Shown here: piece after piece, positions 1 through 64,000 of the stretch
Layout of the letters: every line of letters starts with the position of its first letter
Position numbering within the stretch: the stretch's first letter is position 1
Sequence record: OQ540978.1
Length of the DNA stretch: 64,000 nt
From: Escherichia phage pEC-N1203-2Af.1
Reading direction: 5' to 3' (one strand)
Position numbers and translations under genes: made by a program
The notes under the pieces: model-generated
What the model was told of the DNA's origin: nothing
Seen by the model: only the letters and a program-made list of their open reading frames with translations
The model's database searches: none

Positions 1-2
1 GA

Positions 3-167
3 ATCAAGAATGTCTACCAAGAGAAAGGTGGGACATTCTGTGTATCTGTTCAAAAAGACGGTAAACGTGAGTCTGTATATGGAGTGAAAACTCTTGAAGA
101 GGCAAAGCTTTTGGCTAAGTCTATGAGAAGTAGGCTTCATCTCTCCTTTAATGTGGATGAAAGATAA
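3..167 (+). CDS. hypothetical protein, 5'-truncated at window edge; first of three tandem paralogs
   Basis: Open frame from window start to TAA at 165-167; shares a KT(L/R)E(E/D)A(K/R)..KK motif with the next two ORFs. Confidence 0.35.
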   Translation: MKNVYQEKGGTFCVSVQKDGKRESVYGVKTLEEAKLLAKSMRSRLHLSFNVDER

Positions 168-368
168 ATGAAAAATTTTTGGTTAGTTAAAACAGAGTGG
201 AAGAGTGGTGGTGTAACAATGACCTACCAGAAGACACGGGAAGATGCACGCAACTTTAAGAAGTCGGTCTGTGCGTTAAATGATGGCTCTACTGTCTCTG
301 TCAAAATTCTCAAGGCCAGAGAGTATTCCTCTGGTCGTGTTTATATCAGCGGAAAGGTACACTACTGA
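168..368 (+). CDS. hypothetical small protein (tandem paralog 2)
   Basis: 66-aa ORF with ATG start; motif QKTREDARNFKK shared with neighbours. Confidence 0.45.
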   Translation: MKNFWLVKTEWKSGGVTMTYQKTREDARNFKKSVCALNDGSTVSVKILKAREYSSGRVYISGKVHY

Positions 369-577
369 TGAAAAAGATGTGGGCTATTCGTGTTGTTTGG
401 AATCATGAACAACACATGGGTAAAGATAATATCAAACTGTTTAACACTCGTAAAGATGCTCGTATTGCTAAGAAAGAATTGAAGAGTCTGATCGGAACAG
501 TCAAACGTGCTAACATACATCGTTGGATTGAATTCTCAGAAGGTACTTGTATGCTATCTCGGAGTGTTTACTACTAA
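368..577 (+). CDS. hypothetical small protein (tandem paralog 3)
   Basis: 69-aa ORF; start overlaps previous stop; NTRKDARIAKKELK motif. Confidence 0.45.
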   Translation: MKKMWAIRVVWNHEQHMGKDNIKLFNTRKDARIAKKELKSLIGTVKRANIHRWIEFSEGTCMLSRSVYY

Positions 578-780
578 TGAAACTATTTGAGGATTTAAAA
601 ATCGGGGATGTTTTCGTAGTTGAAGGAGGTTTTGTCTTAACAAAAACCACAGAGACAGAAGCGGAATTTCCAGACGCACCAAACGTTGGAAAAATAAAAC
701 ACTTCCCTGATTGTGAAACTTTCACAGAAGAAGAATTCAAGCAACTATTCAGAGATAAGCCCAGAGAGGTTTTGATCTAA
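577..780 (+). CDS. small protein of the GDVF paralog family
   Basis: Start at internal ATG 577 (TAATG overlap with upstream stop); MKLFEDLKIGDVFVVEGG matches the family motif. Confidence 0.5.
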   Translation: MKLFEDLKIGDVFVVEGGFVLTKTTETEAEFPDAPNVGKIKHFPDCETFTEEEFKQLFRDKPREVLI

Positions 781-804
781 TTGGTAGTAGATATGGTAAC
801 TCTC

Positions 805-814
805 AAATGTATAT
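805..814 (+). promoter_or_regulatory. candidate phage-sigma (late/middle) promoter motif AAATGTATAT
   Basis: One-mismatch variant of the TAATGTATA motif, 39 nt upstream of the ATG at 853. Confidence 0.3.
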
Positions 815-852
815 AGAGTACAATAAGAATTTGTATTTTACAGGAGAGAGTT

Positions 853-1182
853 ATGTTAGATTTGAGTAAAGTGGCCCCGCCCACTGAAGAGATTACAAAA
901 TCCAAGGTGATGCAACAGTTTTATCATCGTGATATGCTTGGTCGCTTTATCAAGAATCGTGATGTTGTTGCTTGGTCTATTGGTAATCAGGGATATCTGT
1001 TGAAGGTTCTTCAGGTTACAGGTTCAACTGCTAAGCGAGTTAAGGTGTATGACCCTGAAATGGGGCGTTCTAAGTCAGTAGACCCACAGAACTGCATCGT
1101 AATTACCCAGCAGGTAATGGATAATATTGCACGTAACGTTGCTAACTCAGTTGAACTTGATGGAGAAAACCCAAATGCATAA
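853..1182 (+). CDS. hypothetical protein
   Basis: 109-aa ORF with ATG start; no recognisable motif. Confidence 0.45.
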   Translation: MLDLSKVAPPTEEITKSKVMQQFYHRDMLGRFIKNRDVVAWSIGNQGYLLKVLQVTGSTAKRVKVYDPEMGRSKSVDPQNCIVITQQVMDNIARNVANSVELDGENPNA

Positions 1183-1738
1183 GAATGTCTTTGATTTACC
1201 TGAGATTGGTCGTGCCGACTATAATATGTTAGACCGGTCTGAGCTTTCAATCTCTCGCCTTGAAACGATGCAAGGAATGATTAGCGGAAACAGCCTAGAA
1301 CACATCCTGAGCTGCTTACAAGCTAACATGGAACTCTTGCATATCAAAGCTAAAAACTACCACTGGAACGTCTCTGGTGCAGGATTTCAGGGTGTTCATG
1401 GTATGTTTGATGAGCTGGAAGATTACGCACGACAAGTAGGAGATCGTATTGCTGAACGTATGCGTTACCACTGTGTTAAAGTGGACGCTACAGCAGCCAA
1501 TTATCTTTCTCATGCTTGGTTCTCAGAGGGTAATGCTGACCTAGACATGGACGGTATGCTCTCTGATATGTGCATGACCTTGATGTGTATTATTGAGAAG
1601 ATGGATGAGTTTGATGGTGATTTAGCCACTTATCCAGTTGATCAGAGTATGCTTCAAGAAATAAATGAAGGTCTTGGCAAGTATTGCTACTTCGTCAAGA
1701 GCAACATGTCCCACTCAAGTGGTGATGTGTCTTACTAA
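1175..1738 (+). CDS. Dps-like (ferritin-fold DNA-binding) protein
   Basis: Start moved to internal ATG 1175 (GGAG upstream); KNYHWNVSGAGFQGVHGMFDELEDYARQVGDRIAERM resembles the Dps signature (HWNV.G..F..LH...EE.Y ... IAERI) as recalled. Confidence 0.55.
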   Translation: MHKNVFDLPEIGRADYNMLDRSELSISRLETMQGMISGNSLEHILSCLQANMELLHIKAKNYHWNVSGAGFQGVHGMFDELEDYARQVGDRIAERMRYHCVKVDATAANYLSHAWFSEGNADLDMDGMLSDMCMTLMCIIEKMDEFDGDLATYPVDQSMLQEINEGLGKYCYFVKSNMSHSSGDVSY

Positions 1739-1799
1739 AAACCTCCGCCCTGTCTCCTAACCCGAGGTGGGGCGAACTTATTTATAAGGATATAGATAT

Positions 1800-1979
1800 A
1801 TGTTATCAGCAATCGTATGGGGTATTTGGGCTATCTTTATTGGTGGTGGTATTTATTGGGCTTCTGGTAAGCTTATTGAAGAGACCCCTGATAAGAAAGG
1901 TGAGATTCAAACCGCATCAACCATTATGGTTATTGTAGCTGTTGTTATCCCATTCCTGCTTCACCTACTGACCGCATAA
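1800..1979 (+). CDS. small membrane protein (two predicted TM helices)
   Basis: 59-aa ORF below the track cutoff, translated by hand; AAGGA upstream; very hydrophobic. Confidence 0.3.
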   Translation: MLSAIVWGIWAIFIGGGIYWASGKLIEETPDKKGEIQTASTIMVIVAVVIPFLLHLLTA

Positions 1980-1988
1980 GGTTCTTAA

Positions 1989-2159
1989 ATGAAGGACGAA
2001 TATAAAGCCCACACGGTGATTGTTTGTCAGTGTGTGATGGCATTAGGTGTTACTAAAAAGGTAGCTGAGGATTTAGCCAAAGCTCAAGGGTACAAAGATT
2101 ACATTGTAATCCCTACCACTAAGCGCCACCTTGAAGAATTTGTTAATGAGGGTTGTTAA
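1989..2159 (+). CDS. hypothetical small protein
   Basis: 56-aa ORF translated by hand; fills the gap before the redoxin gene. Confidence 0.25.
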   Translation: MKDEYKAHTVIVCQCVMALGVTKKVAEDLAKAQGYKDYIVIPTTKRHLEEFVNEGC

Positions 2160-2434
2160 TGTCTAAAGTAATTAAGTTTTATAGTGATCAGTGTGCTCCA
2201 TGTAAAGCAATGGCTCCTACCTTTGAGAAGGTTGTTAAGGAGTTTGATGTAGAAGTAGAAGAGATTAACATCCTTGAGGGTGATGGTCGTGAGCAAGCTG
2301 TTAAGTATGGTGTACGAAGCATTCCTGCTTTCGTTGTGCCTGACCGTAATAGTGGTGCACACTATAGCCTCTCTGGTATGCAAACCGAAGCAAACCTGAA
2401 AGCATTTTTGGATACAGCTTTAGGTGTTAACTGA
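2159..2434 (+). CDS. thioredoxin/glutaredoxin-fold redoxin (CxxC)
   Basis: SKVIKFYSDQCAPCKAM: CxxC near the N-terminus of a ~90-aa protein. Confidence 0.6.
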   Translation: MSKVIKFYSDQCAPCKAMAPTFEKVVKEFDVEVEEINILEGDGREQAVKYGVRSIPAFVVPDRNSGAHYSLSGMQTEANLKAFLDTALGVN

Positions 2435-2903
2435 TAAGATAAAAGAAGACCTAGCATATGACCCTGATACTGGAATCTTTAGGTGGAAGAACACTAAAGG
2501 TCGTAGAATATCAGGGAATATTGCTGGGTGTGTCTCAACATTAGGTTACAGGTATATCTATTATGAAGGAAAATCTTACAGAGCGTGTCGGTTAGCTTGG
2601 TTTTTCTCTTACGGAAAGATGCCTGAGTTTGAGATTGATCATATCAACCAGATTAAACTGGATGACTCTCTTAAAAATCTAAGAGATGTTGACCCATCTA
2701 CAAACTGTCATAACAGAAAACAATATAACAGAGCCGGAAAAGCTGGAAAGCTCCCAATGGGTGTTTACATCAGAGAGACGGCTAGTGGCACAAAATTCAG
2801 AGCTATCATCGGAGTTAATGGAAAGACTAAGCATTTAGGGACTTTCCATACTCCAGAGGAAGCAGAGATTGCTTATAACAAGGAGAAGTTGAAGTATGAA
2901 TGA
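2424..2903 (+). CDS. HNH homing endonuclease with AP2-like DNA-binding domain (free-standing)
   Basis: EIDHINQ...NLRDVDPSTNCHNRK (HNH) and GVYIRE...FRAIIGVNGKTKHLGTFHTPEEAEIAY (AP2-like); GTG start overlaps redoxin stop. Confidence 0.65.
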   Translation: MLTDKIKEDLAYDPDTGIFRWKNTKGRRISGNIAGCVSTLGYRYIYYEGKSYRACRLAWFFSYGKMPEFEIDHINQIKLDDSLKNLRDVDPSTNCHNRKQYNRAGKAGKLPMGVYIRETASGTKFRAIIGVNGKTKHLGTFHTPEEAEIAYNKEKLKYE

Positions 2904-3552
2904 ACAATTGCAAGCAACATTGATTGAAGCTATGGGTAGTGATAAAACTGTTGTTAATGCTGCAAGGGTTTCTTTTGGTGTTGTTCGAGAAGGTGATTTG
3001 AATGATCGTGATACTCGGCTGATTAATTTCTTAGCTAGAGAGAAACATTGCACCCCGTTCCGTCATCCACAAGTATCCTTTCGCTGTAAGGCTCCAATTG
3101 CAATCGCTCGTCAACTACAGAAGCATCAGGTTGGATTCTCGTGGAACGAAATGTCCCGGCGGTATAAAGATGGAGCAGTTGAAGTCTTCATCCCTAAAGA
3201 GATTTTTGCGAGACCTTCGGACCTCCATGCAGGTTCAGGGGTTCAACTCATCGATGGAGAACGAGCTGAAGCATTGATGTTGATTAACGATGCATATGAA
3301 GCTTCTCTAGCAGCATATGACAAGTTGATTGAATTCGTTGCACCAGAGCAAGCCCGATTTGTTCTTCCTCAGGGAATGATCACTGAGTGGGTGTGGACTG
3401 GTTCTTTATATGGCTGGTTTGAGTTGTGTCGTCAGCGACTCTCCTCTCACGCTCAATACGAAGTTCGAGTATTTGCTCAATCTCTGGATGAAGAGATGGC
3501 TAAACTCTACCCAATCTCGTGGGCAGCTCTGAAGAAAACTTTGGAGAATTAA
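2896..3552 (+). CDS. thyX: flavin-dependent thymidylate synthase ThyX (divergent signature)
   Basis: AARVSFGV, HCTPFRHPQVSFRCKAPIAIARQ and S.RRY align to ThyX as recalled; the RHR position reads KHQ. Confidence 0.65.
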   Translation: MNEQLQATLIEAMGSDKTVVNAARVSFGVVREGDLNDRDTRLINFLAREKHCTPFRHPQVSFRCKAPIAIARQLQKHQVGFSWNEMSRRYKDGAVEVFIPKEIFARPSDLHAGSGVQLIDGERAEALMLINDAYEASLAAYDKLIEFVAPEQARFVLPQGMITEWVWTGSLYGWFELCRQRLSSHAQYEVRVFAQSLDEEMAKLYPISWAALKKTLEN

Positions 3553-3554
3553 AA

Positions 3555-3776
3555 ATGGCTAGTAGAAGTATTTGGATTCTGAGTCGTTTTGAAGAGACAG
3601 ATAGAGGGGAGCACGCAGAAGTGCTTTGCTCTTTCATTAGATACCCCACAAAGCAACAGCTTGAAGATGCTGGAGTAGAAATAAATCTTTCTCAATCTCT
3701 TTTTGATAAAAAGATTTCCAAGTTAACAGCCCCATTCTTTGGTTATTATTACACACTTGAGAGTTGGAGCTACTAA
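3555..3776 (+). CDS. hypothetical protein
   Basis: Start moved to ATG 3555 just after thyX stop. Confidence 0.4.
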   Translation: MASRSIWILSRFEETDRGEHAEVLCSFIRYPTKQQLEDAGVEINLSQSLFDKKISKLTAPFFGYYYTLESWSY

Positions 3777-3947
3777 TGAATGATTCTTGTTTGGAGAATT
3801 AATGTTGGAAGAAGATGATGATGTGTTCTGCACCAAGTGTGAGATGACAGTTGATGATGCATATGACCCAAGTGTAGAAATTTGCCCTTGTTGTGGAGTA
3901 TGTGAATATTGCTGTTCCCACAACTCAGAGGATTAGCAGGAGAAAAG

Positions 3948-4133
3948 ATGGAAAAGAAAGTCTGTAGCTTCTGTAAGAAAGAGAAGCCTATCGCCAACTT
4001 CAAACCCAACCCTGTGACGGGTCTGTCTCATGTTATGTGTCACTCTTGTAGGATATATCTTGAAACAAAGCACACCATTAACAGGTTGCATTATTATCAC
4101 CCAACAACATTCAAATTTAAGGTTGTGAAATGA
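3948..4133 (+). CDS. hypothetical Cys-rich (zinc-ribbon-like) protein
   Basis: MEKKVCSFCKK...CHSC; start chosen at internal ATG. Confidence 0.35.
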   Translation: MEKKVCSFCKKEKPIANFKPNPVTGLSHVMCHSCRIYLETKHTINRLHYYHPTTFKFKVVK

Positions 4134-4459
4134 TTGACAGTAATACATTTAGGACTTCAAATGGAAGTGAGATAAGTCCCGCTGAAGTAATTAATCGGCA
4201 TAGAAGGCAATTGATCATCCATTCCTATTTGTATTACTGGTTGGATGACCCTATCTGGTCTGATGATAAATGGCAACAAGTTGCTAATGATTTGGTTGAG
4301 TTGCAATCCTTGTATCCAGAGCCTACCGGAGTGTTTGACAATGAGTTCAAAGATTGGGATGGTTCTACAGGGATGCATCTCCCACACAATGAGGCTGTTG
4401 CTTGTATGGCGACAGCTGTTTACAGGATTCATAAAGATATGAACCATGAAGTGCTCTAG
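4130..4459 (+). CDS. hypothetical protein resembling the N-terminal Ia domain of NAD-dependent DNA ligase
   Basis: RRQLIIHSYLYYWLDDPIWSDDKWQQVANDLVELQSLYPEP compared with LigA N-terminus recalled from memory; no adenylation domain present. Confidence 0.4.
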   Translation: MIDSNTFRTSNGSEISPAEVINRHRRQLIIHSYLYYWLDDPIWSDDKWQQVANDLVELQSLYPEPTGVFDNEFKDWDGSTGMHLPHNEAVACMATAVYRIHKDMNHEVL

Positions 4460-4631
4460 ATGTGAAGGAACAAACCTTCATTTAAGTAACAAGGTTATCA
4501 GAGAGCTTGCCAAAGGCTCTCCAACCAAAGGGAAGAACAAACGATTTACTAACGTCAGGGTTTATACAGCAATCTGTAAAGACTGCTTAACTACTGAATG
4601 TCATTACGAAGAAATTGGAGAGCGTAAATGA
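4446..4631 (+). CDS. hypothetical zinc-ribbon protein
   Basis: CSRCEG...CKDC motif pair in 61 aa. Confidence 0.4.
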   Translation: MKCSRCEGTNLHLSNKVIRELAKGSPTKGKNKRFTNVRVYTAICKDCLTTECHYEEIGERK

Positions 4632-5371
4632 GTCGTCGTCAATCACGGAAAGAATCACGGAAAGACCTTCGTCGGGAAGCACTTGTCACTCGTAAGGGTA
4701 AGCGCGAGTTTGAAGAGGTGGTTTTAGCAAAGCCTGTAGTCCCTCAGAACCAGTTCCAGTCTGAACTGCTCAATGCTATCAAGACTAAACAAGTTGTGTT
4801 CACAGACGCTCCTGCGGGCTGTGGTAAGACCTTTGTAATCACTTCCACAGTTATTGATGCACTGAAGAGTGGTAAGATTCAGAAGATTATCCTGAGTCGT
4901 CCTTCAGTTGGTATGGGCAATTCTCTTGGGTTGCTTCCGGGAGGAATGCGTGAGAAGTTTGAACCTTACCTAATGCCTATCATTGATGTTATTACTCAGC
5001 GATATGGTAAAGGGTTCTATGAATGCCAGCTCGGTAATAGTAACATTGAGTTTGTACCTCTGGAATATCTCCGTGGTCGTTCTTTCAATGATGCTATTGT
5101 CATCGTAGATGAGTTCCAGAACACCACCAAAGATGAAGCCTTCTCAATCATGACTCGATTGGGAGAAACTTCTCAATTGTTCTGCATGGGTGATACTAAC
5201 CAGCATGATATGCGTGGTCGTGAGAGTGGTCTTACTTGGGCTACTAACTTTATTGATGAACATGATCTGTATGAGTTCGCTGAGATTGTAGACGGCGAAT
5301 CAGATGACATTGTTCGTTCTGGTTTCTGTAAAGCCATTGTTAAAGCTATGGAAAAGGAACAAGAGAAGTGA
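4628..5371 (+). CDS. phoH: PhoH-like ATPase
   Basis: Walker A FTDAPAGCGKTF and Walker B IVIVDEF; typical PhoH size. Confidence 0.8.
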   Translation: MSRRQSRKESRKDLRREALVTRKGKREFEEVVLAKPVVPQNQFQSELLNAIKTKQVVFTDAPAGCGKTFVITSTVIDALKSGKIQKIILSRPSVGMGNSLGLLPGGMREKFEPYLMPIIDVITQRYGKGFYECQLGNSNIEFVPLEYLRGRSFNDAIVIVDEFQNTTKDEAFSIMTRLGETSQLFCMGDTNQHDMRGRESGLTWATNFIDEHDLYEFAEIVDGESDDIVRSGFCKAIVKAMEKEQEK

Positions 5372-5553
5372 AAGTAGCTCTAGTTATCCGAGATTGTGGT
5401 GATGGTTCAGCAACCATCGACTTCTACAAAAATATCGAACGAGCGTGCTTTGAGTGTGAAGAGTTCAATGAAGACACCTGCATGAATGATGGAGAACCTA
5501 CTATCATTGATGTTCCTGATGATTTTGTACCACCGGGAGGGTGGAGTGAATAA
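5368..5553 (+). CDS. hypothetical protein
   Basis: 61-aa ORF coupled to phoH stop. Confidence 0.4.
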   Translation: MKVALVIRDCGDGSATIDFYKNIERACFECEEFNEDTCMNDGEPTIIDVPDDFVPPGGWSE

Positions 5554-5734
5554 CACTCAAGAGTTAGTGATAGAAGAGATTAAAGCTCAGATAGTTGATA
5601 AGCTCTCTATCAGGGTTGATTCTAAAGACACTAAATGCTCTGGTATACTGAAAATAGAACTTCTTTACAATGGAGAAGTTATTTCCTTTGATGAGGTATA
5701 TGCCTCTGATATTAAATACTTAGCAGAGTTTTAA
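5546..5734 (+). CDS. hypothetical protein
   Basis: GTG start with GGGAGGG RBS at 5535-5541; overlaps upstream stop. Confidence 0.3.
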   Translation: MNNTQELVIEEIKAQIVDKLSIRVDSKDTKCSGILKIELLYNGEVISFDEVYASDIKYLAEF

Positions 5735-5743
5735 TAGCATCCA

Positions 5744-5752
5744 TAATGTATA
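5744..5752 (+). promoter_or_regulatory. candidate phage-sigma promoter motif TAATGTATA
   Basis: Exact TAATGTATA 37 nt upstream of ATG 5789. Confidence 0.4.
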
Positions 5753-5788
5753 CTCCTTAGTGTACACTGATATATTAAGGAGTTCTAA

Positions 5789-6103
5789 ATGGCAGATCAT
5801 GTAGGAAAAAGAGATTATGCGCAAGAAAGACGTACCGCAATTGCCCGTGGTGAGACAGGCGTTGGGAGCAAGAGCGGAGATGCTCAGCGCCACCGTGCAC
5901 GTCGCATCGTTGAAAAGCGCGATGGAAAAGCTGCTGTCAGAGGTAAAGATGTTGGACACAAACGAGCTGTCAAGTCTGGAGGCTCTAATGCGTCAAGCAA
6001 CTTACGTGTTGAATCAGTCAGCTCAAACCGTTCAAACGGCGGCAAAAGTGGTGATCGAGCTGGAAAAGCAGCTGGAGCACGCAAAGGAGCTTTAAGCTCG
6101 TAA
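5789..6103 (+). CDS. highly basic Arg/Gly/Lys/Ser-rich protein
   Basis: AAGGAG RBS 8 nt upstream; codon third positions AT-rich like the rest of the genome, unlike the overlapping frame at 5817. Confidence 0.5.
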   Translation: MADHVGKRDYAQERRTAIARGETGVGSKSGDAQRHRARRIVEKRDGKAAVRGKDVGHKRAVKSGGSNASSNLRVESVSSNRSNGGKSGDRAGKAAGARKGALSS

Positions 6104-6113
6104 AGAGGTTATC

Positions 6114-6407
6114 GTGTCAGCAGAAACAAAAAGATGTACGATTCACACTTACTGTAAATTCTGTAAAGCAGATGGTGTAAAAAGGGTTGCAACTTTAATG
6201 ACCAAGTATTCTCCAAGTAGAGGTTATAGAGATCACTATAAGCATTACTCTTGTAGTGACCATTCTCACTTATTAGAGGATACTGACCCAAACCGAACAA
6301 GAAGGGAGTCTAACATCGACTTGAGAGCTACTCTTAAGGAAATGAAAAACAACTCCCGAAACAACCATTATACTGAAGCTGACTACCAAACTTGGCTTCG
6401 TCTCTAG
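6114..6407 (+). CDS. hypothetical protein
   Basis: 97-aa ORF, GTG start with AGAGG upstream. Confidence 0.4.
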   Translation: MSAETKRCTIHTYCKFCKADGVKRVATLMTKYSPSRGYRDHYKHYSCSDHSHLLEDTDPNRTRRESNIDLRATLKEMKNNSRNNHYTEADYQTWLRL

Positions 6408-6410
6408 AAC

Positions 6411-6442
6411 AAAGGCTGCCTGATTAGGTGGCCTTTTCTTTT
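6411..6442 (+). terminator. rho-independent terminator
   Basis: AAAGGCTGCC / GGTGGCCTTT stem followed by TCTTTTAT. Confidence 0.5.
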
Positions 6443-6476
6443 ATATAAACCAAATTAAACTTCTTAGGTAATAAAT

Positions 6477-6728
6477 ATGTCTATTGTAAAATCTGTAAAT
6501 ATCATTGATGTAATGTCTAACAATCGTATGGTTAAATGGAAATTTACCAATAACCACGGCATTGCTAATATCATTGCAAACCAGATTGGTCATAACCCAA
6601 AAACAGCTCGTACTAACGTAATCCTCCGTGGGGCTGATGGTAAATTCATTTCCTACAAGAATAAAGGTGTAGAGAAAGAATTCCGTGTTGCAGTAGAAAA
6701 CCTCATCCCATTCCCTAAAGGAGTTTAA
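6477..6728 (+). CDS. hypothetical protein (tandem paralog pair, copy 1)
   Basis: KTARTNVILRGADGKFISYKNKG...ENLIPFPKGV matches the next ORF. Confidence 0.5.
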   Translation: MSIVKSVNIIDVMSNNRMVKWKFTNNHGIANIIANQIGHNPKTARTNVILRGADGKFISYKNKGVEKEFRVAVENLIPFPKGV

Positions 6729-6729
6729 T

Positions 6730-7014
6730 ATGAATAAGTTAGCTATGGTTCAGATTCGAGACACATACCCAAATCGCCCAGATCAGAAACCACGTACTTG
6801 GTCTTACCTACTGGCTGAGAGTAAGACTATCAACAAATATTTTGTAGAGATTGGTTGTATCCCAACCAGTATTACTTTACTTCCTCATAAAACAGCTAGA
6901 ACTCATGTAATGTTACGAGATAGTAAAGGTAAGTTTATCTCTTATCGAGATGCTCGAATCAATAGTGAAATCAAAGCTGCTATGGAATCTTTAACACCAT
7001 TCCCAAAAGGTTAA
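6730..7014 (+). CDS. hypothetical protein (tandem paralog pair, copy 2)
   Basis: KTARTHVMLRDSKGKFISYRD...ESLTPFPKG. Confidence 0.5.
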   Translation: MNKLAMVQIRDTYPNRPDQKPRTWSYLLAESKTINKYFVEIGCIPTSITLLPHKTARTHVMLRDSKGKFISYRDARINSEIKAAMESLTPFPKG

Positions 7015-7017
7015 ATA

Positions 7018-7176
7018 ATGAAAGAATATGTTTACGTAGGACAGTGCTGGTTTGGTGATGAATATGAAGCCGGTTACAGCGTTGTGAAAGCTTTTAAGTC
7101 TGAAGAAGATGCCAAGGCATGGGTCTGGAAAGATGATGTTGGCGAGAGAACTTACGTTAGAATAGAGGTGGAGTAG
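7018..7176 (+). CDS. hypothetical small protein
   Basis: 52-aa ORF translated by hand. Confidence 0.3.
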   Translation: MKEYVYVGQCWFGDEYEAGYSVVKAFKSEEDAKAWVWKDDVGERTYVRIEVE

Positions 7177-7177
7177 A

Positions 7178-7600
7178 ATGCCATTACCAGCTAGACACCA
7201 AAACCGTTTCTTAGTTCTCAAGTGGGATGATATCGAAATGAATCTCACTGAACATGAACTGGATTTGTTCCATGAGTTATTGTCAGAGATTCGCTCTGGT
7301 ATCCCTGATCGTCAGTATGTAGTTATCAGTGATAAACACCCTCAAGAGTTCGAAGAAGCTTGGGGCATGAAGCTGGCTTACATCCAGAGAGCTATCAGAG
7401 AAAGAGAAGAGGTTGCTAACCAAAGGGTTGTGGCTCATTTAGTACGAGAGCAACCTCGTGAAGCTAGGGCTAACCATGCACCACCTCCACCTACTCCTCG
7501 GATAGTTGTTAACGGGGCGGTTAGGGCTTACAGTTATGAAGCTACCGTGTTAGATGTGATAGAAGATAACCAAGCATTTACAGATTTACTTTACCAATAA
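7178..7600 (+). CDS. hypothetical protein
   Basis: 140-aa ORF. Confidence 0.45.
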   Translation: MPLPARHQNRFLVLKWDDIEMNLTEHELDLFHELLSEIRSGIPDRQYVVISDKHPQEFEEAWGMKLAYIQRAIREREEVANQRVVAHLVREQPREARANHAPPPPTPRIVVNGAVRAYSYEATVLDVIEDNQAFTDLLYQ

Positions 7601-7616
7601 TTTAAAGGAGTATAAA

Positions 7617-9308
7617 GTGAGCAACCCGGACGCTCTCCCATTTTTGACAGAGATGACTGTCGCTGATATAATCTCTAAGCAAGCGAAGCACGGAGTGAGT
7701 TTCAACCGAAGAAATGCTCGGTGGTATGTTCACCTCCTTAAAGAGATTATTGTTAATATTGACAAAGAACTGATTCCTCTCTTACCTAAGATGAGATTAG
7801 ATGGCTCTACTTATATGAAGCCATTTAAGAAGTCTGGAGCTTTACAGAAGTGGCCTCAAGCCTATTGTGATAGGGTTGGCCTTAAGAGGGAAGATATTGG
7901 TGGAGCATTCACCTGTGTTGAGTACGTAGACTTTGACCCATCGAAAGATGCACGAGTTAAAGAAGCCCTTATGGATGAGGGTTTTCTTCCTCCAGAGTTT
8001 AACGTATCAAAGAAACCTTGGAATACTTTTGAAATCAAGAAAGATATAAGAAAGTATGGAACATATCAAGCGTGGTATTCAGCTTGGATACAAGGTAATG
8101 CTAAAAAGAAACAGACAGCCGAGATGGTTGACGCTGATATTAGGAAGTTCTTAGAGAAGCATTTTCGGTTTAAAACTAAGAACTACATGAAGGCTTATGT
8201 ATTTGGTTTAGGTTTAAATCCTAACCGACGTAGACCTATCACTTTTGATGAGATTAAGATAGCACTAGCTACCTCAAACAAGTGGCCTACAGCTCCTACA
8301 AACCTCGAGGAGACTCTTGAAGAAGGATTAGGGGGTGAGCTAGGGAGTGTCGGAAGTTTGCTTAAGAGACGCGTTGTAGCGGCTCACAGGCTAGGTCTTA
8401 TTAGTGGACTTATAGCAAAGGAGCGCGAAGATGGTAAACTTTCGGCAGAAGCTAACAGCTGCGCTACGCCGACTTTTCGATTCAAACATCGTATCGTGGT
8501 TAATATTCCCTCCCGTGGTTTGTTTGGTCATGAGTGTCGCAGTTTGTTTGAATCTGACTGTAACTCAGATGATGATCACTCTCGTCCTTTCGTTATTACT
8601 AACGTTGTTCCTGATGGTTGTTATATACGAAAAGGTACTAACGTAATTTATGAGAAAGGTAAGCCGGGGAAGAAAGACAAACCTGTAGGTGCTTACAAAT
8701 ATTACATACCCGCTGGTAAAGAAGTATTCTTAGGGTATGATGGTTCTGGATTAGAATTGCGTATGCTTGCACACTACCTCATTAAAGAGTGTAGGGATAT
8801 GCTTGCTGAAGCAATCGAAGAGAATAATCCAGCTAAGAAAGCTCTGGCAGAGCGTGGTTTAGCTTCTGCTATTATGTATCGTGATATTCTCCTTGAAGGT
8901 GATATCCACTCCCACAACCAGAAACTTGCTGGTCTTCCTACTCGTGACAACGCTAAGACGTTTATCTACGCATTCAACTATGGTGCTGGTGATGCTAAGC
9001 TCGGTTCAATTGTAGGTGGTGGGGCTGACGAAGGTTCAGTGATGCGAGCACGTTTCTTGGCAGAGAACCCATGTATTGCAATCCTCATTGATCGTATGAC
9101 AGAGAAAGCTGCTCAAGGGTACTTGATTGGTGTTGATGGTCGTAAGATTACAATGAGACGAGATGCCACTGGTAAAGTTATGGTTCATAAAGCACTTAAC
9201 ACTCTCCTGCAATGTGCTGGTGCTGTTGTTATGAAATATGCTATGATGTTCCTTAACAAGTGGATTGAGAAGGATAGAGTTCGCTGTGCTAAGGTAATTG
9301 ACATGCAT
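7617..9308 (+). CDS. DNA polymerase, family A, exon 1 (ends inside motif C)
   Basis: GTG start after AAGGAG; motif A GYDGSGLELRMLAHY, motif B RDNAKTFIYAFNYGAG; frame continues ...VIDMH then runs into intron. Confidence 0.75.
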
Positions 9309-9915
9309 AAACTTCATTGTGCATGTAAAAGTTGGTGAACTCGGTGAAACCCGACCATTAAGTTGAGGGCAATACCGAGCTAAGCTATTAGGAGGTGATA
9401 TGGCTAAGAAAGATCTAGTGCTAGAAACAACTAGCACAGGATGTATCATCCCTATCTCACACAAATTAAATAAAGATGGCTACTTTCGAAAAGTGATAAA
9501 TGGCAAATGGGTCATGTATCATAGGTATGTCATGGAAGAGAAGTTTGGAAGTATTCCTGACGGCTACGAAGTTAATCACAAATGCAAGAATAGGGCATGT
9601 TGTAACACTGATCATCTAGAGATATTAGAAGGTAGTGCACATGCCATAGAATCAAATACTGGTAGAAACAGAGAAAGACAGGATGCTGCTAAAGAGTTCT
9701 GGCTTAATAATGAATGTACTGGTGTTGCTCTTGCAGAAAGATTTGGTGTGAGCTTTGGAATCGCTTGTAGATGGATTCGAAAGTGGAAAGTGTAGAGACT
9801 ATCCTGCGGGAGTAGGGGGTTAACAGGGAAACCCTCGAAGCGCCAACAACAGCAAATTAGCTATGCTGTTATGATATAGTCCGATACCCGAAGTAATTTG
9901 GGAATAACATAAATG
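9309..9915 (+). mobile_element. group I intron carrying an HNH homing endonuclease ORF
   Basis: Exon 1 ends in T; exon ATGCAT (9303-9308) can pair with intron GTGCAT (9319-9324) giving a U-G pair at the splice site; intron ends in G at 9915; joined exons read MHDEGQF. Confidence 0.7.
9400..9795 (+). CDS. HNH homing endonuclease (intron-encoded)
   Basis: GYEVNHKCKNRACCNTDHLE; lies wholly inside the proposed intron. Confidence 0.7.
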   Translation: MAKKDLVLETTSTGCIIPISHKLNKDGYFRKVINGKWVMYHRYVMEEKFGSIPDGYEVNHKCKNRACCNTDHLEILEGSAHAIESNTGRNRERQDAAKEFWLNNECTGVALAERFGVSFGIACRWIRKWKV

Positions 9916-10068
9916 GATGAGGGCCAGTTCTCAGTGAACCGTAACGATGTACAGAAACTCAAAGAACACACTGAGCTTTGCGTTAAGAAAGCTGGTGAGT
10001 ATTTGAACATGGAATGTCCTCTGGCCTCTGATTGTCAGATTGGACTTAACTGGATGCATACACACTAA
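9916..10068 (+). CDS. DNA polymerase, family A, exon 2 (C-terminus)
   Basis: DEGQF...CQIGLNWMHTH resembles the Pol I C-terminus (HDE ... G.NW..AH); no start codon of its own. Confidence 0.7.
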   Translation, partial: DEGQFSVNRNDVQKLKEHTELCVKKAGEYLNMECPLASDCQIGLNWMHTH

Positions 10069-10137
10069 ATTCAGAACTGAAAGATTGAAACACAAATGAA
10101 CTAGTCTTATTGATTAGTTCATAATAAGGAGATTGAA

Positions 10138-10266
10138 GTGGAAGAGATGCCATCGGATTGGTGTTATCGTCAGAGCGCCATCTGTAATGAACAAGGACGT
10201 CCTGATGAAGCTGAGTTTTATTTAGAACTTGCTGAGCTGTGGAAAGAACGAGAGGAGAAAGAGTGA
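10138..10266 (+). CDS. hypothetical small protein
   Basis: GTG start 7 nt after AAGGAG; 42 aa. Confidence 0.3.
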   Translation: MEEMPSDWCYRQSAICNEQGRPDEAEFYLELAELWKEREEKE

Positions 10267-10433
10267 TGGAAAGTATCTACCGTAAGCCACCTCCGAAGTA
10301 TAACATCCTTTACACTGACGCAACAGGTGAATTTAGAAGTGTGTTAGTTTATACGGATGAAGAACGAAACCAAATGGTTGCTGCTATTGAAGCCAATGGC
10401 GGTACAATCATGCGAATTTATAACATAACATAA
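10266..10433 (+). CDS. hypothetical small protein
   Basis: ATG overlapping upstream stop (TGATG). Confidence 0.35.
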   Translation: MESIYRKPPPKYNILYTDATGEFRSVLVYTDEERNQMVAAIEANGGTIMRIYNIT

Positions 10434-10442
10434 GGAATATCA

Positions 10443-10619
10443 ATGACTGCTTCTGAATTAAAAGAAACCCTGTCCACTGAAGAAGGTAAAGCTTTCTTCC
10501 TATCTCAAGTACACTCTATGGGTAAAGATGCCCTTCGCCAAGCAGTCGTTGAGCTTACTGGTGTAGTGATTGACTTGAGTATCGAAAATGAAGCACTTGA
10601 AGCTAAAGTGAATAGTTAA
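10443..10619 (+). CDS. hypothetical small protein
   Basis: 58-aa ORF translated by hand; AAGGA upstream. Confidence 0.35.
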   Translation: MTASELKETLSTEEGKAFFLSQVHSMGKDALRQAVVELTGVVIDLSIENEALEAKVNS

Positions 10620-10625
10620 ATAAAA

Positions 10626-10649
10626 AGCTGCCTTAGGGCGGCTTTTCTT
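10626..10649 (+). terminator. rho-independent terminator
   Basis: AGCTGCC-TTAG-GGCGGCT then TTTTCTT. Confidence 0.55.
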
Positions 10650-10665
10650 GTCTAAAGGACTTGAC

Positions 10666-11058
10666 ATGAATATTGGTTTAGATTATGATGACACTTACAC
10701 CTCAGATAAGGAGCTGTGGCGCTCTGTGGTGGCATTAATGCAAGCCAAAGGTTATGATGTACGTTTTGTAACTTATCGCTTTGCAGAGCCTAATGGGTAC
10801 GATAATCACGACATTAAGATTGATGCAGAGTGTTTGCAGATTCCTATCATCTTTTGCAATGGTGTTCAGAAAGATGACGTATGTCGCCAGTTAGGTTTCT
10901 TTGTAGATATCTGGATTGACGACTTCCCTGTTGGAATCCCTAAGAAAGACCACCTAGATGGGATGCTGAAGGGTGTAAGACTTAATGACCTTAGGGCAGC
11001 ACCTCCTGTAGAAATAGCCGCTCCTGTGTACTCTGAAGAGCCTCTGGTGATTCGATGA
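10666..11058 (+). CDS. putative HAD-like hydrolase (possible nucleotidase)
   Basis: N-terminal GLDYDDTYT fits HAD motif I (DxDxT); start moved to ATG 10666. Confidence 0.4.
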   Translation: MNIGLDYDDTYTSDKELWRSVVALMQAKGYDVRFVTYRFAEPNGYDNHDIKIDAECLQIPIIFCNGVQKDDVCRQLGFFVDIWIDDFPVGIPKKDHLDGMLKGVRLNDLRAAPPVEIAAPVYSEEPLVIR

Positions 11059-11222
11059 AGAAATATAGTGTATGGTTTAATGAAGTAGAAGAAGGTTTTG
11101 ATGAAGTTGGTGGATGGGTTAATATCCTAAACACTGACGATATAGAAGAGGCCGAGAAGTGCGCCCTAAACTACAACTCTGGATATTATGAAAGAAATTG
11201 GGAATACGAGGAAATTAAATGA
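11055..11222 (+). CDS. hypothetical small protein
   Basis: 55-aa ORF translated by hand; overlaps upstream stop. Confidence 0.3.
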   Translation: MKKYSVWFNEVEEGFDEVGGWVNILNTDDIEEAEKCALNYNSGYYERNWEYEEIK

Positions 11223-11362
11223 TTTGGATTCACACCTATAAGATTGGAAAGAAAGAGATCACCGCTGTACATCACTCTGAAGAAAGTGCAAATGCTTCTC
11301 AGGAAGTATTGAAAGGTGAAGTTAAAGTGTACGCTGAAGTTAAAGCTAAATCTTGGAGCTAA
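11219..11362 (+). CDS. hypothetical small protein
   Basis: 47-aa ORF with ATGA overlap. Confidence 0.3.
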   Translation: MIWIHTYKIGKKEITAVHHSEESANASQEVLKGEVKVYAEVKAKSWS

Positions 11363-11373
11363 GGAGATGTAGA

Positions 11374-11568
11374 ATGATTAGTAAAATGCTAGGAGATAAC
11401 CCTTTCTGGTCGGTTGATACAGATAAACTCGATGAAGGCATGATGATCGATTTTGATGATTTATTAGAACTACAGAAAGTGGTGAATCAATTAGTCTCTG
11501 ACGAACAGAGTCGTTTGTTACAGGAATCTCTCAGTGGAGACTTTGAATGTCTAGGATGTACTATTTAA
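11374..11568 (+). CDS. hypothetical protein
   Basis: Start moved to ATG 11374 (AAGGAG 8 nt upstream). Confidence 0.4.
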   Translation: MISKMLGDNPFWSVDTDKLDEGMMIDFDDLLELQKVVNQLVSDEQSRLLQESLSGDFECLGCTI

Positions 11569-12079
11569 CTCTGAAGAAAAGAACAAGATCTCATTATTTA
11601 AAGAACCTGTAGTTTATAAAGACTTTATCAGAGACCAATATAATGAGATGTTAAAGAAGCAAGCTGATTCTAATCTTCGTTATCAGCGAATAGTAGAACA
11701 AAATAACTTTAAAGGTTTACTTGAATGGTAACTTATATACTTTACTTTTTAGCTTTCTTAGGAATAATCTTTTTATCTATTATTCTTGAATTTGGTTTAA
11801 GTAAGTTAGTTAATTATTTAGGTAGTAAGTAATTAATATTCTTTTAAATAGAGAATCAAAGTCCCTAGGAGTCCCTACAACCTAAATCAAGGATTCCTTA
11901 ATTCTCTATTTTTATCTCGCAGGTGGCTCCTGCCCTTCGGTACTTGCAAGGGATTCTGTGAATTGCCCAATATACAAGCCTGCAATAACTTTATCAGCTA
12001 TACAATATATACATTACTAGTGTGTTATATCTACTACCAAAGATACTTATATTATATAGTACTCTTATCGGTATAAGCG

Positions 12080-12088
12080 TAATGTATA
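12080..12088 (+). promoter_or_regulatory. candidate phage-sigma promoter motif TAATGTATA
   Basis: Exact TAATGTATA 60 nt upstream of the ATG at 12148 in a 400-bp non-coding region. Confidence 0.4.
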
Positions 12089-12147
12089 CTATACATAACC
12101 GCTCAAAGAGAGCAACAATCTTTCAAATTAAATAAGGAAATTAAAAT

Positions 12148-12894
12148 ATGTCTATGATTCCAACTATCGCAACTTCTTCCCGTAAATCCAACTACGACAT
12201 TATCCCTGATGGTGAATATGAAGCACGTATCGTTCGTGTAGTAGGCTTGGGTGTTCACAATCGTGACCCTTGGATTGACCCGAAGACCAAAGCAGTAACT
12301 CCTAAGAATCCAGCTTTCCGTATGGATTTGGCTTTCGAGCTGATTGGTGTTGATGCTACTGGTAAAGATTCCGATGGTAAGGCATTAGAGCCACGTCCTG
12401 CTTGCCAGTTCAAGAGTTATGACGTAAACCCACGAGCTAAGAACTCTGGTATCCTTGATCTCTGCAAGATGATTGATCCAAGCATTCAAGCACTGAAAGG
12501 TGATCTGTCTTGGTTTAAGGATGTGCTGTTAGGTCAGCCTGTTAACATTCTGGTTAACTCTTATACTAACAAAGCTGGTGAAGTTAAAAACTCCATCAAA
12601 ACCATTTCTCCAATCCCAACCAAATATCGTGCAGCAGTTGGTGAAGCTCGTAGTCCTCTGGTATTCTTCGAACCATACGCGGAAACCGATGAGAACGTAG
12701 CATCCTATCAACTGATGTTCCCGTTCCAGCGCAACCTGCTTACTCAAGCTAATGACGCTAAGAACATGCCTCTGGCTGGTCGTGAAATTACTCGTGCTTC
12801 TGAAACAGAACAGAAAGAAGCTACTCCTTCAATCCCTACGATTGATAAAGAGCCTGCTTCTACTTATGAAGATGACGACTCTAGCCCGTTCTGA
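12148..12894 (+). CDS. putative single-stranded DNA-binding protein
   Basis: Acidic C-terminal tail YEDDDSSPF resembling the SSB DDDIPF tail; strong RBS; T-rich codon third positions. Confidence 0.45.
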   Translation: MSMIPTIATSSRKSNYDIIPDGEYEARIVRVVGLGVHNRDPWIDPKTKAVTPKNPAFRMDLAFELIGVDATGKDSDGKALEPRPACQFKSYDVNPRAKNSGILDLCKMIDPSIQALKGDLSWFKDVLLGQPVNILVNSYTNKAGEVKNSIKTISPIPTKYRAAVGEARSPLVFFEPYAETDENVASYQLMFPFQRNLLTQANDAKNMPLAGREITRASETEQKEATPSIPTIDKEPASTYEDDDSSPF

Positions 12895-12915
12895 TAACTC
12901 TCCTTGTTATAGCTT

Positions 12916-12939
12916 AGCCACCTTCGGGTGGCTTTTTTC
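12916..12939 (+). terminator. rho-independent terminator
   Basis: AGCCACC-TTCG-GGTGGCT then TTTTTT. Confidence 0.7.
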
Positions 12940-12951
12940 GTTGGAGACAAC

Positions 12952-13302
12952 ATGCAAAACACGTTAAGCGATAACCTAGGGTTTGTTATCTTTTCTGCTC
13001 TGGTATTCTTTGGTGGTATGAAGTTTAATGAGTATCGGACAGATAGTAACAATCTAGATAAAGAAAAGCATCAACAAGAGTTAGAAATAGAAAGAAGTAA
13101 AGCAGCTGATGAAGTTGCTCAGAGAGTTCTTACCGGTTTATCCAACTGGAAGAAGAACACGGAAACCGTTTATAAAGAGATGCATTATGAGAAAACTAAA
13201 CCAGTTTTTTATAATGTCTGCGCTAGTGATGACTACATCCGCATGTTCAACGAGCGACAGCAGCAGGCAATCAATGCCCTTACCAACAAACCTAAAAGCT
13301 GA
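12952..13302 (+). CDS. i-spanin (Rz-like)
   Basis: N-terminal TM helix LGFVIFSALVFFGGM followed by charged helical/coiled-coil region; contains an embedded out-of-frame lipoprotein gene. Confidence 0.55.
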   Translation: MQNTLSDNLGFVIFSALVFFGGMKFNEYRTDSNNLDKEKHQQELEIERSKAADEVAQRVLTGLSNWKKNTETVYKEMHYEKTKPVFYNVCASDDYIRMFNERQQQAINALTNKPKS

Positions 13303-13446
13303 ATGTAGGGTTGACCTACCTCTTTTAGAGAGTGCTCAAGGAAAGGCACTAGCCACTACGTTGGAGTGGTATCAGGACCAGTACACAGAATGTGCTGCTA
13401 ATCACAATGGATTGTTAGAAGCTCTGAAAGAGCGTGGAATAGAGTA

Positions 13447-13447
<1 letters not shown>
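13187..13447 (+). CDS. o-spanin (Rz1-like lipoprotein), overlapped architecture
   Basis: Lipoprotein-type signal peptide MRKLNQFFIMSALVMTTSAC, Pro-rich mature region, C-terminal Cys; starts inside the i-spanin gene and extends past it. Confidence 0.5.
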
Positions 13448-14933
<1,486 letters not shown>

Positions 14934-14943
<10 letters not shown>

Positions 14944-15209
14944 GAAGCCCAGCTTTAGATGTTATGGTCGGTGGTGCACATTACGGACCTGATAGTAAGA
15001 AGATTCAACCTGTTGAGTTCTACCACGCAAACCCTCAGTTGAACTTTCAACAAACTAACATGATCAAATATGCCTATCGACACAAAGAAAAGAATAAGGC
15101 TCAGGATTTGTTGAAGGTTGTTCACTATGCTCTTCTTGAGTGTGGGTTTGAATATCCTGAAGAGTATGATAACTTCCGAGATGAAATTCGTAAACTGTTA
15201 GGAGAATAA
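14934..15209 (+). CDS. DUF3310-like protein
   Basis: GGAHYG...QPVEF...NMIKYAYRHKEK...DLLKVVHYALL fits the recalled DUF3310 pattern. Confidence 0.45.
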
Positions 15210-15210
15210 T

Positions 15211-16029
15211 ATGGAAGACGTTAAGCTCCCTGAAGTAGCTATAGTGGATGCTGACGTTCTTCGATATGAAGTGGGTGCTCTTACTCAGGAGCATCCCTTC
15301 CTTGACACAGGACGTGTTCCAGTTGATTACAATTTCATGATTGAACGACTTCAGTACAAGATAGATACTATCATAGCTCAATCAGGTTGCAGTAAGGTTG
15401 TATTCTACTTCAGCGAAGGTGGTAACTTCCGTTTCGATGTTGCTAAGCAGCAAGACTACAAGGCAAATAGACCTCCCGGAGAAAGGCCTTTTCACTGGCA
15501 AAATGTTGGCGATTACATTAAAGGTAAATATGAATACATAGATGTATTTGGGAGAGAGGCTGATGATGCACTAGCTGAAAGGCAACGTAGGGATAAGAAC
15601 ACTATCATCTGTACTAGAGACAAGGATTTGTTGATAACCCCCGGATGGCATTACCGTTGGGCTTGTGGAGAAAGGCAGAAAGAGGTTCCTCCTCACTATG
15701 TATCTGACTTAGTTTCATGGCAAAACTTCTTCTATCAGATGTTGATTGGAGATGGTACAGATAATATCCCCGGATGTGGAGAACGTAAAGAAGTTATGTG
15801 GGGTGGTAAGCTCCAGCTTCGACGTCAAGGAATAGGGAAGAAAGCAGCAGCTAAGTTGTTGGCTGGTGTTACAGACAAGTGGACCATGTATCATATAGTA
15901 CGAATGGAATATTATAAGAAGTTCGATACTGAAGATGAAGAGAAGATGCTTGAGAATGCTCGGCTGCTCTTTGTTGGTCAGACTCCGGAAGACCTGTTCG
16001 ACTGGACATGGTTAAACAAATCTTGGTAA
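15211..16029 (+). CDS. 5'-3' exonuclease / flap endonuclease (FEN family)
   Basis: YKANRPP, GREADDALAE and GDGTDNIPGCG resemble FEN-family motifs. Confidence 0.65.
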   Translation: MEDVKLPEVAIVDADVLRYEVGALTQEHPFLDTGRVPVDYNFMIERLQYKIDTIIAQSGCSKVVFYFSEGGNFRFDVAKQQDYKANRPPGERPFHWQNVGDYIKGKYEYIDVFGREADDALAERQRRDKNTIICTRDKDLLITPGWHYRWACGERQKEVPPHYVSDLVSWQNFFYQMLIGDGTDNIPGCGERKEVMWGGKLQLRRQGIGKKAAAKLLAGVTDKWTMYHIVRMEYYKKFDTEDEEKMLENARLLFVGQTPEDLFDWTWLNKSW

Positions 16030-16042
16030 TAAGGATATTATA

Positions 16043-16222
16043 ATGGGTAAATTTGATTATCGTTCATATGATGAAAACTCCTCCAATCGTGAATCTCGTA
16101 AGGAGCAGCGCATTAAGTATAGCCATGAATTAGGAAGTCGCTATATTAAAGAAAAGCGTGAAAAAGTATCACATCGAGTAGGTAAGCGCGTATGGGAAGA
16201 AGCTGATTATGGCGAAGTCTGA
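16043..16222 (+). CDS. hypothetical small basic protein
   Basis: 59-aa ORF translated by hand. Confidence 0.3.
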   Translation: MGKFDYRSYDENSSNRESRKEQRIKYSHELGSRYIKEKREKVSHRVGKRVWEEADYGEV

Positions 16223-16610
16223 GAAGACTAGATGCTCCGGCATGTGGACTGAGGCCCGTTATAATTCTTTCATCAAGTCAGGGATTCGTTCTCTGACTAG
16301 AAAGTGGAAGCCCATGTTCGATGCACTAGCAGACGCCAAGACAGAGCAGAAGATTAATCCAAAGACAGGAAGACTGGCAATGCACTTTAAGTGTGCCATG
16401 TGTGGTTCTGACCACCCTGTAAAGGATATGGCTATTGACCACATAGATCCTATAGTTCCTCTTGACCACGAAGCAACTTGGGATGAAATTATCTCTCGTG
16501 CTCTGTGTGAGAAAGAAGGTTTTCAGGTTCTGTGTAAAGACCCTTGTCATAAGATTAAAACAAAAGAAGAGAATGATGCAAGAAAACAATTCAAAAAAGG
16601 AAATGAGTGA
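16209..16610 (+). CDS. HNH nuclease domain protein
   Basis: CAMCGSDHPVKDMAIDHIDP...LCKDPCHKIKT. Confidence 0.65.
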   Translation: MAKSEKTRCSGMWTEARYNSFIKSGIRSLTRKWKPMFDALADAKTEQKINPKTGRLAMHFKCAMCGSDHPVKDMAIDHIDPIVPLDHEATWDEIISRALCEKEGFQVLCKDPCHKIKTKEENDARKQFKKGNE

Positions 16611-16830
16611 TGATCAAAAATCTACGCAACAAGTGCTTCGCTTTCGCTATCGCAATTGGAGAGGCGAGGTTGCTGACCGGTCCGTTATTCCACTCCGAAC
16701 CTCCGTTGCTAGCTCCCGTTTTCATAACGGTGGCAAACCTTGTTGGATTATGACAGCGATAGATATAGAGAAAGATGAGATTCGAGAGTTCAAACTCTCT
16801 GACATTATTCAGTATTACGATTTAATCTAG
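16603..16830 (+). CDS. hypothetical protein
   Basis: Start moved to ATG 16603 overlapping the HNH stop; alternative ATG at 16573. Confidence 0.35.
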   Translation: MSDDQKSTQQVLRFRYRNWRGEVADRSVIPLRTSVASSRFHNGGKPCWIMTAIDIEKDEIREFKLSDIIQYYDLI

Positions 16831-16838
16831 GAACTGAA

Positions 16839-17000
16839 ATGATCACACAAGCAGATAAAAATAAACTCTTTGACTTAATCCACGATCTATTAGAAGCTCA
16901 AGGCTTCATTGACCATGCAGATACTTGGGACATGGAAGCAGCTGGAAAAGCTTTTGATGATAGTGAAGAACGTCTGATTAATTTCATCAATAACCTCTAG
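16839..17000 (+). CDS. hypothetical small acidic protein
   Basis: 53-aa ORF translated by hand. Confidence 0.3.
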   Translation: MITQADKNKLFDLIHDLLEAQGFIDHADTWDMEAAGKAFDDSEERLINFINNL

Positions 17001-17006
17001 AAATAA

Positions 17007-17046
17007 TAAAGCCCCCTTGGATTTCTCCTTGGGGGCTTTTCTTTTA
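17007..17046. terminator. bidirectional terminator between convergent + and - gene blocks
   Basis: AAGCCCCC...GGGGGCTT stem flanked by T-runs on both strands. Confidence 0.6.
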
Positions 17047-20000
17047 TCACTCCTTAGGTCGAACTCTTACACGGAGTCTCGATTGACGCTTACTGCGTTC
17101 AAGCTTCTCTGACAATGAGCCACGTTTAATCTTCGGCTTCCCTTCGTCATTAAACTTCTCCAAGAACTTCAAGTACTCAGTACGATTCGTTGTCTTGTAA
17201 GAAGGAATCTTAATATCAGGGTTCTCTTCAATTACACGTCTCATCTTCGCTACATCATCCCTACCAAGCAACTTACTCTTAGCCTGTTCAGCTGTAGAAC
17301 CAAAGATCTTCTCCAATGCTCTAGATTTGTTACCACCTGCGGAAGAAGCACCAAGTTTAGCAATAGCAGAGTAATCATCAGCACTAAACCAAGCTACCGG
17401 ATTATCGCCATACTTCTTCTTGTTTTCAGCAGCAGTCTGCAATGCACGTACAAAGCGACGGTTGTTACCAGCCTTGTCTGCACCATGAACCCTGTCTAAA
17501 ACTTCAGCCACACTAGCTAACTCGTCCAAGCTCTTCCCGCTTAAGAAAGCTTTCTCTACTTTATCAGCAAAGACTTCTTCCTGCTGTTTGATACTTTCCA
17601 AGATATCAGAATTTGCTTGAGATTTTTCATCGTCAGGCAGAGCAGAACGAATCTTCTCCATCTCCAACTCTTCCTCTTGCAGTTTCTTAATATCAGAGTC
17701 AACCTTCTGAGCCTCCTCAACAGCCTTCCTAGTATCCGCATCCAAGTTATCAAGCTTACCTTCAGTATCTCCAGTAATCTTAACAATCTCTTTCTCGATA
17801 GGGGTCATTGATTCGTACTTCTTAGCAAACTTCTCAACATCAGCTTCGATACGAGAACGAGCATTCTGATGTTCAGTAGGAGTCATAGGCTTATCAAGAA
17901 GTGCATAACGGTTATCCATGTAGGAACCAGCAAATGCTTCAGCATCCTCTTTAGATATGCCTTTATCTTCCAAAGTATGCATCAGGCGACGATGAATGTC
18001 GTCACGTTGACGTTGTACTGCCATGAGATCATTCTCACGCTTCTGAGCCGCTTTAAGCTCTTCACTGCGTTTAACTCTTTTGTCTATATCAAATTTACGG
18101 TCCATCTCTTCCGCTTGCTCATACATCTTATTCCACTTAGCCTGACGAGCATCCTCCTCTGCGTCAGTTAAACGACGCTGACGATCAAGGTAATCTGACT
18201 CGGCGTTATGGATACGTTCAATGTAACTACGGAACTTCTCTGGAGGAACTGGAGAGTTCTTATCGTGGTGAGCAGCCAACTGTTTCAATGTACGAGATTC
18301 CTGAGCCTCACGAACAGGTTTAGGTAAACCTTCCATCATCTTCTCAATCTCACTCTTCTGAGCTGCAATAGCCTCTAGAGTTTTACGTTCATTCTCAACA
18401 GCAGCTTTAGCATCTGAACGAGCCTGTGCCCTATTTCTCAGAGTAGCAAGACGTTCTTCACGAGCCTGCAAGTGTTTAGCAGCAGCTTCGTATTGAGAGT
18501 TCTTGTTAGCTTTGTTGAAGGCATTCACTTCTCTGTTATAAGTGTTAATAAACCCATCCCAAATATCCTTCATCTGACCAACTTCCAAAGCCTCTTCCCT
18601 ACCAGCTTTCTCTGAAGATTTAAACTTCCCATCTACAAAGTCATTCATCAGCCTACGCATAGCATCTTTCTGAGCAGGACGTAAAGGTTCAGAATCAATC
18701 AAAGTATCAATCTCAGACTGAAGCTCTTTCTTCTGGTCAACCAGTTTAGGAGCATCCTTCTTATCGAAAGCTTTGTTCTCTTCCAGAGCTTCTTGATACA
18801 GTCTATCAAACTCAGCCTCACGTTGCTTCTGGTACAATCTTTCAGATCTACGTTTCAGGCTTTCCAAGTTAGTTACGTTCCCACCTAAACCACTCTCTTC
18901 AGCACGTAATGCCTTAGTAGCAATATCTTCTGGCAGACCACGTTCTTTAACCCATTCAGCAAACTCAGATCGTACAGCGTTGTTCTTAGCAGTAGCAATA
19001 CCTTTCTGAGTAGCTCTCTGATTACGAGCCATTTCTTCATGACGTTCAGTATTGATAGCATTATCTTCCCGACGAATACGACGCATCAACTCCAAAGGAT
19101 CGCCTTTGTAAGCTAAGAAGTTTTCAGCAGTAGCTTTAGCCTTAGCAGCATTAGAGTATAAGGATTTAGCAAAACGTGTTGCACGATCTTTAGCAACTTG
19201 ACGAGCAGTGCTTGACATAGCAGCTAGGTACTCTATACCGCTTTCCGGTTTAACCTCCTGTACTGCCTCCTCAGGAGCTTTAGGAGCACGAGCAGGTAAT
19301 GGCTCAGCTTTGACTGTTGGTTCCTCTACGGTTGGTTCTGGAGCCTGTGCGGCCTCTTCTTGAGCACGTTGCTGTTCCATTGCACGACGTTCCTCTAAAG
19401 GATTACGAGCAGGGAGAGGTTCAGCCTGTGGAGACTGTTCAACCGGAGCTTCTTGAGCAGCTGCCTCTTCTTCAGCACGACGCTGTTCAGCCTGACGAAT
19501 AGCACGTCTTTGCGCAACTAAATCGCGAGCTGTAAGAGGAGCTTCTTGAGGAGCAGAAGAAGGAAGATTTTCTTCCGTCACAGTACTAGAAGAAGGCTCC
19601 CGAACCGGTTCGGTTTCCACGTCATTTTGCGTCTTAAATTTAATGTCATCAACAACTGGCTCTTCTTCCATTTTATCACGAGCTTCATCAACAGTAGACT
19701 TAGCACGAGCAACTTCCAAATCACCACGAGCCAGAGAGCGGATAGCTTCACTGTTGGATTCTTGTTGCTTAACACGTTGAGATCGAGCACGCTGAGAAGA
19801 GAAGCGATTCAGAGCATATTTAGCAGCACCAAGTGTGTTCATAACCAGACTAGGAGAAGAAGTCTCACGGAAGCCATCATCAGTCAGGGAAGTCCAACCA
19901 CGGTCTTGATTGCTCATGAACTTAGCTGTGTTATTCAGAGTATAAGCGTCTTGGATAGGATTAAAACCTTCAGGCATACCTTTCAGTTTCTTCAACCCAC

Positions 20001-21465
20001 CAATAGCTTTCTTCATCTCTGGAGAAACATTCTCAGCCATCTTCTGTAGTTCAGCAGCTTTCTCTACAAAGTTATTAAAGTCTTCACCATCACGAGCTTT
20101 GAATCGATTTGCTTCATTATAGAAAGTCTTGTAAGCATCAATGAAGTCACGGTCAGCTTGTGTGCGATTCTTAACGTCAAGTGGACTACCGGTGAAGTGT
20201 CCAGATGCTCTAAGAGAAGTTAATTCACGGTCTAGGTTATCTAGAACATCTGTAAGAGCTTTCGTGTTATCCTTGGTGTAGTCAGCCATTGCATCTTTCA
20301 TAGCAACTGCTTTCTTCTGGTTGTGCTCATTATCAGCGAATGCTTTACCACGAGTCTTAGCAGGAGAAGCCAAAGGATTGAGTCCCGGAATGTTAGAATG
20401 CTCTTTCTGAGCAGAAGCAGCTTTCTCAGCACGAGCTTGGTCTGTATTAAGAATACGCTGAGCAGCAGGAGAGTCTACAGCAACAGCATCAGTAATACGG
20501 AATCCATTCTCATCCAGAAGATTAAGAGCGGAAGCAGCGTTAGCAGTTTCAGCTTTAGAATAAGCTTCTTTCAGTTCATCAACATTCTTAGCACTTCGAA
20601 TCAGTTCATCATCAGCAGCAATGTCAGTCTTTGCATACTCTGGAGTATTCTTGAAGACAGCAGAATCTGGACGATTAATCAAACCATGAACGCCACCAAC
20701 TGCACCACCGAATGCAGCACCCATAGCGCCTTCTTCAATAGCACCTTCTAAGACATTAGCAAAGGTTGTGTCATCACCATGTTTGTTCTGAGCTTCAGCA
20801 GCACCAACAAGAGCACCACCTTTAGCACCAGCCACTGCGTTACTAGCAACGTTCTGACTGATACGACCAAGTGTAGACTCAGCTGTACCAACAGCACCCG
20901 GAAGGATTCTCTGAGCTGCATAGTTAGCACCACCAACTAGAGCGGCATCCAGAACAGACTTATCTTCTCCCTCTTCAGGAGTTTGGTCTGCATATGCACG
21001 ACCTGTCTCACGACCTGCAATGATAGCAGCGGCAGCTAATGGGTTAGCAACAGTCAAACCAATATCACCAACAACGCCAGCATATTGCCCAGCAGTTTTA
21101 CCAATCCCATCCTCAATCTTATCCATACGTTCTTTCAGAAGGTTCTGAGAGTTCTCTTGGATACGCTTTCCATAACTAGTTTGTGCTCCAGCTAGATTCT
21201 CACCAATCTCAACTAAACCACCAATACCTTTAGCAGCACTAGCTGCAATATTTGCACCACCAGATTGAAGAGCATTTGACACACCTTGAGCAAACTCACC
21301 TATAACACCACGTTCTTCTTGTTGTGGTTGTGCTACTGGCTGTTCCTCAGGAATAGAGCCACCTGCTGCCTTATATTGTTCTCTCATTTGAGCTTGCTGC
21401 TCCGGAGAGGCATTCAGATACGCAGGAGCTTTGGAAGCTTCTTCCCACGGTTTAATGTTAGCCAT
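17047..21465 (-). CDS. large virion internal/ejection-type protein (Gly/Ala-rich N-terminus, long coiled coils)
   Basis: Start moved to ATG at 21465 (MANIKPWEE) with AAGGAG 5 nt upstream; the 21510 start would lie inside the promoter motif. Confidence 0.5.
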   Translation of the reverse strand: MANIKPWEEASKAPAYLNASPEQQAQMREQYKAAGGSIPEEQPVAQPQQEERGVIGEFAQGVSNALQSGGANIAASAAKGIGGLVEIGENLAGAQTSYGKRIQENSQNLLKERMDKIEDGIGKTAGQYAGVVGDIGLTVANPLAAAAIIAGRETGRAYADQTPEEGEDKSVLDAALVGGANYAAQRILPGAVGTAESTLGRISQNVASNAVAGAKGGALVGAAEAQNKHGDDTTFANVLEGAIEEGAMGAAFGGAVGGVHGLINRPDSAVFKNTPEYAKTDIAADDELIRSAKNVDELKEAYSKAETANAASALNLLDENGFRITDAVAVDSPAAQRILNTDQARAEKAASAQKEHSNIPGLNPLASPAKTRGKAFADNEHNQKKAVAMKDAMADYTKDNTKALTDVLDNLDRELTSLRASGHFTGSPLDVKNRTQADRDFIDAYKTFYNEANRFKARDGEDFNNFVEKAAELQKMAENVSPEMKKAIGGLKKLKGMPEGFNPIQDAYTLNNTAKFMSNQDRGWTSLTDDGFRETSSPSLVMNTLGAAKYALNRFSSQRARSQRVKQQESNSEAIRSLARGDLEVARAKSTVDEARDKMEEEPVVDDIKFKTQNDVETEPVREPSSSTVTEENLPSSAPQEAPLTARDLVAQRRAIRQAEQRRAEEEAAAQEAPVEQSPQAEPLPARNPLEERRAMEQQRAQEEAAQAPEPTVEEPTVKAEPLPARAPKAPEEAVQEVKPESGIEYLAAMSSTARQVAKDRATRFAKSLYSNAAKAKATAENFLAYKGDPLELMRRIRREDNAINTERHEEMARNQRATQKGIATAKNNAVRSEFAEWVKERGLPEDIATKALRAEESGLGGNVTNLESLKRRSERLYQKQREAEFDRLYQEALEENKAFDKKDAPKLVDQKKELQSEIDTLIDSEPLRPAQKDAMRRLMNDFVDGKFKSSEKAGREEALEVGQMKDIWDGFINTYNREVNAFNKANKNSQYEAAAKHLQAREERLATLRNRAQARSDAKAAVENERKTLEAIAAQKSEIEKMMEGLPKPVREAQESRTLKQLAAHHDKNSPVPPEKFRSYIERIHNAESDYLDRQRRLTDAEEDARQAKWNKMYEQAEEMDRKFDIDKRVKRSEELKAAQKRENDLMAVQRQRDDIHRRLMHTLEDKGISKEDAEAFAGSYMDNRYALLDKPMTPTEHQNARSRIEADVEKFAKKYESMTPIEKEIVKITGDTEGKLDNLDADTRKAVEEAQKVDSDIKKLQEEELEMEKIRSALPDDEKSQANSDILESIKQQEEVFADKVEKAFLSGKSLDELASVAEVLDRVHGADKAGNNRRFVRALQTAAENKKKYGDNPVAWFSADDYSAIAKLGASSAGGNKSRALEKIFGSTAEQAKSKLLGRDDVAKMRRVIEENPDIKIPSYKTTNRTEYLKFLEKFNDEGKPKIKRGSLSEKLERSKRQSRLRVRVRPKE

Positions 21466-21503
21466 AACGTCTCCTTTTATAAATAAAAATGTCCTACCCC
21501 CTA

Positions 21504-21512
21504 TATACATTA
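21504..21512 (-). promoter_or_regulatory. candidate phage-sigma late promoter motif TAATGTATA
   Basis: Exact motif on - strand about 38 nt upstream of the ATG at 21465. Confidence 0.45.
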
Positions 21513-21532
21513 TAGAAGGCAGGACTTAGGTC

Positions 21533-23182
21533 TTATTGCGTGAACCAGCTAGTGTCTTCGACAGCTGATAAAGCACCGTTCAGTTTAGGATTGGTTGCTG
21601 CACCACCAACATAATCTTCTGCTTCATCAGAGAAAACACCGAGAGGGTCATAGAAACCGCCAGAAGGAATTGCACGGTTAACCAATGCAGTAGCTCTCTT
21701 CTTATCCATACCAGAACCAACATAAGCGTTGATAGTATCTCTCTTAGCATCAGCAACACCTTTCATAGCAGAGGTATGACCGACGTTAGCCTGTTTACGA
21801 GCATAAGCAAGAGCAGAATCAGTAGGACGCCACCCAGACTTCAGAGCGAACTTGTTACCTACACGGATAAAGATTGATGGGTCTTCTGCAAAATGTCCCA
21901 AGTCTTCTTCAGTAAGAGAACGAGTAGAACCGATTTCAGCCCTTGCGGAGTTCATGATAGCCTGCATGTAAGCAGAACGAGCCGTCTGGTAATCCTTGTC
22001 CTTAACAGCTTTATCAGCCAAGTCCAAGTCTTTATTAGACTGGTTAAACAAGCCACCTTTCTCTGCCCACTGCTTAGCGATAGTACCTTCAGCCGTATTC
22101 TGAGCGTTACGAATTTCTTTCGTGGGGAAGTTGAAACTTTGAGCAACTTGTTCAGCACGTTCAGCCTTAACTTTATCACGATAGCCAATCAACTCTTTCT
22201 GACGTTCAAAGTTCATATCAGTTCTCTTTTCAGCAGCACGACGAGTTTCCTCGGCACGTTCACGCATAGCCTGCTCTTGAATCTGTTGACGTCTATCCCA
22301 TTCAGCATTCTGACGTTCTTCACGAGCAGCATACAGAGCTTCTTTCTGAGCAGGATCTACAGCTCTCATCTTCAGTAGAGATGGGTCTCCGTTAGCAATA
22401 GCAGCTGCGATCGAGTCTTGAGAGAAGCCTTGTTCAATCAGAGCATCACGGTTAGCTTCCAGTTGCTTCTTAGTCTCATCTTGATTAGCCATTCCCTGAC
22501 CAATCTGGAAAGCTTCAATAGGAGACTTACCTGACATAATGGAAAGACCTACACCCATCAAACCTGTGTAGAAACTAGAGTTCTGATAGAATGGTTCTTT
22601 CTGTAGCTTGTTCCAAGCTTCCGAAGGGTCTTTAGCTTTCGCAACTTGCAAGATATCGTTGTTAACACGTTCCTGATCTTTAGCACGAGTAGCAGCAGTC
22701 ATTCCATCACCAGCGTCTTGTCCTTGAGCAAGAGTATTAATCACACCTTGTGCCTGTTCCACCTGAGAAGGAGTGAACTCCATAGGACCAGCTTCTAACG
22801 GTTTAGTAGGAGGTGTTACCGGAAGAGGTTCTGATTCTGGAGGAATAGAAGAAGGAGAAAGTCCAGCAGCTTGCATGGTTTCTTGATTCTCAAACTCAGG
22901 AAGAGTTACAGCCTGTTGTGCCTGAGGTTGTACATCATTTGGGATATCAGAAGGAAGGCCGTTACTCTGAACAGGATTCAACATATTCTGATAATCTACT
23001 GAAGTTTGACCTACAAGAGAGGAAAGCCCAGCAGGTATAGCAGGACGTTGATACATAGAAATATCTGCTGTCTGAGTAGGTCTAGCCATATAAGGAGAGG
23101 CCGAAGCCGCTCCCGGATTAACACCATAGAAAGTATTTCTCGGGTCGCGACTTCTGACCTGAGCATAAGTTGTCTGTTGCAT
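21533..23182 (-). CDS. virion structural protein (hypothetical)
   Basis: 549-aa ORF in the late operon; AGGAG RBS. Confidence 0.5.
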   Translation of the reverse strand: MQQTTYAQVRSRDPRNTFYGVNPGAASASPYMARPTQTADISMYQRPAIPAGLSSLVGQTSVDYQNMLNPVQSNGLPSDIPNDVQPQAQQAVTLPEFENQETMQAAGLSPSSIPPESEPLPVTPPTKPLEAGPMEFTPSQVEQAQGVINTLAQGQDAGDGMTAATRAKDQERVNNDILQVAKAKDPSEAWNKLQKEPFYQNSSFYTGLMGVGLSIMSGKSPIEAFQIGQGMANQDETKKQLEANRDALIEQGFSQDSIAAAIANGDPSLLKMRAVDPAQKEALYAAREERQNAEWDRRQQIQEQAMRERAEETRRAAEKRTDMNFERQKELIGYRDKVKAERAEQVAQSFNFPTKEIRNAQNTAEGTIAKQWAEKGGLFNQSNKDLDLADKAVKDKDYQTARSAYMQAIMNSARAEIGSTRSLTEEDLGHFAEDPSIFIRVGNKFALKSGWRPTDSALAYARKQANVGHTSAMKGVADAKRDTINAYVGSGMDKKRATALVNRAIPSGGFYDPLGVFSDEAEDYVGGAATNPKLNGALSAVEDTSWFTQ

Positions 23183-23195
23183 ATTTATCTCCTAA

Positions 23196-24164
23196 TTAAG
23201 AACTAGCCATCCCGCCAATCACCCCTCCAGCCAAAGCACCCCAAGGACCAAAAGAAGAACCAGCTGCTGCACCACTCATAGCTCCACCTAAGAAGCCACC
23301 ACCCCCACCAGATGTTTTAGTAGTTGTAGTTTGTCCGAGAGCGCCGTTAAGTACACCTGCTGCACCGAGTTGGTTATTGATATCTTGCCACCCCCAATTA
23401 GCTGCGTTCTGAGCATTCTGGTAGGCATTATCATATTCATTCTGCTGTTGCTGTTGTTGCTGCAACCCAGCCTTCCATTGGTTTAATATTTGCTGTTGAG
23501 ATAAATCAGCACCTTGTTGACCTAAGTTGGAAAGGTTAGAACCAATAGTAGAAAGACCTGAGAGAGCAGCTGCCTGATTCTGTCTATTACCAGAGAGAAT
23601 GCTTTCAGCTTGGTTGATAGCCGAGTTATAAGCACTGTTGGTAATATCCGTTGCTTGACTTTGCATCTGATTCAGAGCATCACCTTGAGCAAAAGATTTA
23701 GCCATACGAGCACCTGAACCCTGCTGACCAGCATACTGTTGAGCCAACTGAGGAAGAGCATTACGTGCTAGGTTCTGTTGGACTTGTTCATTATTAGCTG
23801 TAATAGCTGCCTGAACAGCATCGTCATCATACAATTGACCAGCAAGAGCACCAATCTGTTCTCCAGTAACTCCACCCTGTCCAGAGAGGCTCTGATAGCC
23901 TTTATAGGCATTATCCAGATAACCTAACCCCTGACCTGCTGCATCCATGTATTGCTGCGAGAGAGTCCCTAAGGCACCAGATTGTGCCAAGTTGTTAAGA
24001 GCCTCTGTCTGGTTGTTATTAAACCCTACATTGTCACGATAAACATAATCCCCTGAACTAGTATTACCAATCTGTTGGTTAAGCTGGTCAATATACTGTT
24101 GAATGTATTCAGGGCGAATCATTTGGGAAGTAGTTTTACTATTCCCTCCTCTAAATAAAGCCAT
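23196..24164 (-). CDS. Gln/Asn/Gly-rich virion protein with Gly-zipper C-terminus (paralog A)
   Basis: Low-complexity Q/N-rich sequence; C-terminus GGGGGFLGGAMSGAAAGS. Confidence 0.5.
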   Translation of the reverse strand: MALFRGGNSKTTSQMIRPEYIQQYIDQLNQQIGNTSSGDYVYRDNVGFNNNQTEALNNLAQSGALGTLSQQYMDAAGQGLGYLDNAYKGYQSLSGQGGVTGEQIGALAGQLYDDDAVQAAITANNEQVQQNLARNALPQLAQQYAGQQGSGARMAKSFAQGDALNQMQSQATDITNSAYNSAINQAESILSGNRQNQAAALSGLSTIGSNLSNLGQQGADLSQQQILNQWKAGLQQQQQQQNEYDNAYQNAQNAANWGWQDINNQLGAAGVLNGALGQTTTTKTSGGGGGFLGGAMSGAAAGSSFGPWGALAGGVIGGMASS

Positions 24165-24176
24165 ATCAAATCTCCT

Positions 24177-25229
24177 TTAGTTTGCTCCGAATGCCCCTAA
24201 GACACCACCTAAGATATTATTACCCGTTGTGGATAACCAGTTAGACTGGCCTTTCTGTTGAGAAAGATTAGAACCACCGATCATAGGACCAGCCATACCA
24301 GACTGCCCACCTGAGTTGTTATAGGAACTCCAAGCATTCTGGGTCTGTTGGTTAGGAGAGAAAGCACCCAAACGACCTGCAATACCCAAGCCAGTGATAC
24401 CAGCACCTAGGAGCTGTTGTCCAGTATTGACTCCCGGAGCAGCATTCTTAATTGTGTATCCAGCCATCGGGCTTACACTGTTTAATACATTAAGTTGGTT
24501 GTTAAGCTGATTCCATCCATACTGCTGAGAGCCAATAGCATTCTGCCAATTAATATCAGCTTGAGATTGAGCTTGTTGCTGTTGTAGATTACCAGCCATG
24601 AGTTGATTCTGGATAGCTTGTTGAGTTGCCTGAACACCTTGCGCACCAAGATTGAGATTCTGTCCAGCTAAACCAGACTGAGCACCAAGCAAACCTCTCT
24701 GGAAGTTCTGGTCTTGTTGAAGAGCACTGATTCCCATGTTCTTACCATTGATGGTACGAGATAGGTTTGTATTAGCACCATTCAAAGCCGCCCCTTGAGC
24801 CGCAGCCCTACGGAGAGAGCCTGAATCAGAGCCATTGCCAAGAGAAACATTAGAAGCTGCTTTGCTAGTAGCCTGAGCAAGAGCTGAGCTGTTTAAGCCT
24901 TTACTAAAGTTATTAACACCATCAGCAGTTAAACCACCACCATTGACAATATTCTGGTACTGTTGGGCAAGAGAGTTCAATTGGTCTAAACCTTGCTGTG
25001 TACGAGGTGTGTACATATCAGCCAATTGCTTTTGAGTTGTAGAAGCTGCTAAGTTATTCAGAGCACCTTGTTGGTTGCCATTAAACCCAGCCAGCTGTTG
25101 GGAAATAAATCCCTGATCGTTGTTCTGCATATTCTGAGCATTAGCAACAATCTGCTTCAGCAGGGCATCAACCTGAGAGGAAGGAGCCACTGTGGTTTTG
25201 CTAGAAGCTGATTTTCCAAATAAAGACAT
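24177..25229 (-). CDS. Gln/Asn/Gly-rich virion protein with Gly-zipper C-terminus (paralog B)
   Basis: Similar N-terminus and ALNNLA motif to 23196-24164; C-terminus GVLGAFGAN. Confidence 0.5.
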   Translation of the reverse strand: MSLFGKSASSKTTVAPSSQVDALLKQIVANAQNMQNNDQGFISQQLAGFNGNQQGALNNLAASTTQKQLADMYTPRTQQGLDQLNSLAQQYQNIVNGGGLTADGVNNFSKGLNSSALAQATSKAASNVSLGNGSDSGSLRRAAAQGAALNGANTNLSRTINGKNMGISALQQDQNFQRGLLGAQSGLAGQNLNLGAQGVQATQQAIQNQLMAGNLQQQQAQSQADINWQNAIGSQQYGWNQLNNQLNVLNSVSPMAGYTIKNAAPGVNTGQQLLGAGITGLGIAGRLGAFSPNQQTQNAWSSYNNSGGQSGMAGPMIGGSNLSQQKGQSNWLSTTGNNILGGVLGAFGAN

Positions 25230-25248
25230 AAGTCCTCCTTAACGATTA

Positions 25249-26031
25249 TTACTTAACACCAATGCTAGCCAAACGTCTAAGCACTGCTTGTGTTTGTGGG
25301 CTGTACTGAGAACCTGCCGCATGTGGTGCACTCGCTCTCTGAACTGTTTGAGATGTAGGAGGTTTACCAGCAAGCATAGCAGCTACTCCTAATACTGCAT
25401 TACCAAAGTTCTGTTGAGGCTTCTGATCTTCACCTTCCTGCACTTCATCAGAGTAAAACTCTACCGGATTACCACCTAAAGCACCTGTCTTAGAAGCAGC
25501 AATCTCTGCCTGAGTGGGAGCTTGTGCAGCCTTCTCTCTGTCTAACAAGTCAGGATTAAACTGATTGACTGGTTGAACAGCTTGCAAAGCTCCAATTGGG
25601 TTAGCAATCTGAGAAGCTGCATCGCCGTAAAAAGGAAGAAAGTGTTTGTTGTTCATTGAGTCAAGAGCCTGAGGAGTAAATCCTTTCTTACCAGCGAACA
25701 TCTGCCTAGCACCACCGGTTCCTTCAGAGTAGCCGACCATTGCCTTCTTAACATCACCATTGAAAGCTTTTAAGTTATCTCTGATATAACGAGCACCCAT
25801 GTCAATATTCTTTGCTGGGTCCAGTCTGTCTTCTAGTTTGTATCCATAGTCTTTAGCCAATCCTTTACTGATCTGCATTAAACCTACAGGACCAGTTCCA
25901 GAGGCTACTTTAGGACGTCCACTAGACTCTCTTTGGATTACAGCATGAATCAAAGCAGCAGGAATCCCATACTTCTTTGAAGCTTGCTGTACCATTGGGT
26001 CTAGTTCTTCGATACCCATTCTAATTGCCAT
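25249..26031 (-). CDS. virion-associated lytic transglycosylase (SLT domain)
   Basis: RESSGRPKVASGTGPVGLMQI resembles the SLT catalytic region. Confidence 0.6.
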   Translation of the reverse strand: MAIRMGIEELDPMVQQASKKYGIPAALIHAVIQRESSGRPKVASGTGPVGLMQISKGLAKDYGYKLEDRLDPAKNIDMGARYIRDNLKAFNGDVKKAMVGYSEGTGGARQMFAGKKGFTPQALDSMNNKHFLPFYGDAASQIANPIGALQAVQPVNQFNPDLLDREKAAQAPTQAEIAASKTGALGGNPVEFYSDEVQEGEDQKPQQNFGNAVLGVAAMLAGKPPTSQTVQRASAPHAAGSQYSPQTQAVLRRLASIGVK

Positions 26032-26040
26032 AATATCTCC

Positions 26041-27075
26041 TTATTGTATACTCCTGAATATCTTTCTAGCATCTAATACTGGAATACTTAACCCGAGGGC
26101 ACCACCCCCTCCTAAATCATATTGACTACTCCAAGAGTAAATCATCCTTCCGAAACCTGTACCGAAAGAAGAGCCATTCATCATGTGAGATCTTGTGTGT
26201 TGAAAATACCAACCACTAGCCTTACCTCTTATTGCTCCAGCACCATAAGATAGAGGTATCATTGGATAGGCCAAAGATGTGTTACCACCACTCATAGGCA
26301 TAAATCCCTCAACACTAAAAGGGGTTCTATATGTAGAAAAAACACACTGAGACCCATTTGGAGAAAAGATATTTAAACCTCCATTGTGGGTTGGTACTCC
26401 AGAACCATCACAGAAGACGGCAATTCTAACACCACCGATGGACCCTGTTTGGTTTGTGTTACCATTATCATGAGACCTGTTCTGGTACACATAAACAACC
26501 CTGTTGGATGGATTGTATAGTAGACCTGCTCCGCCGTTACTCCAATTCGCGTAGACAGTTGCTCGGCTCATATCAAAACCACCAATATCTGGTATTTGAA
26601 GAGCACCATGTATGTCACCCTCCCAAGCCCAAATACATTGACCAACAACTCCAGAATCAGAGATTGAGAAATAGTCAGCAGAGTTGGAGAATGTGATTCC
26701 ATAGTTCCTATTAGCTCTAGGCCATATTTGATATACATTAAAAGCCATATCAAATACCCAACCGTTTACGTTATAGTCCATAGTAACTCTGAAGGTTGAG
26801 TTATTAATAACAGATATATCCGTTATCCAATACACATCAGACGTTACATTAGGAGGTATGTATCTCTCCCAAACAACAGACCCTGTTGGGACTACAACTA
26901 TCTGACCACTTCCATCCCAACCGCTTATAGGCAAGTCACAGGTATTTCCACTAAAAGAGAAATTCCCACTTACCCTATTTCTGAGTTGAGGGAAAGTGCT
27001 ACCACTGTCAATGTAAATATCAGCAGGTGCCGCTGGACCCGGACCGACCGGGCTTGTCCATATTCCATATGCCAT
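26041..27075 (-). CDS. tail/virion structural protein
   Basis: 344-aa beta-rich Gly/Asn/Ser-rich ORF in the tail region. Confidence 0.45.
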   Translation of the reverse strand: MAYGIWTSPVGPGPAAPADIYIDSGSTFPQLRNRVSGNFSFSGNTCDLPISGWDGSGQIVVVPTGSVVWERYIPPNVTSDVYWITDISVINNSTFRVTMDYNVNGWVFDMAFNVYQIWPRANRNYGITFSNSADYFSISDSGVVGQCIWAWEGDIHGALQIPDIGGFDMSRATVYANWSNGGAGLLYNPSNRVVYVYQNRSHDNGNTNQTGSIGGVRIAVFCDGSGVPTHNGGLNIFSPNGSQCVFSTYRTPFSVEGFMPMSGGNTSLAYPMIPLSYGAGAIRGKASGWYFQHTRSHMMNGSSFGTGFGRMIYSWSSQYDLGGGGALGLSIPVLDARKIFRSIQ

Positions 27076-27076
27076 G

Positions 27077-28045
27077 TTACCAACTCCCTATTCTTATGCG
27101 AAGAGTTCCACTCCCATCATAAAAATCTATTCTATTACCGTTCATCCATAACTGAGAACCGCCTGTACCACCCATAACAAAATCACCACCAACAGTAAGC
27201 CTCCAGTTAGAACCCCACATAGAACCAGCAGTAATCTTATCCGCTGACAAGTTCTGAATTTGAGCGTTGGAAATAGATACGTTGTCTATCTGTGCCCATT
27301 GGATTCTGGCGTTGGCGATCTGAGCCGTTGTGATGTTGACGTTCTTTATGTCAGCGAACTCCATCCTAGCTCTTCCACCCTCAAACACAAAAGGGGTATT
27401 ACCAGAGCTGCCATCACCAACAATAAACTTGTTAGCTGTTACTTGGAATTGACTGTTTGTTCCGTTGTTAGTTAACTTGACCCCAGCATATCTTCCGTTG
27501 ACTGTAGAGTTAACTCCCCATGTAGCTTCATACTCAGAAAGCTTCATATACTGAGATAGGCTTCCATTAATATTTTGAATCTCTGTCTGAACTAAAGCAA
27601 TCTCTTGACCTTGGTCGTTAACAATCCCTTCTACCGTTTGAATCTTAGTTGTGTTACCTTCAATACTTGTTTTAAAGCCAGATACAGTGCTTTCTAATTT
27701 TACAGGAGGTTGAACAGAATTATCCCAAATATCTTCAGTGGAGAGGTTCCCCATCTGTGTTATAATATCTGCAATAGCTGTCTCTATCTCTGTAGTAATT
27801 CTATTCTCAAGCTCATCAAATTGTAAGTTCATCGCATGAAGAGCTTTGATACGAACATCAATCTCATCATGAATCTCATCAATAGCTTGGAACATTTGGT
27901 TAGTAGCTGTACTAACTTTCTGTAGCTCGTCATATACGGCTACGTTATATGTTTCTGTGTCCTGTACATTATTGAGAAACCCAACGTTGTACGGAAGTGT
28001 GGTGTTATTACGACCAGTGTTCTTACGAAAACCACCTGCACCCAT
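27077..28045 (-). CDS. tail fibre-like structural protein
   Basis: Start moved to ATG at 28045 (GGAGGA upstream); coiled coil plus NANITTAQIANARIQWAQIDNVSISNAQIQN repeats. Confidence 0.45.
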   Translation of the reverse strand: MGAGGFRKNTGRNNTTLPYNVGFLNNVQDTETYNVAVYDELQKVSTATNQMFQAIDEIHDEIDVRIKALHAMNLQFDELENRITTEIETAIADIITQMGNLSTEDIWDNSVQPPVKLESTVSGFKTSIEGNTTKIQTVEGIVNDQGQEIALVQTEIQNINGSLSQYMKLSEYEATWGVNSTVNGRYAGVKLTNNGTNSQFQVTANKFIVGDGSSGNTPFVFEGGRARMEFADIKNVNITTAQIANARIQWAQIDNVSISNAQIQNLSADKITAGSMWGSNWRLTVGGDFVMGGTGGSQLWMNGNRIDFYDGSGTLRIRIGSW

Positions 28046-28088
28046 AAGTTCCTCCAAAACAATAAAAGGGGCACGAAGCCCCTTGTTG

Positions 28089-31000
28089 TTATCTCCGTCC
28101 GCCAACAGCAAACTCTATCGTTAACCCATTGATAGCAGCATTACTGTTAACATCATTATCTATAACATTATAGAAAAGGTATGGATGGTTCAGTCTCACC
28201 GAGACATGCCTGTCAACACCAATCGTATAAGTCTTAGATGTGTGTGGGTGTCCATATTCATTTGAGAATTGACTACCTCCAGCTTCAAAGGTATAAGTGC
28301 CTGAGCCGGTTGTCTGAGGACGGAATCTGTTAATATGCTTCTGATTCCATTCGTTAGTGATGTTATCAAAATCCATACCAGTTCTTTCTAACCTCATCTC
28401 CAGTGGTTTTTCTATAACAACATCATTTAACCTGTCATAGAAATAATCAAGAGCACCTACATCCACTTGGTAGAATCCCCTCAAGAACGAACCTACTATC
28501 GTAACCCTCTGTCTAAAGTTTGTTGCATCCTTTCTCCAAACGAGTTCTTTGATAGATGGGTCATCCCAAGTAATCTCTTGGAAGTCAGACCAGATTGGAC
28601 CTCTCTCTAGAACAGGAGGATCAACCAGACCGATACACTGAGCATAAGGGATAGTACGGAAAGACCAAGTATCAAACTCGTAGTTCCATACAGCAGCTTT
28701 AGTGCAAGCGAAGCTTTCTTTCGGCTCTCCCGGACCTACATAGAGAACCCAAACTTCTTTCTTATCCTGATGCAAGTGTACTCGAGTTGCTAGAGGGTTA
28801 ACCAGACACACCTCATTAATCAGCATGTTCTTAACACGGTTAGATGCAATTGACTTCTTGGTTGCACCATTGTGTAGGATTACATCGTTCTGAGTAACTA
28901 CGAAGTGGCTACCTTCTACTTCAACCACACACTCAGGAGCAAGGATACCGGAGTCGTTAAAAAGTTTCTTGAACATCAGAGGTTGGTATGTGTTATTAGT
29001 AGGAGAACCAATATACGTTTCAAACTCTGTATAAACGAACAAGTAATCTTTAAGAGGTAGGATATCAATCAAGCTACCATTAGAATCCGCCAAGTCAATG
29101 TAACCAGCATATCCATTTTCTAAAGCCTGAGTCTGTCCTACGATGTTAGAAGCCAAGTCCGAAGACACAACTCGATCGTAGGCAAAGTCATCCCACAGTG
29201 TAGGAGCTTTGTTCTCATTAGCAAAGTTAGACCAACGAAGACGAAGTGGATAGTTAGTGGTAACACCAGAAGCATTAGCCTCTCTCATATTCAGAGCAAA
29301 AAGACGGTTGTTAAAAGATCTTACTCTTTCACATTTCCAGTTAAACTTCTTGACTGAAGGGTTTCCATCATTATCAACAACTGTTTGCTCACCCCATCCC
29401 GGAAGATCTACAAAGTATTCTGATTCGAATTCTTTTACCTGAGGGGTTTCATAGTGAGTTGTAGCAACTGCACAGTTAGAGATAACAGCGTGATACCAAG
29501 GGTAGTCATCAAAAGCATCATAATCTTTCTGAGTCATTTGACTGACAGTACATGTTACGTTAATCTCTCCTTTACGAAGAGCAACCAGTTTGATAGATTT
29601 ACCAGTAACTGAAGTTGTAGAAACATAACCTGTCTTATCAACAGACCACTGATAAGAATAATCACCTTCTGGAGAAGCTGTAGCTGTGATAACAATCTCT
29701 TCACCAACATCGAGAGAAGCGCTGACAACATCTAAGGTTACGGATGACAAAGGAGTTGCGAACAAAGAAGCTCTTGCAAAACCTTCAATATCATTTACGT
29801 TAGAATAGTCATAGAAGTTGTTACCTTCGTACATCCCTGACGTATCAATACCAGACGTAGGCTCAGCAAAATAAACCACTTCTTCACTTTCAGTAGGAGT
29901 TACTGCTTCCTCCTCTTGTGATTCAATTGGTTCTGATGCAGGTGCAGCAAATGCCATAGCACTTGTTCTCATCGCCCTTCCAGCTAAGTCTACTCGTACA
30001 GTACAGACAGCAACTCTGTTACCTTCTTCAGTGGTAGCCGTAATCTCAGTAAAGCCAGCAAGTAAAGCATTTACTGTCCCTTGTGTACTGGTCCCTGATA
30101 CTGTTGCAATATTTGGATTAGAAGAAGTCCAAGTAATATTTTGATTAGGGGCGTTAGCAGGAGAAAGGGTAGCAGTTAAGATATACTGAGAACCTCTACT
30201 AACTATCACATCTGACTGACTTAAAGTGATACTGTCAATCTGAGGAATGGAAACAACCTCACAAGAAGCAGTCTTCGTTCCATTATCAGCAGTGATTGTT
30301 ACATTGCCCTCACCATTAGCAGTAATGACTGCCGTTAGAGAATTGGCGTTAGGGGTCACGGATACAATAGAAGCGTTATTGCTGGACCAAGTTACAGGGG
30401 TTTTACCAGTAACAGCTGTAAGAGTGGTAGTCCCTCCTTTACGGATAGTAACAGTATCTTGACTCAAGAAGATGCCTGAATCACCATCTATAATGTTCAC
30501 AGCAATCTGAGCCACTACAGAATCATCAGCAGTAGAGATGGTTACTACAAGATTACCCTCTCTCTCAAAAGATGTTAGAGTAGCAAGTTTAGAATCACTG
30601 GGATCTACTGTAATACTTCCATAAGTTGAATTACTAACCTCCCAAACAAGATCGGTATTGTTAGCATCAGCAGGAAGAAGAGAAACTTCTAGATTCTTAG
30701 TCTGATTGAAGTTCATTGAAATAGTTGATTCTTTTGGAACAATCTGAGAAACAACCGGATAAATCTTAATCGAGGCAGAAGCCTTTTTAGTGACTGTAGC
30801 AACCTTACGGCTAATGTCAGTCAAGCTTTCATCTGTCAGTTTATATAACTTCTTATCCGTACCTACAACAAGAAAGCTATTACCTGCGCTATAATAATCG
30901 AAAGGCATAGATATGAAAGACAGAGGGGTTAAATCCTTATCTTCGTCTACATAAGAAAGAGGGGCATTGCCCCCCGTCTTAAATACTCTCTGCTCAACAA

Positions 31001-31106
31001 ATCGAGCATTTATAGCATTAGTGAAAGCATTAGGAGCTAAGTCTGTCGGAGCCTGATCAGCGATAACGCCTACAGCACCTAACGACTTTATTGGATACAG
31101 CGCCAT
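28089..31106 (-). CDS. large tail protein with Ig-like (BIG2-type) domains
   Basis: 1005 aa; repeated Thr/Ser/Val-rich segments typical of Ig-like domains. Confidence 0.5.
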   Translation of the reverse strand: MALYPIKSLGAVGVIADQAPTDLAPNAFTNAINARFVEQRVFKTGGNAPLSYVDEDKDLTPLSFISMPFDYYSAGNSFLVVGTDKKLYKLTDESLTDISRKVATVTKKASASIKIYPVVSQIVPKESTISMNFNQTKNLEVSLLPADANNTDLVWEVSNSTYGSITVDPSDSKLATLTSFEREGNLVVTISTADDSVVAQIAVNIIDGDSGIFLSQDTVTIRKGGTTTLTAVTGKTPVTWSSNNASIVSVTPNANSLTAVITANGEGNVTITADNGTKTASCEVVSIPQIDSITLSQSDVIVSRGSQYILTATLSPANAPNQNITWTSSNPNIATVSGTSTQGTVNALLAGFTEITATTEEGNRVAVCTVRVDLAGRAMRTSAMAFAAPASEPIESQEEEAVTPTESEEVVYFAEPTSGIDTSGMYEGNNFYDYSNVNDIEGFARASLFATPLSSVTLDVVSASLDVGEEIVITATASPEGDYSYQWSVDKTGYVSTTSVTGKSIKLVALRKGEINVTCTVSQMTQKDYDAFDDYPWYHAVISNCAVATTHYETPQVKEFESEYFVDLPGWGEQTVVDNDGNPSVKKFNWKCERVRSFNNRLFALNMREANASGVTTNYPLRLRWSNFANENKAPTLWDDFAYDRVVSSDLASNIVGQTQALENGYAGYIDLADSNGSLIDILPLKDYLFVYTEFETYIGSPTNNTYQPLMFKKLFNDSGILAPECVVEVEGSHFVVTQNDVILHNGATKKSIASNRVKNMLINEVCLVNPLATRVHLHQDKKEVWVLYVGPGEPKESFACTKAAVWNYEFDTWSFRTIPYAQCIGLVDPPVLERGPIWSDFQEITWDDPSIKELVWRKDATNFRQRVTIVGSFLRGFYQVDVGALDYFYDRLNDVVIEKPLEMRLERTGMDFDNITNEWNQKHINRFRPQTTGSGTYTFEAGGSQFSNEYGHPHTSKTYTIGVDRHVSVRLNHPYLFYNVIDNDVNSNAAINGLTIEFAVGGRR

Positions 31107-31115
31107 AATTCCTCC

Positions 31116-31919
31116 TTAGCTAATACGTCTCCAAATGTGAGCCGCTCTGAATGGTGGCAAAGTGTTAATAGGTTGACGAGAAATGTCATCACGACCAAGA
31201 CTCACACTACCAGAGATTGTATGAGAGTGTGTGTCATTCTCTGTTCTCTGACTATAACCACTACCCGGACTGTACCAGTTAGGTGAGCTGTTATGACCGC
31301 TAGCATCCCCACGACCAAACACCATGTTGTGACTGTGGGTGTTACTGGATAAGGAGAAGCTGGAGCCATTAACTGTCATCAAAGGTACGTTCTCTGTACG
31401 AATGGTATTAAAGACACGACCACCTGTACCGCCTGCTTGGAACTCAACTCTCTGAGCATTAGGAACAGAACCATCAGGGTTTACAACACCAGTACCCATG
31501 ATAACACCAGTCACTTTAGCCCAAGAGCCAAACCCTAAGGAGATAGAATCACCGGGGTTAATATCTTCTTCAGTGATGTAGTAAGAGCCAATTCTATAGA
31601 GCTTATTCTCCATCCAGTTTTTCATGAACGCTTCCATCTGACCTTTAGTAACAACATCTTTGTCACCAGTACCCGGAGTGACGTTCTTAATCATCAGACC
31701 ACCAACATCCATTGCATCACCAGTAAACTTGAGCTTCTCTGACATAATCTTAAAAGTGTCAGAATCAATATCAACTGGTTCTGTGACATTGGGGAATGTG
31801 TTCTGTAGTGTTTGTTTAATGAGGCGGATTTGAGCCGCCCCTTCGTAGATATAATCCCTATCTCTAGGATAGAGCGGGTTTAAATCGGTAACAACTACCG
31901 CATTAGTCTCGATAGCCAA
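31116..31919 (-). CDS. virion structural protein (hypothetical)
   Basis: 267-aa ORF. Confidence 0.45.
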   Translation of the reverse strand: MAIETNAVVVTDLNPLYPRDRDYIYEGAAQIRLIKQTLQNTFPNVTEPVDIDSDTFKIMSEKLKFTGDAMDVGGLMIKNVTPGTGDKDVVTKGQMEAFMKNWMENKLYRIGSYYITEEDINPGDSISLGFGSWAKVTGVIMGTGVVNPDGSVPNAQRVEFQAGGTGGRVFNTIRTENVPLMTVNGSSFSLSSNTHSHNMVFGRGDASGHNSSPNWYSPGSGYSQRTENDTHSHTISGSVSLGRDDISRQPINTLPPFRAAHIWRRIS

Positions 31920-31931
31920 AAGGCACCTCCA

Positions 31932-32423
31932 TTAATATTTACCTTCAGTGTAAAGATCAGCTTCTGCAACCCTTCTATTATGAAGACCCTGACTTCTCTG
32001 CTTTTCTCCCCTGACCGTTATTTTATCCCAACGAAGAAATTCGGAATATACATCCCCTTTCACTTCTCCATTGATAACCTTCCTTAACTTAGATGTGCTC
32101 AAAGCACCACTGCCAACATTGAAGTTGAAAGAAGTGAGTGCATCAAACTCATGAACTAGCAAAGGAATCTTTATGTTCTTCTGAGTAGCACGAACAGAGT
32201 CTTGTGTGTCTCTATCTAGCAGAGCTAGACAATCCTCTATAGAATACGTTAATCCTTGTCTAACCGGATAACCATTCATATCGCGCGTAGCCCCTACACA
32301 TATCGTCCAGATACCTGCGGAATCTTTATAAGCCTTGGTTCTCATACCCTCATGCTTCATGATGAATTCCATTCCAGCTGGGCTTAAGTTTAATTGTACA
32401 GGCGGCAATGCGGCGTTATCCAT
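31932..32423 (-). CDS. endolysin, T4-type lysozyme (GH24)
   Basis: FIMKHEGMRTKAYKDSAGIWTICVGAT matches the lysozyme catalytic region. Confidence 0.7.
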   Translation of the reverse strand: MDNAALPPVQLNLSPAGMEFIMKHEGMRTKAYKDSAGIWTICVGATRDMNGYPVRQGLTYSIEDCLALLDRDTQDSVRATQKNIKIPLLVHEFDALTSFNFNVGSGALSTSKLRKVINGEVKGDVYSEFLRWDKITVRGEKQRSQGLHNRRVAEADLYTEGKY

Positions 32424-32451
32424 TTCTAACCTCCTTTGTAGTCCCTTTAAA

Positions 32452-32670
32452 TTAAGGTAGTATCTTTCTCAGAGCGTTAGATTCAGCATCAGGACAAATA
32501 ACAACTAGGTTATTTTGAATTGTTCTCTGCTTGCATTGAGAGCTAAGCTTCTCTACTGGAGCAGGGACAGTTACTAATGGATGAACTGCGCTTACAGGAA
32601 CTGCGGTTGACACCACAACGCCTGCACCTAAACAGATTAAACCATATGCAGCCTGTTTCATCATTTTCAT
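32452..32670 (-). CDS. small membrane or secreted protein next to endolysin (possible holin)
   Basis: N-terminal MKMMKQ then 23-residue hydrophobic stretch. Confidence 0.35.
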   Translation of the reverse strand: MKMMKQAAYGLICLGAGVVVSTAVPVSAVHPLVTVPAPVEKLSSQCKQRTIQNNLVVICPDAESNALRKILP

Positions 32671-32829
32671 TTTAGTATCTCCTATATATTAACCTCTTGG
32701 GATATATTAGTTTCATTACTTACTAAGGGTACTTACTACTAAAGCCCCCGAAGGGGCTTATATTACTTCTCTGATAATTTTGTTTCTAAAGCCTCGACCT
32801 TATAGCAAGACTGAAGGTTATTTGCCAGA

Positions 32830-33039
32830 TTAGTCGGGAAGCGGGATGTTGAAAAGTTCTTCAAACTTTCCCGCGTCACTCAAAGGTTTTGCAGCAATGT
32901 AATAATTCTGCCACTCGACCAGTTTATCCTTATAGTCATCCATGAAACTTGACATTGCAGTACATTCTTGTATTTTAGTTACACACACTGAAAGTCTCAT
33001 TTCAGCTGTTTTAACGTAGTCAATATTTGTATTAATCAT
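32830..33039 (-). CDS. hypothetical protein
   Basis: Start moved to ATG at 33039 (GGAGGGA upstream). Confidence 0.35.
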   Translation of the reverse strand: MINTNIDYVKTAEMRLSVCVTKIQECTAMSSFMDDYKDKLVEWQNYYIAAKPLSDAGKFEELFNIPLPD

Positions 33040-33040
33040 A

Positions 33041-34918
33041 TTACTCCCTCCAAGTAGATTGAATGACGCCGGTTGCACTTAAAAGTACCCACACCACAAT
33101 AGTAGATGAGGACCTATTGTGGATAAACCCAGAGCACCGACTTAGGCCAAGACCCTCGCACTTAACATCCCAATCCGCAGAGTTACCAGCCTCACCAATA
33201 ACTGATAAACTAGGATAGTTAGTGAAAGGTGATGCCCCTTCATCCACAAAATTCCAATTCCAATTTGTAGCAGAGTTAGGGGGGCAGGTTACAGGATAAC
33301 GTCGTGATATAATCTGCCAACCGCGAGTATTGTTCTTAATAATGTTAAGTGACTGACCACCTGTTCCGGAATTGGTAACCTGATAGGCATCCCTAATAGG
33401 TCTATCATAGGATGATGATGTGCCTGTGCGGTTATCAGTGACACGAATAATCGGGATAATTTCTCCATTTTCCGTATAGCGCGTCATAATACTTGAGCCT
33501 ACACGTAGTGCACCGTTGACTCTATACTCACTGGAAACTTCCCCGCCGTAAATACTCACATCAGATGGAGGTACAGTGGTGCCACTATTAATAACAGACC
33601 AAGAAGTATTGGCAGCAGTAAATCCACCAGAGGCGCGGATAATCCAGATGCCACCTGCGTGGTTCGGAGCAAGGGTATTACCCAGCTTGCCGTAGGTGTC
33701 ATTAGATGATGTTGCGCTAAACAATATCTGGTCGCCCTTCTCCGTACCTCCAACGGTTAATGAGCTACCTGAATCCATCACTCCCAGCTTAAAGGCACCA
33801 CTGGCATCCGACGCATCCGCATTCGCACCGTGAGTATAAAAAGTCCCGGTGATATTCGGTGCAGATTGGGGGGCAACGACCCCCGCAACCCCATCAACAG
33901 TCCAATCCGTCGACTTTCCACTTGAGCCTGACAAGAAGATTCGACTCAGAGAATCGGTCTGAACCCCGTTCAAATCAGGAACGCGGAAGTTCGTCGACCC
34001 ATCCCCGGTCGAGTATTTAGCCCTGTGAAGGAACTTAACCCCGACAGCGTTCAGCCAGCCCGTCTCGTCAATAGACATCAACAACCCAGCATCTACAGCC
34101 GCCCACAAGTCAGGGTAATCGGTACGAGTCAATAGTTGACCATCAGCAGCGACATACCCAGCCGGCAACTTGACTCTTGAGCCCTGCCACCACTCCACCG
34201 CACCGATAAAGTTATTCATCACCCCACTCATGGAGGCACCGCCACCACTGCCGCCACTATTTCGGAGTTGTCTCACTGTCACAGCATCGTAGTCCCCAAC
34301 ACCATCTGGTACAGTAACAGGTTGGGTAAAGGTTACTTTCTGGGTGAGTTGTTTGATATCGGAGTTGATACCGGTACGGTTTACACCAATAGTCCGACCT
34401 TTGGAATCTTTGACATAAGAACCAATTGCAGCAAAAGGCAAATCCTCAATCTCTGGACGATATCGTTTAGAATACACAGGGTATTTAGTTTCTACTCCGG
34501 AGTCGTTCTGGTCTACAACCTGAAGACGACCAGCAGAGTGAATCTCTACCCCTTGAACAGAAGAAGCATAGCTACCAATCTTGATTGCGTTGTCAGTAGT
34601 AACCTTCATCATATCAACTGACTCTACACCATTAGCCCCAGCAGAACGGAAAGGGATGTTATTATCTACAAAAGGGTCTGCTTTGAACAAAGCACCTTCC
34701 ATGATAGGTTGAATTGAATCTAATACATAATCTTTAGATGCACCTTCTGTTTTAGTTTGATATACATCAGCCGCTTCTGTTTTCTGCAAGTATTTATCAG
34801 TTAAATTTACAGCTCCAGCAACACCATCTACAGTGGAAACGCCAACAACAGCTGCATCTCTGGAAACAACAACATATGGTTGAAGTATACCAGATTTGGG
34901 CATTAAATCTCTAGACAT
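33041..34918 (-). CDS. tail fibre protein (paralog 2)
   Basis: Shares YPDLW...GDGSTNFRVPD and FTAANTSWSVINS blocks with the 1103-aa fibre. Confidence 0.6.
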   Translation of the reverse strand: MSRDLMPKSGILQPYVVVSRDAAVVGVSTVDGVAGAVNLTDKYLQKTEAADVYQTKTEGASKDYVLDSIQPIMEGALFKADPFVDNNIPFRSAGANGVESVDMMKVTTDNAIKIGSYASSVQGVEIHSAGRLQVVDQNDSGVETKYPVYSKRYRPEIEDLPFAAIGSYVKDSKGRTIGVNRTGINSDIKQLTQKVTFTQPVTVPDGVGDYDAVTVRQLRNSGGSGGGASMSGVMNNFIGAVEWWQGSRVKLPAGYVAADGQLLTRTDYPDLWAAVDAGLLMSIDETGWLNAVGVKFLHRAKYSTGDGSTNFRVPDLNGVQTDSLSRIFLSGSSGKSTDWTVDGVAGVVAPQSAPNITGTFYTHGANADASDASGAFKLGVMDSGSSLTVGGTEKGDQILFSATSSNDTYGKLGNTLAPNHAGGIWIIRASGGFTAANTSWSVINSGTTVPPSDVSIYGGEVSSEYRVNGALRVGSSIMTRYTENGEIIPIIRVTDNRTGTSSSYDRPIRDAYQVTNSGTGGQSLNIIKNNTRGWQIISRRYPVTCPPNSATNWNWNFVDEGASPFTNYPSLSVIGEAGNSADWDVKCEGLGLSRCSGFIHNRSSSTIVVWVLLSATGVIQSTWRE

Positions 34919-34959
34919 TTAAATCTCCTTAAAGCTCCCCGAAGGGAGCATTATTTATA

Positions 34960-37900
34960 TTACCGTGCTCTTAATTCATTTACTTCTTTCTCAAGAGCTT
35001 CTATTCTATCTAACAAAACTAAGAGGACTTCGTGATGCAGTGCAGCAGCTACCCCATAGGTGTCTACAGACTTAACATCTTTCACAATAGTTCCATCTTT
35101 CAATTCAGTGTCTGAATATTGGAGAGCCTTAACAGCGTCAGGGAAAACCTTCTCCACATCTTGCGCAAGGAAGCCAATACCATTAGGTTTAGGAAGTTTA
35201 TCAAGACGTTCCCAAGTAACCCCTTTGATAGCCTTAAGTTTTTCAATGGGATTCTCAATACGCTTGATGTTAGTTTTAAGTCTTTCGTCTGAAGTGCTTG
35301 ACCAGTTCCCTGCTTGAGCGGTTCCGTCCGGCATGAACTTAAAATCAGCTGCTACACCTTGACCGTTGTTTACCGCAATCTGAGCATGAATCAGGTCTGT
35401 ACCAGTACCACGAACGCCACCAAGAGTGTAACTACCATCATACCAATCTCCAGAGAAATAAGAAACATATCCAGGAGTGGTTTGATTGAAGTTAATCATC
35501 CTCATACCGTTCCTCTCACTGGCTGCTACACCAACAGAGGCGTTAGCTCTGACCAGCAAGTCAGTGGGTCTTAGGTATGCATCAATTGTTAGTGCCCCAT
35601 CAGGTCTTTCTGTGCCAAGCTGAGATACTGCATTAGGAAGAACTAACGTTCCAGCATTATTGAATTTCCACTCCTGAGACCCGTTTAAGATTTTAGCTCC
35701 AGATGTTCCGGAGGCTCCGTCAATTTGCCCATAAGCAGATAAGGTTGCTGAGTAAGTTAGGTCGGTCCCTATTTTATACTCAGAGCGGACTAAACCACCA
35801 GACACCGTAAACCCAGTAGAAGGTTTGGTTGCATCGGAGTTAATAACAGACCAAGATGTATTAGCAGCAGTAAATCCACCATTAGCACGAATTACCCAGA
35901 CACCGGTGAAGCTGTTGGTGCGGACTTCGGTCGTGTTGTCGCGCCCATAAACAGAACTGGAAATGGAAGCATCAAGCGTTACAGATGCTGCTGCCGTGTT
36001 GAGGCCAGAATCCGCTGAAACGTTGGGGCGCCTTTTATCCTGCGCCCCCGCTTGCATAGCACCAGTGGCCGAGCCAATCACACCATAGTTGAAATCGTTC
36101 ACCAGAGTGACAAATTCGCCTACGATGTTTGGCGCGGCGCTGCGGAATATTTTACCGTTATTGCTCGATACACCACCGTCACCGCGAGCATACAGACCAG
36201 AGATAGACCCACTTTGGACACCATTTCGGTCCGGGACACGGAAAGTAGTAGAACCATCCCCCAGTGAATATTTACCCCTTTGTTGGGGGTCAGCCAGCCA
36301 AGCAGCATCTGTGATAGGGGATAATGCTTGAGCATAAGCCCACAGATCTGGATATGCCGTACGAGATAATAATTGACCGTCAGAAGTTACGTCATTAGAG
36401 TGAATAAGAGCACGACTGTCTACTAAACGGAAATCGCCAATATTGAAATTAGAGACACCGTTCAAGCTAGCCCCACCACCGCCACCCCCTTGGTTTCTTA
36501 ACTGACGTAAGGTAACAGCATCCAGATCACTTACAGCATCTCCACCCAGTCGAGTAGGGCCAACCAAACCCTCAAGCTTAGTGATATCCCCGTTAACCCC
36601 AGCAGAGGTTATAGCAGCAGCCCCTATTTCAGCAGGAGTTGGTTTATTAGCCTCAGTGTAAAACTTCTTCTCTCCCGAATCGTTTACATAAACAGGGACA
36701 TCAGAAGATAAGATTTTAGCTTTAACTGTATCACTACCGAGAAGAACGGAACCATCAGTTGCAACAGTTGCTATATTAATAGATGTTCCAGAACTCGCGG
36801 TACCCGTTAACACAATACCAGAGCTGAGATTTAGATGGCCTGTCATCTTACCACCAGTAGTAGGAAGGGCACCTACATCTGATGCTGTGACTGTAACATT
36901 ACCTGTTGCTTCATTAGGGATCTTACCGTTAACAGCAACAACATAAGGAACCTGAGAAAGAGGTCTTCCATCATACTGAGTGTCATTTGTTTTACTTGGA
37001 GATCTAATTGCCTCACCACCTGTCCAATCGGGAAGTCGAATATTGATAAAATTTGTTGAATCCGCATCAGTAACCCCATCAGCCAATTTGCCCCAAGAGA
37101 AATACTGTTTAGCTCCAGCTTGCCACGCAGTTTCAGAAACAACAGGAAGTTGACCACTGACAAGAGATGGACCTAAATCAGCAGCGTTATCTTTAGACAC
37201 TAAACGACCATCAGCTGGAAGAACACCCGGATATGACACCTGTTTGGCTGGGTCATAAGGGAACATTAACATCTCACCCAAATACAAAGATGGGTTACCG
37301 GTAGGTATTGTAATATCAATATTACCAGTAGAATCTGGAACTCGAGAGTTTACTGTAACAATCCTATTTTCTGTTTTAGAAAGAGTTAGTGTTTTATCAG
37401 CAGCTACAGTGTAGAAGACGTATTTATAATCCTCCCAAACTAGGATGTTTTCACCAACCTTTCGGTTAACTGCATCAGCATCCGCAGCAGCTTTGGTTCT
37501 GTAGGTTTTAACATACCCATCCACTTTACCATCAACTTGAGAGATACTATAAGAGGCTACGTTAACTACATTATTAAGACCTACAGTAGTTTTGTCTAGG
37601 ACCAGATTAACTTCGCCATCAGCAGGTGTTCCACCGTTGACAGAAACAGAACGAACAGATGGGATTAAGTTAGCGATGTTCTCTAGAGTAGTTTTGTGGA
37701 CAGTGTTGTCATCTTTGTCAACATAGAAACCTAAGTCACCTAACTCTGGAACACCGGTAGGTGCTGTATCTAAATCCTTAACAGAACCATCCTTTCCGGG
37801 ATCACCTTCTGGAATACCTAAAGAGATTACACCAGTGGTCGGATTAAAAGAACCAGTAGCTTGACTCCCCGGAGGAAGGGTAGTTACATCAACAGACATT

Positions 37901-38271
37901 CCCAACAGAACATCAAGCTGTTTCTGGACTTCAATGAGCTTCTGATTAATGAGAGCAACAGCGTTATTAGCATCAGAGACTGCTGCGTTAGTTTGAGCAA
38001 CCAAGCTCATCAGACGAGCATCTTGATCTATAAAATCCTGCTTAAGATCTTCAATGTCTTGCTTCATCAGAACACCTTGTTGATACAGACGTTCTACTTC
38101 AGCGATCAAGTCATCAATTGTACCAAACTTAGATTCCGCTAGCAGTGCCCAATATTTAGAATCAGCTGCATATTCTGCTGCTTGCTTGTAAGCTCCGATA
38201 GAGCCTTCAGTAGCACCAAACTGCCCAACATTATTCACTGCATCAGGTGCTTGGTTATTATAAACGATCAT
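34960..38271 (-). CDS. tail fibre protein with C-terminal intramolecular chaperone (peptidase S74-like)
   Basis: C-terminal SDERLKTNIKRIEN...GVTWERLDK matches the S74 auto-cleaving chaperone motif; tail-collar-like GDGSTTFRVPD. Confidence 0.65.
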   Translation of the reverse strand: MIVYNNQAPDAVNNVGQFGATEGSIGAYKQAAEYAADSKYWALLAESKFGTIDDLIAEVERLYQQGVLMKQDIEDLKQDFIDQDARLMSLVAQTNAAVSDANNAVALINQKLIEVQKQLDVLLGMSVDVTTLPPGSQATGSFNPTTGVISLGIPEGDPGKDGSVKDLDTAPTGVPELGDLGFYVDKDDNTVHKTTLENIANLIPSVRSVSVNGGTPADGEVNLVLDKTTVGLNNVVNVASYSISQVDGKVDGYVKTYRTKAAADADAVNRKVGENILVWEDYKYVFYTVAADKTLTLSKTENRIVTVNSRVPDSTGNIDITIPTGNPSLYLGEMLMFPYDPAKQVSYPGVLPADGRLVSKDNAADLGPSLVSGQLPVVSETAWQAGAKQYFSWGKLADGVTDADSTNFINIRLPDWTGGEAIRSPSKTNDTQYDGRPLSQVPYVVAVNGKIPNEATGNVTVTASDVGALPTTGGKMTGHLNLSSGIVLTGTASSGTSINIATVATDGSVLLGSDTVKAKILSSDVPVYVNDSGEKKFYTEANKPTPAEIGAAAITSAGVNGDITKLEGLVGPTRLGGDAVSDLDAVTLRQLRNQGGGGGGASLNGVSNFNIGDFRLVDSRALIHSNDVTSDGQLLSRTAYPDLWAYAQALSPITDAAWLADPQQRGKYSLGDGSTTFRVPDRNGVQSGSISGLYARGDGGVSSNNGKIFRSAAPNIVGEFVTLVNDFNYGVIGSATGAMQAGAQDKRRPNVSADSGLNTAAASVTLDASISSSVYGRDNTTEVRTNSFTGVWVIRANGGFTAANTSWSVINSDATKPSTGFTVSGGLVRSEYKIGTDLTYSATLSAYGQIDGASGTSGAKILNGSQEWKFNNAGTLVLPNAVSQLGTERPDGALTIDAYLRPTDLLVRANASVGVAASERNGMRMINFNQTTPGYVSYFSGDWYDGSYTLGGVRGTGTDLIHAQIAVNNGQGVAADFKFMPDGTAQAGNWSSTSDERLKTNIKRIENPIEKLKAIKGVTWERLDKLPKPNGIGFLAQDVEKVFPDAVKALQYSDTELKDGTIVKDVKSVDTYGVAAALHHEVLLVLLDRIEALEKEVNELRAR

Positions 38272-38280
38272 ATTATCTCC

Positions 38281-39033
38281 TTATACACGAGAAGTACGAA
38301 TACCATAAATATCAGGCAGGCTGCTCTGAAGTCGAGTCATGTTATTCGGAATTGCGATAGGTGAACCTGAGTACTCTTGCTTCTTATTCTGCTCTACCAT
38401 TTCATCAAGGATAGCTTTTCCTAATGCTGACCATTTCTGAACTCCATTATCATCTTGAACAAACAAGCAAGCATGACGTAGAGTGAAATACAGAAGAAGT
38501 TCTGGTGCAATAGTAAGGATAGCACTGGTATCTGTATCTTCATGGAACTCCGGTGGGTCTGCATAATAACTAAGAATGACTGAGTTTTCTGCTGGAATCA
38601 AAGGACTTCCATCATCAGGATAAACAGGAGTATCTGCTTCAATGCTAGGGTAGAAAATGAAACGACTACCGAAACGAGCAAAGTTAACAGGTTGGTTATT
38701 CCAGTGAGATGGGTTAATTGTTCCATGCTGTCTACGATAGCTAATCTCTTCAGGAGATGTTACTTGGAAGATTGTACCATCTTTGGCTCTCATCATCCAT
38801 TGAGCTTCTAAGTAATCAGGAGGAATGTAAGCTACTCCATCTTTAATATCTAAATACACTTCTTTTTCCAGAGGAGGAATACGTAAGTTACGATAAATCT
38901 CTTTCTCTGCAAAGTTAATAAAGTTTGGAATTTGATTAACAAATTCGTCATCGTCCCTATCTGCCCAGAGGGCCACGGCCTTCTTTAGCCACCCATAGGT
39001 ATTGATGGGGTATTGAACATCTGGCATCGCCAT
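38281..39033 (-). CDS. virion structural protein (hypothetical)
   Basis: 250-aa ORF preceded by terminator and TAATGTATA motif. Confidence 0.45.
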   Translation of the reverse strand: MAMPDVQYPINTYGWLKKAVALWADRDDDEFVNQIPNFINFAEKEIYRNLRIPPLEKEVYLDIKDGVAYIPPDYLEAQWMMRAKDGTIFQVTSPEEISYRRQHGTINPSHWNNQPVNFARFGSRFIFYPSIEADTPVYPDDGSPLIPAENSVILSYYADPPEFHEDTDTSAILTIAPELLLYFTLRHACLFVQDDNGVQKWSALGKAILDEMVEQNKKQEYSGSPIAIPNNMTRLQSSLPDIYGIRTSRV

Positions 39034-39066
39034 AGGTTGTCCTCCTTGTTATATGTAGACAAAGAA

Positions 39067-39075
39067 TATACATTA
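39067..39075 (-). promoter_or_regulatory. candidate phage-sigma late promoter motif TAATGTATA
   Basis: Exact motif on - strand about 33 nt upstream of the ATG at 39033. Confidence 0.4.
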
Positions 39076-39100
39076 CACACTAGCTTGTATAGGTCTTAAA

Positions 39101-39126
39101 ACAAGAAAAGCCACCCGAAGGCAGCT
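39101..39126 (-). terminator. rho-independent terminator after capsid genes
   Basis: On - strand AGCTGCC-TTCG-GGTGGCT then TTTTCTTGT. Confidence 0.55.
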
Positions 39127-39132
39127 TTAGTT

Positions 39133-39681
39133 TTAGGCTTTGGGGGTAACACCTGTGAATTCACAAGTGGCTGTTACAAGAGGTTTAGTCTTGTGTGTAG
39201 CTGCAACAGAGACTGTACCAGTAGCAGCATCAGCAAGAGTCAAAAGACCAGCTGCACTGACAGTACCTGCTTCAGTAGGGGTTACAACAAAATCATAATC
39301 ACTACCAGCAGAATTGGTTACAGTAAACATTGTAGAGAAGGCAGTAGTAGAACCACCGACTTTACCAGCAATAGGACCACGACTTACAATTGTAGGTTCA
39401 GGGTCAGCAATAGCTGAGATCGTAGATGTACCGGATTTACCACCTTTAGTAGCTTTCACTGTAATCGGGGTTTCTTGCGACGCACTCGGTGCAGTGTACA
39501 GTCCAGAAACAGAAATAGCCCCACCACCCTCAACGGACCAAACAAATCCAGTTGTTGATGTGGAGCTATCACTCATTTGTGCTGTAGCTGTAAACTGCTG
39601 AGTAGCCCCCGTCGGAAGGCTTGCAACCGACGAAGGACTAACAGTTATGGTATCTACTGTTACGCCGCCACCGCCTTTCCC
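39133..39681 (-). CDS. Ig-like capsid extension expressed by -1 frameshift from the major capsid gene
   Basis: -1 frame open from 39741 to 39133; reads GKGGGGVTVDTITVSPSSVASLPTGATQQFTATAQ... continuous with the Ig-like ORF. Confidence 0.6.
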   Translation of the reverse strand, partial: GKGGGGVTVDTITVSPSSVASLPTGATQQFTATAQMSDSSTSTTGFVWSVEGGGAISVSGLYTAPSASQETPITVKATKGGKSGTSTISAIADPEPTIVSRGPIAGKVGGSTTAFSTMFTVTNSAGSDYDFVVTPTEAGTVSAAGLLTLADAATGTVSVAATHKTKPLVTATCEFTGVTPKA

Positions 39682-40721
39682 GCAGCAGTGAACAGAACGC
39701 CGGAAGCATACGGGTTGCGGTGACGCAGACCAACTTCCATCTCAATCATCCACTTCTCGTAAGAACCATCTTTCGCCAGTTCAGTACGTTTCGGAGCACG
39801 CAGAACCATCTGGGTCCAGTCAGCGCTACGGAAGAAGTAAACTGCATCGGTAGGCATCCAACGGTTAACGATGATTTTGTAGCTCTGGCCCAGCGGGTCA
39901 GTGATGCTGTTAACTTCGTAGATGAACTGCTTGGTGTTCTCAAAGATACGCTTACGTGAACCCTGAGTATTTTCTTGCAGACCAGCGAAGATCTTAGCAT
40001 GAGCCGGGTTAATCATGATGATATCTGCTTCAGAACCAGCGGTGTAAAGTTGCAGAGTCATATCAAAGATATCTGCTTCATCAAAACCGATGTTAGTAGC
40101 CGGGTTAGAAGCGTTCTGTGCAACTTTAACAGTGATTGCACCGGTATCTGGGTCAGCAGGACCATTCTTGGTTTTGTCAACAACGCCACCAGCCAGACCG
40201 CCGTGAGCACACAGGAACTGGAAAGCACCAGTCTTACGAGCTGCATGGGTGTCGTTCTTACCGATCTGAGCCGGATCAGCGGCAGAGTTAGTCAGATACT
40301 GGTCAGCCAGAACGTCGGTACGAGCCTGACCGGACAGAAGGATTTTCTCGAGGTCACGCTTGATCTCTTTACCTTTCTTCTCCAGCTGATACATCAGTTC
40401 ACGACCACGACCGTAGTTAGCGGTGGTGTTAGCAGTGTCAGAAACACGAACAACCTTACGCAGAATCTGAGTAACGTTAGACTTGATAACAGTCGGTTTC
40501 ATTTCGCCGTCTTCAGCACGAGAGCCTTCGACGTGTGCGTTATTACCATCAACGCTTGCCAGTGCATCGGTCTGCCAGCTAAAGATAGTCTGGTTGATAG
40601 ACTCTTTACCGGTCATAGATACGAACGGAGTATCCTGAGGGGACAGAACAGAAATCCAGTTAGCAAAAGAAAGTTTTTTACCATTCTGGTCATACGATAC
40701 AAATAAAGTTGGATTAGCCAT
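39660..40721 (-). CDS. major capsid protein
   Basis: 353-aa ORF immediately after the scaffold gene; carries the frameshift site. Confidence 0.65.
   Translation of the reverse strand: MANPTLFVSYDQNGKKLSFANWISVLSPQDTPFVSMTGKESINQTIFSWQTDALASVDGNNAHVEGSRAEDGEMKPTVIKSNVTQILRKVVRVSDTANTTANYGRGRELMYQLEKKGKEIKRDLEKILLSGQARTDVLADQYLTNSAADPAQIGKNDTHAARKTGAFQFLCAHGGLAGGVVDKTKNGPADPDTGAITVKVAQNASNPATNIGFDEADIFDMTLQLYTAGSEADIIMINPAHAKIFAGLQENTQGSRKRIFENTKQFIYEVNSITDPLGQSYKIIVNRWMPTDAVYFFRSADWTQMVLRAPKRTELAKDGSYEKWMIEMEVGLRHRNPYASGVLFTAAGKAVAA
39675..39681 (-). other. -1 programmed frameshift slippery heptamer G GGA AAG
   Basis: X XXY YYZ heptamer in zero frame, 5 codons before the capsid stop; the -1 frame is open from here into the Ig domain. 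Confidence 0.55.
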
Positions 40722-40762
40722 GTTATGTTAGCTCCTATACTATTAAATAATTAATTTGTCGA

Positions 40763-41848
40763 TTAATCTACGAGGAATTTGAATGCGTCTTCGTGACTAA
40801 CGCGACCCTCTGCGAATGCCTTGGCAACCTTAGCGTTGTCTGGCTTATTGGAAGTACGAGACTTTGCAGCATCAGACTTCACAACCTTGCGTGGAGCACC
40901 GGGACGTTTAATCTTAGCCATCACCTGCTGCTTACCTTTATCAAATTGGTATGCTTTATGGAGAGCTAGGAAAATAGACGGACGGTTTTCCTTCAATACT
41001 TCTTCTTCAGTAGCACCTAAGTCAATTGCATATTGCATTAAGTTTTGATATAAGTTTTCATCCCAATTTGGAATCTCACGTTTCAGAATATTAACGCACT
41101 CAACACTTTTGGCTTGGAAAGCTTCCTGTTCTTTAGCTGCTGCTTCCTGCTTAACACGCATCTGAGCCTGTTCAAGCTGGTTACGACGAGCTGTGTACTT
41201 CTCTAGGAAACGTTTGTTTTCAACATATGCTTGAGGATCTTCTACTGCAAGCTTGTCCCAATCAAATCCGTTGTAATCTTCAATTACTCGGTCTGCTTCT
41301 AAAGACGCTAATTCTAATACATCCTTCAAACCTACTACACGTTCCTCAAATGCTTCCATGTGACGCTGAAGAGTTGATTCTCGTTCGGTCATGTCAGCAC
41401 CAGTAAGATAGCCATTGGAGAGTTCTTCAATAGTCATCTCACGTCCATCAGGAAGGGTGATAACGGTTTCGTAGTCTACATCAAAGACTTCACCATCACC
41501 GTCAGCAGAATCATCTTCATATCCTGCATCGCTTGAGTCTTCCTCTTCTACTTCAGTGTTTTCATCACCTTCATCAGAGTCATCCCCATCTTCTTCGACT
41601 TCGCCTTCCTCATCATGATCTTCCCAACCATCTTCATCTTCGAACTTAAGCTCATCGCTTTCGCCGAGAAGGTCGGTATCAAAGTCGAAATTGTCACCGG
41701 TATCTTCCGGGAACTCATCGTCAATGTCCACTTCTGGTTCTTGTTCAGATTCTAATCGACCAAGCTCTTCTTTAAAAGAGCCTTTCAGGTCATCCAGTTG
41801 GAGGAAAGATTTAAAATCGTTCGGGTCAATATAATTATCTTGTGGCAT
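40763..41848 (-). CDS. scaffolding protein
   Basis: Very acidic N-terminal half then helical region; positioned between portal and capsid. Confidence 0.5.
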   Translation of the reverse strand: MPQDNYIDPNDFKSFLQLDDLKGSFKEELGRLESEQEPEVDIDDEFPEDTGDNFDFDTDLLGESDELKFEDEDGWEDHDEEGEVEEDGDDSDEGDENTEVEEEDSSDAGYEDDSADGDGEVFDVDYETVITLPDGREMTIEELSNGYLTGADMTERESTLQRHMEAFEERVVGLKDVLELASLEADRVIEDYNGFDWDKLAVEDPQAYVENKRFLEKYTARRNQLEQAQMRVKQEAAAKEQEAFQAKSVECVNILKREIPNWDENLYQNLMQYAIDLGATEEEVLKENRPSIFLALHKAYQFDKGKQQVMAKIKRPGAPRKVVKSDAAKSRTSNKPDNAKVAKAFAEGRVSHEDAFKFLVD

Positions 41849-42084
41849 TATGAAACATCTCCTGCACTATTGATAGCAGCTTTTATGACCTCTTTTAAGC
41901 TACCCACCATTTTATACTTTTGATAACAATCTTCGCGTTTCTTATTCTCATGAGGTTCAGTTTGAACTATCTCTGTCATGAGTCTTTCTTTCAATGCCTC
42001 TAATGCTGCGTCAAGACTGCCGTTAAGATTGAGAGCCGCCAAAGCGGCGGCGTGCTCTTTATTGAATTGATGCCTAATGTTCAT
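41848..42084 (-). CDS. hypothetical protein
   Basis: 78-aa ORF between portal and scaffold. Confidence 0.4.
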   Translation of the reverse strand: MNIRHQFNKEHAAALAALNLNGSLDAALEALKERLMTEIVQTEPHENKKREDCYQKYKMVGSLKEVIKAAINSAGDVS

Positions 42085-42093
42085 TCGACGTCC

Positions 42094-44337
42094 TTACTTT
42101 TTACTTCCAAGACGTTTGCCCGGAATCCGTGAATCTTTGAGAGAAGCTTGTTGCTCTTTCTTAGTTACATTTGCTTCTTTCTTCTGGAGTTCCAAAGTTT
42201 TATCCTGAACACGAGTTTGCTGAACAATCTTCTCTTGGTCAACCTGATGCTCCATAACCATCTGCAATTCTTTCAGTACAGACTCATACTGACGGACCTG
42301 CTGTTGCATAAGAGCTAGCTTGTGCTTAGCTTGTTCCAGAGTTGCATTGTTATCTTCTTTACGGTTTTCCAGAGTCATAGCATCTGCTGCATTTTCTTGC
42401 TTGAACTGCAACTCTTCCTGACGCAGACTTAATTCATCCGCAGCTTTCTGCTGTTCGAATGTAGTACGTTCACGCTGGTCGAATGCATCAGCAATCATCT
42501 TCTGAGAAGAAGCCTGTACGTTCTCAACCTGTGCTTTAGTCATCTCGAGCTGGAGGATTTCCATCGGAGACGGCTCAGGAGGCTGATACTGTTCCAGAGG
42601 CAGTAAGTATTTATGAGTGTCTTTAATACCCATCAACTCAAAGATCTGTGCAGTCATGTAACGGTCTTGCTCCAAACCGAAGAGAGGTGCTAGCTGTGCA
42701 TCTGCTGCAATCAGCTGTTTCAAGCTAATCAGTTTCTGTGCACGTTCTGCTTTCTCATTAGGAGAGATGGCTACAACAACTTGAAGATTATGACGAGCTG
42801 GTAATTGTTTCGGATTAACCTGAACCATACCACGAGGAGTTTGTACCTCAATAGGAACTTCACCGTTTTCTCTGATAAGGCTGTAAATACCACGCATCAA
42901 TTCAACCATACCGTTGTGAGCAATGTTACGACATACCATACGGAGACGGTTCTGTGCAGCATTCATCATCAAGCCTACGGTTGCATAAGCGTTATCGTTC
43001 TTAAACACATCAGGGTTGATACCCATGCCAAGTTTAGTTACACCGGTACGTGTCTCTTTAAGCTCCTCAGACATGCCTAGGAGGCCGTCAATACCTTGAG
43101 GTAGGTTATGGTATGGGAACAGGTCAATAGCGTCCTGACGTTCCATTTCAACCACTCCACCGGGACGGTTATCAAGCAGAGAGCGGCGATCGTATGCACC
43201 AACAAGAGCTTTGTATCGACCATAGTTAGCATTGTTGACGTTATCAATATAACCACGAACTAACGCGGTACGTAAATCCTGAATATCTTTCGTAATGTCA
43301 TAGACTGATTGACCATAGAAGGAACCCGGAATCGGATACGGACAGAAGGTTACAAACGGAATGTGAGTTACTTCTTCAGTGTGAAGGATATGCTCACCAG
43401 CTTGAATAACCTGATAGAGTTTAGATTCTTTATTCTTATCTAGAACACCAGTACGGATGTAGTGCTCATAAACCCAAACCATAGTAGCGATATCTTCAGT
43501 ATCTGTACCAATGTCAGCATCAATGTCCTGACGCCAGTCAGTACGAGACCAAGCAACTGTAGATTGAGTGGTATCCATCGTGTCTGTCCAGTCGTTGAAT
43601 GCTTCAATCTCATCTTTAGGGAAGCCCATAGCAACCAGATCTTCTTTAGAACGACGTACACGATGACAGAAGTATTGTGCATCTGCAAAAGAGGTAGCAT
43701 GTTCATCAACAAAGATTTGCTCTGAAGGAACATATTCAACTTTCACACGTTTAACAGTTTGTTCGTAAGTAACTTTAACATCAACTGTACCATCTTCGTT
43801 TTCTTCAGTGAATATTTCCAGATTCTTGAGTCCACCAGCTTCTAATCCCTGAACATATGCAGCCAATGCTTCCGGTGGTACACCTTCAGCTTCTTCAGTT
43901 TGAGTAGAAGTGTGCTCATCCCAATAGTATTTGATAAAAGAGTTACGAGTAACCAGACATTCTTGTGCAGCAGAGGAGATAATATTGTATCCCGGATTAT
44001 CACGCAGAAGAATTTGGTTAACTAATTTAGTTGCTACATCAGCAGCATCAGAATCCTGTTGGTTATCAGCTACGAAAGTAACTGCTTCATCACCAGAACA
44101 GAATACGTTAATAATATCTTGCAGTGTACCGTTAACAGATTCCCAAACAGTACGATCTACCCAACTAGAGCTGCCAGCAGTTACTGGTGCAGGTAAGTTA
44201 CCATAGAAATATTCCCAAGCTTCACGAGCATAGCCCTTAACAGCCATGTCAACGTAACCTTGAGCGTAATTAAAACGACGTTGAAGGTCAACACGTAACT
44301 CGTCCAACACCTCTTCACTATATTTTTGCTTAGCCAT
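42094..44337 (-). CDS. portal protein
   Basis: 747-aa ORF directly downstream of large terminase; C-terminal coiled coil. Confidence 0.6.
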   Translation of the reverse strand: MAKQKYSEEVLDELRVDLQRRFNYAQGYVDMAVKGYAREAWEYFYGNLPAPVTAGSSSWVDRTVWESVNGTLQDIINVFCSGDEAVTFVADNQQDSDAADVATKLVNQILLRDNPGYNIISSAAQECLVTRNSFIKYYWDEHTSTQTEEAEGVPPEALAAYVQGLEAGGLKNLEIFTEENEDGTVDVKVTYEQTVKRVKVEYVPSEQIFVDEHATSFADAQYFCHRVRRSKEDLVAMGFPKDEIEAFNDWTDTMDTTQSTVAWSRTDWRQDIDADIGTDTEDIATMVWVYEHYIRTGVLDKNKESKLYQVIQAGEHILHTEEVTHIPFVTFCPYPIPGSFYGQSVYDITKDIQDLRTALVRGYIDNVNNANYGRYKALVGAYDRRSLLDNRPGGVVEMERQDAIDLFPYHNLPQGIDGLLGMSEELKETRTGVTKLGMGINPDVFKNDNAYATVGLMMNAAQNRLRMVCRNIAHNGMVELMRGIYSLIRENGEVPIEVQTPRGMVQVNPKQLPARHNLQVVVAISPNEKAERAQKLISLKQLIAADAQLAPLFGLEQDRYMTAQIFELMGIKDTHKYLLPLEQYQPPEPSPMEILQLEMTKAQVENVQASSQKMIADAFDQRERTTFEQQKAADELSLRQEELQFKQENAADAMTLENRKEDNNATLEQAKHKLALMQQQVRQYESVLKELQMVMEHQVDQEKIVQQTRVQDKTLELQKKEANVTKKEQQASLKDSRIPGKRLGSKK

Positions 44338-44360
44338 CTATTCTCTCCCTCGGTTGATAG

Positions 44361-44392
44361 CTTAAATAAAAGAAGGGAGGACAAACCTCCCC
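44361..44392 (-). terminator. hairpin/attenuator between terminase and portal
   Basis: On - strand GGGAGG-TTTGTC-CCTCCC then TTCTTTTATTT. Confidence 0.35.
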
Positions 44393-44398
44393 CTTACT

Positions 44399-45940
44399 TT
44401 AGTAGCTCTGATTCCATCTGCTTACGTTTGCCTCATACAAAGAAGCGCTTCCGTAGCTAACATCATGCTTAGAGCGACCACGATGTGTAACAGAGCACGC
44501 TGAATAACGCATTGCATCCATTAAGTCATCATGTTCTTTAATAATCTTACCAACCTTACGGTGATATCTAGCTTTCTCTTCGAATAGCTTAGCGTTAGCG
44601 GCTGTGTTAAAGACTTTAAAGCGTCCACTCATCATTCTTTCTCGGATATCTGTGATTCCCGGTTCTACAAAGAAGTTCTTTTTACCATCCATTCCAATTT
44701 TGTTGTAGAAGGTCTCACTCTGTACGTTAACTCCTGCATTCTTATAGAATTGAGCAACAGATGAACCACTACCTTTCTCAGTATTGTCCGCATCATGCGG
44801 TAGGATGACAGGAATCCACTGACCACGACCATTAATAGCTGGAGCATGATACACTGGAGTAAAGCCACCTTCTTTATATGAGTCGTAAACATAGATAGTA
44901 TCCGTGTTTGCGTCGTAAGCTGTCCAAACAGCAGCAGTTGGGTGATCAATACCAATATCAATTGCACAGACACGTTTCCACGTATCAGGAATTTCGAATG
45001 GTTCACATTTAATTGTGTCATCCGATACATCATAAATCAAACCACTTCCTAACAATGGCATACCTTTTGAACGCATCTCTAATTGCCACGCTGGAATACC
45101 TTCAGTCATATCTTTTATATCTTGGTCAGTGATGTGTCCACCTAAGTCTGCATGAGCATCCCACCAAGAAGCATTCTGGAAATATAGAGAACCTGTGTTC
45201 TCATCTCCTTCACCTTTCATAAATTTATCTACCAGTTCAGTTAAACCGTTCTCTGGTGTAGCTGTAATTGTAACTAGACCTTTAGTTGTGAGTGTACGTG
45301 TGACGCACTGTGCGAATATAGCCATAGACTCGTATGGATCTTCTTCGTCTAACCAAATGTAGTCAACTGTTGCACCCATCAATGTGTGTTCACCCTGTTG
45401 GGTTGAACGGAATTCTAATGTACTTAAACCGTCAAACTCTCCTCTCTCATTTTGATGTTTGATTTGTACGATTTGAAGTTTGTTACCATCTCGTTCTATC
45501 GTATCAATGACGATAGCATCACGAGGAATGACACCTGTCCCTAATAAATTTGTATCCTTTCCGATAGGTGTACCAAACAGTTCCTTTTGCAATACCTTCC
45601 TTGTGGAATCCCCTGTAATACCAACTGCCCATGCTAAGATAGGTCTTTTAAATTTATATCCTGTCCACCAAGTTGGGTAGCGACCTGTGACATGACAAGC
45701 AAACTCGTATGCCTCGCTGTAAGATTTACCAACACGGTTCGCTGCACACAAGAATCTAAAGCGATGCTTCAATCCTGCTGCATAAAATTTCTTTTGGAAG
45801 TCATACGCCTTGAAAGACAAAATCTTATTATACTTCCTCCATTGGTCACGCTCTTTCAACATATTCAATAGTGCTTTCTTTTCCTCTACACTAAGGTTGT
45901 TACCAGTTAGAGCTTCATAAATTTGTTTATCTAATGACAT
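44399..45940 (-). CDS. terminase large subunit
   Basis: Walker A-like AANRVGKS near the N-terminus; C-terminal nuclease-like IDIGIDHPTAAVW; typical size. Confidence 0.75.
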   Translation of the reverse strand: MSLDKQIYEALTGNNLSVEEKKALLNMLKERDQWRKYNKILSFKAYDFQKKFYAAGLKHRFRFLCAANRVGKSYSEAYEFACHVTGRYPTWWTGYKFKRPILAWAVGITGDSTRKVLQKELFGTPIGKDTNLLGTGVIPRDAIVIDTIERDGNKLQIVQIKHQNERGEFDGLSTLEFRSTQQGEHTLMGATVDYIWLDEEDPYESMAIFAQCVTRTLTTKGLVTITATPENGLTELVDKFMKGEGDENTGSLYFQNASWWDAHADLGGHITDQDIKDMTEGIPAWQLEMRSKGMPLLGSGLIYDVSDDTIKCEPFEIPDTWKRVCAIDIGIDHPTAAVWTAYDANTDTIYVYDSYKEGGFTPVYHAPAINGRGQWIPVILPHDADNTEKGSGSSVAQFYKNAGVNVQSETFYNKIGMDGKKNFFVEPGITDIRERMMSGRFKVFNTAANAKLFEEKARYHRKVGKIIKEHDDLMDAMRYSACSVTHRGRSKHDVSYGSASLYEANVSRWNQSY

Positions 45941-46057
45941 ACTTCCTCCAGTTTAAAAATAGAAAAGGGAAAGTCCCTTCGTCAAAGAACCTCCCCCTCT
46001 CTTATTCGCTGCATATCTGGTTAACTTAAAATCCAGCATCCATACAGCTTCCTTTAA

Positions 46058-46531
46058 TTAACTCTCGTCCGCTTCCTCCCCCTTTTCAGCGTCCTCAGAG
46101 TTGTCTTCTTCTGGAGGCATAACGTCGATACCAAGTGCTCCAGTCAAGAAGTCCTTGATTTGTGCATTCAATGATTCTTCGTTGATTACATTCTCTTCCT
46201 CAATCTTAACTTCAACAGAGGCCGCCTTAGGGTATACCAGATCTGCAACTTTTGATGCAGCCTTGAATCTAAGATCAGGTGGAATATTAGGATCTTCGTA
46301 AATTTGAATTAACACTTCATCAGGAGACAAATGACTTGCAGCAACACGGTCCAACATTAATTGTGTCAGTTTACCTCTACTACCTCTGGGTCGTCCGAAT
46401 TTATTTCCCTTTTGAAACTTCCCATTGCTTGGGTTCATACCACGGCTTTCAAGTTCTTCCGTTACTCCGGGTAATCTTCCTGTAATCTCAGCTACCTGTG
46501 CAGGTGTGAGTTCTCCGTTTTCTCCAAACAT
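46058..46531 (-). CDS. putative terminase small subunit
   Basis: N-terminal HTH-like LTPAQVAEITGRLPGV, basic patch, acidic C-terminus; sits just upstream of terminase large. Confidence 0.45.
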   Translation of the reverse strand: MFGENGELTPAQVAEITGRLPGVTEELESRGMNPSNGKFQKGNKFGRPRGSRGKLTQLMLDRVAASHLSPDEVLIQIYEDPNIPPDLRFKAASKVADLVYPKAASVEVKIEEENVINEESLNAQIKDFLTGALGIDVMPPEEDNSEDAEKGEEADES

Positions 46532-46560
46532 TTTATACTCCTTCTACATTATCAACAACA

Positions 46561-46583
46561 CAAAAAGCCTCCCAAGGGAGGCA
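46561..46583 (-). terminator. rho-independent terminator
   Basis: On - strand GCCTCCC-TTG-GGAGGC then TTTTTG. Confidence 0.6.
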
Positions 46584-46587
46584 AACA

Positions 46588-47247
46588 TTACTTACAATCA
46601 CCAACGGACAGGTTAAACATCTTACCTAAAGCAATCGTCTCACCCTCCCACGGAAGTTCTACACCCTTCTCTTCCTCTAAAATAATAGAGCCGTCGACCA
46701 AAAATTTTTCGTAGTCTCGCAGTGCGTCGTCTACTAACTCACTCTTGTGAATCCACGTAATTGTTTCCGTACCATCCTCTTCGATTCGAACATCACGATG
46801 CCATTCATCTTTGGAGGTAATGTAATCATGGAGCATTTCATATTCAGCTTCTTCAATCATCTCAATCATTGCACGAGCATAGTCAGGGAGGTGATCATGT
46901 TTAGTAGATACATACGGAACAACTTCTAGATTGGAAGGACACTTACGTTTAACTTCCTTTGCTACAGTGAAATAGTCTTTCACATCTTTAGCTTCTGTAC
47001 GAGGAATCAAACCTTCCCATATTTCACGGGTTGAAGGAGCATAACCATACACAGAACCATGAGCCAGTTGTTTTACCATCTCAACTCGGGACTTACCTCC
47101 AGTAGTTTCATGAACACGGTTCAGATAGAGAATGTCCTCTGGTAAAGGACGGAGAGGACCACCATTGAAAACAACCTCGCCTTTACATCCCATGTTCTCA
47201 TAGATTGCATTCAGTGTATTAGTTCCTGTCATATTGTTATTCATCAT
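46588..47247 (-). CDS. hypothetical protein
   Basis: Start moved to ATGATG at 47247 (AAGGAGAG upstream). Confidence 0.45.
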   Translation of the reverse strand: MMNNNMTGTNTLNAIYENMGCKGEVVFNGGPLRPLPEDILYLNRVHETTGGKSRVEMVKQLAHGSVYGYAPSTREIWEGLIPRTEAKDVKDYFTVAKEVKRKCPSNLEVVPYVSTKHDHLPDYARAMIEMIEEAEYEMLHDYITSKDEWHRDVRIEEDGTETITWIHKSELVDDALRDYEKFLVDGSIILEEEKGVELPWEGETIALGKMFNLSVGDCK

Positions 47248-47509
47248 TCTCTCCTTCAGTGTCAGTGTTATCACTATAACGATAGTCTTTATAAGTCTCA
47301 GCCTTGTAGGTTACAAAGCATCTCATGTACAACCAGCCCAATGAACTCAGGTCTATTGTAACATCAAAATCTTCATCATCGTCTAGGTCTACTAATCTAC
47401 CCAAACAAGTTATTACTTCAGTGCCCCCAACTTCTTCAACTTTAAATGCACATTTTTCAGTGCGGAAGTAAGGAATCAACTCTGATAAAAAGTCTAATAC
47501 TAAATTCAT
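47237..47509 (-). CDS. hypothetical protein
   Basis: Start moved to ATG at 47509 (GAGGAGAAG upstream); acidic C-terminus. Confidence 0.4.
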   Translation of the reverse strand: MNLVLDFLSELIPYFRTEKCAFKVEEVGGTEVITCLGRLVDLDDDEDFDVTIDLSSLGWLYMRCFVTYKAETYKDYRYSDNTDTEGENDE

Positions 47510-47659
47510 AATTCTTCTCCTCTGAATAAGATTCAATCTACCCATTCACCGTTGCCACCTTTTTGGTAGAACCATGCATTGCGGGATACTGAGTACACTA
47601 TGTCCTTATAAATTAAGGAGTGTAGTTCTTTTAAAAACTTCATATTCTATCCTCTGAAT

Positions 47660-48560
47660 AAAAGTATAAAGGGCTAGGCATATCCAACCCGTAAAGGCCA
47701 CATCATACTAACAACCCGTGTACGCTGAAGTAAAGGGCATGTCATAAAGGGGACTTCATAAAGGCCATGTCACGTTAAGGCCTGTCCACCCACGTACTGA
47801 ATCTCAACTTACCACATTCCTTACACTTCCATGTTGATAGGTAGAGACCATGTATTCTTTCATCCCCGTAAGCTTTACGAAGAAGGTAGTAATTGTGCTT
47901 ACACTTCATCCGTCTAAATACTTTAATTAGATCCATTAAGTTCTCTCTTAAGCTTATATACATCTGTTTAAAATTCTGATTTGACCGAGTGGGGCTAGGC
48001 ACTCCGCGGCGAATTGTTAAAAAGGGGGAGTCCTCATTTAAAAAATGGTTATTGGCAATGCCTTTACACCTTCTTCCGTGTTCCAACCTTTCCCCGTGCC
48101 TACTCCCCGTTATTCTTTCCCCGTGTATACTACCCAATACATTTACTACCCGTTTATTTAGTACCCCTTTAAAGAGTAGGAGAAAGGCTAGTCACTGATA
48201 ATGATTAGATTAAGGCACTATGAATAGGCTAATAATACCCCACAGTTACTACCCACTTCCCCCATAGTTTGATTGTAAATAGTTTCAATGGTAATGATTA
48301 TGAGTGTAATAATGATGTATGTATTAATTAAGTGGAAGATAGTAATTAACAGTTATTATTTCTTTTTATTCTTTTCTTTTTCAGCGTGCGTGAGTACGCA
48401 GTACGAACGGTTTTTGATGTTTGAGTTATACAATTATTTAAGTGGTATATTATTACCGCACTATCTGGCCATGCTTCCCCGTGGTCTGTTCTGCGGTTGT
48501 GTGTTCCCCGTCCTATATAGTAGAAATAGTTTACCCGTGGTTGCTTGTCTTCCTTGTTAA
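47660..48560. repeat. intergenic cluster of short direct repeats (TAAAGG(G/C)C, CCCGT, TACTACCC)
   Basis: Six TAAAGG copies in 47665-47770; nine CCCGT in about 900 bp; AT-rich tract 48300-48400. Confidence 0.5.
47775..47936 (-). CDS. hypothetical small Cys-containing protein
   Basis: 54-aa ORF from internal ATG; CKHN...CKEC. Confidence 0.25.
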   Translation of the reverse strand: MDLIKVFRRMKCKHNYYLLRKAYGDERIHGLYLSTWKCKECGKLRFSTWVDRP

Positions 48561-48607
48561 GTAGTAGTAAATTGAAGCCTATTGATTGAGTGATTGGAGT
48601 GATAAAA

Positions 48608-48781
48608 ATGATGATTCTAGTAATGATGGCAATGGCTATAGTGTTTCCTTTACTTGTTCTGATCGTTTGTGAAGTAGTTGAGCCGTTCGCTGATAGCAAG
48701 TTAAGCCCGAAAGATAAGCCTAGTAAGTTTAATGGCGCTACTTTTAGCAGAAAGAAAGTTAGAAAGATGGTTGCAATGTAA
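48608..48781 (+). CDS. small membrane protein
   Basis: Hydrophobic MMILVMMAMAIVFPLLVLIV. Confidence 0.35.
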   Translation: MMILVMMAMAIVFPLLVLIVCEVVEPFADSKLSPKDKPSKFNGATFSRKKVRKMVAM

Positions 48782-48836
48782 GAAAGCGTGTCCTATTATA
48801 TCCCTACCGTCCTGATTTTCTGAATAGCAAGGATTT

Positions 48837-49001
48837 ATGATGGGTATTAAATTCCGTGTTATGGTTGACCTTGAAGGATTCGGCGCTCCTGATGAGTTAG
48901 CTGGTATCTTCTTATCTATGGATACCGCTATATTGTGCGCTGATTCCATTCGTGAAATTGAAGGCTTGAACACCTATATTATTGAATCTATCGAGGATTA
49001 A
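48837..49001 (+). CDS. hypothetical small protein
   Basis: 54-aa ORF translated by hand; AAGGA upstream. Confidence 0.35.
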   Translation: MMGIKFRVMVDLEGFGAPDELAGIFLSMDTAILCADSIREIEGLNTYIIESIED

Positions 49002-49004
49002 ATC

Positions 49005-49496
49005 ATGGCTAAAATAATGCAAGTAGTAAATCTGGCAAGTTATGCACTAGTCGCCGCGATCGGTGTTAGTGCGCTGGTATCTTCCTTTCCTGATAAGGCT
49101 GTTGCTAGTCCTGCTCCTGCAACTGATGCGGCTAGTGTCTTCGTTAGTTCCATCAATAAAGGTTGGATGATTTGCAACGGTGCTGATAGTGACACCAATC
49201 AGATCGTTTTAAAGGTTAAATTCAGTAACGTTTCCCGTGATGGTCTGGTCGTTAGTACCAAAACACTGGACAATCAGCCTAACAGTGATCTAGTTCTCAA
49301 GCGTACTGATAACGATGCGGATATGGTGACTTATGGCACTGTACAACGTTACAGCCATGCGAAAGCTGTCACGAATCTGGTCAGTTATGGCCCGGTTAAG
49401 GAGTCGATGATCGCCACCACGGTTTACAATAACGCTGATAACGCTGTTTATACCGTTCACGTTAATCTAGCCAACTGTATTAAGGCTAGTAAGTAA
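49005..49496 (+). CDS. secreted/periplasmic protein (signal peptide)
   Basis: N-terminal hydrophobic signal-like segment ending ...AVASPAPA; higher GC than the late genes. Confidence 0.5.
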   Translation: MAKIMQVVNLASYALVAAIGVSALVSSFPDKAVASPAPATDAASVFVSSINKGWMICNGADSDTNQIVLKVKFSNVSRDGLVVSTKTLDNQPNSDLVLKRTDNDADMVTYGTVQRYSHAKAVTNLVSYGPVKESMIATTVYNNADNAVYTVHVNLANCIKASK

Positions 49497-49522
49497 ATAA
49501 CTTATTTTTGGGAGTGTAAAAA

Positions 49523-49789
49523 ATGACTATCAAAGAAATTAGATTATCTAATGGCTTTTCTTGTTTTGTTGGCGATCAATCTATCATGTTTAACACGCTT
49601 GATGGTCAGCTTACAGTGCCTATTATCACTTTTTGCAAAATGGACTTTCAACCGGCTAGAAACTGGTTAGCATTTGCTGGCCTTGAAATCACCCGCGATG
49701 ATTTTCGTTCAATTTATTTTGACGGTGGCTTATCACTGGCGAATCTGCTCAATCATGGACTAATTGAGGGTGATACCAATGGGGAATGA
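49523..49789 (+). CDS. hypothetical protein
   Basis: 88-aa ORF. Confidence 0.45.
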   Translation: MTIKEIRLSNGFSCFVGDQSIMFNTLDGQLTVPIITFCKMDFQPARNWLAFAGLEITRDDFRSIYFDGGLSLANLLNHGLIEGDTNGE

Positions 49790-49977
49790 TTGTTTCTGGC
49801 GTTGCTTATTCGTTGTTACAGTGGCGTTATTCGTCGCTGATATGCTTTATTCTTACATCCTTTGAGGTCCGGTTGTGTTGTTTCTGTTTTTGTTTGCCAT
49901 TGGCTTCCTTTCTTTAAACTATTTATTGATTGTTGCCGCTTTCGATATTCTTAAACTAATTAAAGAGGTTTATTGCT

Positions 49978-50343
49978 ATGTGGTTTATTAAATTCATCGT
50001 TAAGATGGTTGTAGGCTTTTTTCTGGTTGTTCTTCTGTTAGGTGTCCTGCTATCGGCTATGGGTAGCGTTAAGGCTGCAACGTTTTCCCCTGATACGGTT
50101 GACGGTTTACAGTGTACCTATCTCGTAGAAAACTATGAAACTGGTAAAAAGTCACCTAAAGTTATTATTTTGCATGTAAATGATTTTGATCATGTGCAAT
50201 CAGATAGTAAAACTATTCTACTGGTAAACGAAACTACCGGTAAACAAATCACGGTCAATCACTTGATGCGCTCATCGTTGACGCTCTTTGATGAGTCCAT
50301 GAATGAAATTGAGTCCGGTAATGGTCAATGTGTAAATCCATAG
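49978..50343 (+). CDS. secreted or membrane-anchored protein
   Basis: N-terminal hydrophobic segment VGFFLVVLLLGVLLSAMGSVKA. Confidence 0.5.
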   Translation: MWFIKFIVKMVVGFFLVVLLLGVLLSAMGSVKAATFSPDTVDGLQCTYLVENYETGKKSPKVIILHVNDFDHVQSDSKTILLVNETTGKQITVNHLMRSSLTLFDESMNEIESGNGQCVNP

Positions 50344-50418
50344 GCTTAATCTTTCTCCTTTATTGTGCCGTAGTCATGCCTATGGTCATAATCTATCTGA
50401 TGTTTTAAAGCCTCCTGA

Positions 50419-50446
50419 AAGCCTCGCCATGAGGCTTTTTTCTTTT
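50419..50446 (+). terminator. rho-independent terminator
   Basis: AAGCCTC-GCCAT-GAGGCTT then TTTTTCTTTT. Confidence 0.7.
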
Positions 50447-50549
50447 CTAAGGTGATTGTATACCTTACTCCCTTTTAGCTCGCTGTAGCGCGTTTTAGGC
50501 CGCCTATTGTTGCTTTACAAGCCGTTTTCTATGATGTATCACGTGCGCC

Positions 50550-50559
50550 CGCTCTTTTA
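50550..50559 (+). promoter_or_regulatory. boxA-like element
   Basis: CGCTCTTTTA. Confidence 0.35.
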
Positions 50560-50666
50560 CCTTCCTATAGTGAAAAAGTTTAAAATAATTTGCTTTGCCC
50601 TATTGCACTTCCTGAAAGCTCACGTATACTGATTTTCATCGGGTACGATGTAAAACATACGCCGCG

Positions 50667-50681
50667 CGCTCTTTAAAAATC
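50667..50681 (+). promoter_or_regulatory. boxA-like element
   Basis: CGCTCTTTAAAAATC, close to lambda nutL boxA as recalled. Confidence 0.45.
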
Positions 50682-50714
50682 AGGCTAGAAAGTGAAAAAT
50701 ACTTGAAAAAGTAT

Positions 50715-50742
50715 TTGACAACTGGAAAGCCTAACCTATAAT
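50715..50742 (+). promoter_or_regulatory. strong sigma70 promoter P1
   Basis: TTGACA, 16-nt spacer, TATAAT; AAATACTTgaaaaAGTATTT palindrome just upstream. Confidence 0.7.
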
Positions 50743-50885
50743 GAGCTTAGAAAGACAAGATGACCGCTCAAGTAACTCCCTAGTGAGTGAAGCAAGTCAG
50801 ACGCAGGCAGGCGGATACCATTCCCCGGAATAATCGCAGGTTATCTGATTATCAAATGGTGTTATGGGAGCCATACAGCTTTAAA

Positions 50886-50900
50886 CGCTCTTTAAAAATC
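50886..50900 (+). promoter_or_regulatory. boxA-like element (in P1 transcript)
   Basis: CGCTCTTTAAAAATC about 136 nt downstream of P1. Confidence 0.45.
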
Positions 50901-50933
50901 AGGCTAGAAAGTGAAAAATACTTGAAAAAGTAT

Positions 50934-50961
50934 TTGACAACTGGAAAGCCTAACCTATAAT
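50934..50961 (+). promoter_or_regulatory. strong sigma70 promoter P2
   Basis: TTGACA, 16-nt spacer, TATAAT (duplicate of P1). Confidence 0.7.
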
Positions 50962-50993
50962 GAGCACAAGTCAGCGATGACGTGAAACATCCC

Positions 50994-51013
50994 CGCTCTT
51001 TAAAAATTTATCA
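50994..51013 (+). promoter_or_regulatory. boxA-like element (in P2 transcript)
   Basis: CGCTCTTTAAAAATTTATCA, near-identical to the rrn boxA GCTCTTTAACAATTTATCA as recalled. Confidence 0.5.
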
Positions 51014-59261: not shown

Positions 59262-59510
59262 ATGACAGCTCATTATTGGAATACAAAGAAGCTTCTTGAA
59301 GAGATGGCTGGGGGTAGTAGAGTACAACTAATCTCTATGCTTCGAATGGATGCTCGCTCTTTACGCTTTCAAGTGAAGATCGGTAACTTCAGTGATGGTC
59401 TTTATTATACCTTGAAGGAAAGGATTAAGAAGACTCACTTCATCATGTACGGACTCAAACCGAGAACGTACGTTAACTACATGTATTGGGATACATGCTA
59501 CGATAATTGA
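59262..59510 (+). CDS. hypothetical protein
   Basis: Start at ATG 59262 after AAGGAG. Confidence 0.45.
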   Translation: MTAHYWNTKKLLEEMAGGSRVQLISMLRMDARSLRFQVKIGNFSDGLYYTLKERIKKTHFIMYGLKPRTYVNYMYWDTCYDN

Positions 59511-59517
59511 GGGTGTT

Positions 59518-59739
59518 ATGATATTCGAAGCCAAGCAAACATTGCCGGTAGTTCCTTTGTCTACACTTCTTAGTGGGAGTGCTTTTAGACATGATAACGG
59601 TTTTTGGATTAAAGGAAACCAAGAGGTTGGAGGATATATCACCTGCATCAATATCTGCAATGGTGTTGTTGAGGTAAAGCGTCCAGCCGCTGAAGTAACT
59701 CCTCAACCCAATGCAAAGGTTGTAGGTTTGGTATATTAA
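59518..59739 (+). CDS. GDVF-family small protein (variant motif)
   Basis: LSTLLSGSAFRHDNGFWIK...ICNGVVEV; close paralog of the next ORF. Confidence 0.5.
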   Translation: MIFEAKQTLPVVPLSTLLSGSAFRHDNGFWIKGNQEVGGYITCINICNGVVEVKRPAAEVTPQPNAKVVGLVY

Positions 59740-59748
59740 GGAACTTAT

Positions 59749-59970
59749 ATGAAATTAGATTCTAAACAATCCCTTAAAACTGTTGAACTGTCCACACTGC
59801 CAAACGGAAGTATCTTTGGTCACGATAAACACTTCTGGATTAAAACAGACTACTTGAACGATGGGTATATCACCTGTGTCAACCTTTGGAATGGTTCAGT
59901 GGATGGTTATCGCCCTAATGCAAAGGTAATCCCTCAGCCTGATGCAAAGGCTACAGGTTTAGTTTACTAA
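59749..59970 (+). CDS. GDVF-family small protein (variant motif)
   Basis: LSTLPNGSIFGHDKHFWIK...LWNGSVDG. Confidence 0.5.
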   Translation: MKLDSKQSLKTVELSTLPNGSIFGHDKHFWIKTDYLNDGYITCVNLWNGSVDGYRPNAKVIPQPDAKATGLVY

Positions 59971-59979
59971 GGAGTTCAT

Positions 59980-60153
59980 ATGAGCTGTTATGGTGGCGGT
60001 GAAGTATATGATGACGATGACATGGAATCCAATGGTACATGCCCTGACTGTGGGTGTGAGACGTTTGATGGTGTGTCAGTATATCCTGCCTGTAGTTATT
60101 CACCAGTGATCTGTAAAACATGCGGAGATCAACCTTGTGATCAGTCCTGTTAG
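59980..60153 (+). CDS. Cys-rich small acidic protein
   Basis: 57-aa ORF translated by hand; AAGGAG RBS; 9 Cys. Confidence 0.35.
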   Translation: MSCYGGGEVYDDDDMESNGTCPDCGCETFDGVSVYPACSYSPVICKTCGDQPCDQSC

Positions 60154-60370
60154 TATCTTGATTGTCTACTTAATAGGTATGGTGATAGTTTCAGCTCTGA
60201 TAAAATTCCTCGATGTAAAAGGTAGTGTCGAGTTCAGAGGGTGGAATAACGAACCAAACTTATCAAAGATAGCGATTATGGTTTTTCTATGGCCCATCGT
60301 TGCTGTGATTCTTATATCTCTTGTTTTGTGGGCATGGCTGTGGGATATGATTCTTCCCGCAAGAAAGTAA
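60137..60370 (+). CDS. small membrane protein (two TM helices)
   Basis: Two hydrophobic helices separated by a charged loop. Confidence 0.45.
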   Translation: MISPVSILIVYLIGMVIVSALIKFLDVKGSVEFRGWNNEPNLSKIAIMVFLWPIVAVILISLVLWAWLWDMILPARK

Positions 60371-60586
60371 GAGCTTATCGTTAAGGATTCTTACGAGAGT
60401 CCTTTGAGATAGGACTTCAGATCTCCTATCAAACTAACATTCACGTAACTAGCCCATAAGGGCGTTACCCTTTAATAACCCAGCCCACTAAGGGGGCGGG
60501 AGTTTAGTGCTGGATGAGCATAACGCTTATTCCTACAAAGGCAACCGATTGTTAGATCTTACATGCAACATTAATTAATAGGATAA

Positions 60587-60616
60587 GGGAGGATTCGTCC
60601 CCTCCCCCTATTTTAT
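60587..60616 (+). terminator. rho-independent terminator
   Basis: GGGAGG-ATTCGTCC-CCTCCC then CCTATTTTATT. Confidence 0.55.
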
Positions 60617-60665
60617 TGAATCTTTATCTAAGCAAGTCTTATATAAATGTTTAATTGGAGGATGT

Positions 60666-60977
60666 ATGAAAGCTCGAAGAACTATATGGACTCCGATACA
60701 GATTGAAAATCTTCGGAGACTAATCAAAGAGTACTCTGTTCAAGAGGTTGCTCAGATTATGAATGTAACGGAGAATGCAGTTAATACAGCTTGTACTAAG
60801 TTCGGTATATCAAGAGCTGTACTCCGAGTTAAGTGGTCTAAAGAAGAAGACCAGTTCCTTATCCGTAATGCTGGGTTTATGTCTATTCAGAGAATGGCTG
60901 ACATGCTCGGTAGAAGTTATGCTGCTGTACAGAACAGAGCATGTATGCACCTTAACATTAGTCTAAAACTTAAATAG
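60666..60977 (+). CDS. putative DNA-binding protein with two HTH-like repeats
   Basis: Internal repeat: W..IQIENLRRLIKEYSVQEVAQIMNVTENAV and WSKEEDQFLIRNAGFMSIQRMADMLGRSYAAV. Confidence 0.45.
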   Translation: MKARRTIWTPIQIENLRRLIKEYSVQEVAQIMNVTENAVNTACTKFGISRAVLRVKWSKEEDQFLIRNAGFMSIQRMADMLGRSYAAVQNRACMHLNISLKLK

Positions 60978-60985
60978 GAATCAAT

Positions 60986-61231
60986 ATGAAGATCATCCCA
61001 AAGAAAAAGGATAATACGGTACGATTGGAAACAATCATTCCCGGAAACCCTTTCGTGGTTCAGCACGGAAGTGCCTCTCCTCAATATTATATGAGGGTTG
61101 AAAATGCATCTGGTAACATCCGTATAGCCAGTGGTTGGATTCCTGTAGTGAATCTATCCACTGGAGTATTAGCTGTTAAAGGTGCTGATGAACAGGTTGA
61201 AATGATTCGTATGTCAGTGGTTCAGGAGTAG
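60986..61231 (+). CDS. GDVF-family small protein (divergent)
   Basis: IIPGNPFVV ... VNLSTGVLAVKGAD. Confidence 0.45.
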   Translation: MKIIPKKKDNTVRLETIIPGNPFVVQHGSASPQYYMRVENASGNIRIASGWIPVVNLSTGVLAVKGADEQVEMIRMSVVQE

Positions 61232-61233
61232 GT

Positions 61234-61476
61234 ATGAGCACAATACATATCAAAGTTCATCATGAAGAAGAAAAGAAACTCTTTGTTAAAGATCTATCGA
61301 TCGCTGATATCTTCACTTTAAAAGAAGATGATAATCAGATCATCTATTTGATGATGCCTGTGACTGGAGGGTATCGAAGGGCTGTTTGTTTGGGTACAGG
61401 TGTGCCCCGTCCTGTTGCTGATACTCTTGAAGTTGGTGAGAAGTTTAGTAAGGCTGAAATTATCTTAACTCCATAG
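61234..61476 (+). CDS. GDVF-family small protein (divergent)
   Basis: LSIADIFTL ... CLGTGVPRPV. Confidence 0.45.
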   Translation: MSTIHIKVHHEEEKKLFVKDLSIADIFTLKEDDNQIIYLMMPVTGGYRRAVCLGTGVPRPVADTLEVGEKFSKAEIILTP

Positions 61477-61484
61477 GAAAATAA

Positions 61485-61601
61485 ATGAGACGTAAAGCAT
61501 ATTCTTATGACGATATGATTAACCAGAAAGGCTTCGGTCAACGACAGCCTGATGGTTCAATTATCTGGTTCGTAAATGGACAGAAAAAGGTAGCTAAATA
61601 A
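61485..61601 (+). CDS. hypothetical small protein
   Basis: 38-aa ORF translated by hand; AGGAAAA upstream. Confidence 0.25.
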   Translation: MRRKAYSYDDMINQKGFGQRQPDGSIIWFVNGQKKVAK

Positions 61602-61707
61602 GCCCTCTTCTCTCCTCCTTTTAGTACTATGACGCCTCTCTGTGGGCGGCCCAATTTGCGTAGGGAATTCCCTCTACGCAGCCATAACTTTTTAAGGAAT
61701 TTCCCCT

Positions 61708-61941
61708 ATGTCTAAAGTAAGCGCAATCGATGCAATCCGTCAACCGTTCCAGTTCCAATCCAAATCAACTCAAACCTTCAGTGAGCCTAAGCAAATTCGC
61801 TTGGGTGGCACAGAGAAGACTGTATTTGATCTGGCTAAAAACAAAAGCGTTACCGTAGTTGATGGTGGCACTCTGGTTAACGTTTCCCATCGCATCCGCA
61901 CTGGCAAAACTGCCAAAGATCGTGCCAAGAAAGGTGAGTGA
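61708..61941 (+). CDS. hypothetical protein
   Basis: 77-aa ORF. Confidence 0.45.
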   Translation: MSKVSAIDAIRQPFQFQSKSTQTFSEPKQIRLGGTEKTVFDLAKNKSVTVVDGGTLVNVSHRIRTGKTAKDRAKKGE

Positions 61942-62180
61942 TGAAAATAGGGAAACCGGCTGATGGTATAATAAAGATTAGTGATATATCTATTGGGGAA
62001 GTTTTCTCAGCAGAGCACTTTTCAAGTTACTACATGAAAATCCCTAACACTAAAGTAGAGGGTTGCATCATTCCTGCCAACGCAGTTAACCTGAACACAG
62101 GCCATCTGTCTGCATTCAAACCTGATTTACAGGTTACTGAAATCCGAGATGCCTATCTCGCCTTTGGTGGGGATAAATAG
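61938..62180 (+). CDS. GDVF-family small protein
   Basis: ISDISIGEVFSA ... VNLNTGHLSAF. Confidence 0.5.
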   Translation: MMKIGKPADGIIKISDISIGEVFSAEHFSSYYMKIPNTKVEGCIIPANAVNLNTGHLSAFKPDLQVTEIRDAYLAFGGDK

Positions 62181-62184
62181 AGTG

Positions 62185-62400
62185 ATGATAACACTTGTGT
62201 CAGTAGTTTACAGATTACACTATCGTCTAGATAAAGGAAAATCCTATAAATGCAAGAGTAAGACAGGGAATCGATGCTCTGTAGAAAATAACTCTGGTCA
62301 ATGGGTGGATGTACCTTGTTGTTGGTTCAGGAAAGATTTGACTAGCAAAGAGATTGACGAAATTCTTAGTGATGATTTTGTAAAATCAGGTGATTTTTAG
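62185..62400 (+). CDS. hypothetical Cys-containing protein
   Basis: Start moved to internal ATG 62185. Confidence 0.35.
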   Translation: MITLVSVVYRLHYRLDKGKSYKCKSKTGNRCSVENNSGQWVDVPCCWFRKDLTSKEIDEILSDDFVKSGDF

Positions 62401-62637
62401 TTGTAGTAACGCCTATAGCCTTCCCTCCGGAGGGCTATGTGAGTTATTCTGACTCAACTAACCTAATCTTAATATATTTCCCGTATGGGGCCGATGCTAG
62501 GGCGAGGAGTGTTCCTCAAACATCCGTCGGATAGATATTTTAAGAGCAGGTTATCCACAGATATTGGGTAATATCTTTTTGGATTTAAAGCTTGGCTCTT
62601 TTCGGAGAGTCCTTTTTTAAATTCAATGAGAGGAAAT

Positions 62638-62790
62638 ATGTCTAAATTAGATTTAAAACTGCTAGCAGCAGCGGTAGTGATTTGTGCACTAGCACTGGTA
62701 ACGCAGAGAACATCTGGATTTATTCAGTGTTTCTTTTCTGGGCAATCCACTTATCAGTGGATTATTGACGAGTGTAAACAACAGGAGTAA
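62638..62790 (+). CDS. small secreted/membrane protein
   Basis: 50-aa ORF translated by hand; GAGAGGA RBS; hydrophobic LLAAAVVICALALV. Confidence 0.35.
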   Translation: MSKLDLKLLAAAVVICALALVTQRTSGFIQCFFSGQSTYQWIIDECKQQE

Positions 62791-62792
62791 GT

Positions 62793-63155
62793 ATGAATAC
62801 ACGTCCCATTAAGGGCAACGTTAATATTGAAACTCTGAACAAGGTTGCATCAAATCTCGGTGGAATGTCCAACGAGGATCTTGAGCAAGAACTTGCTTGG
62901 ATTGCAAATGGTATCAAAGTTGCTAAAGGTAAGATTGCTCGTGAGCAAAGCAACATGAAAGCTCACAAGTATATCATCCGTCGTGCAAATACGTTACCAG
63001 AGCGGGTTGTACATCTTGCCCGTAAAAACTACGCAGATGCAAAGAAAGCTATGGAAGAAGCTACTTTCCAGAAGCACCAATTTATGAACAACTACAGAAA
63101 CTTCCGAGATATTCTTTATATCCGTAAGTCAATTGAGTTGATTAAAAACCAATAG
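62793..63155 (+). CDS. hypothetical protein
   Basis: 120-aa ORF. Confidence 0.5.
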   Translation: MNTRPIKGNVNIETLNKVASNLGGMSNEDLEQELAWIANGIKVAKGKIAREQSNMKAHKYIIRRANTLPERVVHLARKNYADAKKAMEEATFQKHQFMNNYRNFRDILYIRKSIELIKNQ

Positions 63156-63166
63156 AGGTTGGTATA

Positions 63167-64000
63167 ATGTTTCCAGTAACATTAGAAGATACTGAAGGTA
63201 ATGTTTTAACGGTCCACCCTCCTTGTTATGGGTTCCTTCAGCTTCGCAACTATAATGGTGGCGTTGATGAAGATGATTACGAAGATGAATACTTCGACCC
63301 TAACATGTATGAGGCAACTCATGGATGGAATATGCACGTTCGAGTGTGGCATGAAGAAGCTAACGTTCGTAGTGCTGATGGGGAAGAGTTCCTGTTAAGC
63401 CGAGAGATGGATATGTGTAAAATCAAGCATATCTGGAACTCCGGAACTCACATGAAGATGTTAGGTTTTAGACGATGGCGTGATGAAAAACCTGTATCCG
63501 CAGATTTATGTTGGGGTGCAATTGATCACGAAGGCGAGCTTAAAAATAACATTGAGCACTGGAATGATAAAAACCCTGAGTATCAAACCTCACCTCGTGC
63601 TGTACTGGAAGCTATGGAAGCATTTGTGGACAAAGATCGTCCCTCCTGTTTACGCTGGCACGAAAAAGGTTTTATGGGTGTAGCAACTGAGAATGTTCCT
63701 GCTGATCGTTGTCTGTTCTATTTAATGTTAGATCGAACCTTCTATTGTGATGATGAAGAGAGTCAAGTTGAAACCTTCCTTCATAAATGGTTGGTTGAAG
63801 GCTGGACAATTCTTCAGGCTTACGTTTACTCACGAATGGTTAGCACTTACACTAACCTCTTGGGTGAAACGAAAGCTACTCTTGTTGGTAATGATTGGGA
63901 TGCTTGTATCTTCCCAGCGTCGTTGTTTACGGTTGGTATGGCTGATAAATATGCTGAAGCATTTCAAGTGCCTTGGCGTCAACAGTCATACAGAGATGGA
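63167..64000 (+). CDS. hypothetical protein, 3'-truncated at window edge
   Basis: ATG 63167 after GAGGT; frame open for 278 codons to the window end; missing from the ORF track, which lists only an internal 63480-63683 ORF. Confidence 0.55.
   Translation, partial: MFPVTLEDTEGNVLTVHPPCYGFLQLRNYNGGVDEDDYEDEYFDPNMYEATHGWNMHVRVWHEEANVRSADGEEFLLSREMDMCKIKHIWNSGTHMKMLGFRRWRDEKPVSADLCWGAIDHEGELKNNIEHWNDKNPEYQTSPRAVLEAMEAFVDKDRPSCLRWHEKGFMGVATENVPADRCLFYLMLDRTFYCDDEESQVETFLHKWLVEGWTILQAYVYSRMVSTYTNLLGETKATLVGNDWDACIFPASLFTVGMADKYAEAFQVPWRQQSYRDG

Follow-up and report, generated by a model that had tools for sequence, protein, structure and literature searches.

A programmed -1 ribosomal frameshift in the major capsid gene very probably gives this Kuravirus a minority 529-aa capsid isoform that ends in two tandem Ig-like domains. 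We analysed a 64,000-nt stretch of DNA from Escherichia phage pEC-N1203-2Af.1 (OQ540978.1; hereafter the window), in which the capsid gene is followed by an open reading frame annotated as a separate Ig-like protein (Table 1). Phase, domain content and conservation at the junction support the interpretation, made in a sequence-only reading, that the two would be joined as a capsid-Ig fusion by programmed -1 frameshifting. The capsid frameshift is an already described Kuravirus feature and not a new discovery. It has been described for the whole group, phage YF01 included (PMC9965538), and the phiEco32 case is attributed to Savalia 2008 (PMID 18294652, as cited in the GenBank record of phage Paul, PMC7881722 and PMC9965538). 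The Paul record itself gives a joined CDS with the note [quoted passage not shown].

Table 1. Features at the 3' end of the capsid gene, in window coordinates.
Feature	Position	Strand	Remark
Major capsid protein gene, zero frame	39660..40721	-	353 aa, 38.7 kDa; HK97-fold, SU10-type
Slippery heptamer G_GGA_AAG (X_XXY_YYZ)	39675..39681	-	GGA in P site, AAG in A site
-1 frame extension, 180 codons + stop	39133..39675	-	G39675 re-read after the slip
Gly-rich linker (GGGG) at junction	39664..39675	-	overlaps dispensable zero-frame tail AVAA
Ig-like domain 1 (Big_2)	39412..39660	-	extension residues about 6-88
Ig-like domain 2	39142..39402	-	extension residues about 92-178; AlphaFold2 β-sandwich
Internal ATG	39574..39576	-	annotators' start of the 147-aa "Ig-like protein"; without Shine-Dalgarno
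Hairpin of the sequence-only reading	39606..39636	-	10-bp stem, 11-nt loop, 38 nt 3' of heptamer
Possible hairpin with heptamer in loop	39659..39693	-	-13.2 kcal/mol
Intrinsic terminator	39107..39128	-	directly after the stop codon of the extension

The window carries a Kuravirus capsid module

The window derives from an E. coli phage of the phiEco32-like (Kuravirus) type. At the nucleotide level the window is 98.9% identical to phage NJ01, and the capsid proteins of its Kuravirus homologues are 94-99% identical to its own. The capsid ORF matched a single Pfam family, PF17236 (SU10_MCP, E=4.5e-77), and its matches among PDB sequences were the SU10 major head protein (7Z45, 1e-233) and one other capsid protein, with T7 absent. 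Comparison of the window ORFs, a SU10_adaptor Pfam match and the terminator with the annotated records of Paul, phiEco32, SU10 and NJ01 gave the gene order portal, small ORF, scaffold, capsid, Ig extension, terminator, adaptor and tail fibre; the scaffold protein had no match in the Pfam search. The order portal-scaffold-capsid-Ig extension-terminator-adaptor is common to phiEco32 and its homologues, and this conserved order together with an SU10-type capsid protein places the locus with the Kuravirus capsid modules. The SU10 and Paul records mark a terminator at the site homologous to that of the window. Since the terminator follows the extension and none lies between the capsid gene and the extension, both are on one transcript.

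A slippery heptamer lies in phase near the capsid stop codon

On the minus strand, the 3' end of the capsid gene reads ...TTC ACT GCT GCG GGA AAG GCG GTG GCG GCG TAA, so that G_GGA_AAG stands in X_XXY_YYZ phase relative to the 353-aa ORF. As had been claimed, the heptamer is five codons from the capsid stop: counting back from the TAA (39660-39662), its AAG is the fifth codon, and the heptamer lies 12 nt before that stop. The -1 frame was likewise found to run open, as stated earlier, from at least 39741 through the 147-aa Ig-like ORF to a stop at 39133-39135, and its translation at the junction is ...GK GGGGVTVDTITVSPSSVASLPTGATQQFTATAQMSDSS...; the third frame is closed.

Because GGGAAAG is not enriched in the window (7 copies observed compared with 7.1 expected, the bare heptamer being no rarer than chance), it is phase and context, not the mere presence of the motif, that carry the argument. 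One of the seven copies, that of the capsid gene, shares the phase of a long ORF with 349 codons ahead of it, lies close to that ORF's stop and is followed by 180 open -1 codons, while the remaining six have no in-phase gene and are followed by 1-93 open codons.

The predicted fusion would join capsid residues 1-349 to the 180 residues of the extension, giving 529 aa and 55.9 kDa compared with 38.7 kDa for the short form; the earlier estimate of about 530 aa thus agrees with the computed length. The gene should accordingly be written complement(join(39133..39675,39675..40721)). Trypsin would cleave the junction exactly at K|G, and hence no tryptic peptide spans it; the predicted junction peptide with chymotrypsin or Glu-C is TAAGKGGGGVTVD.... 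With trypsin, the peptide beginning GGGGVTVDTITVSPSSVASLPTGATQQFTATAQMSDSS... is predicted to be specific to translation upstream of the annotated start (Met35 of the extension), and GGGGVTVDTITVSPSSVASLPTGATQQFTATAQ is a predicted stretch of the long isoform that a 14.4-kDa protein starting at Met35 does not contain.

The predicted Ig-like fold begins upstream of the annotated start

The extension matched Pfam family PF02368 (Big_2) over residues 8-80 with 28.3 bits, above the gathering cut-off of 22.8 bits, and domain 1 is modelled with the β-sandwich fold of that family. The Big_2 match begins 27 residues upstream of Met35, and in the AlphaFold2 model of the extension (pLDDT 96) the strands at residues 7-13, 25-27 and 29-34 all precede this Met. 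The assertion that Ig-like sequence is already encoded ahead of the first Met of the Ig ORF is therefore upheld by both the family match and three predicted β-strands. Using phmmer, residues 5-43 aligned to teneurin-like Big_2 repeats and residues 8-78 to a 448-aa major capsid protein (6qvk).

The second Ig-like domain had no family match in the Pfam search. The AlphaFold2 model of the whole extension matched the tandem Ig domains of Leptospira LigA (8gyr, E=3e-11), and its fold neighbours included the long capsid proteins of Paul (894 aa) and Salmonella phage 7-11 (585-aa head protein) as well as minor capsid proteins of Pseudomonas phages phiIBB-PF7A and Pf-10. The extension falls in PHROG 13745 and 33551, both "Ig domain containing protein".

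The internal ATG is probably not a real start

The Ig-like ORF could instead be a separate gene, translated independently from the ATG at 39576 or by re-initiation past the capsid stop codon, whose free 147-aa product would decorate the capsid non-covalently. This ATG is present in the window, a stand-alone "Ig domain containing protein" is annotated in NJ01, phiEco32, SU10, MN03, LAMP and others, PHROG 13745 is based on the protein of 147 aa, and a separate gene was also the assumption of the SU10 cryo-EM paper (PMC9509320). However, the ATG, which is the only start-like codon in the -1 frame after the heptamer, lies 84 nt past the capsid stop, and no Shine-Dalgarno sequence was found before it, whereas one is present at all six neighbouring genes (tail fibre, adaptor, capsid, scaffold, orf78 and portal). 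The codon for Met35 encodes Lys or Leu in relatives (AAA, Lys, in the phiEco32 type, at the place of the window's incidental ATG), the starts chosen by annotators differ, with proteins of 108 to 254 aa, and the annotated GTG start of phiEco32 is ATA in the window. Translation from Met35 would moreover yield a Big_2 domain missing its first three β-strands.

The sequence that separates the capsid stop from the Met also argues against a separate gene. Read in the -1 frame, it has variable columns at 5/23, 4/24 and 15/23 of codon positions 1, 2 and 3, respectively, and this substitution pattern is that of a stretch under coding constraint in that frame ahead of the Met. Taken together, these comparisons support reading of the extension from the slip site and not from the annotated Met at 39576, which is probably not used as a start, and we regard a separately initiated Ig protein as very unlikely.

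The heptamer and its phase are conserved among relatives

GGGAAAG was invariant in 34 loci, 32 from the Kuravirus group and 2 from Privateervirus, which comprise 27 distinct junction sequences and vary in the next 9-12 nt on the 3' side. Relatives differ freely in their zero-frame tails (AVAA, VAA, AGA, VAAA, VEA, LDPQQ), while the -1 reading G-G-(G/S)-V-T-V-D is retained. A relative with 42% identity carries C_CCA_AAA, an equally canonical heptamer. The locus thus combines three features of a canonical -1 frameshift site: a heptamer in phase, a -1 frame that is open and under selection, and conservation of the heptamer despite diverged flanks.

Slippage of RNA polymerase on GGGAAA would produce an identical protein, since a minority of mRNAs with one base more or less would encode the fusion. 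Transcriptional slippage does occur in some phage and IS-element genes, but known cases need homopolymer runs of roughly seven or more, and the runs here are merely three G and three A. The exact in-phase X_XXY_YYZ arrangement that is conserved matters only to re-pairing of tRNAs, and the distant relative has replaced it with another canonical heptamer, so transcriptional slippage appears extremely improbable compared with the ribosomal frameshift.

The size of the extension differs among relatives: compared with 180 aa in the window, members of the phiEco32 type have 178-179 aa, and Paul, YF01, SGF2 and SR02 reach 345-545 aa. In SU10, a 1-nt insertion in the sequence shortens it to 11 aa (also noted in PMC9965538), and the SU10 cryo-EM map, in which gp10 was treated as a separate protein, has no Ig density on the capsid (PMC9509320), an observation to be set beside this truncation. 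The insertion is at odds with the 55.4-kDa isoform reported for SU10 in 2014.

That SU10 tolerates a truncated extension, and that Salmonella phage 7-11, Cronobacter A24 and Aeromonas BUCT695 have in-frame capsid-Ig genes, could suggest that heptamer and open frame survive without function from an ancestral in-frame capsid-Ig fusion, or that the split is an assembly error, with no long isoform made in either case. An identical frame arrangement in 34 independently sequenced loci speaks against this explanation, as do the purifying selection on the extension, its confident folding by AlphaFold2 and its expansion to several hundred residues in several lineages. Long isoforms have also been found by proteomics in relatives, with both capsid forms (38.5 and 55.4 kDa) reported for SU10 (PMC4281155) and two forms for Privateer (PMC7881722), the methods being mass spectrometry or SDS-PAGE; both forms are likewise reported for phiEco32, according to the GenBank note of Paul. 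We therefore judge a leftover or artefact to be highly improbable.

RNA structure around the slip site

A CGTCGG/CCGACG hairpin had been proposed about 35 nt downstream of the heptamer. The stem exists, with CGTCGG (39632-39627) and CCGACG (39615-39610) extending to the 10-bp stem CCUUCGUCGG/CCGACGGGGG (39636-39627 with 39615-39606), but the spacer is 38 nt when measured to the 10-bp stem or 42 nt to the 6-mer. Among relatives, a 5-bp core is conserved and one pair is seen as G-C, U-A and A-U, two of the ten pairs are disrupted in roughly half the sequences, and the covariation score was 0.139 compared with 0.128 when the partners were slid by one column. Given the long spacer, the broken pairs and a covariation close to that of the slid control, we rejected this hairpin as a canonical stimulator.

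A candidate longer stem-loop around this hairpin (39590-39648, ~59 nt) is conserved, starts 23-26 nt downstream of the heptamer and contains three pairs with changes on both sides. In the possible hairpin whose loop contains the heptamer, 98% of cells were paired, with one-sided changes only and z = -1.6; a hairpin of this kind has been noted in SU10 (PMC4281155).

No stable RNA structure was found at the canonical 5-9 nt spacing downstream of the heptamer. The nearest stem, a weak AU-rich one of 7 bp (TAACAGU/ACUGUUA), lies 9-12 nt downstream in a segment whose folding was no better than that of shuffled sequence (z = -0.76). It gives no covariation signal because it is invariant, and both of its arms encode conserved Thr-Val motifs, so that the complementarity can be explained. 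Reading by eye of the bases immediately 5' of the heptamer (CTGTTCACTGCTGC) showed no Shine-Dalgarno-like motif.

A stimulator is not obligatory for GGGAAAG in E. coli, and a strong RNA stimulator appears not to be required at this site. It is conceivable, although rather unlikely, that RNA in non-canonical positions (the 39659-39693 hairpin together with the 39590-39648 stem-loop) tunes the frameshift level and thus the number of Ig arms per capsid, with the number of Ig domains (2 to about 6) representing a lineage-specific adaptation to glycan or mucus adhesion.

Comparison with known systems

The capsid genes of phiEco32 (gp11 / gp11-12), Paul (CPT_Paul_010), YF01 (gp8) and SU10 (gp9-gp10) are the same gene as that of the window, and GGGAAAG likewise falls at ...TAAGK in all of them. 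In the window and NJ01 the spacer is 3 nt longer, giving a GGGG rather than a GGG linker. In Privateervirus (Proteus phage Privateer/P59 and Cronobacter vB_CsaP_009), a homologous capsid protein with 56% identity has GGGAAAG at an ...AGK C-terminus and, as in the window, a -1 extension (169 aa) with Ig-like domains; unlike in the window, the heptamer adjoins the stop codon, the Ig domains are of another type and the flanking RNA is unrelated.

The comparison with T7 10A/10B made in the sequence-only reading holds for the manner of working, in that T7/T3 gene 10 also uses a -1 frameshift near the 3' end of a capsid gene to make a minor, longer, co-assembling subunit that displays a C-terminal extension. 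It does not extend to homology, since the capsid families differ and the window protein matches SU10_MCP only, and T7 is accordingly an analogue rather than a member of the same group. T7 gene 10 has a different slippery sequence and a shorter extension. The lambda G/GT tail assembly chaperone gene, by contrast, has a G_GGA_AAG heptamer identical to that of the window, which works at a few per cent in E. coli without a strong stimulatory structure, but it is not a capsid gene and its extension serves another role. Frameshifting is given as about 10% for T7/T3 gene 10 and about 3.5% for lambda G/GT, both as cited in PMC9965538.

Ig domains can also be attached to capsid proteins without recoding. 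The 448-aa major capsid protein 6qvk, which we take to be phage phi29 gp8, has an in-frame C-terminal Ig domain of the Big_2 type, and its residues 349-418 align to extension residues 8-78. Every capsid subunit of phi29 is generally described as carrying the Ig domain. Together with gp009 of Salmonella phage 7-11, this protein exemplifies a Big_2-type Ig domain on an HK97-fold capsid protein of a prolate podophage.

Proposed mechanism and role of the Ig arm

In the proposed mechanism, most ribosomes would stay in frame through GGA AAG GCG GTG GCG GCG TAA, and their product would be the HK97-fold capsid protein of 353 aa. A minority would slip back one base on G_GGA_AAG, with tRNA-Gly and tRNA-Lys re-pairing with GGG and AAA, and would continue across the GGGG linker and then a Big_2 domain and a second Ig-like domain, both β-sandwiches, to the stop at 39133, ahead of the intrinsic terminator. 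The 529-aa isoform would co-assemble through its normal capsid body, such that a few subunits per prolate head show a tandem-Ig arm, presumably displayed on the outside. Based on the same heptamer in lambda G/GT, frameshift efficiency is probably a few per cent, which would correspond to tens of the 715 subunits in each head.

By analogy with what has been proposed for phage Ig-like domains generally, the likeliest role of the arm would be weak adhesion to surface or mucus glycans, and a role in capsid stabilisation is possible. In Kuravirus ES17, binding of mucin and heparan sulfate has been assigned to the tail fibre and not to the capsid (PMC7885116); that paper holds no evidence on capsid Ig domains. 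Which of adsorption, mucus adherence or capsid stability the arm serves is of some practical relevance, as ES17 and other Kuraviruses are under development for use in gut decolonisation.

The main value of these results lies in annotation. Most public Kuravirus records, including those of NJ01 and 172-1, the closest relatives of the window, show a separate "Ig domain protein" with an arbitrary start codon instead of a joined long capsid isoform. The locus is also a clean, well-conserved case of recoding for sub-stoichiometric capsid decoration, and related phages obtain the same result by duplicating the capsid gene and fusing Ig in frame: in Salmonella phage 7-11, Cronobacter A24 and Aeromonas BUCT695, the Ig moiety is carried in frame on a second capsid paralogue.

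A slippery heptamer at the 3' end of the capsid gene

Over 39000-41000, a nucleotide search found 98.9% identity to Escherichia phage NJ01 and phage 172-1, and ~89% identity to phiEco32 and SU10. These closest phages are Kuraviruses, prolate-headed podophages of the subfamily Gordonclarkvirinae. The minus strand carries every gene of the capsid region (table), and the capsid protein matched both a Pfam family (PF17236, E=4.5e-77) and, by PDB sequence match, the solved SU10 head protein 7Z45 (E=1e-233).

Features of the capsid region and of related loci (coordinates of relatives are internal to each collected locus, designated by L-numbers)
Feature	Coordinates	Strand	Remarks
Portal	42094-44337	-	window ORF, first in order
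78-aa ORF (orf78)	between portal and scaffold	-	window ORF
Scaffold	40763-41848	-	window ORF
Major capsid protein, 353 aa	39660-40721	-	window ORF; Pfam SU10_MCP
Annotated 147-aa 'Ig-like' ORF	39133-39576	-	window ORF
Adaptor	38281-39033	-	window ORF; Pfam SU10_adaptor
Tail fibre	after adaptor	-	window ORF, last in order
Intrinsic terminator	39107-39128	-	just past the extension's stop codon
Hairpin with heptamer in loop	39659-39693	-	RNAalifold; -13.2 kcal/mol, z = -1.6
Longer irregular stem-loop	39590-39648	-	preferred by RNAalifold; 23-26 nt spacer from heptamer
Salmonella phage 7-11 (L022), tandem capsid paralogues	1982-2920 and 3001-4758
Cronobacter A24 (L023), tandem capsid paralogues	2992-3930 and 4011-5096
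Aeromonas BUCT695 (L021), tandem capsid paralogues	3001-3972 and 4049-5281
L011, tandem capsid paralogues	2968-3948 and 4029-4964		second copy runs off the locus end, C-terminus outside it

On the minus strand the capsid gene ends ...TTC ACT GCT GCG GGA AAG GCG GTG GCG GCG TAA, which therefore places G_GGA_AAG (39675-39681) in X_XXY_YYZ phase, with AAG the fifth codon ahead of the stop as the sequence-only reading had stated. The open -1 frame claimed in that reading was also borne out: upon translation it reads ...GKGGGGVTVDTITVSPSSVASLPTGATQQFTATAQMSDSS... and has no stop from at least 39741 to 39133, and the third frame across the same stretch is full of stops. The predicted fusion joins capsid residues 1-349 to a 180-residue extension, giving 529 aa (about 530 had been proposed) and a computed mass of 55.9 kDa, compared with 38.7 kDa for the short form. 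The heptamer alone is not unusual, as GGGAAAG was seen 7 times in 64 kb against 7.1 expected; only the copy at 39675-39681 (1/7) combines an in-phase long ORF, a position adjoining that ORF's stop and a long open -1 frame beyond it. The observation made in the sequence is confirmed, and its interpretation as a capsid-Ig fusion is supported.

Evidence that the Ig part is read from the slip site

Five independent lines of evidence indicate that the Ig part is read from the slip site and not from the Met at 39576, which is residue 35 of the extension. The Pfam Big_2 match spans extension residues 8-80, and, in the best sequence alignments to PDB entries, teneurin-like Big_2 repeats match residues 5-43 and a 448-aa major capsid protein chain (6qvk) matches residues 8-78. 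An AlphaFold2 model built with 27 homologues (mean pLDDT 96) has two β-sandwich domains, with strands 7-13, 25-27 and 29-34 ahead of Met35. The earlier claim of Ig-like sequence before the first Met therefore holds, and, going by the model, a protein initiated at Met35 would be without three strands of domain 1.

No Shine-Dalgarno sequence was found upstream of ATG 39576 (upstream sequence CAGCTACAGCACAA); a GGAG- or AGGA-type site precedes all six of the tail fibre, adaptor, capsid, scaffold, orf78 and portal genes. Between the heptamer and this ATG, the -1 frame offers no further ATG, GTG or TTG. The Met35 position is Lys in phiEco32, ShigP1, ECBP2, KBNP1711, MN03 and LAMP, and Leu in the group of E20-1, EK010 and Bas88. 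The GTG start annotated in phiEco32 is ATA in the window. Because Met35 is not conserved, the Ig ORF has been called with inconsistent starts, at sizes from 108 to 254 aa. Among 19 distinct Kuravirus junctions, variable columns in the stretch from the capsid stop to the Met numbered 5/23, 4/24 and 15/23 at -1-frame codon positions 1, 2 and 3, a third-position bias that is the signature of translated sequence.

Conservation of the site and prior descriptions

Conservation was assessed on 34 loci drawn from GenBank phages, IMG/VR and metagenomes, among which 27 distinct junction sequences occur. GGGAAAG occupies the same ...FTAAGK position in 32/32 loci of the Kuravirus group, as counted to include Nieuwekanaalvirus and Suseptimavirus. 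The 9-12 nt directly 3' of it differ across the group (GCGGTGGCGGCG, GTGGCGGCG, GCGGGAGCG, GTAGCGGCGGCG, TTGGATCCGCAA), and the zero-frame capsid tail varies freely (AVAA, VAA, AGA, VAAA, VEA, LDPQQ). In Privateervirus (2 loci, 56% capsid identity), GGGAAAG abuts the stop and a 169-aa Ig-like extension follows. The unclassified Escherichia phage PJNS034 (L024, 42% capsid identity) has a different canonical heptamer, C_CCA_AAA, at 3885-3891, 3 nt before the capsid stop, and a 132-aa Ig-like -1 extension (3891-4289) that resembles the Privateer extension. All that its record shows in the -1 frame is a 105-aa 'hypothetical protein' ending at the same point; this site looks like an unannotated frameshift. 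An IMG/VR locus, L012 (IMGVR_UViG_3300033688_000038; 55% capsid gene identity), has A_AAA_AAG at 3921-3927, 3 nt before the stop, with a -1 extension of only 42 aa that is Pro/Val/Lys-rich and not obviously Ig-like.

Extensions measure 178-180 aa in the window and phiEco32 type. Several lineages have longer ones of at least 343 aa (some truncated at the locus end), others have 437-457 aa, and the Paul type has 545 aa, in a comparison covering L013, L026-L028, L030, L035-L039, L041 and L042 (Paul, SGF2, SR02, EP335, Bas88, Bas89, E20-1, EK010 and metagenomic contigs). Extension length appears to be modular, the capsid C-terminus seemingly having acquired and shed Ig-like domains. No slippery heptamer was found in Salmonella phage 7-11, Cronobacter A24, Aeromonas BUCT695 or L011, all of which carry tandem capsid paralogues; in the first three, the second paralogue has Ig-like domains fused in frame at its C-terminus. 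Capsid gene duplication gives the same end as the frameshift, namely one short and one long capsid protein.

The capsid -1 frameshift at GGGAAAG is already published. In GenBank, the capsid CDS of phage Paul is entered as a join and annotated 'Frameshift at GGGAAAG; Frameshift in PhiEco32 major capsid protein product as well (PMID: 18294652)'. For SU10, the authors of the genome paper recognised the GGGAAAG motif and predicted a fusion 'as in phage phiEco32'; from mass spectrometry they reported two forms of the capsid protein, 38.5 and 55.4 kDa in size (PMC4281155). Privateer virions contain a minor capsid protein, and the paper on this phage states that in phiEco32 and SU10 the frameshifted product had been seen (PMC7881722). 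The YF01 paper attributes two capsid isoforms to 'YF01 and other group phages', the extended one measuring ~500-550 aa in most members of the group and 892-894 aa in Paul and YF01 itself (PMC9965538). The window's frameshift site therefore belongs to a known system. The site works like T7 10A/10B, the likeness drawn in the sequence-only reading, and shares its heptamer with lambda G/GT, but it is homologous to neither.

Cryo-EM of SU10 revealed no extra density on the head, and gp10 was treated as a separate protein (PMC9509320). In the deposited SU10 sequence (L016), one nucleotide is inserted ~28 nt 3' of the heptamer (GACACTGTCTACTGTT vs GACAGTGTGACTGTT in phiEco32), as the YF01 authors also remarked. 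This insertion brings a TAG into the -1 frame once 11 codons have been read, cutting the extension to 11 aa, which would explain the bare capsid. It is at odds with the 55.4-kDa isoform reported in 2014; the extra base may have arisen by mutation in the laboratory, from a heterogeneous stock or through a sequencing error.

RNA structures around the slip site

The CGTCGG/CCGACG hairpin noted earlier does exist as a pairing, but its implied stimulatory role is unsupported. A canonical frameshift stimulator lies where the mRNA enters the ribosomal channel, 5-9 nt downstream. The pairing extends to a 10-bp stem (39636-39627 with 39615-39606, minus strand), which starts 38 nt past the heptamer, within an 85-nt segment of -30.4 kcal/mol (z = -2.2). 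Across 20 distinct sequences a 5-bp core is retained and pair 39628/39614 is G-C in 9, U-A in 7 and A-U in 4; 2/10 pairs are broken in about half of them, and the covariation score of 0.139 is nearly equalled (0.128) when the partners are slid by one column. In the RNAalifold consensus structure, 98% of cells are paired, three pairs are changed on both sides and pairs 39628/39614 and 39646/39592 (the latter A-U, G-C) co-vary, in a test that leans toward this structure because it was derived from those same sequences. An AU-rich 7-bp stem, TAACAGU/ACUGUUA, 9-12 nt downstream of the heptamer is invariant; its arms encode conserved Thr-Val motifs, and the segment folds no better than shuffled sequence. 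We conclude that a canonical stimulator is not evident at the GGGAAAG site and is apparently not required for this heptamer. The two conserved structures that RNAalifold predicts around the slip site may possibly modulate frameshifting.

Proposed mechanism and role of the Ig arm

A minority of ribosomes on the capsid mRNA would slip back one base at the heptamer, with tRNA-Gly re-pairing from GGA to GGG and tRNA-Lys from AAG to AAA, and would go on to translate a GGGG linker followed by two Ig-like domains, ending just before the terminator. The long isoform would retain the whole HK97-fold body and so could co-assemble into the prolate head (715 subunits in SU10; PMC9509320), bearing a tandem-Ig arm at its C-terminus. 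Because lambda G/GT frameshifts at ~3.5% on the identical heptamer (a figure cited in PMC9965538), we infer by analogy a level of a few per cent, which would equate to tens of arms per head.

In a structure search, the closest solved fold to the extension was the tandem Big_2 pair of the Leptospira adhesin LigA (8gyr, E=3e-11). Neighbours among predicted viral structures included the 894-aa Paul capsid protein, the 585-aa Salmonella phage 7-11 head protein and the minor capsid proteins of Pseudomonas phages phiIBB-PF7A and Pf-10. A putative role for the arm is weak glycan or surface adhesion, as is usually proposed for such domains; in Kuravirus ES17, mucin and heparan-sulfate binding were ascribed to the tail fibre (PMC7885116).

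Annotation and public records

The closest relatives' records carry a stand-alone Ig ORF, which, in these and in the window, should be replaced by complement(join(39133..39675,39675..40721)). The NJ01 record (L014, JX867715.1) has no CDS over the major capsid gene (2501-3559), where locus tags skip from NJ01_020 to NJ01_022. In annotations throughout the group, the differing starts chosen for the Ig ORF give 132 to 170 aa or more. An 80%-identical copy of the coliphage capsid-Ig junction occurs in MZ417522.1 ('Mycolicibacterium phage J1', 24,953 bp), and PP350014.1 ('phage PH444', 114,913 bp) holds a Kuravirus capsid region, Kuravirus genomes being ~77 kb; both records likely reflect contamination, mislabelling or chimeric assembly.

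Follow-up and report, generated by a model that had tools for sequence, protein, structure and literature searches.

Introduction

The record of coliphage phiEco32 begins and ends with the same 193-bp repeat. In T7, the CCTAAAG arrays flanking the terminal repeat were reportedly named SRL and SRR by Dunn and Studier in 1983, and the phiOL and phiOR promoters, which lie at positions 405 and 39229 of the T7 record, are said to take part in packaging, as described by Chung and Hinkle in 1990. Phage lambda has 12-nt cohesive ends without a terminal repeat, and the sites bound by its small terminase, cosB, are found beside the cut site. Terminal repeats of about 185 bp and strand-specific nick sites of the form TACTRTGMC have been described for LUZ24, PaP3 and tf of the genus Bruynoghevirus (PMC3517423).

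Among the phages of the phiEco32 group, direct terminal repeats (DTRs) of 192-193 bp were reported for 30 members (PMC9965538). The end of SU10 was determined by read drop-off (PMC4281155), the ends of YF01 by full-length nanopore reads (PMC9965538) and those of Paul, according to its record, by PhageTerm. The SU10 repeat contains an inner repeat of A/T runs, 21 nt from its end (PMC4281155). The phiEco32-like phages encode a sigma factor but no RNA polymerase, and how their ends are recognised and duplicated without a T7-type RNA polymerase was described by the SU10 authors as still unexplained (PMC4281155).

The window analysed here, a 64,000-nt stretch of DNA, belongs to a Kuravirus (phiEco32-like) coliphage, pEC-N1203-2Af.1 (OQ540978.1). 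A sequence-only reading had singled out a repeat-dense, gene-poor kilobase at 47546-48590 and had offered an origin of replication, a packaging recognition site or the physical genome ends as explanations. The stretch proved to be real and far above chance expectation, with several of its details wrongly described. It is a mostly ordinary feature, the meeting place of both genome ends. We consider it likely that the region is a T7-style concatemer junction containing a DTR, candidate terminase-binding arrays and candidate early promoters, a reading in which this is where the ends of the linear virion molecule are joined, in replicating DNA as well as in the collapsed assembly.

Results

Terminal repeat and predicted genome ends

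The locus was compared in an alignment of 16 genomes; the relatives were 77-91% identical across the region, and the ends of pEC-N1203-2Af.1 were inferred from them. The phiEco32 repeat matched the window once, from 48189 to 48018, with identity at 151 of 176 aligned positions (86%, E 5e-51), and the 16-genome alignment agreed with this phiEco32-based placement of the DTR. The phiEco32 junction, assembled from its two ends, was collinear with the window on both flanks (44180-50074). A comparison with the termini of related genomes had been proposed as a check of the sequence-only reading, and it mapped the relatives' record ends exactly to 48189 and 47997: six records beginning at the physical left end, including Paul, YF01, SU10, CHD5UKE1 and WFI101126, have their first base at 48189, and the IMEP8 record terminates at 47997. 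Positions 1-193 are annotated as DTR in the Paul and YF01 records. The proposal that the physical genome ends lie in this kilobase has strong homology support, with 47997-48189 as the counterpart of the experimentally mapped 193-bp repeat of phiEco32 and of those in SU10, Paul and YF01. As the DTR was present in a single copy in the window, this is a collapsed or permuted assembly, and the predicted ends of the virion DNA lie inside the region. Judging from homology, the virion DNA should have its left end at 48189, from which it would proceed leftward into the minus-strand genes, and its right end at 47997, and the 193 bp should be present at both ends (left being stated in the phiEco32 orientation, which is the minus strand of the window). 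The start of the TerL gene lies 2240 nt from the end in phiEco32 and 2250 nt from position 48189 in the window.

Table 1. Features of the junction and its surroundings in the window (strand given as + or -; ^ marks the predicted cut)
Feature	Position	Strand	Details
TerL, 513 aa	44399-45940	-	Pfam Terminase_6N and Terminase_6C; phi32_7 homolog
Putative TerS, 157 aa	46058-46531	-	candidate protein for recognition of the arrays
Start of the late operon	46543-46582	-	intrinsic terminator (46582 to 46562), then gp36-type late promoter TAATGTAGA (46551 to 46543); SU10 match
36-aa ORF	47533-47643	-	AGAGGA ribosome-binding site
Six 14-nt TAAAGG-type units	47667-47788	+	starts 47667, 47692, 47731, 47745, 47759 and 47775; between two small minus-strand ORFs
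Ten CCCGT sites	47688-48538	+	longer approximate consensus YTTCCCCGTG
44-aa gene (MKCKH...CKEC)	47775-47909	-	C..H...CxxC, zinc-ribbon-like; phi32_1 homolog; first gene inside the left end
Near-invariant 31-bp block GTTTAAAATTCTGATTTGACCGAGTGGGGCT	47966-47996		abuts the DTR on the minus-strand gene side
Right DTR boundary GGCT^AGGCA	47993-48001	+	predicted cut between 47996 and 47997
DTR homolog (Kuravirus 193-bp direct terminal repeat)	47997-48189		homology; record termini of relatives
Conserved DTR core TAAAAAGGGGGAGTCCTCATTTAAAAAATGG	48018-48048		mean identity 0.94 over 48018-48060
Two inverted TAAAGG-type units in the DTR	48053-48171	-	TAAAGGCATTGCCA (48066 to 48053); TAAAGGGGTACTAA (48171 to 48158)
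Left DTR boundary GGCT^AGTCA	48186-48194	+	predicted cut between 48189 and 48190
Conserved block A	48256-48335	+	mean identity 0.89 versus 0.52 for 48190-48255
AT-rich variable tract	48336-48430	+	T-rich on the plus strand; between blocks A and B
Conserved block B	48431-48500	+	mean identity 0.90
First plus-strand early gene, 57-aa hydrophobic protein	48608-48781	+	longer reading from 48599 matches phrog_7482 (E 1.6e-13)

The conserved core of the DTR is the counterpart of the CCCTTTTTTA-10 nt-CCCTTTTTTA arrangement located 21 nt from the DTR end in SU10, and nucleotides ~130-170, reported as highly conserved in the YF01 paper, match it as well (PMC9965538). The interval 47968-47997 showed a mean identity of 0.98 across the 16 genomes, versus 0.82 for the DTR. 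The near-invariant block at this place is a candidate determinant of terminase recognition or cleavage, or may belong to the sigma-70 promoter predicted for gene 1; a putative promoter of this type was assigned by the SU10 authors just inside the left repeat, at the position of the block.

The sequence GGCTAG(G/T)CA was found at only three places in 64 kb (47672, 47993 and 48186), two of which are the DTR boundaries, with the same cut position within the motif, GGCT^AG(G/T)CA. At the right boundary, CTAG was kept in 15 of the 16 genomes. The left boundary reads GAAAGGCT^AG and resembles a TAAAGG-type unit; its GAAAGGC(T/C) was likewise retained in 15 of 16. Headful (pac) packaging, for which the criterion was virion DNA that is circularly permuted, shows terminal redundancy and lacks precise ends, was rejected as judged from the relatives, as SU10, YF01 and Paul have sharp fixed ends and an exact 193-bp repeat.

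CCCGT and TAAAGG repeats

The dense CCCGT array noticed in the sequence-only reading was real and comprised ten pentamers rather than nine. All ten were located on the plus strand (starts at 47688, 47715, 47865, 48093, 48106, 48120, 48149, 48478, 48507 and 48534), and none on the minus strand of 47546-48590. On the basis of the rest of the window, 0.38 copies were expected per 1045 nt (Poisson P about 1e-11), and other 1045-nt stretches of the window held at most three each. The TAAAGG array contains two of the sites and the 44-aa ORF one; four fall in the DTR, at spacings of 13, 14 and 29, and three on the early-gene side, at spacings of 29 and 27. All 16 genomes carried 9-12 copies on the plus strand and none on the minus strand, and individual sites were kept in 10-16 of them. 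The motif positions were better conserved than their 8-nt flanks (0.86 vs 0.71, P 9e-5), and the sites persisted among relatives in which the intervening sequence had been replaced. When viral contigs were scanned for CCCCGT in three closely spaced copies, at least 120 apparently unrelated stretches were returned.

Six TAAAGG(G/C)C repeats at roughly 17-bp spacing had also been described. Six units were indeed present, but only four were exact (47667, 47692, 47731 and 47759, the sole exact copies in 64 kb), the number being completed by TAAAGGGG (47745) and TTAAGGCC (47775). The start-to-start spacing was 25, 39, 14, 14 and 16, and the tandem unit, TAAAGGGCATGTCA, measured 14 bp. The array was found at this place in all 16 relatives, with 4-7 plus-strand copies per locus compared; the copy number differed among them, with units gained or lost in blocks. 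Each of the two inverted units within the DTR was kept in 15 of the 16 genomes.

The three TACTACCC copies of the sequence-only reading (48128, 48144 and 48247) were confirmed as the only plus-strand copies in the window. They were dropped as a candidate, since most relatives lack them and copy numbers there are 0-2, and the sequence is probably not an element in its own right. Short-range inverted repeats were absent from 47900-48560, hence no hairpin element is present there, and an Rfam search of the region yielded chance-level matches only. Weak terminator-like sites were located at 47690 to 47671 (minus strand) and 48479-48496 (plus strand), the former not conserved among relatives.

Flanking genes and transcription units

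The kilobase had been credited with almost no coding capacity, which held for 47644-47774 and 47910-48607, both non-coding, but two small minus-strand ORFs lie inside it. When residues 2-44 of the 44-aa ORF were scanned, they matched phrog_7696 (E 2.3e-13), and the gene is annotated in NJ01, O18-011, Bas94, phiEc_1, Bas89 and phiEco32. The 36-aa ORF gave no match in a family search; it was present in a subset of relatives and is replaced by other small genes in phiEco32-type phages. A 90-aa plus-strand ORF (48288-48560) was rejected as a gene owing to non-triplet indels among relatives and the lack of a ribosome-binding site.

The terminase genes are situated 1.5-3.6 kb from the junction. The 157-aa protein was 100% identical to an SU10 protein and 98.7% identical to gp6 of phiEco32. 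It was assigned as TerS by the YF01 authors, based on an HHpred match to the PaP3 TerS (PMC9965538). A profile built from four sequences had two small terminases, 6w7t and 7joq, as its best two PDB matches, at a sub-threshold E of 0.06-0.09, and a direct phmmer search against PDB sequences gave no match. The protein is referred to here as a putative TerS on the grounds of these sub-threshold profile matches and the published HHpred statement.

The position of the kilobase at the start of a late operon was imprecise, since the late promoter lies ~1 kb further left, before the TerS-like gene; it has the same sequence as the late promoter "gttgataatgtagaaggagtataaaatg" of SU10 (SU10 Table S2). 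The minus-strand neighbours, which had been regarded as late, belong to the early class when the SU10 classification is followed, in which the first minus-strand genes adjoining the terminal repeat are early (PMC4281155). No exact copy of the gp36 late-promoter core, TAATGTAT, was found within 47000-49000. A relaxed search returned a one-mismatch version, AAATGTAT, on the minus strand inside the repeat, at a position conserved among relatives.

On the plus-strand side, block A contains an extended -10 candidate, TGTAATAAT (48305-48313), and a box, ATTAATTAAGTGG (48323-48335). In block B, the box ATTATTTAAGTGG (48433-48445) overlaps a further extended -10 candidate, TGGTATATT (48443-48451), which was kept in 14 of the 16 genomes and points toward the plus-strand early genes. 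Sequences of the form TGn-WAWAWT occurred only 20 times on the plus strand in 64 kb, and two of these were within the 698-bp gap. Both TGTAATAAT and TGGTATATT were assigned by eye and are regarded as candidate extended -10 promoters. A consensus sigma-70 scan gave nothing convincing inside the region, and sites were no more frequent than in shuffled sequences. The AT-rich tract was present as described, with a GC content of 0.22-0.34 over about 48300-48450.

Discussion

The presence of a terminal repeat makes the suggested packaging recognition site plausible, because the terminase of phages with short exact repeats must recognise the junction and cut there; the binding itself is a candidate function. 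In the mechanism that we propose, the terminase (putative TerS and TerL) would cut concatemers at two identical GGCT^AG sites, one at each edge of the repeat, and the repeat would be duplicated as in T7, by staggered nicking and strand-displacement synthesis. The two conserved repeat systems would serve as cis-acting protein-binding sites marking the junction, most likely for TerS. The CCCGT system would provide ten one-strand sites before, inside and after the repeat, and the TAAAGG system six units in direct orientation, 210-330 bp inward of the left end, two in inverted orientation within the repeat and a further one at the left cut site. The blocks 48256-48335 and 48431-48500 would carry early promoters for the host RNA polymerase, reading inward from the other end. 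The role of the two motifs would then resemble that of lambda cosB or of the T7 CCTAAAG arrays. In its most complete form, in which CCCGT, TAAAGG and the boundary decamer GGCT^AG(G/T)CA together constitute the complete packaging signal of Gordonclarkvirinae, read by a PaP3-type TerS, with two identical cuts and a T7-style duplication of the repeat without a phage RNA polymerase, the proposal is a tentative one that we rate as possible but somewhat short of probable. Against a packaging function, one of the CCCGT sites falls within a coding sequence, and the arrays might instead act in transcription, DNA ejection or replication.

The CCCGT and TAAAGG motifs might alternatively be operators for early units that read inward from both ends, or might pace DNA entry. 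Both flanking gene sets are classed as early in SU10 and phiEco32, and the sigma-70 promoter predicted by the SU10 authors just inside the left repeat, the two conserved extended -10-like elements facing the plus-strand early genes and the three CCCGT sites just downstream of the second of these elements would all suit such a function. However, the terminal repeat contains four CCCGT sites out of ten as well as two TAAAGG units, and its boundary is itself TAAAGG-like; since the motifs occur in the repeat and at its boundary, they are linked to the repeat rather than to promoters. In addition, the search for consensus promoters gave none in the array, and the parallel to T7 is one of junctions rather than of promoters. 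We regard the operator explanation as rather unlikely. The operator and packaging functions are mutually compatible.

The other two explanations account for the repeats differently. According to the first, the region is a replication origin, with the 14-bp TAAAGG units as iterons and the AT-rich tract as an unwinding element. Direct repeats and an AT-rich tract (GC 0.22-0.34) do occur in one kilobase, and the cumulative GC skew has its minimum here, but the minimum coincides with the switch in transcription direction and thus does not constitute independent evidence. The array (47667-47788) does not adjoin the AT-rich tract: the two are ~550 bp apart with the terminal repeat between them, which puts them at opposite ends of the virion genome. 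No DnaA box was found in 47000-49000 with up to one mismatch allowed, the neighbouring proteins are without initiator domains, and no part of its surroundings is conserved less well than the AT-rich tract. The origin suggested in the sequence-only reading found no support in these results and is quite improbable. According to the second, the short repeats would be neutral by-products of replication slippage or recombination near genome ends, without a function of their own, in line with the variable TAAAGG copy number, the gain and loss of blocks among relatives and the non-conserved TACTACCC copies. Such an origin of the repeats is very improbable in view of the number and one-strand orientation of CCCGT, maintained in 16 of 16 genomes, the excess of conservation of its sites over their flanks (P 9e-5), their survival of the replacement of intervening sequence, and the retention of the inverted TAAAGG units of the repeat in 15 of 16 genomes.

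The true ends fix the gene order and the start point of the genome and account for 1 kb nearly without genes. The practical gain is small, as the terminal repeat of the genus was already recognised in 2008, and a 2023 catalogue covers it in 30 phages. The possible addition consists of a one-strand pentamer array spanning the repeat, TAAAGG units inside it and at its edge, and identical decamers at the cuts. In the SU10, YF01, SU7, Privateer and gp79 papers, a scope outside which the primary phiEco32 papers (Savalia 2008; Pavlova 2012) lie, the flanking CCCGT and TAAAGG arrays and the shared decamer appear to be undescribed. The arrays and decamers offer concrete sites for mutation or footprinting. 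If the packaging proposal is true in its most complete form, they would represent the first defined recognition signal for a phage that lacks an RNA polymerase and has short exact terminal repeats, and a testable counterpart for the long-unexplained CCTAAAG arrays of T7.

The junction resembles that of T7, the model phage for such ends, in its short exact terminal repeat (160 bp in T7) and in a one-strand motif located before, within and after the repeat. In T7, CCTAAAG is distributed 13:0 by strand, with two copies before, three within and eight after the repeat, and the copies are packed most densely, with a period of 12-15 bp, immediately inward of the left end; in the window, the CCCGT pentamers are distributed 10:0, with three copies on the early side, four in the repeat and three on the other side. 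In both phages, the repeat boundaries lie within similar short sequences, and early host-polymerase promoters (candidates here) lie a few hundred bp from the end. T7 has one motif class, whereas pEC-N1203-2Af.1 has two, as well as a small gene between the repeat and the main array. Sequence homology between the two junctions is absent: the motifs themselves differ (CCTAAAG versus CCCGT and TAAAGGSC), searches of phage DNA gave no records of the T7 group, and promoters of the phiOL/phiOR type for a phage polymerase, which stand beside the repeat in T7, were not found in 47000-49000. The T7 mechanism cannot be transferred unchanged, because the phage lacks an RNA polymerase of its own, and the SU10 authors likewise considered it not directly transferable (PMC4281155).

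The likeness to lambda cosB is conceptual: short sites in several copies separate the cut site from the terminase genes and stand on the side from which these genes are read, with TerS binding a candidate here, and neither sequences nor proteins are homologous. Short direct terminal repeats, a PaP3-type TerS (putative here) and one-strand short motifs are shared with LUZ24, PaP3 and tf. The nick sites of LUZ24 and tf are spread along the genome, in contrast to motifs gathered at the junction. TACTRTGMC was rejected as a motif of the window, in which it was not enriched (31 sites with up to one mismatch on both strands, against 45 +/- 7 expected) and had only three exact matches. The distant relatives CsaP_009 and 7-11, with a TerS about 50% identical, retain a non-coding junction of 1.7-2.8 kb, and their one-strand motifs there are others: ACTATG (10:0), ATCAGT (6:0) and CGTGTG (6:0). 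This change of motif fits sites that co-evolve with a phage protein, not with a host factor, and does not single out TerS, because everything has diverged among these distant relatives.

The closest correspondence is with phiEco32 and other members of Kuravirus. In comparison to phiEco32, the window has a single repeat in mid-sequence, as in a collapsed or permuted assembly, carries the 36-aa ORF in place of phi32_2/3 and is without a gp128 homolog on the early side. The DTR is the same in its length of 193 bp, its 86% identity to that of phiEco32, its core with the inner repeat of A/T runs and its end coordinates, and its place is also the same, with gene 1 and the terminase on one side, the early genes on the other and the start of TerL ~2.2 kb from the end.

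Results

DNA searches with the repeat-dense region at 47546-48590 and its flanks as the query matched 97 phage records, nearly all of them from Kuravirus phages of Escherichia or Shigella; this genus of the Gordonclarkvirinae comprises phiEco32-like podophages whose heads are elongated. The closest matches, 172-1, MN05 and NJ01, were 83-91% identical across the region, depending on the search mode, and approximately 93% identical in the adjacent early genes. Judged by sequence similarity, the window is that of a Kuravirus (phiEco32-like) phage, and its gene layout is consistent with this assignment; its minus strand corresponds to the phiEco32 orientation.

The linear phiEco32 record carries a 193-bp repeat, identical at its two ends. 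This repeat gave a single alignment in the window (48189->48018, 86% identity), and the junction assembled from both phiEco32 ends was collinear with the window on either side. All six records starting at the left end (phiEco32, SU10, Paul, YF01, CHD5UKE1 and WFI101126) begin exactly at window position 48189, and the final base of IMEP8 maps to 47997. Positions 1-193 are annotated as a direct terminal repeat in Paul (PhageTerm) and YF01 (full-length nanopore reads). The YF01 authors (PMC9965538) state that restriction profiling, subcloning and primer walking had been used to map the phiEco32 ends, and report, for 30 phages of the group, 192-193-bp repeats in which nt ~130-170 form a conserved core. 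For SU10, a sharp read drop-off at both ends was reported, together with an inner repeat, CCCTTTTTTA-10 nt-CCCTTTTTTA, lying 21 nt from the repeat end (PMC4281155). The counterpart of its core in the window (48018-48048) lies exactly 21 nt from 47997 and is the best-conserved section of the repeat (0.94 in a 16-genome alignment). Since the phiEco32 alignment and the record ends of the relatives coincide, 47997-48189 is, by homology, the terminal repeat and the region is the concatemer junction; the repeat is single-copy in the window because the assembly was collapsed or permuted. The sequence-only reading had listed physical genome ends among its proposals and comparison with related termini among its checks. 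The record ends map to 48189 and 47997, so that the virion ends predicted from the relatives' mapped repeats fall inside the region.

Positions of genes, promoters and conserved blocks
Feature	Position	Strand	Remark
Gene block	1-17 kb	+	
Gene block	~17-47.5 kb	-	Terminase, portal, others
TerL (large terminase, 513 aa)	44399-45940		Terminase_6N/6C match
Putative TerS (small terminase, 157 aa)	46058-46531		
gp36-type late promoter TAATGTAGA	46551->46543	-	After terminator, directly upstream of TerS-like gene
Intrinsic terminator gcctcccttgggaggcttttt	46582->46562	-	Upstream of TerS-like gene
36-aa ORF	47533-47643	-	
44-aa ORF, phi32_1 homolog	47775-47909	-	Residues 2-44 match phrog_7696 (E 2e-13)
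Near-invariant 31-bp block	47966-47996		Adjoins repeat, terminase side
Conserved block, early side	48256-48335		Identity 0.89
Candidate extended -10 promoter TGTAATAAT	48305-48313	+	
Conserved block, early side	48431-48500		Identity 0.90
Candidate extended -10 promoter TGGTATATT	48443-48451	+	
Gene block	48.6 kb onward	+	
tRNA-Arg (anticodon TCT)	58867-58941	+	Same reported in other Kuravirus phages

Conservation across the junction, evaluated in the 16-genome alignment, was patchy, which points to cis-acting elements. Identity reached 0.98 over 47968-47997 versus 0.82 for the repeat itself, and the 66 bp past the other boundary (48190-48255) were the most variable part (0.52). A variable T-rich tract separates the two early-side blocks, whose identity exceeds the 0.64-0.69 of the flanking genes. 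Both repeat boundaries fall at the identical position in the plus-strand decamer GGCT|AG(G/T)CA, which has just three sites in 64 kb (47672, 47993 and 48186); of the 16 genomes, 15 retain its CTAG core at the right boundary and 12 at the left. The third site, GGCTAGGCA (47672-47680), falls in the first of the TAAAGG units, 325 bp inward of the left end; apart from the window phage, only PE006, O18-011 and SGF2 have it, and it may have arisen by recombination or be a cryptic cut site. Two near-identical, almost invariant 13-mers, ATTAATTAAGTGG (48323-48335) and ATTATTTAAGTGG (48433-48445), bracket the T-rich tract 110 bp apart; only the latter overlaps a plausible extended -10 promoter. Modules were swapped on both sides of the junction (47536-47660 and 48510-48620): the 36-aa ORF and the first plus-strand gene are present in 172-1, MN05, NJ01 and others, and the phiEco32-type set has unrelated sequence there, with phi32_2/3 and gp128. 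The phi32_1-like gene occurs in two diverged allelic forms.

Within 47546-48590, CCCGT has 10 plus-strand copies and no minus-strand copy (0.38 expected from the rest of the window, Poisson P ~1e-11); the maximum in any other 1045-nt stretch is three. The array noticed from the sequence was therefore real, its count of nine being one short and its single-strand orientation unremarked. The longer consensus is approximately YTTCCCCGTG. All 16 relatives carry 9-12 copies on the plus strand and none on the other, so that the repeats are conserved in number and orientation. Single sites were retained in 10-16 of the 16 genomes, and motif positions were more conserved than their 8-nt flanks (0.86 versus 0.71, P 9e-5). 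The early-side sites persist even though in half of the phages unrelated sequence has replaced what lies between them, completely so in Bas89. The sites lie inside the repeat and on both its sides, at spacings of 13-14 and 27-29 nt. Six TAAAGG(G/C)C repeats at roughly 17 bp had also been claimed. Six 14-nt units do exist at 47667-47788, comprising four exact copies (the only ones in 64 kb), TAAAGGGG and TTAAGGCC, and their spacings of 25, 39, 14, 14 and 16 nt give a period of 14, not 17. Inverted copies lie inside the repeat at 48066->48053 and 48171->48158, each in 15 of 16 genomes, and the left boundary sequence reads GAAAGGCT|AG. With TAAAGG units within the repeat and a TAAAGG-like sequence at its left boundary, both motif classes are linked to the terminal repeat, not to the neighbouring genes. 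The three TACTACCC copies and the AT-rich tract (GC 0.22-0.34 at ~48300-48450) were likewise found; TACTACCC was dropped as an element in its own right because relatives hold 0-2 copies.

The region, described as having almost no coding capacity, is gene-poor but contains two small minus-strand ORFs. The late operon had been placed at its edge (47545); it starts about 1 kb further left, because a terminator and TAATGTAGA, which is identical to the late promoter listed for SU10, lie at 46543-46582. In SU10, the genes nearest the repeat belong to the early class, and the four small minus-strand genes between late promoter and repeat are probably a separate, early unit. A 228-aa protein (46588-47274, minus strand) is named "ABC transporter" in relatives and PHROGs; no Pfam family matched it at E <=0.01, and this label seems to be a mis-annotation passed on between records. 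Of the 20 extended -10-type sites on the plus strand of the 64 kb, two fall in the 698-bp non-coding gap at 47910-48607; a standard sigma-70 scan gave no sites above shuffles. Inside the repeat, a gp36-core-like element, (T/A)AATG(T/A)AT (cf. AATGTA; tAATGTATA), lies on the minus strand at 48136-48144, directed to the terminase side. It holds an equal position in 14 of 16 genomes, being exactly TAATGTAT in SGF2, Bas90 and PGN6866 and the mismatched TAATGAAT in phiEco32. Judged by its sequence, it could be a late promoter, for which T7 phiOR/phiOL offer a loose parallel.

Discussion

We propose that terminase would cut at the two GGCT|AG sites, that the repeat would be duplicated as in T7, and that the CCCGT and TAAAGG units are candidate binding sites marking the junction, comparable to lambda cosB and the T7 arrays. 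TerS was assigned via HHpred by the YF01 authors (PMC9965538), and the best PDB matches of a four-sequence TerS profile were small terminases (6w7t and 7joq, at a sub-threshold E of 0.06-0.09). The early-side conserved blocks carry candidate extended -10-type host promoters. A purely regulatory role of the CCCGT and TAAAGG repeats would be compatible with the packaging reading, and we consider it rather unlikely. An origin of replication, the other function first suggested, draws on the repeats and AT-richness and on nothing further. Neither DnaA boxes nor an initiator gene were found, the repeat lies between the array and the AT-rich tract and so places them at the two opposite genome ends in the virion, and the GC-skew minimum only follows the switch in transcription direction, which makes an origin very improbable. 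Neutral slippage as the source of the short repeats is contradicted by the conservation data and is scarcely credible.

The central result adds another case to a known repeat: terminal repeats of the genus have been on record since 2008, and a 2023 catalogue lists them for 30 phages. No description of the one-strand CCCGT array, the link of TAAAGG units to the repeat or the shared boundary decamer was found in the SU10, YF01, SU7, Privateer and gp79 papers. Together, these three form a concrete candidate packaging signal in a phage that has short exact repeats and no RNA polymerase of its own, a matter of moderate interest, to specialists only.

In distant relatives, the TerS-like proteins of Cronobacter phage vB_CsaP_009 and Salmonella phage 7-11 are only ~50% identical, and 1.7-2.8 kb at the equivalent place are gene-free. 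Their one-strand motifs differ from those of the window (ACTATG 10:0; ATCAGT 6:0 and CGTGTG 6:0), which fits junction sites that co-evolve with a protein of the phage and not of the host, without indicating which. In vB_CsaP_009, the gene-free 1.7 kb (1824-3554 of the junction locus L021) has ACTATG 10:0 by strand, in contexts including TGACTATG and TACTATGG; these resemble TACTRTGMC, the consensus for strand-specific nicks in the LUZ24/tf group, which has a related terminase, and the Privateer paper describes a "novel ends type" in a phage of the same genus. In 7-11, a stretch of ~2.8 kb across the record ends (loci L022, 1-1749, and L023, 865-1917) has no annotated genes and holds both ATCAGT and CGTGTG, and five tRNA genes are clustered between the TerL gene and the TerS-like gene.

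T7 has a 160-bp repeat, identical at both ends, with CCTAAAG at 13:0 by strand (two before the repeat, three within and eight after); the densest array is immediately inside the left end, and the repeat boundaries lie in the similar short sequences CTATCTCACAG and CTATCTGTTACAG. Because a one-strand motif before, within and after the repeat is combined with similar boundary sequences in both, T7 and the window junction share the same architecture, with sequence homology absent. Kuravirus phages, unlike T7, lack a phage RNA polymerase, and the T7 mechanism is therefore not transferable unchanged, as the SU10 authors likewise concluded (PMC4281155).

Follow-up and report, generated by a model that had tools for sequence, protein, structure and literature searches.

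The intergenic region at 62401–62638 of Escherichia phage pEC-N1203-2Af.1 (OQ540978.1) had been marked in an initial annotation as carrying the second copy of a conserved stem-loop element, which raised the question of what this element is and what it could do between two genes of the phage. The window, i.e., the whole stretch of DNA that was analyzed, comprised 64,000 nucleotides. The claim of a conserved intergenic stem-loop element in two copies holds, and both copies are kept in ~100 Kuravirus and Suseptimavirus records. The marked stem-loop is just the first of four covarying hairpins in an RNA fold of ~135–150 nt, which lies on the + strand within the region 62401–62638, inside the early operon. 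There is good support for a structured, non-coding RNA domain of this size. It lies just upstream of a transcription terminator, so that it probably serves to control early viral transcripts or to mark where they end.

The window belongs to a phiEco32-like coliphage (Gordonclarkvirinae, Kuravirus according to the taxonomy line of the best matches). Megablast with the segment 61700–63200 matched 97 phage records, of which Escherichia phage vB-EcoP-XT73 was the best (96.5% identity); KBNP1711, SU10, and phiEco32 itself were also among the matches. The + strand carries dozens of small ORFs from ~50.7 kb to the end of the window, and this small-ORF region is the early region. In phiEco32, the early region is transcribed by the host sigma-70 RNA polymerase, and the phage sigma factor gp36 is used for the middle and late genes (PMC12276001, PMC4281155). 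The promoter scan of the window identified three near-consensus, strong promoters at 50715, 50934, and 51239. It is well supported that the element is transcribed within a long early operon by the host sigma-70 RNA polymerase from these three promoters at 50.7–51.3 kb. Five boxA-like repeats adjoin the early promoters. On the + strand, the sequence GCTCTTTAA is confined to 50668–51369, and its two other matches in the window (54146 and 58664) are on the minus strand. The + strand of the early region contains 20 terminator-like sites, about twice the 9.4 found in shuffled sequence, and genes lie beyond each of them. A literature search for a Kuravirus transcriptome found none.

To describe the element, 42 distinct sequences were aligned manually in a fixed register, in which four hairpins (A, B, C, and D) appeared in constant order. 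The features of copy 2 are as follows:

62405–62410, + strand: conserved AGUAAC just 5' of the element (manual alignment of the 42 distinct sequences)
62415–62438, + strand: hairpin A, the stem-loop marked initially, with the 10-bp stem AUAGCCUUCC / GGAGGGCUAU and the loop CUCC; as read from the DNA, ATAGCCTTCC (62415–62424), CTCC, and GGAGGGCTAT (62429–62438)
62441–62455, + strand: hairpin B, GAGUUA-UUC-UGACUC (RNAalifold helix, covariation)
62459–62472, + strand: 5' strand of helix P1, UAACCU-AA-UCUUAA, which pairs with 62540–62553
62480–62489, + strand: hairpin C, CCC-GUAU-GGG, in which the fixed-position pairs all form
62491–62530, + strand: hairpin D, the family signature, with the outer stem CCGAUG / CGUCGG and the inner GAGGA-GUGU-UCCUC
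Within 62491–62530, + strand: internal loop of hairpin D, CUAGGGC / AAACAUC, conserved in the 42 sequences
62540–62553, + strand: 3' strand of helix P1, UUAAGA-GC-AGGUUA (MFE folds, duplex energies, RNAalifold)
62559–62576, + strand: hairpin E, AGAUAUU-GGGU-AAUAUCU, whose stem is AU-rich and whose loop is GGGU (present in the MFE and centroid folds of 62401–62625)
62577–62593, + strand: U-rich stretch before the terminator hairpin
62594–62618, + strand: intrinsic terminator GGCUCUU-UUCG-GAGAGUC, then CUUUUUU (terminator scan)

No more than a few nt separate the start of the element from the stop codon of the upstream ORF (62149–62400), and in many relatives this stop codon is itself the UAA of the 5' AGUAAC. 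Variants of this motif are GUGAC, AUAAC, and GUAAU, and the motif is missing from the homolog in a contig binned with Flavobacterium (L022, see below). Two alternative pairings of AGUAAC, one with the tail (GUUAU) and one with the hairpin B 5' arm, were considered but not adopted: covariation supports P1 and hairpin B, and the alternative is broken by the Suseptimavirus variant.

The stem-loop and the motifs that the initial annotation had quoted near 62420 were all present, with GTGAG directly 3' of the hairpin A stem and GCTAGGGCGAGGAGTGTTCCTCAAACATCCG at 62496–62526. Its placement needed correction: the stem is real but starts at 62415, 5 nt before the 62420 given for it, and the quoted loop is also real but is only 4 nt long (CTCC) once the inner C-G/C-G pairs are counted. 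An end at 62545 truncates the element, as P1 extends to 62553 and is followed by the hairpin at 62559–62576 and the terminator at 62594–62618. Hairpin A is 9–12 bp long across the 42 sequences. Its outer 6 bp are conserved in sequence in the enterobacterial phages; in L022 the sequence is wholly different, yet it still forms a stem. In the covariation test, all hairpin A cells paired, and six of nine pairs had changed on both sides. Hairpin A was rejected as an intrinsic terminator: it is followed by GUGAGUUAUUCUG with no U-run, and it was not listed by the terminator scan.

Hairpin B has the consensus GAGN...NCUC in the fixed-register alignment, and its fourth pair varies among members (U-A, C-G, G-C, or A-U). 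Hairpin C is a 3-bp stem on an RUAU loop and occurs as CCC/GGG, GCC/GGC, and GGC/GCC, i.e., two positions swap between G-C and C-G. Helix P1 is a long-range helix between the linker after hairpin B and the tail after hairpin D, and it encloses hairpins C and D as a three-way junction. When five divergent copy-2-type members were folded independently, P1 was contained in the MFE folds of all five, with a duplex energy of −12 to −16 kcal/mol, compared to about −6 to −7 for shuffled tails. P1 was also predicted by RNAalifold, with compensatory changes in three of its five inner pairs. The 225-nt stretch of copy 2 folded more stably than its shuffles (z = −4.5).

Downstream of P1, hairpin E has counterparts in copy 1 (the hairpin at 56750–56769) and in L022 (ACUAUA-UGUAGG-UGUAGU), and was not evident in the 7-11-like phages. 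The terminator begins ~40 nt past P1 in copy 2, and its end is ~8 nt away from the ribosome-binding region (GAGAGGAAA) of the ORF that follows, whose start lies at 62626 or 62639. Phages SU7 and 7-11 have a terminator annotated at the homologous place, and the terminator is conserved throughout Kuravirus, Suseptimavirus, and Moazamivirus, where the copy-2 ortholog always has a strong terminator downstream, between early genes.

The fold was examined for covariation in two alignments. In a model-derived alignment (A4) of 40 distinct rows, which leans toward the model, 97.3% of the cells form standard pairs, and compensatory, two-sided changes occur in 17 of 29 pairs. None of 500 shuffles reached the observed pairing and covariation, and pairing fell to 36–46% when the partners were slid by 1–3 columns. 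The same picture was obtained for hairpin C and the outer stem of hairpin D at fixed positions in the independent manual alignment. Both the outer and the inner stem of hairpin D covary. G·U pairs are frequent and occur at several positions, where they fit the + strand only; the structure was therefore assigned to this strand.

The most constant part of the element is the internal loop of hairpin D, with CUAGGG(M) on its 5' side and (R)AACAUC on its 3' side (with flanking bases, GCUAGGGM / RAACAUCCG). This loop is invariant in 42 of 42 sequences, including L022, except for one covarying position on each strand (M and R). The two bases, which flank the inner stem of hairpin D, are A·G in 24 sequences, C·A in 16, and A·A in 2, and are never C·G, and the M/R switches recur between near-identical sequences. 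Such behavior suggests that the M/R pair is non-Watson-Crick and probably sheared, with G·A pairs beside it; G·A-type pairs of the sheared kind are probably present in the loop. The loop fits neither the K-turn nor the sarcin-ricin consensus exactly, and neither reading was adopted.

The window contains a paralog of the element ~6 kb upstream (copy 1), with the following features:

56593–56720, + strand: copy 1, with hairpins A, B, C, and D in the same order (covariance-model match)
56609–56636, + strand: hairpin A of copy 1
56750–56769 and 56783–56810, + strand: hairpins downstream of copy 1, with GGGG and UAGGGGUA loops

Copy 1 shares the outer stem and GTGAG with copy 2 and also carries GCTAGGGAGAGCTTGCTCGAACATCCG. 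Exact occurrences of the 13-mer AGGGCTATGTGAG in the 64 kb are only those at 56629 and 62431. A plain MAFFT alignment of the two copies was poor because their loop lengths differ. With structure-aware scoring, the relationship between the copies was clear. The covariance model used for this purpose (A3/R1, hereafter R1) was built from 22 copy-2-type sequences, i.e., those of other phages and copy 2 of the window, with copy-1 sequences excluded. On the window, this copy-2-only model matched copy 2 at 62403–62537 with 160 bits and copy 1 at 56593–56720 with 56.7 bits (E ~4.5e-12). Chance similarity of the two copies is ruled out by this E-value together with the unique 13-mer. No third + strand copy was found in the 64-kb window by the R1 model, and its other matches were weak ones on the minus strand that overlapped copy 2 itself, the better of which scored 24 bits. 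One likeness that had been pointed out between the copies was misleading: GTGTTCCTCA falls in different helices, as it belongs to hairpin B in copy 1 but to the inner hairpin D stem in copy 2, so the match is not collinear. In copy 1, P1 is weak or absent, with a duplex no better than that of shuffles, and no terminator is adjacent. The fold of 56600–56960 had a z of −3.6.

We then considered whether the element is already known or could be something other than an RNA. A scan of the whole window at the Rfam 15 gathering thresholds returned tRNA only, and at E ≤10 no family matched the core in the segments 62380–62660 and 56570–56980. Weak Rfam matches lay outside the core (TarB, 19 bits, in the terminator region, as well as drum, sR15, and a viral pseudoknot). 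It is thus well supported that this RNA family, which is defined by hairpins A, B, C, and D in fixed order and by the internal loop of hairpin D, is uncatalogued in Rfam 15. The element is also unmentioned in the accessible literature on phiEco32, SU10, and 7-11. As a structured regulatory RNA of an early phage transcript, the element is of a familiar kind; the fold, the invariant loop with its covarying non-canonical pair, and the occurrence in both enterobacterial and Flavobacterium-binned phages are new.

The annotation of phage Paul places a 31-codon ORF, CPT_Paul_095, across the element. Its reading frame is unconserved among homologs: Suseptimavirus has an in-frame stop after 12 codons, and Moazamivirus lacks the start codon and has a stop after 9 codons. 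The ORF is therefore not coding, and genome annotators should stop calling it across the element. Promoter readings were likewise rejected. A hairpin promoter of the N4-like virion-polymerase type was dropped because phiEco32-like phages, to which this phage belongs, use the host polymerase and a phage sigma factor. The sole sigma-70 site that the scan placed in the element is weak (62449–62478, 9/12 matches) and, as read by eye, unconserved in 7-11, and no such site lies just upstream. The phage sigma-factor motifs AATGTA (phiEco32) and GTAAtg-16-aCTA (7-11) were not found at conserved positions when inspected by eye.

The distribution of the element was followed by sequence searches and by pattern scans for the hairpin D core. 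The copy-2 intergenic region is present in 103 phage records, down to ~70% identity in Salmonella 7-11-like phages (Moazamivirus, Grimontviridae), and the copy-1 region is present in Kuravirus and Suseptimavirus. The whole 7-11 genome contains exactly one copy, which is of the copy-2 type. Four pattern scans (two of IMG/VR and one each of GTDB genomes and metagenomes) returned phiEco32-like and 7-11-like contigs (Kuravirus, Suseptimavirus, and Moazamivirus), one clear outsider (L022), and chance matches. L022 is a 48.7-kb phage-like contig binned with a Flavobacterium MAG, in which the model matched 3017–3143 with 54.7 bits. In its arrays of small + strand ORFs and its HNH/Srd-like PHROG match, this contig resembles the early region of a phage, and tblastn of its ORFs against the window detected no protein resemblance. 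In L022, P1 is indistinguishable from chance, and there is neither an adjacent terminator nor a DnaA box. The L022 element had no blastn match among phage genomes, and no element-like sequence was found in 5,426 E. coli genomes. The other scan matches (L006, L007/L015, L021, L023–25, L032, L043–44, L054, and L057–59) were rejected as members; they had no significant model score where tested, or lacked the outer stem and neighboring hairpins on inspection.

The hairpin D loop is thus kept, apart from the M/R position, in phages that infect very different hosts and have no detectable proteins in common, which points to a universal partner or to a self-contained activity of the RNA. Judged from the aligned sequences, this conservation argues against a host- or phage-specific partner. 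It argues for candidates such as RNA polymerase, the Nus factors, the ribosome, or RNase P among universal machines, and for ligand binding or catalysis among self-contained activities.

The reading that we place first, with a probability of roughly one in three, is that the element could be a cis-acting nut- or put-like module that governs read-through of downstream terminators. The element would act in cis, on the transcript that contains it and on the polymerase producing that transcript. Via the invariant loop of hairpin D, the folded nascent RNA would contact either RNA polymerase during elongation or a conserved elongation factor, alone or together with a phage early protein. This contact would set the amount of transcription past the terminator at 62594–62618 and past later terminators, and the level of read-through would thereby control access to the genes beyond the immediate-early block. 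Transcripts stopping at 62618 would end in the structured 3' domain. A cis-acting role in read-through was placed first because of the nutR-tR1-like layout, the put-like pair of elements, and the antitermination postulated for 7-11.

The layout of copy 2 follows that of nutR-tR1 in lambda and P22, where the stop codon of an early gene, the RNA element, a terminator, and later genes come in this order; the RNA site of these phages consists of boxA and boxB and is used by the N protein together with Nus factors. As with the nut sites of these phages, there are two sites per genome, and boxA-like repeats occur elsewhere in the early leader of the window phage. Unlike the lambdoid nut sites, neither copy contains a boxA (CGCUCUUUA-like) or a 15-nt boxB hairpin, and the terminator of the element is intrinsic, whereas lambda tR1 is Rho-dependent. 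Within the annotated nut region of phage L, the R1 model found nothing. A 67-nt stretch 3' of copy 1 in the window resembles the leader from nutL to gene 24 of the P22-like phages P22/L. The 46-aa ORF after copy 1 (56958–57098) did not align with phage L gp24 and, lacking similarity to it, was rejected as an N-like protein. No N-family protein was detected among this ORF and the ORFs that flank the element, whose only PHROG matches are to families of unknown function.

The pair of elements also recalls HK022, where putL and putR are two similar structured RNAs in host-polymerase early transcripts with terminators (PMC9378689). The element likewise occurs as two similar structured RNAs per genome, in early transcripts that unmodified host RNA polymerase makes from terminator-containing operons. 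The put RNAs, which bring about processive antitermination in cis and independently of protein factors, are ~70 nt long, have two hairpins, and lie 0–270 nt from their promoters. In contrast, the element has four hairpins (and P1 in copy 2), is 135–150 nt long, and lies 6–12 kb from the promoters, with both copies within one operon. The R1 model, with filters off, found nothing better than E ~1 in the 20–32 kb segment of HK022, which we take to hold PL and PR by our own placement, as the record carries no annotation.

Phage 7-11 has just two validated sigma-70 promoters, located at the right end of its genome, and its authors considered an undefined antitermination strategy likely (PMC8948821). 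The single element copy of 7-11 falls inside the long transcription unit for which antitermination was postulated. No boxA cluster was found in the scanned 45–89.9 kb half of this genome.

Several observations count against a role in read-through. No terminator adjoins copy 1 or the Flavobacterium-binned homolog. The two copies lie 6 and 12 kb from the early promoters, and at least three strong terminator-like sites (53116, 54446, and 54531) precede copy 1, so something else must already allow read-through. The promoter-adjacent boxA-like repeats could provide Nus-dependent antitermination, which would make the element unnecessary for this purpose. Moreover, a terminator right after a structured RNA looks equally like a small-RNA gene.

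The nearest rival, which we regard as doubtful, is that copy 2 is a stable, 3'UTR-derived small RNA. In this case, the structured domain of ~200 nt at the end of transcripts that stop at the terminator would be set free or shielded as a discrete RNA, acting in trans by base pairing or by protein titration. Like the enterobacterial 3'UTR small RNAs, it begins after a stop codon, and the canonical hairpin and U6 terminator with the U-rich stretch at 62577–62593 before it make up the usual enterobacterial small-RNA 3' module. The fold of copy 2 is much more stable than its shuffles, hairpin A at the 5' edge could shield a processed 5' end, and pSal-SNUABM-01, a 7-11-like phage, has an annotated ProQ/FinO-domain protein a few kb upstream. 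However, this terminator is lacking at copy 1 and at the Flavobacterium-binned homolog. The element is also much larger and more structured than seed-type small RNAs, and its most conserved nucleotides are buried in an internal loop rather than exposed as an accessible single-stranded seed. Similar sequence is absent from the 5,426 E. coli genomes. The homolog in the Flavobacterium-binned contig, which sets the element apart from the enterobacterial 3'UTR small RNAs, fits a host-specific chaperone or target poorly because, to our knowledge, Bacteroidota lack Hfq and ProQ.

Two further explanations come next, both of low probability. In the first, the element would be an RNA processing or stability element that punctuates the polycistronic early mRNA, where cleavage by a host nuclease or a block to exonucleases would give upstream and downstream cistrons different half-lives. 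The element lies exactly between cistrons, right after stop codons, in an operon with three tandem strong host promoters. The T7 early region likewise has RNase III sites between cistrons and three tandem host-type promoters, and its signals are repeated, sequence-related hairpins with internal loops. Hairpin D, with ~18 stacked pairs and an internal loop, is broadly similar to these signals, and the universality of RNase III and RNase P would be in keeping with the conservation across phyla. However, the element is present at just two of ~50 intercistronic junctions. Its sequence is more strongly conserved than the T7 signals, and the twenty conserved loop nucleotides are far beyond the needs of known nuclease determinants. 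It also differs from the T7 signals in its multi-hairpin context and shorter stems, with hairpin A and the inner hairpin D stem falling short of the length of classical RNase III substrates.

The second, improbable as well, is a riboswitch, in which a widespread metabolite or ion would be bound by the junction of P1 and hairpins C and D as its aptamer, and P1, forming in a ligand-dependent manner, would decide whether the terminator forms. As in three-way-junction riboswitches, the junction is closed by P1 and has invariant unpaired nucleotides, and a terminator comes soon after the P1 3' strand; the multi-helix architecture also includes the covarying non-Watson-Crick pair. The P1 segment AAGAGC (62542–62547) of Kuravirus complements the terminator arm GCUCUU (62595–62600) and could be an antiterminator, and conservation across phyla suits a universal ligand. 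This complementarity is, however, only 4 nt in the 7-11-like phages, compared to 6 nt in Kuravirus, and a switching helix does not appear to be conserved. P1 and the terminator are missing or insignificant in both copy 1 and L022, i.e., in the paralog and the distant homolog, which is unlike transcriptional riboswitches. The downstream genes vary by genus (a small membrane protein in the window and a cell-wall hydrolase in 7-11) and do not make up a coherent regulated set, and no Rfam riboswitch family matches.

A role at the DNA level, as a protein-binding site or a replication origin (e.g., a DnaA box or cruciform inverted repeats), is very unlikely: a perfect DnaA-box sequence, TTATCCACA, lies at 62551–62559, overlapping the P1 3' strand, and is kept in all copy-2-type elements, and the conserved bases UCCACA are not accounted for by P1, but this box is single and missing from copy 1 and L022, DnaA-box-like sites are not enriched (21 compared to 17.9 expected), so that an origin with a DnaA-box cluster was rejected, there is no shift in GC skew at the element, and the G·U pairs and strand-specific covariation point to RNA rather than duplex DNA.

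Returning to the cis-acting role in read-through, the wider proposition, which we put forward tentatively, is that the element may be the founding member of a new class of phage RNAs that bind the universal transcription machinery via an invariant loop, be it as a read-through RNA or as a metabolite sensor. If this is true, the new class would make RNA polymerase pass terminators alone, or would sense a universal metabolite, and in the latter version it would gate the transition from immediate-early to delayed-early transcription. RNA-only regulators of RNA polymerase are rare, with just a handful known.

The phiEco32-like phages serve as a model for the takeover of host transcription (phage sigma factor, gp79) and are common therapeutic isolates. 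How very long early units are transcribed through many intrinsic terminators is a question that has been raised explicitly for 7-11, and an element located at a conserved terminator is a concrete, testable candidate for the control of early read-through. If the proposed role is true, the element would be the "undefined antitermination strategy" of 7-11 and would be common to phages of Proteobacteria and Bacteroidota. If it is a small RNA or a riboswitch instead, it would still be a new class of phage RNA with a core conserved across distant bacterial phyla.

Strong intrinsic-terminator-like hairpins were found along the early operon, the series of small + strand ORFs that extends from ~50.7 kb on. 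These hairpins are co-directional with the early genes, and further ORFs lie beyond every one of them.

53116-53143, + strand: terminator-like hairpin
54446-54463, + strand: terminator-like hairpin
54531-54550, + strand: terminator-like hairpin
57295-57318, + strand: terminator-like hairpin
62594-62611, + strand: terminator-like hairpin

A like pattern was observed in SU7, where 18 terminator-like sites were counted compared to 6.1 in shuffles. Judged from the sequence, the predicted terminators that punctuate the early operon must be read through.

The early operon also harbors a family of paralogous ORFs of 70-85 aa, which have the N-terminal motif ...LGDLxxGDVF... in common, and a tRNA gene located between the two copies of the RNA element.

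55887-56599, + strand: paralogous small ORFs
57671-57895, + strand: paralogous small ORFs
59518-59970, + strand: paralogous small ORFs
60986-61476, + strand: paralogous small ORFs
61938-62180, + strand: paralogous small ORFs
58867-58941, + strand: tRNA-Arg (anticodon UCU)

An array of small ORFs, with the motif (K)GD(I/V)V and a C-terminal EENE, is also present on the unrelated phage-like contig L022. The RNA element is surrounded by such arrays in both the window and L022. In phage Paul, the element itself is publicly annotated as a gene: CPT_Paul_095 (L002 9494-9589), for which a ribosome-binding site and a hypothetical product of 31 aa are given, corresponds to window positions 62439-62534. 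This reading frame was not kept in the related genera in which its conservation was checked. In the 7-11-like Salmonella phage pSal-SNUABM-01, an annotated ProQ/FinO-domain protein (L018 2708-3436) is encoded ~5.5 kb upstream of the element and is a candidate RNA chaperone partner.

At copy 2 of the element, a perfect DnaA-box sequence was found.

62551-62559, + strand: DnaA box, TTATCCACA

This sequence is kept in all copy-2-type elements of the three genera, and it includes bases that the long-range helix P1 does not need. It is a lone site, with no cluster of DnaA boxes around it. It might be a genuine DnaA site close to the terminator, or it might simply reflect a constraint on the RNA.

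Downstream of copy 1, two hairpins and a third occurrence of an 8-mer were located.

56750-56769, + strand: hairpin AAUAUGUA-GGGG-UACAUAUU, 3' of copy 1
56783-56810, + strand: hairpin GGAGACUUCC-UAGGGGUA-GGGAGUCUUC, 3' of copy 1
56901-56908, + strand: third AGGGCTAT, ~290 nt downstream of copy-1 hairpin A

A counterpart of the first hairpin that is similar in sequence, AUAUGUAGGUGUA, follows the Flavobacterium-binned element, and the stem pairs of the second seem, by eye, to covary among Kuraviruses. The copy-1 region contains UAGGG three times. The 8-mer occurs 5 times in the window (1.6 expected), and its occurrence at 56901-56908 could form an alternative long-range pairing with the 5' arm of copy-1 hairpin A.

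Also downstream of copy 1, 67 nt at 56835-56901 (+ strand) are ~80% identical to unannotated DNA of the P22-like phages ST104, L, ST64T, and BTP1. In phage L, where gene 24 is the N analog, this counterpart is located in the interval from the nutL boxB to the gene 24 start and is oriented as PL transcription. The stretch, present in some Kuraviruses only, contains an invariant CGGCAATGAGTACGC, the flanks of which resemble covarying hairpins when compared by eye.

In the region 50549-51369, three sigma-70 promoters are interspersed with five boxA-like repeats.

50668, 50887, 50995, 51123, and 51361, + strand: exact boxA-like repeats, (C)GCTCTTTAA(A/C/T)AA
50715, 50934, and 51239: consensus sigma-70 promoters
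50667-50746 and 50886-50965: perfect 80-nt direct repeat, two copies, spacing 219 nt

The boxA-like motif has 7 matches in the whole window, compared to 1.0 expected. One of the repeats in this region reads CGCTCTTTAACAA, which we take to be nearly identical to the E. coli rrn boxA. Both copies of the 80-nt repeat include a TTGACA-16-TATAAT promoter together with one of the boxA-like motifs, which indicates that an early promoter module was duplicated in tandem. In phage 7-11, the half of the genome that was scanned (45-89.9 kb) showed no such boxA-like cluster. In the window, the boxA-like repeats among the promoters suggest that the early operon is subject to Nus-factor antitermination of the rrn or lambda type.
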